DNA of 64,000 nucleotides from Haplodiscus bocki (taxonomy: Eukaryota): assembly GCA_965655095.1 (NCBI GenBank), contig OZ296659.1:70928001-70992000 (forward strand), in the 5' to 3' direction. Shown here piece by piece: positions 1 to 64,000 of this stretch. Below the pieces are notes generated by a model that saw nothing but the letters and a program-made list of their open reading frames with translations, did not search any database and was not told where the DNA came from. Each line of letters starts with the position of its first letter. Positions within the stretch are counted from its first letter, which is position 1. Position numbers and translations under genes: made by a program.

Positions 1-19
1 AAGATCTCTAGGTTCTAAG

Positions 20-545
20 CAAAGAGATAAGAATTTCTAAGTTTTTCTGTTTTCTTTGGTGCTAGTTGACAGTAGGCGAGTTATGATTTCTGCAGTTGAT
101 GGTTGGCCCCTCAGTTTTTCTGAGTTCTCGTACTTTTCAGGGCTATGACCAAGTGCGGCAAGCCCTACGCCAAAGAGTACCAAATATCGAAAGCTCTGCG
201 CCAAGGATCACCAAAACTGGTGATCCTGTGAAAAAAGTCAAAACATGAATTTTTAGGAGTTAAGGTGTGCTGTTCGTGAAGCAATTTGATTTAGCTCCGA
301 AAACGGGGGTGGGGTAGCAAAGAGAAAATCTTCGTTGTTATTCGTACTAAGCATGTCAACTAAATTTGGAAGTTTCAAAATGTGCATTTATAACTTTGTT
401 ATCGCTTCCCAACAACCATTCCTTCGAACGGTAACTAACTAATATTATCTTCTATTCGACGGAAAGTATCTTTTGATGTTTTCCATTATGTCATTTTCTA
501 AATTTAGCACTAGCACTGTTTAGCGTCATGTTTAACGCGACATTA
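20..545. repeat. Left arm of a ~500-bp imperfect inverted repeat (partner ~4020-4510)
   Basis: 78-185 (gagttatgatttctgcagt...ctcgtacttttcagggctatgaccaagt...taccaaat) aligns to the reverse complement of ~4328-4430. 487-545 (tatgtcattttctaaatttagcactagcactgtttagcgt) aligns to the reverse complement of 4022-4080. Identity is roughly 75-80% by eye; outer boundaries are approximate. Confidence 0.85.
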
Positions 546-1979
546 CCTCTAAAGTTCGGACTACGTTATCACAGTTTAAGGATATTTAGCGTTGTTTTTC
601 CCAATATATAGGTGACATTACCGCATCATCGTAGCGAAAAACCGCCAATCTTCAATTTTCTCCAAAAATCTGCAACGATAAGGACGCATCAACGAATTTT
701 GAAATGATTGCGGTAGTATGGGGTGAAACGAGGTTGATCTTGGAAAAATACCGGCGCCTAAGTGAAAAAGAAACCACATTTTGAAGGACTTTGAATGATT
801 CATGTGAGAGGTTTCTGATTTTGTTTCGCAGCGTGAACATCGTATATAAATCGGGAAATTTAATCATCAGAAATTGAGAAAGAAACGAATGATTAAAACT
901 GGTAGAAACTCATTCTTTCGTTCCTTAAATGTTCAGTAATTTTTTTTCTTCTTGAAATTCATTCGGAATTATTATTCCAATCTATATTTTACCACGAGAA
1001 AATGCATTGAGAAGTGTAAGGAAAAAAGGTAAATCAACAGATATATAACAGCTAGGCGACTATGTAACTAATAAGATGTCCAAAACTATGTTAATTATTC
1101 AAAATGTTTTATTGTTTGAACACATGTGAAATTTTTACGAGCAGATTTTTACTTTGAATCAAAAATTAAAACACCCACAAATCATGACATCGTTTTATTT
1201 GTATGTCATGGTTGAGTGTAAAAGTTGGTACAATTAGATTGTATCACATGTGGTTTCATTTTCTTCCAACCATTAAACTTTCAATTCAAATTTAGCAACC
1301 TTCGATTACTATTGACAGAAAAATACGGCCCGCGTGCTACTCGTGTATGGAGATTCATGCAGCAAAAGTCTCAATTCCTGGTATCTGGCAAGAAAATAAT
1401 TTCAATTCCTGAATGAAAATTAGGTCATACAATCAAAACATTTAGCAATTTTATGGTCATAACAATTCTCATAATAACAATGAATTATAGGGGGCCATAA
1501 TGTCAAAATGAAAAACTCTTTCATTTTCTCGGCAAATAACACTTATTGTTCTGAAATTAATACCAATTCCCTGGGAACCGTTGTCATACTCTTAAAAATT
1601 TGCGCCTAAGGAGTACATTAAGGAGAGTCCATCTGATGAATCGTCATCCGGAGCGAAAGTAATACCACCGAAGTCGCAAAGAAGTTTTCAGCTATGATTT
1701 CCCCAAATCTTCCCAAAAACATCTCAAAAAGAATAAAACAAAGAACCTCAGCTTTTTCAACCATTTTCAGAAATCAAGTCTGTTCAATTACTGCATAAAT
1801 TATAAAATACAGTGAGAGATTCTGCACAATAAAAAGTATTCACTATATGCAAAAGGGTACATGGCAGAAGATTTTCCAATGTGAGATAGCTTTATCCTTA
1901 ATTTTTTTACCCATCGTCTTTTGAAAAAAAATTATGAAAATACCTCTTTTTAGTACCTATAAGGAAAAATTCTACCTAT

Positions 1980-2220
1980 CCCGGGTCGAAATAATGGCCG
2001 AAATTTTTCCGGTATAAGGGCGTTAACGGCGGTCAAAATTAGCCACAGAAGCCGTTATTAACCGGAAAATAGCGGCGTTAACGGCGTTGAACTGGAACGC
2101 TAATGGCGTTAACGGCGTTCCTTGTCGGTAGAAAGGCGTTAACGGCGTTTTGCTTATAAGTTAACGGCGTTACCTTATACCGAAAAATAGCGGCGTTTTC
2201 CCAAAAAAGTTCGACCCGTG
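1980..2220. mobile_element. MITE (non-autonomous DNA transposon) with internal GGCGTTAACGGCG repeats
   Basis: Termini CCCGGGTCGAA ... TTCGACCCGTG are inverted (10/11). A second subterminal inverted pair is TTTTTCCGGTATAAGG / CCTTATACCGAAAAA. AT flanks both ends (1978-1979, 2221-2222). About 5 internal (GGC)GTTAACGGCG(TT) motifs. Confidence 0.8.
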
Positions 2221-4019
2221 ATCTCATCAACACAACATTTTCCATCAAAATTTTCGCTGCATCAACTTGCAGTATTTTTTTTCAATCTCAGCCGTTTATA
2301 AGCAATCACTTTTATTACTGACATTTACTGCAAGTTCTTAACACCATTGTCTTTAGTAAAAAAACGACTTGATTTCTAAGCAAACAAATAGTTACCGAAA
2401 AGAGCGAAAAAAGTATGATAAGCAAGGTCTCCGCCAGAACAACCATGAAAGTAAAACAAGTATATTGAGAGTGGACGAATTTGTGGACCTCACGAAAAAA
2501 AACTGCAAACGGTTGAGACCGAAAAACACAAAGCATAGGTAAAACCCAAAGTAACCCAGACTTGTCTTATTTGCAGAAAGTAGATTAACAAACCTTACAG
2601 AGATAGACACACTCAGTCAAACACTGACAAATAGAAAAAATAACAGCCTCCATAACCACTAGCTGGAGATACAAAAGCAGTTGAATGAGCTCACATAAGA
2701 AGAGAAAAAATTCGATTGGAAACAAGAAAGGAATTACCCAAAAAATTTTCTCAACCTTCCGAAATATATCTTCATCAGTATTTGCAAAATATAGTATTTA
2801 TCAGTATTATAAGAACCAAATGTAAAAGATAAAACTACACTGATGATCCACCAAAAAACCTTTTTAACTCACATTCTAAAATTCAAATAATTAAAGTGAC
2901 GTTTTGAAATAATCAAGACAACAAGGATAGGTGAGGAGTTGAAGAATAATACATTGGCAACCTTATGAGACGGGTGTTCGAAATTTATTCAAGACTAATC
3001 ATAAGTTAAACCTTCAAACGACAACCCGGTTTTATTCTTAGATTTGTAGGGATTGGCGAGGCCAACATTACGAATAGGAAAGCAATGGAGTACTTGGCTA
3101 CATATTGTGGAGAATGATCCAATTAACAATATTTAATAAGGAACTTGGAGGTTAAAAAACACGAGTGAACTGAAAGTACAAATTAAGGAAACCGAAATGG
3201 AAGTTTTTCGTTTCGACTTCGATGACATTGTCGATATTGCTATTGATTTCTATAAAACTAACTTATTAGAAGATTCTGCATTAGTAAAGCCCCCAAAGAA
3301 ACCTCAGTAATCGATATAGAAAAAGCGATGATAGACCCACTTTCCTGTGGAGGTTATAGCTCATCTTCGTCCAGCGAAAGATCGTGTTGATAAGGCAAAA
3401 CTTCAAAAATTATACCATTTACAGTTAGATGTAAATGTTACGGTTTCAGCTATTGTATTGAAATTGATGAATTACCTAAACTTCAGATGAGGGAATAATT
3501 TTAGTACGAAAGAAATTGAACCTTTTTGAGGTAATCATAAATGGTTAATAAGACCATATCAATACCAATAGGTACTAAAAAAGAATATGCTTTTTAGGTA
3601 CTAGGAACACAAGAACACAAACTATATCCCTAGAAATGTTATATTAACTCTCTGGCTAGGACTGCCTATCAAGAACATCAAGAAGATAGGCCCCAAGCAA
3701 TGAAGATCTCCAAAAAATAACTGGGGTGGGAGAGTACTATAAAAAAACCATTTTTCTGTTAAAATATTAGCCCAAATTGGGTTAGAGCCATGTCAATTGC
3801 TAAAATAATTTTTTCGACAACCTTGATAGTGGGGAGAGTATTTCGCTGGAAAAGCACTTTGTTTCCTTGAATCATCAAACGGTAATTAATCGACATGGTC
3901 CAAATGCCTTTCGGTTCTGTGCAAAAAAATTTGATGACAATGTGGTGGAGATCAATTTTAGAAAGCCAGCACATTAATAGCGTAATACAAATATTAAGGA
4001 AATTGACAGTCATGTTTTG

Positions 4020-4510
4020 CCATTATGTCGCGGTAGCCCTAACGCTAAACAGTGCTAGTTCTAAACTTAGAAAATGACATAAAAGAAGTATTAATAGTTA
4101 CTTACCGTTTGAAGGAATGGTTGTTGGAGAGCGGTAACAAAGTTGGAATTGAACATTTCGAAACTTCAAAATTTCATTGACATGCCCAAAACGAATAGCA
4201 ACGAAACTTTTCTATTTGCTACCCCCCCCCCCCCACAGCCACTCGGTGGTTGATTTTATTGCTTCACGAACGACACACCTTACCTCCTAAGAGTTCAAAT
4301 TTTGACTCCTCTTAGAAGATCACCCTATTTGGTGCTCCTTGGCGTAAAGTTCACCGTACTTGGTCATAACCTTGAAAAGTACGAGAGCTCGGAAAAAGTG
4401 AGCGGCCGGCCGCCAACAGTAGAAATAATAACTCTCCTGATCACCTACCGTCAACAACGAACACAGAAATCAAAAACACTGAAAATCCAACTTTCGTCTC
4501 TTGAAACTTT
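4020..4510. repeat. Right arm of the ~500-bp imperfect inverted repeat (partner ~20-545)
   Basis: Its reverse complement is collinear with 20-545, including the C-run at 4222-4234 matching the G-rich run at 305-315. Confidence 0.85.
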
Positions 4511-4793
4511 GGAAACTCAGAAATTTTGGAATATCACAAAACTTGGCTTGGTTAAACTTTGGGAATTTTATATCTTGAGAATGAGCCAACTTTTCAAAGA
4601 ACTTCGAATACTATATATCTTTGGGAAAGAAATTCAATAGGGTCGAAGACCTATCAACTATAGTTCAATCTTCATCATTTTGAATAAAACGAAATGTTTG
4701 TATCTATAATAACTAACGCTGGTAGAGTACAACTCACAAAATGAATCTTATTTAATTAAGATCGGGTCAGTTAGCAGAAACTCTGAATCAGTA

Positions 4794-6097
4794 ATGGCCG
4801 CAAACAAGAAAAGTGACAAGATTTTGTCCAGATTAAACGTGAACCAAAATCTACCATCCCGCTCGACAAATATCTTGCAACAATCTCAGTAAGTAGAAAC
4901 TAACACCACAATATTTCAAAACGTGTTGGAGACAAAGTTCAACGAACAGACCGTTAACTAAGCCAGAAACAAAGGAAGAAATCAGAGCAGTACAAATTGG
5001 ATGTTTTTGATCGAAAGTTTCAGATTAGATTCTAAAGATCTTATAAAACGTTTTCAAAAAACCTAGCTGGACTTGATGAGATTCTACTCGCGGGAGAAAA
5101 TCATAATAAGTTGACACCATTCATAATGAACTTAGTCTGTTCTTTGAGGAAATCAGCTCATCGCAATCACATCAAACTTCTAAAAACTCTCAAGACCTCA
5201 GAGAGAATTTTTTTTCTGAATTTAGCAAACCATAACCAAGTGATTGATGAAGAGAGAAAAACAAAAATGAAAATTTCTACGAAATAGAAAAACGGGAGGT
5301 CACTCAAAAGTAGTAGAGAAAATCAGGTAGATTGCAAGCAGTTTTTTTTGCAATCGGATGATGGATTTCTGGTTGACTATATCCCCAGATTTTACTCTAC
5401 CGGTTGACAACTATGAACTGGCGTGGGAGAAATAGCTAGGTTGATTCGTTACGCGAAATATCTAGTCTTAACTAAAAACGATTTAGGAGTTCACTTATAA
5501 AAGAAACAGCAAGAAGAAATGGATGACTAAATTATCCGTTCTAGAGCAAACTTAATACAGTGCAAACCAATGGTGCTCAAAAGCAACTCAACTCCTACGA
5601 CGTGAGAAAAAGTATTACTTATATTTCATTACCGGAGCCACTGTTATTCTTTATTCTCGTATTTTCTTTTTGCGTCACCTAAAAGCACATGCAACAACTT
5701 TATGTTTGAACATCAGCTTGAGAACTTTAGATTGACAATTCCGGCATGAACTTCTGAGTATTAACAAACTTTGATCAAACAACGTTCAATGGTGAAGTTG
5801 CTAACTTTCGTACTTTGGTTAATATTGGAACAGAGTGAATTCAAAACCAAACCGTTAGGCGCTTAAACCAGTACCGTCCACCCCTTACACTCGCTACCAA
5901 GTATAACATTACAACTATTGGATTTGCAAGCAAAACTCGCCTAGTTTATATAACAGAAATGCAATGCTTGTGTTGTATAATTTCTTAACAAAACCTTTAA
6001 CCAATCAATGGCCATCCACTAAGTTCTTGCTCGCAAATACCGCTTTAATTTGTTCACGAGGGCCGGCAAGGCAACTTCGAGACTTAAGTTAGTTTGG
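4794..6097 (+). pseudogene. Decayed BEL/Pao-type gag fragment (DUF1759-like region to first zinc knuckle); template of every array unit
   Basis: Unit 1 opens with ATG 4794 (MAANKKSDKILSRLNVNQ...). Across frameshifts and stops the motifs run in order: HIKL(L/P)K (HIKLPK at 10368-10385), NENFYEIEK, DNYELAWEK (5406-5432), VLTNFDQ, NGHPLSSC (6007-6030), RQLRDLSL. This is the order expected of BEL/Pao Gag (KLPK..NxxLSDxEK..NYxxAWxxL..HxLxxC..LCFxC). Recognised by eye only. Confidence 0.6.
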
Positions 6098-9000
6098 TCA
6101 GTAACGCACGCACAACAAGAAAGTGACAAGTTTTTTTCAACAATAAATCTGAACCAGAATCGACCACCCCGCGCGACATTTAACATGCAACAATTTCGGT
6201 AAATAGGTACTAACACCACAACGTTTCAAAACGTGTTGGATACAAATTTCAACGCACAGACCGTTAGTTATGCCAGAAACAAATGCAGAAATCAGAGAAG
6301 TACAAATTGGAGTTTTTCGATCTAAAGTTTCACAAAGAATTTTAAAGAATTAATAAAGAGTTTTGAAGAAGCCCTAGCTGGAGTTGTTAAGAATCTAATC
6401 GCGGAAGACAATCATTACGAGTTGAAACCATTCACAAAAACTTCAGCCCGTTCCTTGAGGAAATCAACTCATTCCAATCACATCAAACTTCTAAAAACTC
6501 TCGAAACCACTTAGAGAAATTTTTCTTCCTGAATTTAATCAAGCTTAGCCAAGTGATTGATGAAGAGAGATAAACATAAACGAAATCTTCTACGAAATAG
6601 AAAAAGGGGAGGTCATTCAAAATTAGACGAGAAAATCAGGTAGATTACAAGCAGTTTTACACTTGCAATGAGATGATGGAATTCTGGTTAACAAAATCCC
6701 CAGACCTTTTTCTACGGGTTGACAACTCTGAACTGTCCTGAGAGAACTCGCTATGTTGATTCGTTATGCGAATTACCTAGTCTTAACTAAAACTGACTTA
6801 GGTGTTCCTTTATAAAAAAAAACAGCTACAAGAAATGGATGACTAAATTTTCCGTTCTAGAGCAAAGTTAATACAGACCAAACCAATGGTGCTCAAAAGC
6901 AACTCAACTCCCACGGGGTGAGAAAAGGTATTACTTAATTTTCATTACCGGAGCTACTGTTATTTTCGTATTTCGTTTTAGCGTCAATTAAAAGCGCATG
7001 CCTCATTTTTTTTTAATTTTAGCTTGAGAAGTTTAGATTGATAATTCTGGCATGAACTTCTGAGTATTAACAAATTTTGATCAAATAACGTTGAATGGTG
7101 AAATTGCTAACGTTCTTACTTTCGTTAATATTGGAATAGAGTGAATTCAAAACCAAACCTTTATGCGTTTAAACCAGTACCGTCCACACTTTAAACTCGC
7201 TACCAAGTATGACATTACAGATATTGTATTTCCAAGCAAAACTTGCCTAGTTTATGTAACAGAACTGCATGTGTTGAATAAATTCTTGACAAATCCGCTA
7301 AACACTCAATAGCCATCCACTAAGTCCGTACTCGCCAATTCACGCTTTACTTTGTTTACGAGGGCCGGCAAGGCAACTTCGAGACTTAAGTTTGTTTAAT
7401 CAGTAACACCCGCACAGCAAGAAAAAGACAAGTTTTTTTCAACATTAAATCTGAACCAAAATCTACCACCCCGGGCGGCAAATATTATTCAACAATCTGG
7501 GTAATCGAAAACTAACACCACAATGGCTCAAAACGTGTTGGAGACAAAATTCAATGAACAAACCATTATGACAGAAACAAAAGAAGGAATCAGAGCACAA
7601 CAATTTGGATGTTTTCGATCTAAATTTTCACATAAAATTCTAAAGATATTAAAAAGCGTTTTCAAGAAATTTTAGCTGTAATTGATAATATTCTACTCAA
7701 GGAGGCAAATCATAATAAGTTGAAGCCATTCACGATACCTTCAGTTTGTTCTTTGAGGAAATCAACTGATTCCAATCACATCAAAGTTCTAAAATCTCTC
7801 AAAAACTCTTAGAGAACTTTTTTTTCTGAATCAGTAAACCATCACCAAGTGATTCATGAAGAAAGAAAAACATAAATGAAACGTTCGATGAAAAAAAACA
7901 TGAGGTCATTCGAAAGTAGACCAGAAAATCGGGTAGATTACAAGCAGTTTTACACTTGCAGTCAGATGTTGGAATTCTGGTTGACAAAATCCCCAGATTT
8001 TGTTCTACAGGTTGACAACTATGAACTGTCCTGAGAGAAATCGCTAGGTTGATTCGTTACGCGAATTATTTAGTCCTACCTAAAACTGACTTAGGTGTTC
8101 ACTTATAAAAAAAACAGCTAGAAGAAATGTATGACTAAATTCTCCGTTCTAGAGCAAACTTAATACAGACCAAACCAATGGTGCTCAAAAGCAACTCAAC
8201 TCCCAGGGGGTGAGAAAAGGTATTGCTTAATTTTCATTACCGGAGCTACTGTTATTTTATTATTTCGTTTTTGCGTCAATTGAAAGCGCATGCAACATTT
8301 TTTTTTTGAACTTTAGCTTGAGAAGTTTAGATTGATAATTCTGGCATGAACTTCTGAGTATTAACAAATTTTGATCAAATAACGTTGAATGGTGAAATTG
8401 CTAACGTTCTTACTTTCGTTAATATTGGAATAGAGTGAATTCAAAACCAAACCTTTATGCGTTTAAACCAATACCGTCCACACTTTAAACTCGCTACCAA
8501 GTATGACGTTACAGATATTGTATTTCCAAACAAAAATTGCGTAGTTTATGTAACAGAACTGCATGTGTTGAATAAATTCTTGGCAAATCCGTTAACCACT
8601 CAATAGCCATCCACTAAGTCCGTACTCGCCAATTCACGCTTTACTTTGTTTACGAGGGCAGGCAAGGCAACTTCGAGACTTAAGTTTGTTTAATCAGTAA
8701 CGCCCGCACAGCAAATAAAAGACAAGTTTTTTTCAACATTAAATCTGAACCAAATTCTACCACCCCGCGCGACATATGTTATTCAACAATCTTGGTAATC
8801 AAAAACTAACACCACAACGGCTCAAAACGTGTTGGAGACAAAATTCAATCAACAGACCATTATGACAGAAACAAATGAAGGAATCAGAGCACAACAATTT
8901 GGTTATTTTCGATCTAAAGTTTCACATAAAATTCTAAAGATCTTAAAAAGCGTTTTCAAGAAATTTCAGCTGTAATTGATAAGATTCTACTCAAGGAGGC

Positions 9001-12000
9001 AAATCATAATAAGTTGAAGCCATTCACGATACCTTCAGTTTGTTCTTTGAGGAAATCAACTGATTCCAATCACATCAAAATTCTAAAATCTCTCAAAAAC
9101 TCTTAGAGAACTTTTTTTCTGAATTCAATAAACCATCACCAATTGATTCATGAAGAGAGAAAAACATAAATGAAACTTTCTACGAAAAGAAACATGAAGT
9201 CATTCGAAAGTAGACGAGAAAATCGGTTAGATTACAAGCAGTTTTACACTTGCAGTCAGATGATGGGATTCTGGTTGACAAAATCCCCAGACTTTGTTCT
9301 AAAGGTTGACAACTATGAACTGTCTTGAGAGAAATCGCTAGGTTGATTCGTTACGCGAATTATTTAGTCCTACCCAAAACTGACTTAGGTGTTCACTTAT
9401 AGAGCAAACAGCTAGAAGAAATGGATGACTAAATTCTCCGTTCTAGAGCAAACCCAATACAGACCAAACCAATGGTGCTCGAAAACAACTCAACTTCTAC
9501 GAGGCGAGAAAAGGTATTACCTAATTTTCATCACCGGAGCCACTGTTAATTTCGTATTTCTTTCTTGCGTCAGTTAAAAGTGCATGCAACATATTATGTT
9601 TGAACTGTAGCTTCAGAATTTCAGATTGATAATTCTGTCATGGACTTCTGAGTCTTAACAAATTTTGATCAAATAACGTTGAATGGTGAAGTTGCTAACG
9701 TTCTTACTTTGGTTAATATTGGAAAAGAAAGAATTCAAAACCAAACCGTTTTGCGCTTAAACCAGTACCGTCCACCCTTTACACTCGCTACCAAGTATGA
9801 CATTACAATCATTAAATTTGCCAGCAAAACTTGACTAGTTTATATAACAGAAGTACTTGTGTTGAATAAATTCTCAACAATACATTTAACCACTCAATGG
9901 CCATCCACTAAGTTCTTGCTCGCAAATACCGCTTTAATTTGTTCACGAGGGCCGGCAAGGCAACTTCGAGACTTAAGTTAGTTTGATCAGTAACGCACGC
10001 ACAACAAGAAAGTGACAAGCTTTTTTCAACATTAAATCTGAACCAGAATCGACCACCCCGCGCGACATTTAACATGCAACAATTTCGGTAAATAGGTACT
10101 AACACCACAACGTTTCAAAACGTATTGGATACAAATTTCAACGCACAGACCGTTAGTTATGCCAGAAACAAATGCAGAAATCAGAGAAGTACAAATTGGA
10201 GTTTTTCGATCTAAAGTTTCACAAAGAATTTTAAAGAATTAATAAAGAGTTTTGAAGAAACCCTAGCTGGAGTTGATAAGAATCTAATCGCGGAAGACAA
10301 TCATTATAAGTTGAAACCATTCACAAAAAATTCAGCCCGTTCCTTGAGGAAATCAACTCATTCCAATCACATCAAACTTCCAAAAACTCTCGAAACCACT
10401 TAGAGAATTTTTTCTTTCTCAATTTAATCAAGCTTAGCCAAGTGATTGATGAAGAGAGATAAACATAAACGAAATTTTTTAAGAAATAGAAAAAGGGGAG
10501 GTCATTCAAAAGTAGACGAGAAAATCAGGTAGATTACAAGCAGTTTTACACTTGCAATGAGATGATGGAATTCTGGTTAACAAAATCCCCAGACCTTTTT
10601 CTACGGGTTGACAACTCTGAACTGTCCTGAGAGAACTCGCTATGTTGATTCGTTATGCGAATTACCTAGTCTTAACTAAAACTGACTTAGGTGTTCCTTT
10701 ATAAAATAAACAGCTACAAGAAATGGATGACTAAATTTTCCGTTCTAGAGCAAAGTTAATACAGACCAAACCAATGAAGCTCAAAAGCAATTCAACTCCC
10801 ACGGGGTGAGATAAGGTATTACTTAATTTTCTTTACCGGAGCTGCTGTTATTTTCGTATTTCGTTTTTGCGTCAATTGAAAGCGCATGCAACATTTTTTT
10901 TGAATTTTAGCTTGAGAATTTTAGATTGATAATTCTGGTATGAACTTCTGAGTATTAACAAATTTTGATCAAATAACGTTGAATGGTGAAATTGCTAACG
11001 TTCTTACTTTTGTTAATATTGGAATAGAGTGAATTCAAAACCAAACCTTTATGCGCTTAAACCAATACCGTCCACACTTTAAACTCGCTACCAAGTATGA
11101 CATTACAGTCATAAAATTTGCAAGCAACACTTGACCAGTTTATATAACAGAAGTACTTGTGTTGAATAAATTCTTAACAATACATTTAACCACTCAATGG
11201 CCATCCACTAAGTTCTTGCTCGCGAAATCACGCTTCACTTTGTTCACGAGGGACAGCAAGGCAACATCGAGACTTAAATTTGTTTGATCAGTAACGCCCG
11301 CACAACAAGAAAGTGACAAGTTATTTTCAATTTTAAATAATGAACCAAACCAACCAGGCCGCGCGACAATTAACTTGCAACAATATCGGTAAAAAAGAAC
11401 TTACACCACAACGTTTCAAAACATGTTGGAGTCAAATTTCAACGCACAAGCTGTTAATTATGCCAGAAACAATTAAAGAAATCAAAGCAGTACAAATTGG
11501 ATAATTTTGATCTAAAGTTTCACATAAAAATTTGAAGACTTTATAAAGCGTTTTGAAGAAACCCTAGCCGGAGTTAGTAAGAATCTACTCGCGCAACAAA
11601 ATCACATTAAGTTGCAACCGTTCACAATGAATTTAGCCTGTTCTTTGAAGAAATCAACTCATTGGAATCACATCAAACCTCTGAAAACTCTGAAGAGCTC
11701 CCAGGGAAGTCTTTTTTCTGAAATTAGTAAACCCAAACCAACTGACTGATGAAGAGAGAAATCAGAAATGAAAAGTTCCACGAAACAGAAAAATGGTAGT
11801 TATTTCAAAAGTAGAAGAGAAAGTCAGGTATATCGCTAGCAGTTTTACTCTTGCAATCAGATGATGGATATCTGGTTGACAAAATTCCCAGATTTTATTC
11901 TACCGGTTGACAAGTATGAAATGGCCTGAGAGAAATTGCTAGGTTGATTCGTTCAATTAAGAGTTCACTTATAAAAGAAACAGCTAGAAGAATCGGATAA

Positions 12001-15000
12001 CTCTATTCTCCGTTCTAGCGCAAACCTAAAAGTGAGCAACCCGATGGTGCGCAAAAGCAACTCAGCTCCGACGAGATGAGAAAATGTTTTACTTAATTAT
12101 CATTACCAAAGTTACTGTTATTTTCGTATTTCGTTTTTGCGTCAATTTAAAGCGCATGCAACAATGTTTTGTTTGAACTTTAGCTTAAGAAGTTTAGATT
12201 GAAATCTCTGGAAGGAAATTTTGAGTGTTAAAAAATTTTGATCAAATAATGTTGAATGAAGAAGTTGCTAACTTTCTTACTTTGGTTAAAATTGGAATAG
12301 ATTGAATTCAAAAGCAAACCTTTTTGCTCTTAAACCAGTGCCGTTCCCCCATTAAACTAGCTCTCAAATATGACATTACAAAAATTGTATTTGCAAGCAT
12401 AACTTTCATTGTTTCTAGGACAGAACTCCGTGTGTTGAAGGCATTCATGACAAATCCTTTAATCACTCAAAAGCCATCCACTGAGTTCTTGCTCGCGAAT
12501 TCACGCTTTACTTTGTTCACGAGAGCCGGCAAGTCAACTTCGATACTTAAGTTAGTTTGATCAGTAACGCACGCACAACAAGAAAGTGACAAGCTTTTTT
12601 CAACATTAAATCTGAACCAGAATCGACCACCCCGCGCGACATTTAACATGCAACAATTTCGGTAAATAGGTACTAACACCACAACGTTTCAAAACATATT
12701 GGATACAAATTTCAACGCACAGACCGTTAGTTATGCCAAAAACAAATGCAGAAATCAGAGAAGTACAAATTGGAGTTTTTCGATCTAAAGTTTCACAAAG
12801 AATTTTAAAGAATTAATAAAGAGTTTTGAAGAAGCCCTAGCTGGAGTTGTTAAGAATCTAATCGCGGAAGACAATCATTACAAGTTGAAACCATTCACAA
12901 AAACTTCAGCCCGTTCCTTGAGGAAATCAACTCATTCCAATCACATCAAACTTCTAAAAACTCTCGAAACCACTTAGAGAAATTTTTCTTCCTGAATTTA
13001 ATCAAGCTTAGCCAAGTGATTGATGAAGAGAGATAAACATAAACGAAATCTTCTACGAAATAGAAAAAGGGGAGGTCATTCAAAAGTAGACGAGAAAATC
13101 AGGTAGATTACAAGCAGTTTTACACTTGCAATGAGATGATGGAATTCTGGTTAACAAAATCCCCAGACCTTTTTCTACGGGTTGACAACTCTGAACTGTC
13201 CTGAGAGAACTCGCTATGTTGATTCGTTATGCGAATTACCTAGTCTTAACTAAAACTGACTTAGGTGTTCCTTTATAAAATAAACAGCTACAAGAAATGG
13301 ATGACTAAATTTTCCGTTCTAGAGCAAAGTTAATACAGACCAAACCAATGGTGCTCAAAAGCAACTCAACTCCCACGGGGTGAGAAAAGGTATTACTTAA
13401 TTTTCATTACCGGAGCTACTGTTATTTTCGTATTTCGTTTTAGCGTCAATTAAAAGCGCATGCCTCATTTTTTTTAGTTTTAGCTTGAGAAGTTTAGATT
13501 GATAATTCTGGCATGAACTTCTGAGTATTAACAAATTTTGATCAAATAACGTTGAATGGTGAAATTGCTAACGTTCTTACTTTCGTTAATATTGGAATAG
13601 AGTGAATTCAAAACCAAACCTTTATGCGTTTAAACCAGTACCGTCCACACTTTAAACTCGCTACCAAGTATGACATTACAGATATTGTATTTCCAAGCAA
13701 AACTTGCCTAGTTTATGTAACAGAACTGCATGTGTTGAATAAATTCTTGACAAATCCGCTAAACACTCAATAGCCATCCACTAAGTCCGTACTCGCCAAT
13801 TCACGCTTTACTTTGTTTACGAGGGCCGGCAAGGCAACTTCGAGACTTAAGTTTGTTTAATCAGTAACACCCGCACAGCAAGAAAAAGACAAGTTTTTTT
13901 CAACATTAAATCTGAACCAAAATCTACCACCCCGGGCGGCAAATATTATTCAACAATCTTGGTAATCGAAAACTAACACCACAATGGCTCAAAACGTGTT
14001 GGAGACAAAATTCAATGAACAAACCATTATGACAGAAACAAAAGAAGGAATCAGAGCACAACAATTTGGATGTTTTCGATCTAAATTTTCACATAAAATT
14101 CTAAAGATATTAAAAAGCGTTTTCAAGAAATTTTAGCTGTAATTGATAATATTCAACTCAAGGAGGCAAATCATAATAAGTTGAAGCCATTCACGATACC
14201 TTCAGTTTGTTCTTTGAGGAAATCAACTGATTCCAATCACATCAAAGTTCTAAAATCTCTCAAAAACTCTTAGAGAACTTTTTTTTCTGAATCAGTAAAC
14301 CATCACCAAGTGATTCATGAAGAAAGAAAAACATAAATGAAACGTTCGATGAAAAAAAACATGAGGTCATTCGAAAGTAGACCAGAAAATCGGGTAGATT
14401 ACAAGCAGTTTTACACTTGCAGTCAGATGTTGGAATTCTGGTTGACAAAATCCCCAGATTTTGTTCTACAGGTTGACAACTATGAACTGTCCTGAGAGAA
14501 ATCGCTAGGTTGATTCGTTACGCGAATTATTTAGTCCTACCTAAAACTGACTTAGGTGTTCACTTATAAAAAAAACAGCTAGAAGAAATGTATGACTAAA
14601 TTCTCCGTTCTAGAGCAAACTTAATACAGACCAAACCAATGGTGCTCAAAAGCAACTCAACTCCCAGGGGGTGAGAAAAGGTATTGCTTAATTTTCATTA
14701 CCGGAGCTACTGTTATTTTAGTATTTCGTTTTTGCGTCAATTGAAAGCGCATGCAACATTTTTTTTGAACTTTAGCTTGAGAAGTTTAGATTGATAATTC
14801 TGGCATGAACTTCTGAGTATTAACAAATTTTGATCAAATAACGTTGAAAGGTGAAATTGCTAACGTTCTTACTTTCGTTAATATTGGAATAGAGTGAATT
14901 CAAAACCAAACCTTTATGCGTTTAAACCAATACCGTCCACACTTTAAACTCGCTACCAAGTATGACGTTACAGATATTGTATTTCCAAGCAAAACTTGCC

Positions 15001-18000
15001 TAGTTTATGTAACAGAACTGCATGTGTTGAATAAATTCTTGACAAATCGGCTAAACACTCAATAGCCATCCACTAAGTCCGTACTCGCCAATTCACGCTT
15101 TACTTTGTTTACGAGGGCCGGCAAGGCAACTTCGAGACTTAAGTTTGTTTAATCAGTAACACCCGCACAGCAAGAAAAAGACAAGTTTTTTTCAACATTA
15201 AATCTGAACCAAATTCTACCACCCCGCGCGACATATGTTATTCAACAATCTTGGTAATCAAAAACTAACACCACAACGGCTCAAAACGTGTTGGAGACAA
15301 AATTCAATGAACAGACCATTATGACAGAAACAAAAGAAGGAATCAGAGCACAACAATTTGGATATTTTCGATCTAAAGTTTCACATAAAATTCTAAAGAT
15401 CTTAAAAAGCGTTTTCAAGAAATTTCAGCTGTAATTGATAAGATTCTACTCAAGGAGGCAAATCATAATAAGTTGAAGCCATTCACGATACCTTCAGTTT
15501 GTTTTTTGAGGAAATCAACTGATTCCAATCACATCAAAATTCTAAAATCTCTCAAAAACTCTTAGAGAACTTTTTTTCTGAATTCAATAAACCATCACCA
15601 AGTGATTCATGAAGAGAGAAAAACATAAATGAAACTTTCTACGAAAAGAAACATGAAGTCATTCGAAAGTAGACGAGAAAATCGGGTAGATTACAAGCAG
15701 TTTTACACTTGCAGTCAGATGATGGGATTCTGGTTGACAAAATCCCCAGACTTTGTTCTAATGGTTGACAACTATGAACTGTCTTGAGAGAAATCGCTAG
15801 GTTGATTCGTTACGCGAATTATTTAGTCCTACCCAAAACTGACTTAGTTGTTCACTTATAAAGTAAACAGCTAGAAGAAATGGATGACTAAATTCTCCGT
15901 TCTAGAGCAAACCCAATACAGACCAAACCAATGGTGCTCGAAAGCAACTCAACTTCTACGAGGCGAGAAAAGGTATTACCTAATTTTCATCACCGGAGCC
16001 ACTGTTAATTTCGTATTTCTTTCTTGCGTCAGTTAAAAGTGCATGCAACATATTATGTTTGAACTGTAGCTTCAGAATTTCAGATTGATAATTCTGTCAT
16101 GGACTTCTGAGTCTTAACAAATTTTGATCAAATAACGTTGAATGGTGAAGTTGCTAACGTTCTTACTTTGGTTAATATTGGAAAAGAAAGAATTCAAAAC
16201 CAAACCGTTTTGCGCTTAAACCAGTACCGTCCACCCTTTACACTCGCTACCAAGTATGACATTACAATCATTAAATTTGCCAGCAAAACTTGACTAGTTT
16301 ATATAACAGAAGTACTTGTGTTGAATAAATTCTCAACAATACATTTAACCACTCAATGGCCATCCACTAAGTTCTTGCTCGCAAATACCGCTTTAATTTG
16401 TTCACGAGGGCCGGCAAGGCAACTTCGAGACTTAAGTTAGTTTGATCAGTAACGCACGCACAACAAGAAAGTGACAAGCTTTTTTCAACATTAAATCTGA
16501 ACCAGAATCGACCACCCCGCGCGACATTTAACATGCAACAATTTCGGTAAATAGGTACTAACACCACAACGTTTCAAAACGTATTGGATACAAATTTCAA
16601 CGCACAGACCGCTAGTTATGCCAGAAACAAATGCAGAAATCAGAGAAGTACAAATTGGAGTTTTTCGATCTAAAGTTTCACAAAGAATTTTAAAGAATTA
16701 ATAAAGAGTTTTGAAGAAACCCTAGCTGGAGTTGATAAGAATCTAATCGCGGAAGACAATCATTATAAGTTGAAACCATTCACAAAAAATTCAGCCCGTT
16801 CCTTGAGGAAATCAACTCATTCCAATCACATCAAACTTCCAAAAACTCTCGAAACCACTTAGAGAAATTTTTCTTTCTCAATTTAATCAAGCTTAGCCAA
16901 GTGATTGATGAAGAGAGATAAACATAAACGAAATTTTTTAAGAAATAGAAAAAGGGGAGGTCATTCAAAAGTAGACGAGAAAATCAGGTAGATTACAAGC
17001 AGTTTTACACTTGCAATGAGATGATGGAATTGTGGTTGACAAAATCCCCAGACCTTTTTCTACGGGTTGACAACTCTGAACTGTCCTGAGAGAACTCGCT
17101 ATGTTGATTCGTTATGCGAATTACCGGGTCTTAACTAAAACTGACCTAGGTGTTCCTTTATAAAATAAACAGCTACAAGAAATGGATGACTAAATTTTCC
17201 GTTCTAGAGCAAAGTTAATACAGACCAAACCAATGGTGCTCAAAAGCAATTCAACTCCCACGGGGTGAGAAAAGGTATTACTTAATTTTCATTACCGGAG
17301 CTGCTGTTATTTTCGTATTTCGTTTTTGCGTCAATTGAAAGCGCATGCAACATTTTTTTTGAACTTTAGCTTGAGAATTTTAGATTGATAATTCTGGTAT
17401 GAACTTCTGAGTATTAACAAATTTTGATCAAATAACGTTGAATGGTGAAATTGCTAACGTTCTCACTTTTGTTAATATTGGAATAGAGTGAATTCAAAAC
17501 CAAACCTTTATGCGCTTAAACCAATACCGTCCACACTTTAAACTCGCTACCAAGTATGACATTACAGTCATAAAATTTGCAAGCAACACTTGACCAGTTT
17601 ATATAACAGAAGTACTTGTGTTGAATAAATTCTTAACAATACATTTAACCACTCAATGGCCATCCACTAAGTTCTTGCTCGCGAAATCACGCTTCACTTT
17701 GTTCACGAGGGACAGCAAGGCAACATCGAGACTTAAATTTGTTTGATCAGTAACGCCCGCACAACAAGAAAGTGACAAGTTATTTTCAATTTTAAATAAT
17801 GAACCAAACCAACCAGGCCGCGCGACAATTAACTTGCAACAATATCGGTAAAAAAGAACTTACACCACAACGTTTCAAAACATGTTGGAGTCAAATTTCA
17901 ACGCACAAGCTGTTAATTATGCCAGAAACAATTAAAGAAATCAAAGCAGTACAAATTGGATAATTTTGATCTAAAGTTTCACATAAAAATTTGAAGACTT

Positions 18001-19019
18001 TATAAAGCGTTTTGAAGAAACCCTAGCCGGAGTTAGTAAGAATCTACTCGCGCAACAAAATCACATTAAGTTGCAACCGTTCACAATGAATTTAGCCTGT
18101 TCTTTGAAGAAATCAACTCATTGGAATCACATCAAACCTCTGAAAACTCTGAAGAGCTCCCAGGGAAGTCTTTTTTCTGAAATTAGTAAACCCAAACCAA
18201 CTGACTGATGAAGAGAGAAATCAGAAATGAAAAGTTCCACGAAACAGAAAAATGGTAGTTATTTCAAAAGTAGAAGAGAAAGTCAGGTATATCGCTAGCA
18301 GTTTTACTCTTGCAATCAGATGATGGATATCTGGTTGACAAAATTCCCAGATTTTATTCTACCGGTTGACAAGTATGAAATGGCCTGAGAGAAATTGCTA
18401 GGTTGATTCGTTCAATTAGGAGTTCACTTATAAAAGAAACAGCTAGAATAATCGGATAACTCTATTCTCCGTTCTAGCGCAAACCTAAAAGTGAGCAACC
18501 CGATGGTGCGCAAAAGCAACTCAGCTCCTACGAGATGAGAAAATGTTTTACTTAATTATCATTACCAAAGTTACTGTTATTTTCGTATTTCGTTTTTGCG
18601 TCAATTTAAAGCGCATGCAACAATGTTTTGTTTGAACTTTAGCTTAAGAAGTTTAGATTGAAATCTCTGGAAGGAAATTTTGAGTGTTAACAAATTTTGA
18701 TCAAATAATGTTGAATGAAGAAGTTGCTAACTTTCTTACTTTGGTTAAAATTGGAATAGATTGAATTCAAAAGCAAACCTTTTTGCTTTTAAACCAGTGC
18801 CGTTCCCCCATTAAACTAGCTCTCAAATATGACATTACAAAAATTGTATTTGCAAGCATAACTTTCATTGTTTCTAGGACAGAACTCCGTGTGTTGAAGG
18901 AATTCATGACAAATCCTTTAATCACTCAAAAGCCATCCACTGAGTTCTTGCTCGCGAATTCACGCTTTACTTTGTTCACGAGAGCCGGCAAGTCAACTTC
19001 GATACTTAAGTTTGTTTAA
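6098..19019 (+). repeat. Higher-order repeat: 5-unit block (~6.46 kb) duplicated in tandem
   Basis: Identical or near-identical ORF-track peptides are offset by 6459-6461 bp (7799/14260, 9908/16367, 12324/18783). The same short internal deletion (gattcgttcaatta) occurs at ~11950 and ~18410. Confidence 0.92.
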
Positions 19020-22000
19020 TCAGTAAAGCCCGCACAGCAGGAAAGTGACAAGTTTTTTTCAACAATAAATTATGAACCAAATCTACCACCCCGCGCGACA
19101 ATTAAATTGCAACAATTTCGGTAAATAGGAACTAACACCACAACGTTTCAAAACGTGTTGGAGACAATTTTCAACGCACAGACCATTAGTTGTGCCAGAA
19201 ATAAATGAAGAAATCAGAGCAGTACAAACTGAAGTTTTTTGATCTAAAGTTTCACCTATAATTTTAAAGATTTAATAAAGCGTTGTGAAGAAACCCTAGC
19301 TGGAGTTGATGAAAACCTACTCGCGGAAGATAATCATAAAAAGTTGAAACCATTCACAATATATTCAGCCCGTTCTTTGAGGTAATTGACTCATTCCAAT
19401 CACATCAAACTTCTAAAAACTCCCAAGACTATTTAGAGAAGTTTTCCTCTCTGAATTTAGTCAACCCTAACTAGTGGATTGATGAACAGAGGAGTCATGG
19501 ATGAAAATTTTTACGAAAAAGAAAGTGGGGGTTATTCAAAAGTAAAAGGGAAAATCAGCTAGATTACTAGCAGTTTTAAACTTGTAATCAGATGATGGAA
19601 TTCTGGTTCACAAAATCCCCAGATTTTATTCTACCGGTTGACAACTATGAACTGGCCTGAGAGAAACCGCTAGGTTGATTCGTTACGCGAAATACCTAGC
19701 CTTAACTAAAACTGACTAAGGAGTTCACTTGTGAAAGAAACAGCTAGAAACATCGGATGACCAGATTCTCCGTTCAAGCGCAAACTTAAAACACAGCTAT
19801 CCGATGGTGCTCAAAAGCAATTCAACCCCTACGAGGTGAGAAAATGTGTTACTTAATTATCCTTAACTGAGCTACTGTTTTTTTCTTATTTCATTTTTGC
19901 GTCAATTAAAAGCACATGCAACAATATTCTGTTTGGATTTTAGCTCGAGAAATTTAGGTTGATAATTCTGGCATGAACTTCTGAGTGATAACAAATTTCC
20001 ATCAAAAAACGTTGGTTGGTGAAGTTGCTAATGTTCTTACTTTGGTTGATATTGGAATAGAGTGAATACAAAACCAAACCTTTATGCGGTTAAACGAGTA
20101 CCGTCCACGTTTTAAACTCGCTACCAAGTATGACATTACAATTGATGTGTTTCCAAGCAAAACTTGCCTAGTTTATATAACAGAAATGCTTGTGTTGAGT
20201 AAATTCTTATCAAAACCCTTAACCATTCAATGGCCACCCACTAAGTTCTTGCTCGCAAATTCACGCTTTACTTTGTTCACGAGGGCCGGCATGGCAACTT
20301 CGAGACCTAAGTTTGTTTGATCAGTAACGCCCGCACAACAAGAAAGTTACAAGTTTTTTTCAACATTAAATCTGAACCAAAATCTACAACTCCGCGCGAC
20401 ATATATCTTGCAACAATTTTGGTAAATAGGAACTAACACCACAACGCTTCAAAACGTGTTGAAGACAATTCTCAACGCACAGACCTTTGGTTCTGCCAGA
20501 AACAAATGAAGAAATCAGAGCAGTACAAATTGGAGTTTTTTGATCTAAAGTTTCACATATAATTTTAAAGATTTAATAAAGCGTTTTGAAGAAACCCTAG
20601 CTGGAGTTGATAAGAATCTACTCGCGTAACATAATCAAAATAAGTTGAAACCATTCACAATATAGTCAGCCCGTTCTTTGAGGAAATCAACTCATTCTAA
20701 TCACATCAAACTTCTAGAAACTCTCAAGACCACTTAGAGATGTTTTTTCTGAAATTAGTCAACCCTAACCAAGTGGTTGATGAAGACAGGAATCAAAAAT
20801 GGAAATCTCTACAAAATAGAAAATGTGAGGTAATTCAAAAATAAAAGAGAAAATCAGCTAGATTACTAGCAGTTTGACACTTTCAATCAGATGATGGAAT
20901 TCTGGTTGACAAAATGCCCAGATTTTCTTCTGCAGGTTGATAACTATGAACTAGTCTGAGAGAAATCGCTAGGTTGATTCGGTATGCAAAATAACTAGTC
21001 CTAACTAAAATTGACTTAGGAGTTCACTTGTGAAAGGAACAGCTAGAAACACCGGATGACTAGATTCTCCGTTCAAGCGCAAACTTAAAACAGAGCTATC
21101 CGATGGTGCTCAAAAGCAATTCAACACCTACGAGGTGAGAAAAAGTATTACTTAATTATCCTTAACGGAGCTACTGTTTTTTTCTTATTTCATTTTTGCG
21201 TCAATTAAAAGCACATGCAACAATAGTCTGTTTGGATTTTAGCTCGAGAAATTTAGATTGATAATTCTGGCATGAACTTCTGAGTGATAACAAATTTCCA
21301 TCAAAAAACGTTGGATGATGAAGTTGCTAAAGTTCTTACTTTGGTTGATATTGGAAAAGAGTGAATACAAAACCAAACCTTTATACGGTTAAACGAGTAC
21401 CGTCCATCTTTTACACTTGCTACCAAGTATGACATTATAAATAGTGTATTTCCAAGCAAAACATGCCTAGTTTATACAACAGAAACGCTTGTGTTGAATA
21501 AATTTTTAACAAAACCCTTAACCACACCATGGCCATCCACTAAGTTGTTGCTCGCAATTTCACGCTTTACTTTGTTCACGAGGACCGGCAAAACAATTTC
21601 GAGACTTGAGTTTGTTTACTCAGTAATGCCCGCACAACAAGAAAGTGACAAGTTATTTTCAACATTAAATTATGAACCAAAACTACACTCCCGCGGGACA
21701 AACAATTTGCAGCAATCTCGGTAGACAGAAACTAACACCAAAACGTTTCAAAACGTGTTGGAGACAAAATTCAACGCACAGACCAATATGCCAGAAACAA
21801 ATGAAAAAATCAGAGCAGTACAAATTGGATGTTCTTCATCTAAAGTTCCACATAAATTTTTGAAGATTTTTTCAAGCGTTTTGAATGAACGCTAGCTGGA
21901 GTTGATAAGGATCTACTCGCGGAAGATAATCAAAATAAGTTCAAACCATTCACAATATATTCAGCCCGTTCTTTGAGGAATCAACTCATTCCAATCACAT

Positions 22001-25000
22001 CAAACTTCTAGAAACTCTCAAGACCACTTAGAGATGTTTTTTTCTGAAATTAGTCAACCCTAACCAAGTGGTTGATGAAGAGAGGAATCATAAATGAAAA
22101 TTTTTACGAAATAGAAAATGGGAGGTAATTCAAAAGTAAAAGAGAAACTCAGCTAGATTACTAGCAATTTTACACTTGTAATCAGGTGATGGAATTCTGG
22201 TTGAAAAATTCCACAGATTTTTTTCCACCGGTTGACAACTATGAACTGGCCTGAGAGAAACCGCTAAGTTCATTCGTTACGCGAAATACCTAGTCTTAAC
22301 TAAAATTAACTTAGGAGTTCACTTTTAAAAGAAACAGCTAGAAACATCGGATGACTAGATTCGCCGTTCCAGCGCAAACTTAAAACAGAGCTGTCCGATG
22401 GTGCTCAAAGCAATTCAACTCCTACGAGGTGAGAAAATATTTTAATTATTTATCCTTAACGGGGCTACTGTTATTTTCGTATTTCATTTTTGCGTCAATT
22501 AAAAGCACATGCAACAATATTATGTTTGAATTATAGCTCGAGAGTTTTATATTGATAATTCTGGCTTGAACTTCTGAGTGTTAACAAATTTTGATCAAAA
22601 AACGTTGGACGGTGAAGTTGCTAACGTTCTTACTTTGGTTGATATCGGAATGGAGTGAATACAAAACCAAACTTTTATGCTGTTAAACGAGTACCGTCCA
22701 CCTTTCAAACTCGCTACCAAGTATGACATTACAATTAATGTATTTCCAAGCAAAACATGCCTAGTTTATATAACAGAAATGCTTGTGTTGAATAAATTCT
22801 TTACAAAACCTTTAACCACTCAATGGCCATCCACTAAGTTCTTGCTCGCGAATTCACGCTTTAATTTGTTCACGAGGGCCGGCAGGGCAACTTCGAGATT
22901 TAAGTTTGTTTGATCAGTAACGCCCGCACAACAAGAAAGTGACAAGTTTTTTTCAACATTAAAACTGAACCAAAATCGACCACCCCGTGCGACATTTAAC
23001 TTGCAACAATTTCGTTAAATAGGAACTAACACCACAACGTTTCACAACGTGTTGGAGACAATTTTCAAAGCACAGACCGTTAGTTATGCCAGAAACAAAT
23101 GAAGAAATCAGAGCTGTACAAAGTGGAGTTTTTTGATCTAAAGTTTCACATATAAATTTAAAGATTTAATAAAGCGTTTTGAAGAAACCCTAGCTGGAGT
23201 TGATAAGAATCTACTCGCGGAAGATAATCATAATAAGTTGAAAACATTCAAAATATATTCAGCCCGTTTTTTGAGAAAATCAACTCATTCTAATCACATC
23301 AAACTTCTAGAAACTCTCAAGACCACTTAGAGAAGTTTTTCTTTCTGAATTTAGTCAACCCTAACAAGTGGATTGATGAAGAGAGGAGTCATAGATGAAA
23401 ATTTTTACGAAAAAGAAAGTGGGAGGTAGTTGAAAAATAAAAGAGAAAATCAGCTAGATTACTAGCAGTTTTACACTTGTAATCAGATGATGGAATTCTG
23501 GTTGACAAAATCCCCAGACTTTATTCTACCGGTTGACAACTATGAACTGGCCTGAGAGAAACCGCTAGGTTGATTCGTTACGCGAAATACCTAATCTTAA
23601 TTAAAACTGACTTAGGAGTTGACTTGTGAAAGAAACAGCTAGAAACATCGGATGACTAGATTCTCCGTTCAAGCGCAAATTTAAAACAGAGCTATCCGAT
23701 GGTGCTCAAAAGCAATTCAACACCTACGAGGTGAGAAAAATTATTACTTAATTATCCTTAACGGAGCTACTGTTTTTTTCGTATTTCATTTTTGCGTCAA
23801 TTAAAAGCACATGCAACAATATTCTGTTTGGATTTTAGCTCGAGAAATTTAGGTTGATAATTCGGGCATGAACTTCTGAGTGATAACAATTTTCCATCAA
23901 AAAACGTTGGAGGGTGAAGTTGCTAATGTTCTTACTTTGGTTGATATTGGAATAGAGTGAATACAAAACCAAACCTTTATGCGGTTAAACGAGTACCGTC
24001 CACCTTTTAAACTCGCTACCAAGTATGACATTACAATTATTGTATTTCCAAGCAAAACTTGCCGAGTTTATATAACAGAAATGCTTGTGTTGAGTAAAGT
24101 CTTAACAAAACCTTTAACCATTCAATAACCATCCACTAAGTTCTTGCTCGCGAATTCACGCTTTACTTTATTCACGAAGGCCGGCAAGGCAACTTCGAGA
24201 CTTAAGTTTGTTTGGTCAGTAACGCCCGCACAACAAGAAAGTTACAACTTTTTTTCAACATTAAATCTGAACCAAAATCTACCACTCCGCGCGACATATA
24301 TCTTGCAACATTTTCGGTAAATAGGAACTAAAAACACAACGTTTCAAAACGTGTTGGAGACAATTCTCAACGCACAGACCGTTGGTTCTGCCGGAAACAA
24401 ATGAAGAAATCAGAGCAGTACAAATTGGAGTTTTTTGATCTAAAGTTTCACATATAATTTTAAAGATTTAATGAAGCGTTTTGAAGAAACCCTAGCTGGA
24501 GTTGATAAGAATCTACTCGCGGAAGATAATCATAATAAGTTGAAACCATTCACAATATAGTCAGCCCGTTCCTTGAGGAAATCAACTCATTCCAATCACA
24601 TCAAAATTCTAAAAACTCTCAAGACCACTTAGAGAAGTTTTTTTTTCTGAATTTAGTCAACCCTAACCAAGTGATTGATGAAGAGAGGAATCATTAATGA
24701 AAATTTCTTCGAAATAGAAAATTAGAGGTAATTCAAAAGTAAAAGAGAAACTCAGCTAGATTACTAGCGAATTTACACTTGTAATCAGGTGATGAAATCC
24801 TGGTTGACAAAATCCCCAGATTTTTTTCCACCGGTTGACAACTATGAACTGGCCTGGGAGAAACCGCTAAGTTGATTCGTTACGCGAAATAACTTGTCTT
24901 AACTAAAATTGACTTAGGAGTTCACTTACAAAAGAAACAGCCAGAGACATCGGATGACTAGATTCTCCGTTCTAGCGCAAACTTAAAACAGAGCTATCCG

Positions 25001-28000
25001 ATGGTGCTCAAAGCAATTCAACTCCTACGAGGTGAGAAAATATATTACTTATTTATTCTTAACGGAGCTACTGTTATTTTCGTATTTCATTTTTCCGTCA
25101 ATTAAAAGCACATGCAACAATATTATGTTTGAATTTTAGCTGGAGAGTTTTATATTGATAATTCTGGCATGAACTTCTGAGTGTTAACAAATTTTGATCA
25201 AAAAACGTTGGACGGTGAAGTTGCTAACGTTCTTACTTTGGTTGATATTGGAATAGAGTGAATACAAAACCAAACTTTTATGCGGTTAAACGAGTACCGT
25301 CCACCTTTTAAACTCGCTACCAAGTATGACATTACAATTAATGTATTTCCAAGCAAAACATGCCTAGTTTATATAACAGAAAAGCTTGTGTTGAATATAT
25401 TCTTGACAAAACCTTTAACCACTCAATGGTCATCCACTAAATTCTTGCTCGCGAATTCACGCTTTATTTTGTTCACGAGGGCCGGCAAGGCAACTTCGAG
25501 ACTTAAAATTGTTTGATCAGTAACGCCCGCACAACAAGAAGAAGACAAGTTTTTTTCAACCTTAAAACTGAACCAAAATCGACTACCCCGAGCCACATTT
25601 AACATGAAACATTTTCGTTGAAAGGGAACTAACACCACAACGTTGTAAAACGTGTTGGAAACAATTTTCAACGCACAGACCGTTAGTTATGCCAGAAACA
25701 AATGAAGAAATCGGAGCAGTACAAATTGGAGTTTTTTGATCTAAAGTTTCACATATAATTTTAAAGATTTAATAAAGCGTTTTGAAGAAACCCTAGCTGG
25801 AGTTGATAAGAATCTACTCGCGGAAGATAATCATAATAAGTTCAAACCATTCACAATATAGTCAGCCCGTTCCTTGAGGAAATCAACTCATTCCAATCAC
25901 ATCAAAATTCTAAAAACTCTCAAGACCACTTAGAGAAGTTTTTTTCCTGAATTTAGTCATCCCTAACCAAGTGATTGATGAAGAGAGGAATCATAAATGA
26001 AAATTTCTTCGAAATAGAAAATTAGAGGTAATTCAAAAGTAAAAGAGAAACTCAGCTATATTACTAGCGAATTTACACTTGTAATCAGGTGATGGAATCC
26101 TAGTTGACAAAATCCCCAGATTTTTTTCCACCGGTTGACAACTATGAACTGGCCTGGGAGAAACCGCTAAGTTGATTCGTTACGCGAAATACCTAGTCTT
26201 AACTAAAATTGACTTAGGAGTTCACTTACAAAAGAAACAGCTAGAAACATCGGATGACTAGATTCTCCGTTCTAGCGCAAACTTAAAACAGAGCTATCCG
26301 GTGGTGCTCAAAGCAATTCAACTCCTACGAGGTGAGAAAATATATTATTTATTTATCCTTAACGGAGCTACTGTTATTTTCGTATTTCATTTTTCCGTCA
26401 ATTAAAAGCACATGCAACAATATTATGTTTGAATTTTAGCTGGAGAGTTTTATATTGATAATTCTGGCATGAACTTCTGAGTGTTAACAAAATTTGATCA
26501 AAAAACGTTGGACGGTGAAGTTGCTAACGTTCATACTTTGGTTGTAATTGGAATAGAGTGAATACAAAACCAAACTTTTATGCGCTTAAACGAGTACCGT
26601 CCACCTTTTAAACTCGCTATCAAGTATGACATTACAATTATTGTATTTCCAAGCAGAACTTGCCTGGTTTTTATAACAGAAATGCTTGTGTTGAATAAAT
26701 TCTTAACAAAACTTTTAACCACTCAATGGCCAACCACTAAGTTCTTGCTCGCGAATTCACGCTTTACTTTGTTCACGAGGGATGGCAAAGCAATTTCGAG
26801 ACTTGAGTTTGTTTAATCAGTAACGCCCGCACAGCAAGAAAGTGACAAGTTTTTTTCAACAATAAATTATGAACCAAATCTACCACCCCGCGCGACAATT
26901 AAATTGCAACAATTTCGGTAAATAGGAACTAACACCACAACGTTTCAAAACGTGTTGGAGACAAAATTCAACGCACAGACCAAAATGGCAGAAACAAATG
27001 AAAAAATCAGAGCAGTACAAATTGGATGTTCTTGATCTAAACTCCCACAAAAATTTTTGAAGATTTTTTCAAGCGTTTTGAATGAACCCTAGCTGGAGTT
27101 GATACGGATCTACTCGCGGAAGATAATCAAAATAAGTTGAAACCATTCACAATATATTCAGCCCGTTCTTTGAGGAAATCAACTCATTCCAATCCATCAA
27201 AATTCTAAAAACTCTCAAGACCACTTACAGAAGTTTTTCTTTCTGAATTTAGTCAAACCTAACCAAGTGATTGATGAAGAGAGGAATCCTAAATGGAAAT
27301 TTCTACGAAATAGAAAATGGGAGGTAATTCAAAAATAAAAGAGAAAATCAGCTAGATTACCAGCAGTTTTACAGTTGTAATCAGTTGATGAAATTCTGGT
27401 TGACAAAATCGCCAGATTTTTTTTACCGGTTGACAACTATGAACTGGCCTGAGAGAAATCGCTAGGTTGATCCGGTATGCAAAATACCTAGTCTTAACTA
27501 AAATTGACTCAGGAGTTCACTTAAAAAAGAAACAGGTAGAAACAACGGATGACTAGATTCTCCGTTCTAGCGCAAACTTAAAACAGAGCTATCCGATGGT
27601 GCTCGAAAGCAATTCAACACCTACGAGGTGAGAAAAAATATTACTTAATTATCCTTAACGGAGCTACTGTTTTTTTCGTATTTCATTTTGCGTCAATTAA
27701 AAGCACATGCAACAAAATTCTGTTTGAATTTTAGTTCGAGAAATTTAGGTTGATAATTCTGGCATGAACTTCTGAGTGATAACAAATTTCCATCAAAAAA
27801 CGTTGGATGGTGAAGTTGCTAATGTTCTTACTTTGGTTGATGTTGGAATAGAGTGAATACAAAACCAAACTTTTATGCGGTTAAACGAGTACCGTCCACC
27901 TTTTAAACTCGCTACCAAGTATGACATTACAATTGATGTATTTGCAAGCAAAACTTGCCTACTTTATAAAACAGAAATGCTTGTGTTGAATAAATTCTTC

Positions 28001-29899
28001 AAAAAACTTTTAACGACTCAATGGCCATCCACTAAGTTCTTGCTCGCGAATTCACGCTTTACTTTGTTCACGAGGGCCGGCAAGGCAACTTCGAGACTTA
28101 AGTTTGTTTGATCAGTAACGCCCGCACAACAAGAAAGTGACAAGTTTTTTTCAACATTAAAACTGAACCAAATTCGACCACGCCGTGCGACATTTAACTT
28201 GCAACAATTTCGTTAAATACGAACTAACACCACAACGTTTCAAAACGTGTTGGAGACAATTTTCAAAGCACAGACCGTTAGTTATGCCAGAAACAAATGA
28301 AGAAATCAGAGCAGTACAAATTGGAGTTTTTTGATCTAAAGTTTCACATATAATTTTAAAGATTTAATAAAGCGTTTTGAATAAACCCTAGCTGACTGGT
28401 GTTGATGAGAATCTACTCGCGGAAGATAATCATAACAAGTTGAAACCATTCATAATATATTCAGCCCGTTCTTTGAGGAAATCAACTCATTCCTATCACA
28501 TCAAACTTAAAAAAAACTCTCAAGACCACTTAAAGAAGTTTTTCTTTCTGAAATTAGTCAACCCTAACCAAGTGATTGATGAAGAGAGGAATCATAAATG
28601 AAAAATTCTTCGAAACAGAAAAAGGAAGGTAATTCAAAAGTAAAAGAGAAAATCAGCTAGACTACTAGCAGTTTTACACTTGTAATCAGATGATGGAATT
28701 CTGGTTGAGAAAATCGCCAGAATTTTTTCTACCGGTTGACAACTATGAACTGGCCTGAAAGAAACCGCTACGTTGATTTGTTACGCGACGCGAAATACCT
28801 AGTCTTAACTAAAATTGACTGAGGAGTTCACTTATGAAAGAAACAGCTAAAAACATCGGATGACTAGATTCTCCGTTCAAGCGCGAACTTAAAACAGAGC
28901 TATCCGATTGTGCTCAAAAGCAATTCAACCCCTACTAGGTGAGAAAAGGTATTACTTAATTATCCTTAACGGAGCTTCTGTTTTTTTCGTATTTCATTTT
29001 GCGTCAATTAAACGCACATGCAACAAAATTCTGTTTGAATTTGAGCTCGAGAAAATTAGATTGATAATTCAGGGATGAACTTCTGAGTGATAACAAATTT
29101 CCATCAAAAAACGTTGGATGTTGAAGTTGCAAACTTTCTTACTTTGGTTGATATTGGAACAAAGTGAATACAAAACCAAACCTTTATGCGCTTAAACGAG
29201 TACCGTCCACCTTTTAAACTCGCTACCAAGTATGACATTACAATTATTGTTTTTCCAAGCAGAACTTGCCTTGTTTTTATAACAGATATGCTTGTGTTGA
29301 ATAAATTCTTAACAAAACTTTTAACCACTCAAGGGCCAACCACTAAGTTCTTGCTCGCGAAATCACGCTTTACACTGTTCACGAGGGTCGGCAAGGCAAC
29401 TGCGAGACTTAAGTTTGTTTGATCAGTAACGCCCGCACAACAAGAAAGTGACAAGTTTTTTTCAACAATAAATCTGAACCAAAATCGACCACCCCGCGCG
29501 ACATTTAACTTGCAACAATTTCGGTAAATAGGAACTAACACCACAACGTTTCAAAACGTGTTGAAGACAATTTTCAACACAAAGACCGTTAGTTATGCCA
29601 GAAACAAATGAAGAAATCAGAGCAGTACAAACTGAAGTTTTTTGATTTAAAGTTTCACATATAATTTTCAAGATTTAATAAAGCGTTTTGAAGAAACCCT
29701 AGCTGGAGTTGATAAGAATCTACTCGCGGAAGATAATCAAAATAAGTTGAAACCATTCACAATATATTCAGCCCGTTCTTCGAGGAAATCAACTCATTCC
29801 AATCACATCAAACTTCTAAAATTTCTCAAGACCACTTAGAGAAGTTTTTCTTTCTGAATTTAGTCAACCCTAACCAAGTGAGTGATGAAGAGAGGAATC

Positions 29900-32800
29900 A
29901 AAATTGAAAATTTCTACGAAATAGAAAATGGGAGGTAATTCAAAAATAAAAGAGAAAATCAGCTAGACTACTAGCAGTTTTACACTTGTAATCAGATGAT
30001 GGAATTCTGGTTGACAAAATCCCCAGAATATTTTCTACCGGTTGACAACTATGAACTGGCCTGAGAGAAACCGCTACGTTGATTTGTTACGCGACGCGAA
30101 ATACCTAGTCTTAACTAAAATTGACTGAGGAGTTCACTTATGAAAGAAACAGCTGAAAACATCGGATGACTAGATTCTCCGTTCTAGCACAAACTTAAAG
30201 CAGAGCTATCCAATGGTGCTCCAAAGCAAGTCAACTCCTACGAAGTGAGAAAAGGTATTACCTAATTATCCTTAACGGAGCTACTGTTTTTTTCGTATTT
30301 CATTTTTGCGTCAAATAAAAGCACATGCAACAAAAATCTGTTTGAATTTTAGCTCGAGAAACTTATAATGATAATTCTGGCATGAATTTCTGAGTGTTAT
30401 TATATTTTGTTCAAAAAACGTTGGTTGGTGAAGTTGCTAACGTTCTTACTTTGGTTGATATTGGATTAGAGTGAAGACAAAACCAAACCTTTATGCTCTT
30501 AAACGAGTACCGTCCATCCTTTACACTCGCTACCAAGTATGACATTATAAATAATGTATTTCCAAGCAAAACATGCTTAGTATATATAACAGAAATGCTT
30601 GTGTTGAATAAATCCTTAACAAAACCTTTAACCACACCATGGCCATCCACTAAGTTGTTGCTCGCGATTTCACGCTTTACTTTGTTCACGAGGGACGGCA
30701 AAGCAACTTCGAGCCTTAAGTTTGTTTGATCAGTAATGCCCGCACAACAAGAAAGTGACAAGTTTTTTTCAACATTAAATCTGAACCAAAACTACACCCC
30801 CGCGCGACAAACAAATTGCAGCAATCTCGGTAAACAGAAACTAACACCAAAAGTTTTCAAAACGTGTTGGAGACAAAACTCAACGCACCGACCAATATGC
30901 CAGAAACAAATGAAAAAATCAGAGCAGTACAAACTGGATGTTTTTGATCTAAATTTTCAGATGTATTTTTAAAGATTTAATAAAGCGTTTTGAAGAAACC
31001 CTAGCTGGAGTTGATGAGAATCTACTCGCGGAAGATAATCATAATAAGTTGAAACCTTTCACAATATATTCAGCCCGTTCTTTGAGGAAATCAACTCATT
31101 CCTATCACATCAAACTTAAAAAAAACTCTCAAGACCACTTAAAGAAGTTTTTCTTTCTGAATTTAGTCAACCCTAACCAAGTGATTGATGAAGAGAGGAA
31201 TCATAAATGAAAATTTCTACGAAATAGAAAATGGGAAGTAATTCAAAAATAAAAGAGAAAATCAGCTATATTACTAGCAGTTTTACACTTGTAATCAGGT
31301 GATGAAATTCCGGTTGACAAAATCCCCAGATTTTTTTTACGGTTAACAACTATGAACAGGCCTGAGAGAAATCGCTCGGTTGATTCGGTATGCAAAATAC
31401 CTAGTCTTAACTAAAATTGACTTAGGAGTTCACTCATAAAAGAAACAGGTAGAAACATCGGATGACTAGTTTCTCCGTTCTAGCGCAAAGTTAAAACAGA
31501 GCTATCCGATGGTGCTCAAAAGCAATTCAACTCCTACGAGGTGAGAAAATATATTAATTAATTATCCTTAACGGAGCTACTGTTATTTTCGTATTTCAAT
31601 TTTGCGTCAATTAAAAGCACATGCAACAATATTATGTTTGAATTTTAGCTCGAGAAATTTAGGTTGATAATTCTGGCATGAACTTCTGAGTGATAACAAA
31701 CTTCCATCAAAAAACGTTGGATGGTGAAGTTGCTAACGTTCTTACTTTGGTTGATGTTGGAATAGAGTGAATACAAAACCAAACCTTTATGCGGTTAAAC
31801 GAGTACCGTCTACTTTTTAAACTCGCTACCAAGTATGCCATTATAATTAATGTATTTCCAAGCAAAACATGCTTAGTATATATAACAGAAATGCTTGTGT
31901 TGAATAAATCCTTAACAAAACCTTTAACCACACCATGGCCATCCACTAAGTTGTTGCTCGCGATTTCACGCTTTACTTTGTTCACGAGGGACGGCAAAGC
32001 AACTTCGAGCCTTAAGTTTGTTTGATCAGTAATGCCCGCACAACAAGAAAGTGACAAGTTTTTTTCAACATTAAATCTGAACCAAAACTACACCCCCGCG
32101 CGACAAACAAATTGCAGCAATCTCGGTAAACAGAAACTAACACCAAAAGTTTTCAAAACGTGTTGGAGACAAAACTCAACGCACCGACCAATATGCCAGA
32201 AACAAATGAAAAAATCAGAGCAGTACAAACTGGATGTTTTTGATCTAAATTTTCAGATGTATTTTTAAAGATTTAATAAAGCGTTTTGAAGAAACCCTAG
32301 CTGGAGTTGATGAGAATCTACTCGCGGAAGATAATCATAATAAGTTGAAACCTTTCACAATATATTCAGCCCGTTCTTTGAGGAAATCAACTCATTCCTA
32401 TCACATCAAACTTAAAAAAAACTCTCAAGACCACTTAAAGAAGTTTTTCTTTCTGAATTTAGTCAACCCTAACCAAGTGATTGATGAAGAGAGGAATCAT
32501 AAATGAAAATTTCTACGAAATAGAAAATGGGAGGTAATTCAAAAACAAAAGAGAAAATCAGCTAGACTACTAGCAGTTTTACACTTGTAATCAGATGATG
32601 GAATTCTGGTTGACAAAATCCCCAGAATATTTTCTACCGGTTGACAACTATGAACTGGCCTGAGAGAAACCGCTACGTTGATTTGTTACGCGACGCGAAA
32701 TACCTAGTCTTAACTAAAATTGACTGAGGAGTTCACTTATGAAAGAAACAGCTGAAAACATCGGATGACTAGATTCTCCGTTCTAGCACAAACTTAAAGC

Positions 32801-34470
32801 AGAGCTATCCAATGGTGCTCCAAAGCAAGTCAACTCCTACGAAGTGAGAAAAGGTATTACCTAATTATCCTTAACGGAGCTACTGTTTTTTTCGTATTTC
32901 ATTTTTGCGTCAAATAAAAGCACATGCAACAAAAATCTGTTTGAATTTTAGCTCGAGAAACTTATAATGATAATTCTGGCATGAATTTCTGAGTGTTATT
33001 ATATTTTGTTCAAAAAACGTTGGTTGGTGAAGTTGCTAACGTTCTTACTTTGGTTGATATTGGATTAGAGTGAAGACAAAACCAAACCTTTATGCTCTTA
33101 AACGAGTACCGTCCATCCTTTACACTCGCTACCAAGTATGACATTATAAATAATGTATTTCCAAGCAAAACATGCTTAGTATATATAACAGAAATGCTTG
33201 TGTTGAATAAATCCTTAACAAAACCTTTAACCACACCATGGCCATCCACTAAGTTGTTGCTCGCGATTTCACGCTTTACTTTGTTCACGAGGGACGGCAA
33301 AGCAACTTCGAGCCTTAAGTTTGTTTGATCAGTAATGCCCGCACAACAAGAAAGTGACAAGTTTTTTTCAACATTAAATCTGAACCAAAACTACACCCCC
33401 GCGCGACAAACAAATTGCAGCAATCTCGGTAAACAGAAACTAACACCAAAAGTTTTCAAAACGTGTTGGAGACAAAACTCAACGCACCGACCAATATGCC
33501 AGAAACAAATGAAAAAATCAGAGCAGTACAAACTGGATGTTTTTGATCTAAATTTTCAGATGTATTTTTAAAGATTTAATAAAGCGTTTTGAAGAAACCC
33601 TAGCTGGAGTTGATGAGAATCTACTCGCGGAAGATAATCATAATAAGTTGAAACCTTTCACAATATATTCAGCCCGTTCTTTGAGGAAATCAACTCATTC
33701 CTATCACATCAAACTTAAAAAAAACTCTCAAGACCACTTAAAGAAGTTTTTCTTTCTGAATTTAGTCAACCCTAACCAAGTGATTGATGAAGAGAGGAAT
33801 CATAAATGAAAATTTCTACGAAATAGAAAATGGGAAGTAATTCAAAAATAAAAGAGAAAATCAGCTATATTACTAGCAGTTTTACACTTGTAATCAGGTG
33901 ATGAAATTCCGGTTGACAAAATCCCCAGATTTTTTTTACGGTTAACAACTATGAACAGGCCTGAGAGAAATCGCTCGGTTGATTCGGTATGCAAAATACC
34001 TAGTCTTAACTAAAATTGACTTAGGAGTTCACTCATAAAAGAAACAGGTAGAAACATCGGATGACTAGTTTCTCCGTTCTAGCGCAAAGTTAAAACAGAG
34101 CTATCCGATGGTGCTCAAAAGCAATTCAACTCCTACGAGGTGAGAAAATATATTAATTAATTATCCTTAACGGAGCTACTGTTATTTTCGTATTTCAATT
34201 TTGCGTCAATTAAAAGCACATGCAACAATATTATGTTTGAATTTTAGCTCGAGAAATTTAGGTTGATAATTCTGGCATGAACTTCTGAGTGATAACAAAC
34301 TTCCATCAAAAAACGTTGGATGGTGAAGTTGCTAACGTTCTTACTTTGGTTGATGTTGGAATAGAGTGAATACAAAACCAAACCTTTATGCGGTTAAACG
34401 AGTACCGTCTACTTTTTAAACTCGCTACCAACTATGCCATTATAATTAATGTATTTCCAAGCAAAACATG
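29900..34470 (+). repeat. Recent 2-unit (2,599-bp) duplication within the array
   Basis: ORF pairs 30493/33092, 30736/33335 and 31789/34388 are all offset by 2599. The ACGCGACGCG insertion is shared at ~30090 and ~32690. Boundaries are approximate. Confidence 0.85.
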
Positions 34471-37400
34471 CCTAGTTTATATAACAGAAATGCTTGTGTT
34501 GAATAAATTCTTATCAAAACCTTTAACCACTCCATGGCCATCCAATAAGTTCTTGCTCGCGAATTCACGCTTTACTGTGTTCACGAGGGCCGGCAAGGCA
34601 ACTTCGAGCCTTAAGTTTGTTTGATCAGTAATGCCCGCACAACAAGAAAGTGACGATTTTTTTTCAAAATTGAATCTGAACCTAAATCGACCAACCCGCA
34701 CGACATATAACTTGCAACAATTTCGGTAAATAGGAACTAACACCACAACGTTTCAAAAAGTGTTGGAGACAATTTTCAACGCACAGACCGATAGTTATGC
34801 CAGAAACAAATGAAAAAATCAGAGCAGTACAAATTGGAGTTTCTTGATTTAAAGTTTCACATGTATTTTTAAAGATTTAATAAAGCGTTTTGAAGAAACC
34901 CTAGCTGGAATTGATGAGAATCTCCCCTCGGAAGATAATCACAAGAAGTTGAAACCATTCACAATATATTCAGCCCGTTCTTTGAGGAAATCAACTCATT
35001 CCAATCACAAAAAATTTCTTAAAACTCTCAAGACCACTTAGAAGCTTTTCTTTCTGAATTCAGTCAACCCTAACTAAGTGATTGATGAAGAGAGGAATCA
35101 TAATTAAAAATTTCGAGTTAGAAAATGGGAGGTGATTCAAAAGTAAAAGAGAAAATCAACTAGATTACTAGCCGTTTTACACTTGTAATCAGGTGTTGGA
35201 TTTCTGATTGACAAAATTCCCACAATTTTTTCTACCGGTTGTCAACTATGAACTGGCCTGAGAGAAACCGCTAGGTTGATTCGTAACGCGAAAAACCTAG
35301 TCTTAACTAAAAGTGACTTAGGAGTTCACTTATGAAAGAAACAGCTAGAAACATCGAATGACTAGATTCTCCGTTCTAGTGCAAACTTAAAACAGAGCTA
35401 TCCGATGGTGCTCAAAAGCAATTCAACTCCTACGAGGTGAGAAAATATATTATTTAATTATCCTTAACGGAGCTACTGTTATTTTCATATTTCATTTTTG
35501 CGTCAATTAAAAGCACATGCAACAATATTATGTTTGAATTTTAGCTCGAGAAATTTAGGTTGATAATTCTGGCATGAACTTCTGAGTGATAACAAACTTC
35601 CATCAAAAAACGTTGGATGGTGAAGTTGCTAATGTTCTTACTTTGGTTGATATTGGAATAGAGTGAATACAAAACGAAATCTTTATGCGGTTAAACGAGT
35701 ACCGTCCACCTTTTAAACTCGCTACCAAGTATGACTTTACAATTGATGTATTTGCAAGCAAAACTTGCCTAGTTTATAAAACAGAAATGCTTGTGTTGAG
35801 TAAATTCTTAACAAAACTTTTAACCATTCAATGGCCATCCACTAAGTTCTTGCTCGCGAATTCACGCTTTAATTTGTTCACGAGGGCCGGCAAGGCAACT
35901 TCGAGACTTAAGTTAGTTTGATCAGTAACGCACGCACAACCAGAATGTGACAAGTTTTTTTCAACATTAAATCTGAACCAAAATCGACCACCCCGCGCGA
36001 CATTTAACTTGCAACAATTTCGGTAAATAGGAACTAACACCACAACGTTGTAAAACGTGTTGGAAACAATTTTCAACGCACAGACCGTTAGTTATGCCAG
36101 AAACAAATGAAGAAACCGAGCAGTACAAATTGGAATTTTTCGATCTAAAGTTTCACATATAATTTTAAAGATTTAGTAAATCGTTTTGAAGACACCCTAG
36201 CTGGAGTTGATTAGAATCTACTCGCGGAAAATAATCATGAAAAGTTGAAACCGTTCACAATATATTCAGCCCGTTCGATGAGGTAAATAACTCATTCCAA
36301 TCACATCAAAATTCTAAAAACTCTCAAGACCAGTTAGAGAAGTTTTTCTCTCTGAATTTAGTCAACCCTAACTAAGTGATTGATGAAGAGAGGAATCATA
36401 GATGAAAAATTTAGAAAAAGAAAAAAGGAGATAATTCAAAAGTAAAAGAGAAAATCAGCTAGATTACTAGCAGTTTTACACTTGTAATCAGATGATGGAT
36501 CTCTGGTTGACAAAATCCCCAGCTTTTATTCTACCGGTTGTCAACTATGAACTGGCCTGAGAGAAACCGCTAGGTTGATTCGTTTCGCGAAATACCTAGT
36601 CTTAACTAAAACTGAATTAGGAGTTCACTTATGAAAGAAACAGCTAGAAACATCGAATGACTAGATTCTCCGTTCTAGCGCAAACTTAAACAGAGCTATC
36701 CGATGGTGCTCAAAAGCAATTCAACTCCTACGAGGTGAGAAAATATAATAATTAATTATCCTTAACGGAGCTACTGTTATTTTCGTATTTCATTTTTGCG
36801 TCAATTAAAAGCACATGCATTAATATTATGTTTTAACTTTAGCTCGAGAAATTTAGGTTGATAATTCTGGCATGAACTTCTGAGTGATAACAAATTTCCA
36901 TCAAAAAACGTTGGATGGTGAAGTTGCTAATGTTCTTACTTTGGTTGATATTGGAATAGAGTGAATACAAAACCAAAGCTTTATGCGGTTAAACGAGTAC
37001 CGTCCACCTTTTAAACTCTGCTACCAAGTATGACTTTACAATTAATGTTTTTCCAAGCAAAACTTGCCTAGTTTATATAACAGAAATGCTTGTGTTGAAT
37101 AAAATCTTAACAAAACCTTTAACCACTCAATGGCCATCCACTAAGTTCTTGCTCGCGAATTCACTCTTCACTTTGTTCACGAGGGCCGGCAAGGCAACTT
37201 CGACACTTAAGGTTGTTTGATCAGTAACGCCCGCACAACGAGAATGTGACAAGTTTTTTTCAACATTAAATCTGAACCAAAATCGACCACCCCGCGCGAC
37301 ATTTAACTTGCAACAATTTCGGTAAATAGGAACTAACACCACAACGTTGTAAAACGTGTTGGAAACAATTTTCAACGCACAGACCGTTAGTTATGCCAGA

Positions 37401-40400
37401 AACAAATGAAGAAACCGAGCAGTACAAATTGGAATTTTTCGATCTAAAGTTTCACATATAATTTTAAAGATTTAGTAAATCGTTTTGAAGACACCCTAGC
37501 TGGAGTTGATTAGAATCTACTCGCGGAAAATAATCATGAAAAGTTGAAACCGTTCACAATATATTCAGCCCGTTCGATGAGGTAAATAACTCATTCCAAT
37601 CACATCAAAATTCTAAAAACTCTCAAGACCAGTTAGAGAAGTTTTTCTCTCTGAATTTAGTCAACCCTAACTAAGTGATTGATGAAGAGAGGAATCATAG
37701 ATGAAAAATTTAGAAAAAGAAAAAAGGAGATAATTCAAAAGTAAAAGAGAAAATCAGCTAGATTACTAGCAGTTTTACACTTGTAATCAGATGATGGATC
37801 TCTGGTTGACAAAATCCCCAGCTTTTATTCTACCGGTTGTCAACTATGAACTGGCCTGAGAGAAACCGCTAGGTTGATTCGTTTCGCGAAATACCTAGTC
37901 TTAACTAAAACTGAATTAGGAGTTCACTTATGAAAGAAACAGCTAGAAACATCGAATGACTAGATTCTCCGTTCTAGCGCAAACTTAAACAGAGCTATCC
38001 GATGGTGCTCAAAAGCAATTCAACTCCTACGAGGTGAGAAAATATAATAATTAATTATCCTTAACGGAGCTACTGTTATTTTCGTATTTCATTTTTGCGT
38101 CAATTAAAAGCACATGCATTAATATTATGTTTTAACTTTAGCTCGAGAAATTTAGGTTGATAATTCTGGCATGAACTTCTGAGTGATAACAAATTTCCAT
38201 CAAAAAACGTTGGATGGTGAAGTTGCTAATGTTCTTACTTTGGTTGATATTGGAATAGAGTGAATACAAAACCAAAGCTTTATGCGGTTAAACGAGTACC
38301 GTCCACCTTTTAAACTCTGCTACCAAGTATGACTTTACAATTAATGTTTTTCCAAGCAAAACTTGCCTAGTTTATATAACAGAAATGCTTGTGTTGAATA
38401 AAATCTTAACAAAACCTTTAACCACTCAATGGCCATCCACTAAGTTCTTGCTCGCGAATTCACTCTTCACTTTGTTCACGAGGGCCGGCAAGGCAACTTC
38501 GACACTTAAGGTTGTTTGATCAGTAACGCCCGCACAACGAGAATGTGACAAGTTTTTTTCAACATTAAATCTGAACCAAAATCGACCACCCCGCGCGACA
38601 TTTAACTTGCAACAATTTCGGTAAATAGGAACTAACACCACAACGTTGTAAAACGTGTTGGAAACAATTTTCAACGCACAGACCGTTAGTTATGCCAGAA
38701 ACAAATGAAGAAATCAGAGCAGTACAAATTGGAGTTTTTTGATCTAAAGTTTCACATATAAATTTAAAGATTTAAAAAAGCGTTTTGAAGAAACCCTAGC
38801 TGGTGTTGATAAGAATCTACTCGCAGAAGACAATCCTAACAATTTGAAACCATTCACAATATATTCAGCCCGTTCTTTGAGGAAATCAACTCTTTCTAGT
38901 CACATCAAACTTCTAGAAAATCTCAAGACCACTTAGAGAAGTTTTTCTGTCTGAATTTAGTCAACCCTAACCAAGTGATTGAGGAAGAGAGGAATCAAAA
39001 ATGAAAATTTCTTCGAAATAGAAAATGGGAGGTAATACAAAAGTAAAAGAGAAAATCAGCTAGATTACTAGCAGTTTTACACTTGTAATCAGGTGTTGGA
39101 ATTCTGACTGACAAAATTTCCACAATTTTTTCTACCGGTTGACAACTATGAGCTTGCCTGAGAGAAACCGCTAGGCTGATTCGTTACGCGAAATACCTAG
39201 TCTCAACTAAAATTGACTTAAGAGTTCACTTATGAAAGAAACAGCTAAAAATATCGGATGACTAGATTCACCGTTCAAGCGCAAACTTAAAACAGAGCTA
39301 TCCGATGGTGCTCCAAAGCAAGTCAACTCCTACGAAGTGAGAAAAGGTATTAATTAATTATCCTTAACGGAGCTACTGTTATTTTCGTATTTCATTTTTG
39401 CGTCAATTAAAAGCACATGCAACAATATTATGTTTGAATTTTAGCTCGAGCATTTTAGATTGAAACTTCTGGCAAGAACTTCTGAGTGTTAACAAAGTTC
39501 CATCAAAAAACGTTGGATGGTGAAGTTGCTAATGTTCTTACGTTGGTTGATGTTGGAAGAGAGTGAATACAAAACGAAAGATTTATGCGGTTAAACGAGT
39601 ACCGTCCACCTTTTAAACTCGCTACCAAGTATGCCATTATAATTAATGTATTTCCAAGCAAAACATGCCTAGTTTATTCAAAAGAAATGCTTGTGTTGGA
39701 TAAAATCTTAACAAAACATTTAACCCCTTAATGGCCATCCACTAAGTTCTTGCTCGCGAATTCACGCTTTACTTTGTTCACGAGGGCCGGCAAGGCAACT
39801 TCGAGACTTAAGTTTGTTTCATCAGTAAGGCCCGCACAACAAGAAAGTGACTAGTTTTTTTCAACATTAAATCTGAACCAAAATCGACCACCCCGCGCGA
39901 CATATAAGTTGCAACAAATTCGGTAAATAGGAACTAACACCACAACGTTTCAAAACGTGTTGGAGACAATTTTCAACGCACAGACCGTTAGTTATGCGCG
40001 AAACAAATGAAGAAATCAAAGCAGTACAAACTGAAGTTTTTTGATCTAAAGTTTCACATATAATTTTTAAGATTTAATAAAGCGTTTTGAAGAAACCCTA
40101 GCTGGAGTTGATAAGAATCTACTCGCGGAAGATGATCATAATAAGTTGAAACCATTCACAAAATATTCAGGCCGTTCTTTGAGGAAATCAACTCATTCCA
40201 ATCACATCAGACTTCTAAAAACTCACAAGACCACTTAGAGAAGCTTTTCTTTCTGAATTTAGTCAACCCTAACCAAGTGATTGATGAAAAGAGGAGTCAA
40301 AAATGAAAATTTCTTCGGAATAGAAAATGGGAGGTAATTCAAAAGTAAAAAGCAAAAACAGCTAGATTACTATTAGTTTTACACTTGTAATCACGTGATG

Positions 40401-43400
40401 GAATTCTGGTTGACAAAATCCCCAGATTTTTTTCTACCGGTTGACAACTATGAACTGGCCTGAGAGAAACCGCTAAGTTGATTCGTTACGCGAAAAACCT
40501 AGTCTTAACTAAAAGTGACTTAGGAGTTCACTTATGAAAGAAACAGCTAGAAACATCGAATGACTAGATTCTCCGTTCTAGCGCAAACTTAAAACAGAGC
40601 TATCCGATGGTGCTCAAAAGCCATTCAACTCCTACGAGGTGAGAAAATATATTAATTAATTATCCTTAACGGAGCTACTGTTATTTTCGTATTTCATTTT
40701 TGCGTCAATTAAAATCACATGCAACAATATTATGTTTGAAACTTAGCTCGAGAGTTTTAGATTGAAAATTCTGGCATGAACTTCTGAGTTTTAACAAACT
40801 TTGATCAAAAAACGTTGGATGGTGAAGTTGCTAACGTTCTTACTTTGGTTGATATTGGAATAGAGTGAATACAAAACCAAACCTTTATCCGGTTAAACGA
40901 GTACCGTCCACCTTTTAAACTCGCTACCAAGTATGCCATTGTAATTAATGTTTTTCCAAGCAAAACTTGCCTAGTTTATATAACAGAAATGCTTGTAATG
41001 AATAAATTCCTAACAAAACCTTTAACCACTCAATGGCCATCCACTAAGTTCTTGCTCGCGAATTCACGCTTTACTTTGTTCACGAGGGCCGGCAAGGCAA
41101 CTTCGAGACCTAAGTTTGTTTGATCAGTAACGCCCGCACAACAAGAAAGTGACAAGTTTTTTTCAACATTAAATCTGAACCAAAATCGACCAACCCGCGC
41201 GAAATTTAACTTGCAACAATTTCGGTAAATAGGAGCTAACACCACAACGTTTCGAAACGTGTTGGAGACAATTTTCAACGCACAGACCGTTAGTTATGCC
41301 AGGAACAAATGAAGAAATCAGAGCAGTACAAACTGAAGTTTTTTGATCTAAAGTTTCACATATAATTTTAAAGATTTAATAAAGCGTTTTGAAGAAACCC
41401 TAGGTGGAGTTGATGAAAATCTACTCGCGGAAGACAATCATAATAAGTTGAAACCATTCACAATAAATTCAGGCCGTTCTTTGAGGAAATCAACTCATTC
41501 CAATCACATCAAACTTCTAAAAACCCTCAAGACCTCTTAGAGAAGTTTTTCTTTCTGAATTTAGTCAACCCTAACCAAGTGATTGATGAAGAGAGGAATC
41601 ATAATTGAAAATTTCTTCTAAATAGAAAATGGGAGGTGATTCAAAAGTAAAAGAGAAAATCAACTAGATTACTAGCCGTTTTACACTTGTAATCAGGAGT
41701 TGGAATTCTGGTTGACAAGATCCCCAGATTTTTTTTCCACCGGTTGACAACTATCAACTGGCCTGAGAGAAACCGCTAAGTTGATTCGTTACGCGAAATA
41801 CCTAGTCTTAACTAAAAGTGACTTAGGAGTTCACTTATGAAAGAAACAGCTAGAAACATCGAATGACTAGATTCTCCGTTCTAGCGCAAACTTAAAACAG
41901 AGCTATCCGATGGTGCTCAAAAGCAATTCAACTCCTACGAGGTGAGAAAATATATTAATTAATTATCCTTAACGGAGCTACTGTTATTTTCGTATTTCAA
42001 TTTTGCGTCAATTAAAAGCACATGCAACAATATCATGTTTGAACTTTAGCTCGAGAGTTTTAGATTGAAAATTCTGGCATGAACTTCTGAGTTTTAACAA
42101 ACTTTGATCAAAAAACGTTGCATGGTGAAGTTGCTAACGTTCTTACTTTGGTTGATATTGGAATAGAGTGAATACAAAACCAAACCTTTATCCGGTTAAA
42201 CGAGTACCGTCCACCTTTTAAACTCGCTACCAAGTATGCCATTGTAATTAATGTTTTTCCAAGCAAAACTTGCCTAGTTTATATAACAGAAATGCTTGTA
42301 ATGAATAAATTCCTAACAAAACCTTTAACCACTCAATGGCCATCCACTAAGTTCTTGCTCGCGAATTCACGCTTTACTTTGTTCACGAGGGCCGGCAAGG
42401 CAACTTCGAGACCTAAGTTTGTTTGATCAGTAACGCCCGCACAACAAGAAAGTGACAAGTTTTTTTCAACATTAAATCTGAACCAAAATCGACCAACCCG
42501 CGCGAAATTTAACTTGCAACAATTTCGGTAAATAGGAGCTAACACCACAACGTTTCGAAACGTGTTGGAGACAATTTTCAACGCACAGACCGTTAGTTAT
42601 GCCAGGAACAAATGAAGAAATCAGAGCAGTACAAACTGAAGTTTTTTGATCTAAAGTTTCACATATAATTTTAAAGATTTAATAAAGCGTTTTGAAGAAA
42701 CCCTAGGTGGAGTTGATGAAAATCTACTCGCGGAAGACAATCATAATAAGTTGAAACCATTCACAATAAATTCAGGCCGTTCTTTGAGGAAATCAACTCA
42801 TTCCAATCACATCAAACTTCTAAAAACCCTCAAGACCTCTTAGAGAAGTTTTTCTTTCTGAATTTAGTCAACCCTAACCAAGTGATTGATGAAGAGAGGA
42901 ATCATAATTGAAAATTTCTTCTAAATAGAAAATGGGAGGTGATTCAAAAGTAAAAGAGAAAATCAACTAGATTACTAGCCGTTTTACACTTGTAATCAGG
43001 AGTTGGAATTCTGGTTGACAAGATCCCCAGATTTTTTTTCCACCGGTTGACAACTATCAACTGGCCTGAGAGAAACCGCTAAGTTGATTCGTTACGCGAA
43101 ATACCTAGTCTTAACTAAAAGTGACTTAGGAGTTCACTTATGAAAGAAACAGCTAGAAACATCGAATGACTAGATTCTCCGTTCTAGCGCAAACTTAAAA
43201 CAGAGCTATCCGATGGTGCTCAAAAGCAATTCAACTCCTACGAGGTGAGAAAATATATTAATTAATTATCCTTAACGGAGCTACTGTTATTTTCGTATTT
43301 CAATTTTGCGTCAATTAAAAGCACATGCAACAATATCATGTTTGAACTTTAGCTCGAGAGTTTTAGATTGAAAATTCTGGCATGAACTTCTGAGTTTTAA

Positions 43401-45018
43401 CAAACTTTGATCAAAAAACGTTGGACGGTGAAGTTGCTAACGTTCATACTTTGGTTGATATTGGAATAGAGTGAATACAAAACCAAACTTTTATGCGGTT
43501 AAACGAGTACCGTCCATCTTTTACACTCGCTACCAAGTATGACATTATAAATAGTGTATTTCCAAGCAAAACATGCCTAGCTTTTTAACAGAAAAGCTTG
43601 TGTTGAATAATTTCTTAACAAAACCTTTAACCACTCAATGGCCATCCACTAAATTCTTGCTCGCGAGTTCACGATTTACTTTGTTCACGAAGGCCGGCAA
43701 GGCAACTTCGAGACTTAAGTTTGTTTGATCAGTAACGCCCGTACATCATGAAACTGACAAGTTGTTTTCAACATGAATTCTGAAACATAATCGACCACCC
43801 CGCGCGATCTTTAACTTGCAACAATTTCGGTAATTAGGAACTAACACCACAACGTTTCATAACGTGTTGGAGACAATTTTCAACGCACAGACCGTTAGTT
43901 ATGCCAGAAACAAATGAAAAAATCAGAGCAGTACAAATTAGAGTTTTTTGATCTAAAGTTTCACATATAGTTTTAAAGATTTAATAAAGCGTTTTGAAGA
44001 AACCCTTGCTGGAGTTGATGAGAATCTACTCGCGGAAGATAATCATAATAAGTTGAAACCATTCACAATATATTCAGCCCGTTCTTTGAGGAAATCAACT
44101 CATTCCAATCACGTCAAACTTCTAAAAACTCTCAAGAGCTCTCAGAGAAGTTTTTCTTTCTGAATTTAGTAAACCGTAATCAAGTGATTGATGGAGAAAG
44201 AAAAACAAATGAAATTTTTTACGTAGTAGAAAAATGGGAAGTCATTCAAAAGTAGAACAGGGAATCAGGTATATTACTAGCAGTTTTTCACTTGCAATCA
44301 GAGGCTGTTTTCTGGTTGACAGTTTTTAGAATTTCGTCGAAATCACAGATCAACTACAAAAATCAATTAGTTCTTATCACACAAATAATGCACTTTGCAC
44401 TGTGGCTTAAAAATACCAAGTATGGAGCTACAAACGTTTCAAGAAGAAACAAAAGTATCCCAAAAGTAATGATTGAAGAAAAAAATGATACTTGAGGTAA
44501 ATCGAGTGTAGAGTAAAAAAACTAATTCAAAAGAAAACAAAAAATAAATCTACAAATACGCTTTTTATTGCATCGAAAATGCTAAAGACACTACCCCATG
44601 ACGAGCTGCAAGAAATGCAGACAACTGTACAAGATGTTTTGGATATCAGAAGACGCTAATATAGGTGGTTTCATAAAACTTAGCTTGATAAACCACTAAA
44701 ACTTGAAAGAGTAAACGGAAGCTTTCCCATTAGCTCCGCAAAACTAAATGGCCGATGAAGATAACTTCCAAAAAAGTATGGAAAAAACAAAGCAGAGTCG
44801 TAAGTATGCCAACAAAAATTTTGTCCCGTTGGACTGAAAAGAGGAGTAGTCTGTACATCAAAAAAATAACACTTCTATAGTTAAATGAAAAAGAAAATAC
44901 CTGAAAGTCATTCATTAATCCCGATTGAGCTAATTTTAGAGCTAAAGGAACAAGTTAAAAAGGCTCCACAGAAAGACAAAAAAATTGATTTTGAGAAACA
45001 TAGGCTCACAATACATAC

Positions 45019-45380
45019 NNNNNNNNNNNNNNNNNNNNNNNNNNNNNNNNNNNNNNNNNNNNNNNNNNNNNNNNNNNNNNNNNNNNNNNNNNNNNNNNNN
45101 NNNNNNNNNNNNNNNNNNNNNNNNNNNNNNNNNNNNNNNNNNNNNNNNNNNNNNNNNNNNNNNNNNNNNNNNNNNNNNNNNNNNNNNNNNNNNNNNNNNN
45201 NNNNNNNNNNNNNNNNNNNNNNNNNNNNNNNNNNNNNNNNNNNNNNNNNNNNNNNNNNNNNNNNNNNNNNNNNNNNNNNNNNNNNNNNNNNNNNNNNNNN
45301 NNNNNNNNNNNNNNNNNNNNNNNNNNNNNNNNNNNNNNNNNNNNNNNNNNNNNNNNNNNNNNNNNNNNNNNNNNNNNNNN
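45019..45380. other. Assembly gap or masked block (362 N)
   Basis: Run of N, with CATAC immediately on both sides. Confidence 0.99.
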
Positions 45381-46677
45381 CATACTTTTCATACTATGCA
45401 CCATAAAGTGCCATACAAGAAACAGTGCTAGAACTCAATGGTACTATCGCGGTACGCATAACGCTTAATCAGTATATAAATTAAGCGTCATTTATTCGAA
45501 GCTAATATTCTGCAGCGATGATTGATGGTGGTTGTGATAGTTGCAAAAAAAAGAAGCTGGTGGTGTAAAATAACAGTCGGAAATGCACAATCTATTTTTA
45601 CAAAGTCCTAACAAGAGCTACTTTCTTGCTGGCTCCTGTTGCTAACATGCTTGGTACAAGCCGATTTCCTATTGGTTGTTCGATATGGAGACATCCTGTT
45701 CTTTTCCAGTCGATATGCCAAACCATCTAGATCATACCTTTCCTTCCCGCTTAACGGACGCGACTCTTCACCCCTCTTTGGACTTGCTCTTTTCTTCTCC
45801 CTTTGACTTGGAAAAAACTATTCTTAGTTCCATTTCCCTTCTCTCTCTAAGTATTCAGAGGACAATGTATTCTAAGTCCAACTCATCTTCTCTCCTTCCC
45901 TCTAAGGATAAAATTATTGTATGTCCAATTTGTTTCTTTTCATTGCTCTTCCTGGACTAAAAATTCTCAGTCCAATTTCAATTCTGCAAAAATATTCCAA
46001 GTCCAAAAATTCTGACCTAGGAAAAATTCCCTGATTTTGCTTACCTAATACATACCCATGCCATTGGAGTCTGAACCGTTTTCAATAACGCCAGCTTCGG
46101 TATTAGCGTGTGCGGGTTCCGTGGACGAACTTCAGTCCTGAAGCAAGAGTGAATCTTAAACTGCACAACCCTCACCAGGTTTCTTGAAAGAGACTTAATT
46201 GGCCGTAGATAGACCAACTCTCACCTCGTCTGCTCCCGTGGTAATTTAAAACACTTTCTAAATTCCTAGATACGGACTAATTACACACACAGAAACTGTT
46301 CCTTCTCAAAAACATTCTACGACAATTTCATTTTTTGTCTAATTACACTTTTCTCTTGCAAGTCAGATTTATAAGAAGAGAGTTCCAGAATATCTCGCAG
46401 ATCACCCAATTCTATCAATGGTATCCGTTAGCCACAACTTTTGTTACTCCAGAAAGGGTACATCTCTTTGGTCAATTCTAACACTTTTTGCATAAGTCCA
46501 GACGTGAATTGTCGCTGGTTTCCCAACGAAAATTCCTACTCAATTGAAAGTCACAAATTTTGGTGCTTATTAATAAACTCCTTGTGAATCCACGAGGTGC
46601 CTTAAATTGTCGGCCCGACCTCAAAATTTTTCTTCCATAAAGTCCGCTGGACCTCAGTCTCGTTTGGAGAAAAAGGG

Positions 46678-46997
46678 CACGGAAAGTAGGAAAGATAAAG
46701 GCTCAAGAATAAAATTGTAACTCAATTGTTGACGAAAATTTGTGAAACCAGCTTGCTAATATCTTACAATTTCCCCTTTTTTGCCGACAGTCAATTTGAC
46801 TAAGTGCATTTGCAATTCAAATCACTCGACCGCTTTTAATTTCTATTCGTAAACTGAATAATAGAAAATTTCATTTTCTAATCTACTTTCATCGCCCAAA
46901 AAGTCCTTGCTACTGAAGTTATGTAACATTTGTTCGCGAAGCCAGAAAAACACCGAAAGTAGGAAAGATGAAGGCTCTAGAAAAAATTAGAACTAAA
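46678..46997 (+). repeat. Pair of ~48-bp degenerate direct repeats ~273 bp apart
   Basis: cacggaaagtaggaaagataaaggctcaagaataaaatt (46678) versus caccgaaagtaggaaagatgaaggctctagaaaaaatt (46951). Confidence 0.65.
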
Positions 46998-49679
46998 AAT
47001 CAGATCTTCTCCTACCCCGCAATCGCCTCTGCGACCGTACTTTCTATGGTCACCCAATGATTCTCGTACGCTGCTCGAAATTTTTTTTGCCAAACAACTT
47101 TCAATTTCGTTTCTGTTCAATTGACAGAAATTCAAAGGTCTTGGAAAGTTCAAGACCTGTCAATGGGTATGCCCTTCCGAAAATTTCAAAGTTTAACTTT
47201 CCGCATTTTTTCTAGGGAAGAAAGACATAGCTTTTTCCTAGTTTGTCCAACACCGTAGACTATACATTTCGGGAATGGGTTGTCACAAGTTATTTTTTTT
47301 ACTTCTAGGCAACCATAAATGAACGTAGATGACATTTATTATGTTCCCAAGTCATATTACTAACAGAAGTTTTGAACACCCTTCGTGTTAAACGACCTAA
47401 AGTTAAGGGTTTACACAAGGAGGCGACTAAGAAGATGCTTGATGCACTGGACAGGTTTGAATGCTCCTTCTGAAACAAGTTATTCTGTCAGTGAGGTTTT
47501 TTCATATGTTTAGTCTGGTATAGCTCACATTTATGCTTCATCAGTGATTCTGATCTCTTCAGTGAAGGGAGGGTTGAAAAATCAGGGTGTCTGAAAAACA
47601 CTTCACATAAAAGTTTGAACTCTGTTTCTATATGTTAAAGAATAGTGACAAGAGATGAGATGTAAAAGTAAATGAAAACTTGTTTGATTTTTTTTAGCAA
47701 TTCTCTCCCTCCATCGAACAGGTAGGAAGACTGCCGGAAATTATAAATCCGGTAAAATGCCTGAAGAAGGAAGCGACACTGACTAATATGAGAACCAGAG
47801 GCTTTTTCTTTCATTGGACGGTTTAGTTTTTTGATTATTTATGCGTTATAACCCAGTAGAGTCAATCTAATAGTTTCGTATGAAACTTGTACACATAGCA
47901 ATCGGGAACATGTATTTAAAGAAGCTGCAGACTCTTTTGAAAAACTGTCAGGTATTGCGATTAGTTGATTTTATCGTTTTTCATTGCACAACCGGACTGG
48001 ACCCTTTTTCACGACTTCCGGTGTTTAGGAACTACTGATATAATTCTGAGAACGCCACATTTTAAAGTTTTTCTGCTGCAACTCTGTCAAAGTTGTATTA
48101 TATTTTACGAATTTTCGTCTTACCGGAGAAACCAATCTGTCCTCCGCAACCTCATTGTGAATGAAAGAAACTGGTAAAAGCAACCAGATTGGAACAATGG
48201 AGTTTTCAAACTTTTTTCACTGTGTTATTTTTTCACAAAGAACTCTTTCGTTTACAATTTCCCAAACAGAAATGAAAATTCGTTTCAATCATCAAACATG
48301 GCTAAAAGAAAGGAAGGCATTCAAGGAAAAGTTTTGAATTTACTTATGTTTTCCGAAAAATTTTGCTGTTCCTCGACAATTTCCACTAACAAGCAGTATA
48401 CTCCCAAATTTCTGACGAATTCCGCAGAGAATGGTTTCGGTGTACCCGAAGACTCATTTTTTTTTCATTTAAGTGAGATTAGACAATTTCTTCGTTCCTA
48501 TTTAGAACAAAAAGCCGTGGCTGAAATCTACAATGAGAATATTGTAATCAAAAGACTTTAATGTCAGTTCTTTCCTTGAAAAATTGATCCTGGCAATTGT
48601 ATCCTGGTTTTTGCATGTCTTAAAAAACACAACAACCTCGATTTGATTGTGCTTGATCATGCCGATTCGTAATGCTTTTAGTTCAAAAAAGATAGAAAAT
48701 GCCAAGTGTCTAAGGATTTTTTGACTTTCATTTTTTTCTTCCATATCTCTGGACTGCATTTCGTCCAAGGAGTTCTCAATTGAGAGCTTTTTGCTTGTAG
48801 AAATGTTCTTTATATTTGTGCTTTCAGTTGTGTTTATTGATACAAAGACCTGTGATGTCCAAATTCTGAAAAAGGGCTTTTTTTGATTTTGTCGATATTT
48901 TCGTTCATTTTTCACTAAATTTACTCCGAAGAATTTTAGTATCATACCCTCTGTCTACTATTTGATACTTTTTTTTAAAAATACCCATTTTTTTCGTTAT
49001 GTCAGAAACTTGATGTGACAGAAAATCTGGAGAATCAAAGTCAATTTAATGGAAAGTACAGGTTCGATTTTCTATAATAAAGTCAGACTTACAGCCTTCC
49101 TTTTATCTGTGAAAAGTTAACTGTGAAGAACTAATGGGGTCTTTGCACCTGAAGCCTCATAGGAGAAAAGAGACAGACGTGCAATTACTTAGGAGGTTTC
49201 GCGGTGTTCGAAATTGAATTTTTCGAATTGAAACTACCTAGTTGGTTTCTTCCATCCAAGGTCCCAATTGTCAAGTTACTACTTCATAATATTTTTTTTG
49301 ATAATTATCTCTTCTGTTTTGCTTTTTGTATCGAATTATGCCGTTAGTCTTTTTGAGATTTCCCCACTGCTTCTTCTCAAAAAACCATTGGCTTGATTTT
49401 TTAAAAAAAGGTCTCAAAGGACACCTTTGAACTATGAAGTATAAAAAATGTTTTTGAATGTTTCTTGCATCGACTTCTAAAAGTTACAAAACTCGCAAGA
49501 AATGCAATCAATGTTTCGACAATATACGGAAATTCGCTGTTACATTGTCAATGGGATATAATCAATCACGGTCGATTGATTCTTTCATTTAGTTTCCGAG
49601 TAATTTTGTTTATAAAGTTTTCAAAGTTTTTGTTTTGCGCCATATTGAAAATTTGGAAAGCAAAATCTTCCTCTCGAAG

Positions 49680-50602
49680 AGGTGCGTTTTTTTAACCGAT
49701 GTTTGCCAATTGACCTCGCGCTAAAAACGATGTTGGCTCGCGTTGTGAAAATTTTTTTGCTAAGATTGCCAAAATGGCCTATATGGCTTAAAATAAAAAA
49801 GCAAAAAATCTGAAAAAACCAAGAAAGCCAGAAAAAAAACAAAAAAAAAGAAAAAGCCAAAAAACAGCCACAACTGCCAAAATTGCTAAAAATGCCAAAA
49901 AGCCAAAGAAGCCAAGAAAGACAAAAAAGCCAAAAAAAAGTCGAAAAAGCCAGAAAACCCAAAAAAGCCACAACTGCCAAAAATGCTAAAAATGCCAAAA
50001 AACAAAAGAACCAAAAAAGCCAAAAAGCCAAAAAAAGCCAAGAAAGACAGAAAAGCCAAAAAAAAATCAAAAAAGCCATAAAAACCAAAATTGCCAAAAA
50101 TGCCGCAAAAGTCGAAAATTCCAGTAAAACCAAGAAAGCCGAAAAAACCAAAATTGCCAAAAAAGCCAAAATTGCCGAAAATCCAAAAAAGCCAAGAAAG
50201 TCAAAAATGCCAAGATTGCCAAGATTGCAGAAATTGCCGAGATTGCCAAGATTGCCGAGACTGAAATAGTGAGATTTTTCAAAATGTTCAAAAATTGAGT
50301 CTTTTTTGGAAAAATAGATGGGCTTTTCGAAAAAAGCTTGAATTTTATTCAATGTCTTTAAAAATGGCAACTTTGCTAAAGAATGCGTATCATATGGTTT
50401 TATTTCTCAAAAATGTCTTCCGCCCTATTTATGAGGTTTTTGTCGCAAAAAAAATCAAGAAACTTTGAACGTTGGAAAAATTATAAACTATGATGAAGAA
50501 AGAGGGTTTTTTTGAGAAAAAAAAACGTTTTCATCTTTTTAAAAGCCTTCTTTACCACAATGGGAAGGCGCAAAATATGCCGGTGGTAGCCGGCCGTCTT
50601 GT
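49680..50602 (+). mobile_element. Probable non-autonomous Helitron-like element containing the minisatellite
   Basis: The 3' end has a GC hairpin GCCGG-TGGTAG-CCGGC (50579-50594) followed by CGTCTTG|T. A second degenerate copy of the same end lies at 52392-52422. The 5' boundary is not resolved. Confidence 0.45.
49760..50262. repeat. Degenerate ~9-bp minisatellite (AAAAGCCAA / AGATTGCCA)
   Basis: Dozens of GCCAAAA/GCCAAGA cores. It produces the spurious K/A-rich and F/L-rich ORFs at 49621-50370. Confidence 0.9.
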
Positions 50603-52391
50603 TATTTTGCATCTGGTTGTTGATAATGCGGAAAAGCCAAATTGTGCTTGTGGAATTGATTTTTTTTCATATTCAGATCAATTTTCTTGTGCAAAAACCC
50701 ATTTTGATTCTTTTTATACCATCTTTACTGACAACTGCTTGTCGAAGATTAAAAGATGATTAAAAAATTGGTTGTATTGCTCGCATTTCAAATTTCCTAC
50801 TCGGAAGCTGCCAAAGACTGTATTTGTTTTGTTTATTTTTGCCTTTGAGAACAGCGTTCAAGCCGAAGTACAGGGTCTGTTTGATAAAATTCTCAGAAGT
50901 GTATTCCATCGATTATTTTTTCTGCGTCGTTGTTGAAGGAAATTATCGCAGTGCAGTTTCTCTAATTAAGAGTGCTGAAAGTACGGTCTTCAGAAAGTGT
51001 CAATAAGCTGGAAAAAAACTGAAGTAATTTTTTTGCCACTTTGTCATATTTATCAATTTCCAGCCCTGATTAACCCACTCTCGTTATCTATTCGGGTCAC
51101 CAACCAAGTTTTCTGAGCATTTCCAACGGAACTAGAACAAATTTGCTGAAACTTTTCCTAATGTAATCTGCATCTAATGTAAGAATAAGTTTTCGCATCT
51201 CTAATACAATTCTTTCCCATGGTCTTGGACTCTTTTCAAGGGAACAATTTAATGACAAACGTCATTGAAAAGTTTTCTTTGGAAAATTTTTAGGCCAAGA
51301 AAGTGAACACAAGCATTGTAAAAAATCGTTTCCAAAAACTTTTTCATACTGTGTCCGATGTTTGACGTCAAAAATGTTTCGCTTTGAACAGTTTTCAATG
51401 TTAGTCCGTGCTTGTACAACGAGCGAAATAGATATTTTTATTATACAACCATATTTTCATTTAATTTAGTTTATCTCTCAAACTGTAGACGTCTCTTACA
51501 ACAAGTACAAAGTTCATTTTACGGCAGATTTTCATCAATCTAACCAAGCTTGTTTCGTTCAAGGTCCGTCGAATGGCTCACAAGTGCTGAAGATTTCACA
51601 AGAACGAGACAGTATTTCTGGCAGTGAAGATTGGTTGCATTGTCCCTCGCATTCGAGCTCCTTTCCACAAATTCTGAGAAACTCTTTGACTTCATTGTCA
51701 CTAAAAGTCACAGCGATACTGGTAGTCAAAGAAGTGTGTTGAAAGTCACGTTGAGAATTCTTCCTGTTGATAAATGCTAGGTGATCCTAGAGAAACGATT
51801 TTATTGTTGATGCCCCTGAAAAACTTCTACAGAAAAACTTGTTTACCTGGTCTTTAAGAAAGTACTTTGATCTCAAAAGAGAAAACTGCTGACTAAGCCT
51901 AGACAACATCTAAATTGGTACTGTAAACCTCATTTAAGCAGTTTTTTCTTTTTGCCTATTTTTCAATATGGAAAGAAAATCATCCACTTATCTCGTGCGT
52001 TTTTCAACGTATTTCTGGTAATTGCACGATTCTGGCAAGATGAGAAATTTCCACAATTTCCAGTTTGAAAATTTCTATTCATCAAATTATTACAAATTTG
52101 AAGCAGAATGGGTTTGAAATAGTAAATTTCTCAAATGAATCGAAAAAATTTTTCTTGAAAAAAGGTAACTTGAAAAACATGATTTTTTAAAAAATCGGGG
52201 AAAATTGGAAAATTTGCTGTATAATGGGCTTGCGTAAATTTAGTAATATTTCTTAAGACTCGTTTTTGACCAAAGAAATTTGGGGATTTTTTTGCAAAAA
52301 ATCAGCTAATTTATTGAAGAATATAAAGAATCTACAGGAATATTTGTCCAGAAGACTTTCTTGTACACATCTCTAGGAGAGCTGAAAAGTT

Positions 52392-52422
52392 GGAAGGCAG
52401 AAAATACGCCGGTGGTAGCCGG
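52392..52422 (+). mobile_element. Second Helitron-like 3' hairpin end (degenerate)
   Basis: ggaaggcagaaaatacgccggtggtagccgg matches ggaaggcgcaaaatatgccggtggtagccgg at 50563-50593. Confidence 0.5.
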
Positions 52423-52456
52423 TTTTTTATTATATTCAATCAGTGTGGATATCCAA

Positions 52457-53232
52457 CCCGAGGTGACAGTAATAGTCAAACATGACGATCATGCTAGGAC
52501 ATGGTTGGATCAGGGTGATTCATACTCGGCATGGTGTGATCATGGCAAGATCATGGCATGGTCATCATGGAAAATAGCATGATCATGGCATGGCCGCCAT
52601 GGAACATAGCATGATCATGCCATAGTGACCATTTTCATTATTATAAAGTATTCCAGACGCTAATTATCTAACCAATTTTGTTGATTATTAACCAAGTGGT
52701 CGTCCGTTATATCTTAACGCGGAATATATTGAACGAAACCATCAGAAACTACCCGAAAGATGTTTAACTAAAATGAATCTCTTTCCCATAAATTTGAAAT
52801 TACCAGAAATATCGAAAAATTTTATTCATATGTTTGTTATATTGAAACTATTGCTAAATAAGAACTTGCTGTCTAGTTATTACAGATGGAACCTCGATTT
52901 CTGGAATAATCTTCGTTCAAGTTTGCTAATTCGGCAGTTTGGTTCCACAAAGGCCAGTAAAGTGTGCTATATGATAGTGTATGGTAGCCACTGTTTGAGA
53001 AAACATTGATAAACAATCCATGTCTTTTCGAAAAAGAAAATCATTGAAAACATGCTGATCATACCATGATTAAGTAAAGAATCATGGAAAAGATGGTAAT
53101 CATGCCATTAATCATGACGACCATGTCAAGAAACATGGCCGTCATCATGGCATGATCATGACCATACTTCACCGTGATCATGGTTTGATCATGGCAAGAC
53201 CATGGCATGGCTGCCATGTTTCCCAACCCGGG
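52457..53232. mobile_element. MITE-like element with CATG-rich subterminal arrays
   Basis: Dense CATGG/GATCATG repeats at ~52470-52625 and ~53050-53220 surround an AT-rich core. The right end is CCAACCCGGG and the left end is a degenerate CCCGAGGTG. Confidence 0.6.
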
Positions 53233-53403
53233 AATCTGACAGAAGAAGTTTTTCAAAATATTGAGGTTATTTTGAAACTAGCGGAGTGCTACTTTAGCCG
53301 TTTGAAGTATAGGGAACAAAACTCTCAGAAAAAAAATTCCATCTGTGATGAATATTAGACGTTGGTAACCCGGGCTGACCACCCATTGATGGAATAGAAC
53401 ATT

Positions 53404-54420
53404 AGTAGTGTATAAACGGGCATTTGACGCCAAAAGCCGCGGACGCACATAAAGCCGACCAGTATTTGACGCCACAACTATGGACTCAGGGTATTACAAG
53501 AGCAATTTGACAGCAAAGGTATGGACTCATAGACTTAGAAAATCAATTAGACACCAAAACACATGCCCTCGTAGAGGTATCCATACACAGGAAAGAAAAT
53601 TTAATTTTGTAAAAATTTTTTTGAGTAGTCTTATCAATGGGGTACACAGGTATGAAAATTTAATTTTGTAAAAAGTTTTTTGAATAGTCTTATCAATGGG
53701 TGTACACAGGAAATAAATTTTAACATACCTGTTTTTTCTCCACCGTATAAATGTAAGAAAACGTGTAAAAATAATTCCACATTTCACAAAAATTTCACAG
53801 ATTTCTTCACAGAATTCTTCACAGAATTGTCGTTTTTTGTGAAAATTTCACAGAATTATCGTTTTTTGTGAAGAAATTTACTGGCTGACGAATGATACAC
53901 ATTTTTTTCCGAGCACAGACCATAAAAATTGTACCTGCACGTCAGCGGATTATTTTTTGTCTAAAGCGAAGAACACGATTTCTGAGAAATACAAACACTA
54001 TGTCGCCATCCTTAAACATGTAGAGATTATAAAATTTTGAGGTACAAATACAAATGATACATCGTTAGAAAGCTCGTTAAAAGTTTAGTAAACGCTGAAA
54101 ATTTCAGCCTTGTATCTATTACCATCTTCGAGAAAATTGACAAAAACAGTATATGTCGACATCCTTAAACATGTAGATTACAAAATTTTAAGCTACATAT
54201 ACAAATGATATACCATTCGATAGGTCGTTAAAATATTAGTGCATGCTGAAAATTTCAACTTTGTATCTATTATAATCTTTGAGAAAATTGACAAAAACCG
54301 AAAATGTCGACATCCTTAAACATGTAGAGATTATAAGTGATATATTTTTGGATAGCTCATGAAAATATTAGTGTATGTTGAAAATTTCAGCTTTGTATCT
54401 GTTATCATTTTCGAGAAATT
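53404..54420. repeat. Polinton terminal region (putative TIR) with internal direct repeats
   Basis: AGTAGT at 53404; TTTGACGCCA x2 and ATGGACTCA x2; a ~59-bp unit x2.5 at ~53585-53720; TTCACAGA repeats at ~53790-53855; a ~152-bp unit x3 at ~54000-54420 (TGTCG(A/C)CATCCTTAAACATGTAGA). The partner TIR is outside the window, so TIR length is unknown. Confidence 0.7.
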
Positions 54421-54770
54421 AAAATTATACTTATCTATACAAGTATACAAAGTTTTATTCATACAAATATATGAATAATTAAAATATGTTAAATTATTCA
54501 TACAAGTATACTTATAATTATATCATTATTCATATTTAAATAAGTGTAATTTTACGATAATAACTATTCTTTATAAGTACTTGGTACAATTATATTTGTT
54601 TGTATACCAGAGATATACTTACAAGTATATGAGTACTTATACATATTTTAGTATTTGTATAAGATTTCATGTAAGTATACCTGGATTGTTATAAGAATAC
54701 CATTGGTGACATGCAAAATGAAAAGTATTTCTACAATCATTGCAATGAGTTTGAATAGAATCACGATTTT

Positions 54771-55136
54771 TTACATATTTCTGAAACCTATAATTTCTCC
54801 AGTATCACTATCTTCTGATAATTCATAATAATCAATGGATTCAGATTCTGTATCACTTTCATTTTCATATTGTGATAAACCATCATAGAGTTTCTTAATT
54901 TCTTGTAAGACACCTGGTTTTTTTAAATTAATCATATCAGTTATTTTAACAGTTAGATCAATCAGGTCACGTATATCATCTTCACAATAATTCAAATTAA
55001 ATTTTTCGATTCTATCATACATTTTAAATCTTAGCACTTCTGATACAAAATATAATTTATTATTGTGTTCGAAATCAAACATGTTATTTTCATCAAAACT
55101 ATCTAAATACAGCAAAACATCTTTAATATCCTTCAT
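54771..55136 (-). CDS. Polinton hypothetical protein, 121 aa, acidic C-terminus
   Basis: Clean ORF inside the element with the TAAATG start context shared by other element genes. No recognisable motif. Confidence 0.65.
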   Translation of the reverse strand: MKDIKDVLLYLDSFDENNMFDFEHNNKLYFVSEVLRFKMYDRIEKFNLNYCEDDIRDLIDLTVKITDMINLKKPGVLQEIKKLYDGLSQYENESDTESESIDYYELSEDSDTGEIIGFRNM

Positions 55137-55276
55137 TTAAATTGTTCTAATTGATTTCAAATATTCAAAGATCATAGTTATCAAATTCATATTCTTTAAC
55201 AATAATATTTTTCGTTTAATAATTTTAGTTGTTTAAAACTGAAATGGAAACTACTCTATAATCATAATCATAACTT

Positions 55277-58200
55277 TCAATTCCATGGTATACTTTTAAT
55301 ATTATTTATATAACATCGTTTATCATCAAACAATGATAGTGTAGATTTTTTTACTTCTTGAAGAATCATTTCATGATTAATTGATCTTATAATATAATTA
55401 TTACATTCTCTTTGATAATCTCCACCAAATAAACAATTATAATATTCTTCAAATTTAATATGTTTTTATTGAGATTTTGAAATGCCTTTTGTTTTGTTTT
55501 TATTTTCATCATTGTTTTTACATTTAAACGAATAAGCTTTTGATCTTAAACAAACAAATTCATCTATCCAAATGCTTTTAGGAGTCTCAATTTTAAATCT
55601 ACCAATCACTTTTTTGTTTTTATTACTGAACAATTCATGATTTTCATCTAAGTTACTGAAATCAAAAATATCTTCTAAATTTTTTAAGTCTTTGATAATG
55701 TCTTTTGTTTTCATACTCAATATCATACCATCGGTATCAACATAATGTAATTGTAAATTTTCTTGTCCAAAATATGGTTGTAGTATATCATAATATGTTT
55801 CATACATATGTAATTTACTTAATTCCAAAATACTAAAACCAACATATATAGCTTTATCCATAACGATTTCATTTTTTTTATATGTGAAACTATAATAGTT
55901 TTCATATGTTTTTTGTATACCATTAAATGTTACTTTTCATTGTTGATCAACAATTTTTTTAATATTATCCTTTTTAATTAATTCTAACTCTAAACGATTG
56001 CGAACATTTTCCAAAAATTTGCCAAAAGCAGCATTAACAAGCAATTTAAAGAAGTCTTTTTCGAAATCATTTTTAGCTTTGTTTCGTTTTTGTGTATTAA
56101 AACTAATATAACCCTCCAACCATCTACTTTGTTTGAATGATATTATTTCATGAATTTTTTCAACTATCATACCATGTCTTACATAAAACTTTAACATTCT
56201 ATAATGAATAAGATACTTCTTTTTATCAGTCCAATCACATATTAACTTTTTAGATTTTGTATAGTTTTCTGGTTTTATAGTATTCATATATTCATTATAT
56301 TTATTTGGATCTATTTTTTTATTTTCTGGACAAAACGGAAAATACTTGGTTTTTTGTTTTATATTATCAGGATATTTTAGATCGACTTCAAGAAAATAAC
56401 CAATTTCACTATCGTCTGGTGTATTTAATATCTCTTCTAACCAATTCCAATACTTATCAGGATGACCATGCCAAATCTCGATTTCATCATAAGGTAAAAA
56501 TTGACTCATTGAATGACCATATAAATTAGTAGCATCAATATATAATATACTATTATCCTCATCTGATTTTACATAACGATCACCCATTACAGAGCTTATG
56601 CCTCCTCGTATATTATTCTCTATTAACAAAATCAGATCTTTATCTTGTAATGTTTGTAATTTGATATCAGTATATTTCAAAGCACATTGATATGTATAAC
56701 CTGGTAAACTCACACAATATAACGGATTAATCTTATATTCTTTGGTAGATACTTTTACAAATTTTTCAAAAGCATCAGCTAATAAAATAACATCAGTTTT
56801 ACAATATAATCTAGTTAATTGTTCTCCATCTTTGATATTGAATAGTTTAATAATTTCTTTAGTTCGTTCAATTTCATCATCATCGGGATAATCATTTTTT
56901 AATTTACTGAAGAAGTCTTCTTTTTTTAAATTATCAACAGGTTTTTTATAATCATCAATACTATTGAAATATTCATATGGGTATGCTAGTTTTTTATTTA
57001 AATATTGCCATTGGTCAGGAAATTCTTTTTTCAGAATTTTAAAGTCATCCTCATCCAAATTTTTAACTAATTTATCCAAACTCTCTGATAGGAAACGATA
57101 ACTATCAATAAATCTAATACAACCATATTTAACTGAAATATATTCTTCGTTTGTTTTAGGTATAATTTTAAATTTTACTTTATCTTTTTTTAAATCAACC
57201 AACTTTTTAAAAAACATATGACAATCGTAATTACTGAAATTATGAAAAGCAAATGGTATAAAATTACTATCTTTCTGTTTAAGGTTTATATTACAAGTGT
57301 TATGTGCCGATCCTCTGTATTTTCCTGTTAAATGGCAATGATCACGAACCTTATCAGATAATATTTCTTTTTCACAAAATAGACAAATATTATTGTTTTT
57401 AAAATCTTCTTCATTTTCTTTTGTCATAATGATATCTTTTTTAGTGTTTTTAAAATAGAAGGTCATTTTATTTTCTAATTTTATAACTTCTTTAACAAAC
57501 CAATCAACATTATTATATCCTAGGGGAGATTCGTAATAACCACTTTCTAAAACATCTTTCAATTCAGATATTATATAATATCCATTAAGTACAGGATTCT
57601 GTTTGTATATGTTGGTTGTTTTGTTTCCTATCTTAGAATTATCTTTTTCATTATCGGCTTCGAAATCGGCGATAATCCTAAAATATAATGGATTTTTATG
57701 AAAGTGTTTTTTCCAATACAGATGTGATTCATTTGATGTTCTTATAGTACAAATATTATCATCTTCACATTTTTCTTTATGATTAGTTAAAGCATTTTCA
57801 AACGTATAAGAATTTAAACACCGTCTACATACAAAACTTTTGTGATGATCTCCTAAAAATACATGCAATTTCTTAATGAGTGCATAATGATTTTTATAGA
57901 TTAATAAATCAACAAATTTATCTGAATCATTTTTACTGATTTCGATGGGTATTAAATTATGCTTCCATTTATCCCCATCTTGATAGAAGTTCAATTCATA
58001 TATATTTACAGATAAATTATTTAATTCATTAAATTTGTGAACATCACTACATTTGAAACCATTTGTAAAATCAAAACTTTGAAAGTTTAATTCATTAAAA
58101 TATTGTATATAATTGTTTACTCTTGATGGATGCGTATTTTCACAAGGATGAAGACCAGCCAAAATTGACCAAATAAAACAAAATTTATCATTATTTTGAA

Positions 58201-58945
58201 TATTTAAGATAGCATTTGATCTCAATGGAATCTTAACATAAGAAGTACCGTCTAATTCTGTGGTTTTATAAAATGATATTTTCATTGAGTTAATTTTATC
58301 AAATATCCATCCAGAGTCTTTTGTTTCTTGTATCTGAATTTGGTGTTCTAATTGAGATCTAACGTCAATGTTATCAATATCAGATTCTGTTAAATTTTTA
58401 TTAATTTTCAAGTTTATATATAATTCAATTTCATTATCTCTCTGATCTTCTTCATTAATTTTATAAAAGCTTGCTGAAAATAATGTGTGATATTTAAATT
58501 TATATTGATTTATTAATCGAGAATAAATAACAGATAATTCTTTTACGATTCCATTAATATATCTATATTCAATACCAATATCAGGATATTTACATGTAAT
58601 AGTCAAAATAGAATTTGCATGACTAATATTATGACTGTCTAAATTAATTTTTAAACCATTTTTTAAATTTCTATCAATAAAATAATATGGATTTATCATC
58701 ATTTTAGCAAATTCTTTATCATCTAATTTAATTTTTTCTCTTGCTAATTGTTTTAATGTTTTAGGGTTATATACTTTTTGTGTTTTTTTCTTAATAGGTG
58801 TTTTTTCTTCTTTAAAAAACCATTCTGGTATAATCATTTCATTTTGTTCTAATTTTTCTAAATGTTTTTTACTTCTCAAATGTTTTTGCATAGATGCTCT
58901 GTGTACATCAACATTACAAATTTCACATGTGCGGCTGTTTTCCAT
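55277..58945 (-). pseudogene. polB: Protein-primed family B DNA polymerase (pPolB), 1222 codons, interrupted by two in-frame stops (TGA 55937-55939, TAA 55466-55468)
   Basis: ExoI ADFE, ExoII FHNFSNYD, ExoIII YCKTDV; motif A YIDATNLYG, motif B KLLVNAAFGK, motif C YVDTDG (in the downstream 131-aa piece). The frame continues through both stops to ...DDKRCYINNIKSIPWN* at 55277. Confidence 0.93.
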
Positions 58946-59014
58946 TTTGCGTCCTATTTATATAGTATTATTTTATTGAAATGAAAACACTTCAATTAAA
59001 AATATAATAAATAA
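58946..59014. promoter_or_regulatory. Putative bidirectional promoter between polB and the 104-aa/integrase genes
   Basis: 69-bp AT-rich spacer between divergent starts, with TATATAAATAG on the minus strand just upstream of the polB ATG and TAAATAAATG at the plus-strand start. Confidence 0.45.
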
Positions 59015-59329
59015 ATGGAGAGTAAAATTTGCACTCAATGTAATATTGAAAAAGATATCAACAACTTTTACAAAAAATATACAGAATGTATAGACTGTAA
59101 CCGTGCAAGAGGACTAAAACGATATTATGCGAATAAAGATAAAATATCAAATCAACAAAAACTTTATTATGAAAAAAATAGGGATAGAATTTTATTACAG
59201 AAACAAAATAATAGAAGTATTCAATTTAGAGACTTAGTTATATCTTATATTGAATTAGAAAACAGATTAAAAACATTAGAAGAAAAATTGAATGTTTACA
59301 AAAATATAAATGACTCAGAAAAACATTAA
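59015..59329 (+). CDS. Small CxxC-x15-CxxC zinc-binding, basic/coiled-coil protein (104 aa)
   Basis: CTQC...CIDC, basic helix and heptad-like tail (LENRLKTLEEKL). TAAATG start; overlaps the integrase start by 20 nt. Confidence 0.75.
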   Translation: MESKICTQCNIEKDINNFYKKYTECIDCNRARGLKRYYANKDKISNQQKLYYEKNRDRILLQKQNNRSIQFRDLVISYIELENRLKTLEEKLNVYKNINDSEKH

Positions 59330-60161
59330 AATTTTTATAAACGAAATTTATTCCAAACCACCAAAAAAGAATTATATTACAAACAAAACAGATGTTTTTT
59401 ATATTGATGATACTTGGAGTTTAGATATTCTCGATCTCAAAGATTATGGTCCTGAAAATAATAGAGGGTACAGATATGTCCTTGTCACCATAGATAATTT
59501 CTCAAAATTTGGTTGGACAATACCTCTCAAAAATAAAAATGCTCAAACAATAAAAGACTCTTTCGAAAATATTTCGACAAATTCCAAAAGAAAACCAAAT
59601 TTAATCGAATCAGACAGAGGTAAAGAATTTTATAATAATATGTTTCAAGACTTCTTGAATAAAAACAATATCAAACTCTATTCTAGAAATAGTTCATATG
59701 GTGCTGTTTATGCAGAAAGATTTAATAGAACAATCAGAGATCTACTTAAAAAGATCGTTTTCGAACAAGGTGATGCAAAATGGATTGATATTTTACCTAC
59801 GATAACAAAACAATATAATAACAGAAGACATACATCAACAAAACTATCCCCAAAAGATGCTTCTCTAAAAAAGAATGAAGGATTCGTTTACAAAAATTTA
59901 TTAGACAAACGTAAAAAAGTAAAACCAAAATATGAAATAGGTGATTTAGTTAGAACAGCAGATTTAAAGAAGACTTTTTCAAAAGGAGACACAACTAATT
60001 GGTCTTATAAAATGTATAAAATAACAGAAATAATTAATGATACAATACCGAGTTATAAAATCGATAATTTAAAAGAAAGATATAACGAATCATTACTAAA
60101 AAAGACAGAGTTAACAATGAAAGAAAACAATGCAGTCATGAAAAAATTGAATTTAAACTAG
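59310..60161 (+). CDS. int: Polinton retroviral-like DDE integrase (rve), 283 aa
   Basis: WSLDILDL (D), YVLVTIDNFSKF, IESDRGKEF (D), AERFNRTIR (E), YNNRRHT, GDLVR...FSKG..TNWS. The frame is intact. Confidence 0.95.
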   Translation: MTQKNIKIFINEIYSKPPKKNYITNKTDVFYIDDTWSLDILDLKDYGPENNRGYRYVLVTIDNFSKFGWTIPLKNKNAQTIKDSFENISTNSKRKPNLIESDRGKEFYNNMFQDFLNKNNIKLYSRNSSYGAVYAERFNRTIRDLLKKIVFEQGDAKWIDILPTITKQYNNRRHTSTKLSPKDASLKKNEGFVYKNLLDKRKKVKPKYEIGDLVRTADLKKTFSKGDTTNWSYKMYKITEIINDTIPSYKIDNLKERYNESLLKKTELTMKENNAVMKKLNLN

Positions 60162-61403
60162 GTCAAGCATACGTTGTCCATCAGAGCTTATGCTTACTAA
60201 TCTATTTGTCAAAACCAGAGCATAGCCATATACTCCTACAGGTACTATTTTATCCAATTTAAATTCAATTTTTACTGATTGACCAGATTGATAATCTTTC
60301 TGATATCGTATATCGAAAACATGTATGTTATAACCAATATTATTATCATTATTATCTGATCTAAAATCATCTTCAGATATATATGATTGAAGAATGTTAT
60401 CTTTTGTGAGAGCTCTGAAAGCTTCTTTTATCTGACCATATCCTTGAGAATAATCATCATCGTCATAATTTAATAAAATAGCACTATCAGGATATTTTTC
60501 TGTTCCAATAATGCATTGAGCTGATGTTACGGGCATTCTATAAAAAGTATCGTTGTTCAATGTCTGATCATGTTGTCTGTCGTGTTGTTGGAAAGCTACA
60601 TATATCCATATAGGGACGTTAACTCCTTCTTGGGTACCTAGTTCAAAAGTCCAAAAATTTTGAGTATTGACTTCTTTCATGAAAACAGATCTTTCGGGAT
60701 AAAAAAGGTTTGTGGATGTTTTTTGTTTAAGTTGAATCTGTAATTTATTATATTCTTCAAGACTCGGAATGTAATGAGGAACATACCATTCTATTCCATT
60801 GATAACAATTTTAGCATTGTTGGTTGCGTTATTTTTATTCAAAACAGCATTTTCAGTATTTCTTGTTAGTGTTAATCGATAAGAAAGACCAAAAGTACCT
60901 GTTTCTTGATATTCAGCAAAACCGAAAACATCTTTTAGAAAAATTCTAAGATGAAATCTACCTTTCTGAGTTTTATTATCAAGCAATTCTCGTTTTCTCT
61001 TATCTCTACTACGATCGAAACCAATGGACAAATCATCACTATCTCTACTCGAAGATAATAACTTATACATTAAAGAAACAATGTGAGCATGGTCTATATT
61101 TTCCAAATGTTTACCTGAACTAGTTGTTAATTTATAGTTACTAAAAAGAGCAATTGGTCCAAGGTTGATTAACCGTATGTCATCAGCATCTGCATATCTG
61201 TTACTAGTAGCAGCTTTTAATACATCAAAATTTATTTCAATATAACTATTTAACAAACTAATAACACTATCTTCTCTAGGTATATTGATATATATCTGAG
61301 AATTAGGAGTGTTTATTGTACTAATTTCCGATGGACTATATCGTATATAATCACATTTCAAAATTTTTCTATTGATTTCATATTTTTCACTTAGTTTAAA
61401 CAT
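60153..61403 (-). CDS. Major capsid protein, double jelly-roll type (416 aa)
   Basis: Size, beta-rich alternating pattern and segments typical of Polinton MCPs (IPLK-like IFLKDVFGFAEY, LTLTRN, IEWYVPHY, PIWIYVAFQ). It lies in the same-strand block with the ATPase. The frame is intact. Confidence 0.8.
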   Translation of the reverse strand: MFKLSEKYEINRKILKCDYIRYSPSEISTINTPNSQIYINIPREDSVISLLNSYIEINFDVLKAATSNRYADADDIRLINLGPIALFSNYKLTTSSGKHLENIDHAHIVSLMYKLLSSSRDSDDLSIGFDRSRDKRKRELLDNKTQKGRFHLRIFLKDVFGFAEYQETGTFGLSYRLTLTRNTENAVLNKNNATNNAKIVINGIEWYVPHYIPSLEEYNKLQIQLKQKTSTNLFYPERSVFMKEVNTQNFWTFELGTQEGVNVPIWIYVAFQQHDRQHDQTLNNDTFYRMPVTSAQCIIGTEKYPDSAILLNYDDDDYSQGYGQIKEAFRALTKDNILQSYISEDDFRSDNNDNNIGYNIHVFDIRYQKDYQSGQSVKIEFKLDKIVPVGVYGYALVLTNRLVSISSDGQRMLDLV

Positions 61404-61493
61404 TTAAAATGTAAAAAAAAAACATGAATACATACTATTATACTTGTACATATACCTATGTATACTTACAAAGATATGGGTAATTATGCTTGT

Positions 61494-62345
61494 TTATTTG
61501 TTTAATAGATTACATTTAATTAAAATTTGTTTGTGTTGTTTCTTAGATATACATTTGTATTCTAATAATTTATCAACTATAGCAAATATTTCATCGTTAA
61601 TTATATCAGAATTATTACCAGCATGTTTTTCTTGTAATAATAACTTCAACCTATCACAAAGTTCATTAGGATCAGAGGATAGAATTAATGTTTTTGAGAT
61701 ACCAGAAGCCATGATAGCTGGTTGATCAAGTAGTCTAATCATTGAATTGTGTCTGACACTCGGTCGTCCTGTGCTTTTGGTATCATAGTTCATTTCTTTC
61801 GCAAATTTATAAATTATTTTTCGATCTTGTTGATTAGAATGATCTACATTGAATTTATGATTTGTTATCACTTTCAAAAGATCTCCTTCTAGTCTAAAAG
61901 TTTTGTCAGTATCTCGAAAAGTTATCATATTACTAAATATAGTAACTGGTATTTTTCCATGAATTAAAAAATTATTCAATTTAGTTGAATCAGGATCTTT
62001 TCTTAGTCTAAATTGACTTTTATTATCTTTTTTAAATACTTCTACTAGAGATGAAGCTAGATATGAGGTTATCATACCTTTTTCATCCATCAATTCTAAA
62101 ATTTTTTCGTTTAAATTTTCTATTGCTTTGTTATTATTAATAGAATTTTCCGTTAAAGTTCTTGTTATTTTTTCAGAAGTATTTTTTAATTCATCAGTCA
62201 TTGGTTTAAAAAATTTATTTATATCTTCATGATAGTTTTGATCACCAAGCTTATTTTGTAATCTAACTTCTTGTACTTGATTTTGTAACAAGACTGCATC
62301 GTTTAAAATTTTTAAATCTTCTCTATTTTTAATCGGAAACAACAT
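61494..62345 (-). CDS. Conserved Polinton hypothetical protein (283 aa)
   Basis: N-terminal FKPMTDEL coiled-coil and C-terminal DPNELCDRLKLLLQEKHAGNN...EI helical motif, which I recognise from Polinton ORFs. Function unknown. Confidence 0.75.
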   Translation of the reverse strand: MLFPIKNREDLKILNDAVLLQNQVQEVRLQNKLGDQNYHEDINKFFKPMTDELKNTSEKITRTLTENSINNNKAIENLNEKILELMDEKGMITSYLASSLVEVFKKDNKSQFRLRKDPDSTKLNNFLIHGKIPVTIFSNMITFRDTDKTFRLEGDLLKVITNHKFNVDHSNQQDRKIIYKFAKEMNYDTKSTGRPSVRHNSMIRLLDQPAIMASGISKTLILSSDPNELCDRLKLLLQEKHAGNNSDIINDEIFAIVDKLLEYKCISKKQHKQILIKCNLLNK

Positions 62346-62350
62346 TTATT

Positions 62351-63109
62351 TTAATCAAAAGGGTTAGTTTCACAAATACATTCAATAAATGTGGTTTTAC
62401 TTTCGTTAAAAATACAATATTTACCTTCGTTTTTATTTTTAGTCATATCAATACAGAGATAGTTATATTTTTCATCCCAAGCTTTATGACACATTTCTTT
62501 GAATTCATCATATTTCATATCATAGGCTCCGATATCATAATACATACTTTGAACATCTCTCAATGTTTGTTTAAAGAGAATTAATCTATCACTATTATTT
62601 CTAATGCTTTGTCTTGGTAAAGCGAAATAACTCTGACTAATGTAATATACATCTATATCCTCATGTCTTCCTCTCGTGAAAAATTCATCTATTTGAGAAC
62701 TATTTTTAGCTCCCAACATATCGTCAAAAATAACAACCGATCCTTTGTATTTGTTTATTGGTTTAATTTCGTTGCTTGTTTTATAATTAGGATATTGATT
62801 GGGAGATCGAGTTATTATATGAATCGGTCTTTGGTTACCTATTTTTTCAAGTACTTTAAGCATATAATAAGTTTTACCTACGTTACTGGGGCCAATAACA
62901 ACATGACGATGGTTTTCATATGTTGAAGTATCATTGTTAACGTTTTCAATATTTGGTTGATGGTAAGAAGTATTATTTTTATTTGGAGTTAAAGTGTTAA
63001 TATTGTTATTTCTTCTACTTATATTATAACAGCTTTTACAAACAGTTCTATCTTTTTTATAATTATTTTCATCTATCGTTATGTTACATACACTACAATT
63101 CCGATTCAT
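62351..63109 (-). CDS. Genome-packaging ATPase (A32/FtsK-HerA-like) with N-terminal CxxC-x15-CxxC module
   Basis: Walker A GPSNVGKT, Walker B VVIFDD, arginine motif FTRGRH and YISQSYF...IRNN. Confidence 0.92.
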   Translation of the reverse strand: MNRNCSVCNITIDENNYKKDRTVCKSCYNISRRNNNINTLTPNKNNTSYHQPNIENVNNDTSTYENHRHVVIGPSNVGKTYYMLKVLEKIGNQRPIHIITRSPNQYPNYKTSNEIKPINKYKGSVVIFDDMLGAKNSSQIDEFFTRGRHEDIDVYYISQSYFALPRQSIRNNSDRLILFKQTLRDVQSMYYDIGAYDMKYDEFKEMCHKAWDEKYNYLCIDMTKNKNEGKYCIFNESKTTFIECICETNPFD

Positions 63110-63135
63110 TTAATAAACAGAACAATTCATATTAT

Positions 63136-63210
63136 CAGAACAGAACAGAACAGAACAGAACAGAACAGAACAGAACAGAACAGAACAGAACAGAACAGAG
63201 CAGAACAGAT
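63136..63210 (+). repeat. (CAGAA)15 microsatellite
   Basis: Pentanucleotide run with two variant units (CAGAG, CAGAT), 27 bp upstream of the ATPase ATG. Confidence 0.98.
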
Positions 63211-63305
63211 CAGTTATTATTAAACATAAACGTTTTTTTAAGTTCTAGGTTGAAATTTTAATTTATTATGACTAAAAAAGTTTAATTTTATTTTTATATT
63301 CATAT

Positions 63306-63839
63306 TTATAAAAAAGATTCATTTTTGTTTTCATCTACATATCTAGTAAAAATATTACATAAACTATCTTATTCAGTTTTATTGATTACATTATCTTGTA
63401 AAGATTTTCTGTATAATTTATCAAAGGATTTAATAGTATTTTGATCTCTTTCATATAGTTTTTTGTATTTATTGTATTTGTTTAAGATTAATTTATGTAA
63501 TACTTTATTACCTAATGATAGAGCACAAGCGATACCAGCTGATATTGGTAATACAATCAATCCTATACCTATAATTGATAGAGTTATCGAAGTCGAAGTA
63601 GCTCCGATGATTACGATACTGTCTACTGATTCTAATACTGTGTTTAATGTTTTGTAATTTTTATATTTCTTTTTAGATTTGTGGTTTTCGTCTTTGAAAT
63701 AATTTATCATTTCTTTAATATTATTAATATGGTTATTAAAACTATTTACATCATTTATTTTCTTCTCTAACCGTTTTTCTAAATCAATATTTTCTAATAA
63801 TGGTGCAGTGGGATATAGTTTATCTGTTTTTGCTTCCAT
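63306..63839 (-). CDS. Polinton small membrane protein (hydrophobic hairpin); 156 aa to TAA at 63369-63371, probably a premature stop in a 177-codon gene
   Basis: N-terminal LYPTAPLL, basic helix, long G/A/S/I-rich hydrophobic stretch and basic tail. After the TAA the frame continues DSLCNIFTRYVDENKNESFL* to 63306. Confidence 0.75.
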
Positions 63840-63853
63840 TTATATAACATAAA

Positions 63854-64000
63854 TTATGAAAATCTAGGTAAGTATAAGCCTTTGCCGGTGTGATAGAAAT
63901 TAATTACTTCGGGCAATGTGGATAATGCTGCTTTTGGACTTTTGGTTGCGGCTGCTGTGGCAATGTTTGAAGTAATTTCCAAAGCTCTTCCTGGATTTTT
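63854..64000 (-). CDS. 3' end of a further Polinton ORF truncated by the window edge (possible virion core protein)
   Basis: Open frame KNPGRALEITSNIATAAATKSPKAALSTLPEVINFYHTGKGLYLPRFS* ending at 63854, Ala-rich with a terminal GKGLYL motif. Not in the supplied ORF track. Confidence 0.7.
   Translation of the reverse strand, partial: KNPGRALEITSNIATAAATKSPKAALSTLPEVINFYHTGKGLYLPRFS

Follow-up and report, generated by a model that had tools for sequence, protein, structure and literature searches.

A high-copy Polinton of Haplodiscus bocki with poxvirus-type initiators at its gene starts suggests reliance on a poxvirus-type helper

The window, a 64-kb stretch of Haplodiscus bocki DNA, covers the left-hand portion of a Polinton 18.3 kb long, which has long inverted repeats and a 6-bp target duplication (Table 1). 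Its left terminal inverted repeat includes 59- and 151-bp tandem subrepeats. The right portion extends a further 7.7 kb beyond the window end (L031:1001-8713) and carries 12 genes, among them two pentons, a putative protease, a helix-turn-helix (HTH) protein and accessory genes, together with the right inverted repeat. With the eight genes scored within the window, the total is 20, and both strands are used. Long terminal inverted repeats and a 6-bp target-site duplication are traits of Mavericks/Polintons; the element has both, along with PolB, the rve integrase, a DJR capsid, an A32-like ATPase and a single-jelly-roll penton. It is integrated in nuclear DNA in many copies per host genome, and genes are broken in many of these copies.

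Table 1. Features of the element within the window (positions in the 64-kb stretch)
Feature	Position	Strand	Remarks
Target-site duplication AACATT, left copy	53398..53403	+	identical 6 bp at right end, outside window
Left terminal inverted repeat, begins AGTAGT	53404..54535	.	~1.13 kb near-identical to right end; weaker to ~1.26 kb
orf121, conserved, no assigned function	54771..55139	-	TAAATG 55134-55139; TTGAA boxes at -32 and -24
Protein-primed family B DNA polymerase (polB), broken copy	55466..58945	-	PF03175 E 5e-14, over cut-off
Divergent polB/orf104 promoter spacer	58946..59017	.	polB TAAAT(A) 58956-58960 (-); orf104 TAAATG 59012-59017 (+)
orf104, CxxC zinc-finger protein	59015..59329	+	like phage endonuclease N-terminus; PHROG 2340 E 8e-8
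rve integrase	59307..60161	+	PF00665 E 8e-12, over cut-off; TAAATG 59307-59312 within orf104 end
Double-jelly-roll major capsid protein (MCP)	60153..61406	-	PF21738 E 1e-10, over cut-off; TAAATG 61401-61406
orf283, conserved core gene, no assigned function	61494..62348	-	TAAATG 62343-62348
A32-like packaging ATPase	62351..63112	-	PF04665 E 3e-6, over cut-off; TAAATG 63107-63112
orf156, conserved, hydrophobic stretch, no assigned function	63369..63842	-	TAAATG 63837-63842
orf132, end portion	63843..64000	-	rest of gene past window

The window copy of polB is interrupted by a stop after codon 1002, with a later piece at 55466-55861. The structure model of one penton (L031:1480-2583) matches the mavirus penton (6g41, E 3e-8), followed by the Sputnik and adenovirus pentons. 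For the putative protease, the model has no Foldseek match below E 0.001; its best VIA matches are mostly cysteine proteases of the deubiquitinase/SUMO-protease type, and the adenovirus protease aligns with Z 6.4 (rmsd 3.6, 105 aligned). We take the H/D/Q/C pattern to be that of adenovirus-type cysteine proteases. The HTH protein is a winged-helix protein (PF13412). A PHROG scan of the element genes was informative for orf104 only, and assignment of orf58 as Pox_EPC_I2-L1 was rejected, the match being under cut-off and not recurring in a paralogue. No RNA polymerase was found among the 20 genes of the element or among 30 accessory representatives.

The first-pass annotation had reported TAA directly before the ATG in seven of the eight window genes, more often than AT richness could explain. 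Both statements hold. TAA precedes 15 of 389 ATGs in positions 54401-64000, and for the element core the count is 33 of 618; at a chance rate of 0.063, taken to allow for the bias of a first ATG after a stop, seven of eight has P 3e-8. The 12 genes past the window were unseen by that annotation and thus provide an out-of-sample test: all 12 start with TAAATG (P 4e-15 at the same rate), bringing the element to 19 of 20. The host comparison set is small (n = 18 inferred starts: three histones and 15 Ras-family first exons) and contains two TAAATG starts, both Ras-family (Fisher P 1.5e-7 against the element). Host starts that were ambiguous (L095, L110, L120, L138), lacked an ATG (L128, L129) or duplicated another (L135) were left out.

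The pattern extends to other copies, whose core genes were chosen by protein identity. TAAATG is found at MCP (112/112), integrase (107/107) and orf283 (104/106) starts, pooled counts that overstate independence, given the relatedness of the copies and the overlap between some loci. Eight start families without TAA were excluded as internal-Met fragments or antisense ORFs. The integrase starts all read TAAATG despite 69 distinct upstream 60-mers, with TAA invariant and top-base frequencies of 0.39-0.82 at the neighbouring positions -15 to -4. The motif is kept after shuffling of upstream DNA or gene order and is present in newly gained accessory genes. TAG or TGA practically never replaces TAA (one TGA among the exceptions). 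Viral-contig scans yielded no relatives in other hosts; a metagenome scan returned one close relative (L163), also with TAAATG, and one false match (L164).

A second Polinton family, with an MCP 23% identical to that of the window family, shares accessory genes with it at up to 78% identity and starts with TAAAT in 114 of 120 cases. It encodes Rpo18, a vaccinia-like RNA-polymerase subunit; of 456 candidate loci, 150 were scored and all 150 exceeded the PF03293 cut-off. In the PDB, the captured Rpo18 matches vaccinia rpo18 alone below E 0.001 (E 5e-15), and Rpb7-type chains of cells or of other viruses give no match even at E up to 1. Rpo18 belongs to the second family and was not found among the genes of the window element.

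It had also been noted that polB alone differs, and proposed that it may form a separate temporal class. At the ATG itself polB does read AAAATG, but TAAAT lies 10 nt before it, and counting this displaced copy, TAAAT is present at 20 of 20 element genes. Because two other polB types start with TAAATG (35/36 and 6/6) and the window allele retains TAAAT at the homologous place, the argument for a separate class from want of TAAATG fails. TAAAT situated 0-13 nt from the ATG, in or out of frame, is seen at 22 of 541 starts in this family, a set filtered partly on the motif, and at 31 of 120 in the second family. Genes were assigned by BLAST for these displaced-TAAAT counts and for the TTTTTNT counts given below.

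Judged from its sequence context, TAAAT behaves as a transcription initiator. Vaccinia late promoters have a conserved T ten bases upstream of TAAAT, according to the available parts of PMC11980589. This T is found at 15 of 19 sites in the element, and at a fraction of 0.74 among 337 unique starts versus 0.34 among 544 non-start TAAATG sites. Starts with an AT-rich box ~12 nt upstream seldom have this T (Rpo18, 2/11; the zinc-finger gene of the second family, 0/6; orf104, 0.35). Vaccinia intermediate promoters have an AT-rich core ~12 nt upstream (excerpts of PMC11980589 among the sources); at polB, orf104 and Rpo18 the box 11-12 nt upstream reads AATAAA or TTTCAAAT, the vaccinia core itself being without consensus. 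The MCP promoter consists of a T-run, a 6-nt spacer and TAAATG, a late-type geometry. The predicted promoters thus present the traits of poxvirus post-replicative promoters, namely TAAAT(G/A) on or close to the start codon and the late-class upstream T. In the polB/orf104 spacer, TT(G/C)AA boxes are arranged head-to-head. A distal TTGAA box was considered as an early promoter, a reading that is unsafe because in divergent pairs the box coincides with the partner gene's proximal box on the opposite strand.

Over the 4.6 kb that follow the polB ATG, the coding strand of the window copy contains no TTTTTNT, the poxvirus early terminator. Across this family's polB genes it is seen 3 times versus 128 expected from synonymous shuffles, with the control word TTTTTNV at 267 versus 330. 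Four diverged representatives give 1 versus 11.8 expected (P ~1e-4), and clusters under 80% identity 1 versus 14.6. Seen and expected numbers are normal for integrase (21/22), MCP (10/6), penton a (24/27), orf283 (15/16) and host ORFs (27/24). Penton b is also depleted, with 3 versus 45 expected, or 0 versus 3.2 once clustered. The purge is not repeated in the second family's polB (41 versus 61; control 56 versus 97). Rpo18 itself carries TTTTTNT (9 seen, 8.7 expected); vaccinia rpo18 is an early gene (portions of PMC11980589 among the sources). No clean pattern by gene class was found for TTTTTNT right after stop codons. The purge suggests a separate early class for polB in this family only. 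Depletion of AATAAA, tried as a nuclear/cytoplasmic test, was rejected because the element (46 seen, 44 expected) and host reverse-transcriptase ORFs (122/104 and 38/38.7) are alike undepleted.

From the near-universal TAAAT starts we infer that a poxvirus-type virus likely supplies the cytoplasmic RNA polymerase that reads these genes. With such a helper, the element would live as a virophage-like parasite, with integration as a further ability. We put the probability of this reading at about 0.68. The idea of a dedicated initiator served by a helper polymerase came from the first-pass annotation, which had a large DNA virus in mind; the promoter geometry, the displaced TAAAT, the second family and Rpo18 support it indirectly and point to a poxvirus-type rather than a generic giant virus. 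Transcription would begin within TAAAT, and slippage there would produce 5' poly(A) leaders. Four sequence runs aligned to this DNA are contigs of uniform coverage throughout, with neither start nor end sites visible, and so bear neither way on expression. The late class would comprise the capsid and packaging genes, and an AT-rich box ~12 nt upstream would mark intermediate-like ones; in this family polB would have early expression as well, which would account for its loss of TTTTTNT. The element would be copied by its own pPolB, packaged in its own capsid and re-integrated by its own integrase. Integrated copies are nuclear and the proposed polymerase cytoplasmic; how they would first meet lies outside this explanation. 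In the assembly, an Rpb1 search for a helper returned only three intron-split loci, read as host Pol I-III. Searches of the host genome for VLTF3, RPO7 and D13/Rif gave 0 matches, and their controls likewise gave no signal. There is precedent in virophages that share helper promoters (PMC8547959 and 10.1101/2022.07.28.501842, in part) and in Polinton-like viruses of entomopoxvirus occlusion bodies (PMC11296320, in part).

The same mechanism could operate with a polymerase from another donor, such as an asfarvirus- or egovirus-like relative or a linear plasmid in the cytoplasm, like the yeast virus-like elements. TAAA(T) initiators also occur outside poxviruses: in yeast elements, a TAAAN initiator with slippage is combined with an upstream ATNTGA box (PMC6211774, in the sections available), and the TT(G/C)AA boxes of the present element resemble that box. 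Parabasalid polintons, moreover, received KilA genes from egoviruses. We nevertheless regard another donor as unlikely, given that vaccinia Rpo18 is the sole Rpb7-type chain matched by the captured subunit at E up to 1, and that the fusion of TAAAT to the ATG, the T at the tenth base upstream and TTTTTNT are all traits of poxviruses. It is less probable still that host nuclear Pol II reads TAAAT as an initiator or TATA-like word specific to the element, perhaps with aid from the HTH protein. The many nuclear copies, the encoded winged-helix protein, the many starts reading TATATAAATG, which matches a TATA box, and the two TAAATG starts of host Ras-family genes would all suit such a role. A TATA box, however, acts 25-30 bp before the start site, and would here remove N-termini that are conserved in capsid homologues to ~30% identity; it would account neither for the -13 T, nor for the loss of TTTTTNT on one strand, nor for Rpo18.

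The promoters might instead be a relic of a helper-dependent ancestor, present copies spreading without using them. Broken genes in many copies and the outcome of the Rpb1 search fit a relic, which we still consider very unlikely because TAA stays invariant amid varying neighbour bases, survives gene shuffling and appears in new accessory genes. Hardly any weight falls on TAAATG as a translation signal, whether an upstream stop shielding the ATG or a point on polycistronic RNA where translation stops and restarts. The preceding gene does end at this TAA in some copies (Rpo18 to the next gene in L328, L332 and L334-L337; also L197), but in 0 of 19 cases in this element; the near absence of TAG and TGA, the retention of TAAAT out of frame and the location of genes on both strands also speak against it.

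More tentatively, and with the odds somewhat against it, the preferred reading of helper transcription can be carried further: these Polintons may be endogenous poxvirus virophages whose full early/intermediate/late programme is taken from a poxvirus of the host lineage that is yet to be discovered. The Rpo18 of the sister family might then retune or poison the helper polymerase, and integrated copies might serve as an inducible antiviral defence, like mavirus in its protist.

A poxvirus promoter code readable from sequence makes the expression of integrated Mavericks, and any need of a helper, testable, and start-codon logos could sort Maverick families into host-transcribed and helper-transcribed ones. 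Dependence on a helper predicts a poxvirus-type virus in the host lineage, and would widen virophage-type parasitism, seen in protists and in occlusion bodies of insects, to include high-copy chromosomal elements. Among titles and abstract openings, with subscription journals mostly outside this scope and preprint supplements that may hold promoter analyses, we found no report of poxvirus promoters or Rpo18 in Polintons.

As described in the available portions of PMC8502044, Mavericks/Polintons ('adintoviruses') share with the present element the inverted repeats, 6-bp duplication, rve, A32 ATPase, DJR capsid, penton and probable protease, as well as pPolB of two unrelated classes; those portions mention neither 'promoter' nor 'helper'. 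Distinctive here are the poxvirus-type initiators, the two penton paralogues and a sister family with Rpo18. The entomopoxvirus-associated Polinton-like viruses (PMC11296320, in part) have a comparable poxvirus tie and mosaic replication modules. They are ~12 kb, reside in occlusion bodies and are without an rve integrase, whereas the elements here are 18-kb, integrase-bearing, high-copy proviruses with a poxvirus tie read from promoters. The available main text of that paper does not mention promoter, motif, transcription or TAAAT, and its supplements may hold promoter analyses. The virophages mavirus/EMALE and Gezel-14T/PgVV are likewise integrating small DNA viruses with helper-copied promoters (parts of PMC8547959 and 10.1101/2022.07.28.501842). 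Their helpers are mimivirus relatives in protists, their motifs are TCTA or AAAATTGA, and their dependence, unlike that proposed here, was shown experimentally. Yeast pGKL1/2, which are linear, combine a TAAAN initiator with an upstream box located 20-40 nt from the ATG, but they have their own RNA polymerase and capping enzyme, and capsid or integration is not described in the available part of PMC6211774. No RNA polymerase was found among the genes of the element, a difference from vaccinia, and the start sites here are predicted from sequence. In the consulted portions of the vaccinia promoter and early-terminator sources (PMC11980589, PMC12722222, PMC12917281, PMC5294985, PMC3061580, PMC3793997), the likeness extends to the overlap of TAAAT(G/A) with the start codon, a T at the tenth base upstream, the AT-rich core ~12 nt upstream in a subset, and the exclusion of TTTTTNT from early coding strands, as from this family's polB.

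The Polinton carries inverted repeats of ~1.13 kb that begin with AGTAGT, is flanked at both ends by AACATT and has a GC content of 25%, against about 35% in the rest of the window. It encodes pPolB, an rve integrase, a DJR major capsid protein (MCP), an A32 ATPase, pentons (paralogues 36-39% identical), an HTH protein and a probable protease. The host genome assembly spans 1.5 Gb; its genes are split by introns, and its histone genes include a tandem array. A capsid search of it gave 100 scored matches from 24,224 first-look candidates (neither figure is a copy number), all at least 91% identical. Joints of contig runs over the stretch concentrate at 61406-61503, which suggests recombination at intergenic spacers.

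Coordinates of the Polinton and of associated features; L031 carries the continuation of the window element, other L numbers are further loci of the host genome
Feature	Position	Description
Polinton	window 53404 to a point 7.7 kb beyond the window end	18,310 bp
Tandem array	window 49795-50213	degenerate 9-bp units (AAAAAAGCC), to the left of the Polinton in host DNA
Intergenic spacers	window 61410-61490; L031	recurring words, e.g. TATACTTACAA, TACAAGTATA, which also fill the inner terminal repeats
Microsatellite	window 63126-63217	(CAGAA)n shortly before the ATPase start; other copies have related GAACTGTTCT repeats there
Second penton gene	L031:2656-3727	disrupted in the window element: 321 aa plus overlapping 74-aa tail; ~356 aa in other copies
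polB clades	L199:944-3844, L202:1443-4820, L196:538-3867, L209:2258-5557	two clades without BLAST similarity to each other, each of two sub-lineages (40% and 48% identical)
RING-finger fusion	L210:4932-5729	orf182-like accessory gene joined to C-terminal RING finger (PF13920, E 1e-8); start is TAAATA, then ATG
Accessory paralogues	L231:4963-5517, L209:6320-6862, L265:8486-8923, L214:1885-2454	120-200 aa; N-terminal zinc finger in some; resemble the N-terminal part of polB by eye
Adjoining elements	L207-L209, L340-L341	different families, few kb apart
Second Polinton family	L328-L367, e.g. L332:1489-1932	Rpo18; different termini (AGTAGTATACA); core genes all co-oriented
Tandem 5-kb unit	L354 (host assembly, C3:12680001-12690000)	Rpo18, orf111 homologue (78% identical to first-family orf111) and HTH gene; terminal-repeat words between units

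All seven window genes that the first-pass annotation placed at TAAATG do start there, as do all 12 genes past the window end, which it could not see. The chance is ~0.04-0.06 per gene, and P is 4e-15 for the 12 genes alone. Among inferred host starts, only 2 of 18 read TAAATG, with seven rows left out of this control. The motif recurs in other Polinton copies, related and in a few cases overlapping, whose genes were picked by protein similarity (MCP 112/112, integrase 107/107, orf283 104/106). The integrase has 69 distinct upstream 60-mers, some unrelated, and every one ends in TAA; positions -15 to -4 vary and TAA is constant. A wider set of 39 gene families, partly filtered on the motif itself, gives 513 of 541 starts. 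In 22 of the 541, TAAAT lies 0-13 nt upstream of the ATG, in or out of frame, and this shifting position fits a transcription initiator rather than a translation context.

The annotation had singled out polB (AAAATG) as the one gene that differs. Its ATG is indeed not part of TAAATG, but in the window allele TATATAAAT stands ahead of the ATG, with 10 nt between the two, so that the initiator word is present in all 20 genes. TAAAT is kept in 12 of 15 alleles of this type, where its spacing from the upstream box matches that of two other polB types, which begin with TAAATG in 35/36 and 6/6 cases. Throughout this bona fide Polinton, TAAAT is a genuine poxvirus-type initiator under strong selection. 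We note that both polB clades fill the same element slot, with near-identical promoter modules in front.

In vaccinia late promoters, TAAAT usually continues with the start codon's G, and the 10th base upstream is a conserved T; in intermediate promoters this T is missing and an AT-rich core lies ~12 bp upstream (PMC11980589, PMC12917281, PMC12722222). The upstream T is found in 15 of 19 Polinton genes (P 6e-4) and at 0.74 of 337 unique starts versus 0.34 of 544 non-start TAAATG sites in the same loci; in 31 of 39 gene families most starts have it. A T-run lies within 25 nt upstream in 111 of 112 MCP copies. TT(G/C)AA boxes occur 20-50 nt upstream of polB, orf104, orf121, orf147, orf169 and orf200, and are mostly absent from the capsid, penton, protease and ATPase genes.

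Vaccinia early transcripts end at TTTTTNT (PMC3793997, PMC3061580). This word is nearly missing from first-family polB (3 seen, 128 expected), with the control TTTTTNV near normal (267 and 330), and from its four diverged polB types (1 and 11.8), which form two pairs without BLAST similarity between them. In many copies the first site lies directly past the polB end. No such loss was found in integrase, MCP, penton a, orf283 or host ORFs. Against this, penton b is low as well (3 and 45), and an out-of-sample test on second-family polB shows no purge (41 seen, 61 expected; control 56 and 97). Since these polymerases are 54-83% identical to those of the first family, the purge is family-specific and not set by the protein, and it suggests early expression of polB in the first family only.

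The second family was examined at ten loci and nine 20-kb regions, six of which overlap those loci; all are AT-rich gene arrays. Its virion module is present in eight of the nine regions, the ninth being cut short. The capsid is 23% identical to that of the first family; polB clades, integrase (55-66%) and accessory genes are common to both. One long-variable gene begins MPINVFG. All 150 scored matches of the PF03293 profile search exceed the cut-off, and the sole PDB match of the captured Rpo18 under E 0.001 is vaccinia rpo18, a subunit that touches the capping enzyme in vaccinia complexes (PMC12917281). TAAAT stands at 114 of 120 starts picked by protein N-terminal words, 83 fused and 31 displaced. 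The upstream T accompanies capsid (8/8) and penton (8/9), and only 2 of 11 Rpo18 starts.

These features point to transcription by some poxvirus-like polymerase, which we regard as probable; that it would be supplied, virophage-like, by a poxvirus-type helper has a probability of roughly 0.7. The only Rpb1-type genes that turned up in the host assembly are three split loci, and no helper was found there, nor were usable relatives from other hosts. AATAAA, tried as a marker of nuclear or cytoplasmic expression, failed to discriminate.

Protist virophages have promoters in common with their helper (PMC8547959, 10.1101/2022.07.28.501842), and the Polinton promoter set would work like such a borrowed one; membership among poxvirus hyperparasites is putative. 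Poxvirus-associated Polinton-like viruses are already known, reported in a main text that is without promoter analysis (PMC11296320).

Follow-up and report, generated by a model that had tools for sequence, protein, structure and literature searches.

A Polinton integrated in the genome of Haplodiscus bocki encodes a small, predicted SLATT-like membrane protein whose N-terminal tail carries LYPTAPLL, in which an exact PTAP overlaps LYPx3L. The sequence evidence for ESCRT-binding motifs in this protein and its relatives is good, and LYP(S/T)AP is, judged from its codon usage, a real feature under selection. The second finding, which is new here, concerns the other end of the gene. In both families of the protein, called A (that of the window) and B, the gene ends on a U-UUU-UUA heptamer with a −1-frame tail that is, by its pattern of substitution, selected and coding. 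Binding of ESCRT-I and ALIX by the N-terminal tail, taken alone, appears quite probable from these sequences. The egress role and the recoding mechanism are proposed by analogy with known viruses. On balance it is probable that the protein would act like orbivirus NS3, as a membrane protein recruiting TSG101 and ALIX, with capsids leaving the cell non-lytically in membrane. On the same analogy, these elements likely exit cells wrapped in membrane. The window is the whole stretch of DNA analysed, 64,000 nt, and positions given without a locus name refer to it (Table 1).

Table 1. Features of the Polinton and of its SLATT-like gene in the window
Feature	Position	Strand	Remark
Left terminal inverted repeat	53396..54679	n/a	1,284 bp
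Polymerase gene (pPolB)	55466..58945	-	interrupted
rve integrase	59310..60161	+	PF00665
Double-jelly-roll major capsid protein	60153..61403	-	PF21738, E 1e-10
A32-type packaging ATPase	62351..63109	-	downstream neighbour in 71/71 family A loci
25-codon −1-frame tail	63238..63315	-	purifying selection; no late motif; matches family B tail in position and core pattern
SLATT-like two-helix membrane protein gene	63306..63839	-	177 codons in most sister copies; window copy broken by in-frame stop
T-TTT-TTA heptamer, candidate −1 slippery site	63309..63315	-	directly before the normal stop codon
Premature TAA	63369..63371	-	codon 157 of the window copy
Hydrophobic hairpin, ~aa 72-110	63510..63626	-	predicted turn aa 91-92; no lumenal loop
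Basic amphipathic helix, aa 21-70	63630..63779	-	first arm of predicted helical hairpin
LYPTAPLL, PTAP (TSG101-type) overlapping LYPx3L (ALIX-type)	63795..63818	-	predicted disordered N-terminal tail
TAAATG start context of the SLATT-like gene	63837..63842	-	
3' part of upstream 132-aa ORF, cupiennin/pVI-like by eye	63854..64000	-	beside 71/71 family A loci

The gene belongs to an element of ~18.3 kb that has the hallmarks of a Polinton, namely a protein-primed PolB, an rve integrase, an A32 ATPase, a double-jelly-roll capsid protein and long terminal inverted repeats. The repeats are 98.4% identical and the right one lies ~7 kb past the end of the window; the polymerase gene has a stop near 55937 despite this identity. 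Candidate ORFs for a penton and an adenain-type protease were recognised by eye at the family A locus L031, without a Pfam match, and no envelope or fusion protein was recognised among the ORFs of the element. The gene had been placed in a block of virion genes, and it does adjoin the ATPase gene and lie near the capsid gene. The order 132-aa ORF, SLATT-like gene, ATPase is found at all 71 other family A loci, and the 132-aa ORF has no Pfam match. TAAATG, which we take to be a start like that of poxvirus late promoters, is present at 17 of 18 gene starts (window 54771-63839 and L031:855-7451), the exception being the polymerase gene. Gene order around the SLATT-like gene differs between the two families. 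Family B has a small CxGGRH/Cys-rich ORF (~52 aa) separate from a cupiennin-like ORF (L051:2084-2667, L052:2077-2661), and in family A the two are apparently fused as the 132-aa ORF (L031:855-1253).

Residues 8-15 read LYPTAPLL in the minus-strand frame that begins at 63839, as originally described. The same description took the whole interval as a single open frame, and this has to be corrected. Because of the in-frame TAA at codon 157 the window copy encodes 156 aa; open frames of ~177 aa are found in most sister copies (the 150 best-scoring, with 150 scored out of 16,194 genome candidates). The stop, the SLATT-like class of the protein and the −1-frame tail all went unmentioned in the original prediction. 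Its basic helix followed by a hydrophobic stretch was borne out, with 12 Lys or Arg in residues 21-70 and a Kyte-Doolittle peak of 2.3 in the stretch that follows.

The window protein has no significant Pfam match and no SLATT match. Its predicted layout, two hydrophobic helices with long flanking helices, is that of SLATT, a module known from bacterial immune effectors. When the SLATT_1 profile (PF18181) was scanned blind over the 1.5-Gb genome, it gave 19 matches, all below the cut-off: 11 to the target family, seven to a 204-aa protein of family B and one unrelated. The best reach 17-20 bits and the curated cut-off is 26.3 bits, which is short of formal membership. All five family B proteins match the profile, at best with E 0.003. 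The protein is filed here as SLATT-like, below the formal profile score.

An AlphaFold model (21-row alignment, mean pLDDT 69) leaves residues 1-14 unstructured, with pLDDT ~45, and places helices at 15-90 and 93-151. The tail is also unstructured in the model of a distant homologue. Confidence in that model is low around the hydrophobic tip, which leaves the membrane geometry uncertain. No signal peptide was seen and the flanks of the hydrophobic stretch are basic, which puts the tail on the predicted cytosolic side, as the original proposal required of the motif. Searches with the fold against solved structures returned generic coiled-coil hairpins only, and a likeness to ESCRT-III/Vipp1 was discarded, as those rows were no better than unrelated ones. 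In the search against viral models the top rows were an iridovirus ORF (E 0.009), a giant-virus SLATT protein (E 0.03) and bluetongue virus (BTV) NS3 (E 0.067); viral SLATT models rank 2, 10 and 25, all with E > 0.001. The invertebrate iridovirus proteins S6DF61, A0A5B8RH66 and A0A068QKD3 top both fold searches, with E ~0.01-0.15 and at most 26% identity, and are possible homologues. A reading of the C-terminal ESFL as a class I PDZ-binding motif was rejected, as it fails in family B and in the lineages that end in NFL.

LYPTAPLL contains the sole P[ST]AP in the 4,557 residues of the element's 19 ORFs. The expected number is 0.009, and 17 of 2,000 shuffles give one. It is also the sole LYPx1-3L in these ORFs, which 15% of shuffles give; the loose form YPx1-3[LI] turns up in 95% of shuffles and by itself says nothing. 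LYP[ST]APLL is present in 111 of 120 close homologues. As these are 86-99% identical, the codon pattern is more telling than residue conservation. Position 11 is Ser in 47 and Thr in 13 of 60 ungapped genomic copies (from 72 loci) and nothing else, and is encoded by TCN in 15, AGY in 32 and ACN in 13. It is the only one of 23 columns rich in Ser and Thr that uses all three codon boxes without another residue. In the same copies one residue accounts for 97-100% at positions 8-10, 12 and 13, and the flanking positions are less constant (32-80% at positions 3 and 5-7, 58-60% at 15-17). The residues are thus kept as a motif, in line with the original prediction. In the closest copies pN/pS is 0.085 for the motif vs 0.088 for the following helix, that is, with no extra constraint on the motif. 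In a sister subfamily, 8 of 27 copies have Phe in place of the last Leu, position 14. P[ST]AP is kept in 8 of the 24 family A representatives (50% clusters) that have an N-terminal tail, and many of these representatives look decayed; 121 records have no tail to score. The overlap of the two motifs, as originally proposed, holds for the window protein, and the Phe copies show that it is not a general feature.

The motif recurs in relatives. N-terminal YP is invariant in an 11-row alignment with identities of ~21-76%, and N-terminal (L/I)YP recurs in lineages at 33-61% mutual identity. Lineage C has [LI]YPx1-3[LI] in 46 of 63 members and a separate P[ST]AP in 25 of 63, and lineage D has LYPSAP in three of four. 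Three distant lineages, E, F and G, have LYPNL, LYPSL and IYPVL, respectively, in N-terminal tails without PSAP, and here too the proposed overlap does not extend. PSAP is either fused to LYP, 3-10 residues downstream of it or C-terminal, and stays intact. From this lineage survey, N-terminal YP is a deep feature, PSAP is frequent and mobile, and the fusion is limited to lineages A and D. Lineages C and D were not found in the H. bocki genome, where the best match is 44%. Families A and B are homologous (HHalign probability 96%, E 3.7e-9; ~25% identity). In family B, YP[DN][LI] stands at the N-terminus of 61 of 67 parsed copies (YPDL 41, YPNL 11, YPDI 9); eight of the 75 copies were not parsed. 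A metagenome scan gave two loci, L045 and L046, both family A-like and on 1-kb contigs, and L045 has the same upstream ORF, heptamer and −1 tail as family A. No relative was found in the viral contigs scanned, there was no match among phage records, and PDB sequences gave no match (best E 0.29). In the Atlas, the homologue P0158 falls in unnamed clusters at 0.93-0.94, viral and molluscan, without Pfam.

Published adintovirus Slatt records extend this survey. In the accessible part of the PMC11071296 supplement, 6 of 18 labelled records have the same layout by eye. Four of these six have an N-terminal YPx[LI], three have PSAP and two have neither. One of them combines an N-terminal YPDL with an in-frame C-terminal PSAP, which is the layout expected of a shifted family B product. 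The other 12 of the 18 lack, by eye, P[ST]AP or a comparable N-terminal YPxL. Adintovirus maps place a named SLATT gene next to Cupiennin (Starrett 2021, PMC8502044). The likeness to the Slatt genes of adintoviruses and Polinton-like viruses (PLVs) thus covers the architecture, by eye, and the profile that picks the target genes in 18 of its 19 blind-scan matches; the difference is that all SLATT_1 scores of the target families lie below the curated cut-off. Adintovirus GasderminX likewise belongs to the accessory genes of Beta-class virion modules and is small and membrane-active (PMC8502044). It consists of a gasdermin-C-like body and a C-terminal pX-like segment in ~100-120 aa, and the target differs from it by eye. 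The identity was rejected on the four GasderminX records in the accessible material, which are of that length, have another layout and carry no N-terminal late motif by eye.

The host possesses the partners that these motifs would require. A TSG101 UEV exon matches residues 44-143 of human TSG101 with E 2e-28, and its PTAP-groove residues are kept or conservatively changed. ALIX V-domain exons are also present in the genome. Co-folding of the host UEV exon (107 aa) with the 32-aa tail, done without alignments, scored 0.01 (mark 0.34) and is uninformative either way. There is a second UEV-domain match, with an internal stop (L137; G000:C1:62186947-62187237). The original prediction of a candidate ESCRT-recruiting protein stands as a candidacy on the conserved motif, the disordered and predicted cytosolic tail, the recurrence of the motif in relatives and the host TSG101 and ALIX; its egress part would hold by analogy.

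The 3' end of the gene is unusual in both families. Family A genes end in TCT-TTT-TTA-TAA (window 63306-63317), and family B has AAT-TTT-TTA ~4 codons before the stop. The heptamer is present in 38 of 42 parsed copies (of 48) of one family A subfamily, in 20 of 24 (of 30) of the second and in 55 of 67 parsed family B copies. There are only four in-frame occurrences of it in the 4,465 codons of the element. [NS]F stands near the protein end in 10 of 11 aligned proteins, after linkers of widely differing length. The Ser175 codon is TCT in 37 of 37 copies, and 11 other Ser columns use 2-4 codons; the invariance of the Phe and Leu codons of the heptamer is non-discriminating, as two other Phe columns are also invariant. 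U-UUU-UUA is the frameshift site of HIV-1 (PMC4373837) and of alphavirus 6K/TF (PMC2569925).

The −1 frame behind the heptamer evolves as protein-coding sequence would. In family A the 25-codon tail has pN/pS of 0.28, 0.11 and 0.21 and is stop-free in the full-length class; the other frames have pN/pS of 0.68-4.8 and many stops. Fourteen of 24 tails are full length in the second family A subfamily. The family B tail has ~36-38 codons and shares with family A the core N-I-x-I-x-[LF]-N-F-F; its pN/pS is 0.35 in the −1 frame vs 1.29 and 1.25 in the other frames. It ends in PSAPPxY, which is in an open −1 frame in 47 of 67 copies, in frame 0 in 4 (with a longer T-run) and broken or absent in 16. 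The PSAPP codons include all four Pro codons, and Ser is AGT in 41, TCT in 15 and AGC in 1. The spacing to PSAPPxY is 87 nt in 51 of 62 copies and divisible by three in 56 of the 62. Variants within the core and PSAPP are all third-position among the 40 best-supported of 63 (~3,300 contigs per run). ATG occurs in only 3 of 48 open family B tails. An N-terminal YPDL together with a −1 tail ending in PSAPPxY behind T-TTT-TTA is seen at L066:2094-2207, for example, and at 66 other family B loci.

In family A most copies of the tail contain an ATG of their own; the tail carries no late motif and has AATAAA and TTTTTNT elements. Its pS is 0.17 vs 0.36 for the gene; this lower synonymous divergence means that a nucleotide-level signal may overlap the tail. 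Candidate routes to the −1 tail are a ribosomal shift, polymerase slippage and non-AUG initiation. Two readings of the T-run as another kind of signal each fit one family only. A possible splice acceptor fits family B (TTTTTTAG) and not family A, where TAA follows, and the poxvirus terminator TTTTTNT fits family A only. The four sequencing runs behave like genomic DNA, and no consistent joint was found in them. No shared stimulatory RNA structure was found in pseudoknot-free folds of four sequences (z 0.11, -1.94, -0.72, -1.67). The conserved heptamer and the selected tail behind it argue for a recoded longer form. The lack of a conserved stimulatory structure argues against a −1 shift, as do the features of the family A tail, which has an ATG, lower pS and no late motif. 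It is fairly probable from these patterns that a −1 shift gives a minority longer form, which in family B would add the PSAPPxY late domain. In the window, a (CAGAA) × 15.6 microsatellite (63136-63213) separates the −1-frame tail from the start of the ATPase gene.

How might such a protein work? The TAAATG start and the gene neighbourhood suggest that it is expressed late, together with the virion genes. The long helical hairpin would insert into the membrane and oligomerise with both ends cytosolic, and the tail would then bind ESCRT-I and ALIX. Scission of the membrane may serve particle release. A −1 shift at U-UUU-UUA, by ribosomal or polymerase slippage, would supply a minority of longer molecules.

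The closest analogy is with the orbivirus proteins NS3 and NS3A. BTV NS3 is a small protein of a non-enveloped virus that drives non-lytic release, and its PSAP is needed for budding (PMC6949946). Orbivirus NS3 has N-terminal late domains (PSAP and PPxY), a coiled coil and a polybasic stretch before two transmembrane segments, with both ends cytosolic, and the target is built alike. When viral folds were searched with the target model, BTV NS3 came third, a match that falls short of significance (E 0.067, 11% identity) and demonstrates no homology. The two also differ, in that NS3 has a glycosylated loop between its helices and the target model has a two-residue turn. Unlike in NS3, LYP and P(S/T)AP overlap in the target, which is encoded by a DNA element integrated in the host genome. 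The motif types themselves, LYP(S/T)AP in family A and YPDL with PSAPPEY in family B, are the three found in HIV-1 p6 (PTAP and LYPxnL), EIAV p9 (YPDL) and Ebola VP40 (overlapping PTAP/PPEY) (PMC8402826). In retroviruses and filoviruses, which are enveloped RNA viruses, the motifs belong to Gag or matrix proteins. The Polinton motifs are carried by a predicted integral membrane protein, and the element, a DNA element with a double-jelly-roll capsid, has no recognised envelope protein. The 3' end resembles alphavirus 6K/TF, where a conserved UUUUUUA is the −1 shift site of a small membrane protein whose transframe form is tied to budding (PMC2569925). Unlike that of 6K/TF, the Polinton site stands at the gene's extreme end, where a shift would lengthen the entire protein, and it has no predicted 3' stimulator; homology is not claimed.

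Several lines of evidence argue for NS3-like release. These are the constraint on the motif, with position 11 restricted to Ser and Thr and positions 8-10, 12 and 13 constant; the recurrence of (L/I)YP and PSAP in distant lineages, family B and published Slatt records; the tail that is unstructured in the model, the basic flanks and the TSG101 UEV and ALIX V domains of the host; and the like anatomy of BTV NS3 with its required PSAP. Against it stand the equal pN/pS of motif and helix, the missing PSAP in lineages E, F and G, the Phe at the last Leu, the low retention of P[ST]AP among family A representatives, and the Slatt records without motifs (two of the six and all 12 others in the accessible supplement). 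The published SLATT proposals for PLVs also differ from it, no envelope or fusion protein was recognised and the window copy is broken. The broadest version is put forward only tentatively: animal Polintons may be ESCRT-released, membrane-cloaked viruses in which a SLATT module was turned into an NS3-like egress protein, with a late-domain dose set by −1 recoding as in 6K/TF.

The published proposals lead to the first alternative. For the SLATT proteins of PLVs, pore-based entry, lysis, or abortive infection and defence have been suggested, and not budding (PMC12220804, 10.64898/2026.10.13.758929). The target protein could be a SLATT effector that forms pores or ruptures membranes during entry or end-of-cycle lysis, with ESCRT motifs that serve sorting to multivesicular bodies (MVBs) or that time or limit the damage, and do not serve release. 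Its SLATT-like class is in keeping with this, as is the cupiennin/pVI-like ORF beside it, which is found at all 71 loci of family A and at 28 of 35 in family B, and PSAPPxY would recruit ubiquitin ligases too (PMC6949946). A small viral membrane protein that bears a cluster of two or three distinct late motifs is, however, typically a release protein (PMC8402826), and this explanation is considered unlikely. The pore and release readings can hold together, as NS3 acts as a viroporin and also as an egress factor.

It is more improbable still that LYP(S/T)AP is a structural cap or a site for another partner, packing against the hairpin or contacting the capsid or an adaptor, with the match to late domains incidental and the downstream frame a micropeptide or a transcription signal. 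YP is kept more widely than either full consensus, motif and core are equally constrained in close copies, and the ATG, AATAAA and TTTTTNT elements of the family A tail would be accounted for. An incidental match does not sit well, however, with a PSAP that changes place among relatives yet stays intact, with toggling between Ser and Thr across three codon boxes, with a tail that is unstructured in both models, or with a family B tail that is nearly ATG-free yet keeps PSAPPxY through synonymous change. The last explanation, in which the element depends on a poxvirus-like helper virus and the protein either withholds ESCRT from that virus or directs Polinton capsids into its wrapping membranes, is the least probable: it draws on TAAATG at nearly all gene starts, on PLVs in entomopoxvirus occlusion bodies (PMC11296320) and on the use of ESCRT in vaccinia egress (PMC8321658), but late motifs occur in published elements too, in a comparison of their protein sequences.

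NS3-like release would bear on how animal Polintons leave cells. Nematode Polintons have been proposed to be enveloped because they carry a fusogen, and a release mechanism is not given in the accessible part of that paper (10.1101/2022.07.12.499685). Penton and hexon genes, and not Slatt, have been proposed to use −1 shifts (Buck 2024, PMC11071296). Late domains, ESCRT or a frameshift in the Slatt gene are not mentioned in the accessible parts of the PMC8502044 preprint, PMC11071296, PMC12220804, 10.64898/2026.06.19.733378 and 10.64898/2026.10.13.758929. Among the top-ranked literature matches, which took in few subscription journals and included part of 10.64898/2026.04.29.721553, none connected a protein of Polintons or adintoviruses with ESCRT or late domains. 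If release of the NS3 kind is confirmed, it would be the first concrete exit route for animal Polintons and for the horizontal transfer that they mediate, and a widespread Polinton 'pore' gene would become an ESCRT adaptor. Annotations would then miss a hidden C-terminal late domain because it is one frame off. The exit question can be tested without handling the element, on a tail of 32 residues and a recoding cassette of 100 nt.

Some further ORFs were seen in and around the element. At L031:1478-3728 there are two penton-like ORFs, by eye, of which the second ends early and has its end overlapped by a 74-aa ORF in another frame. A 142-aa ORF with a helix-turn-helix match (PF13412, E 2e-5) lies at L031:5255-5683. 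Outside the element, positions 49892-50269 of the window hold a 125-aa Lys/Ala-rich ORF of low complexity.
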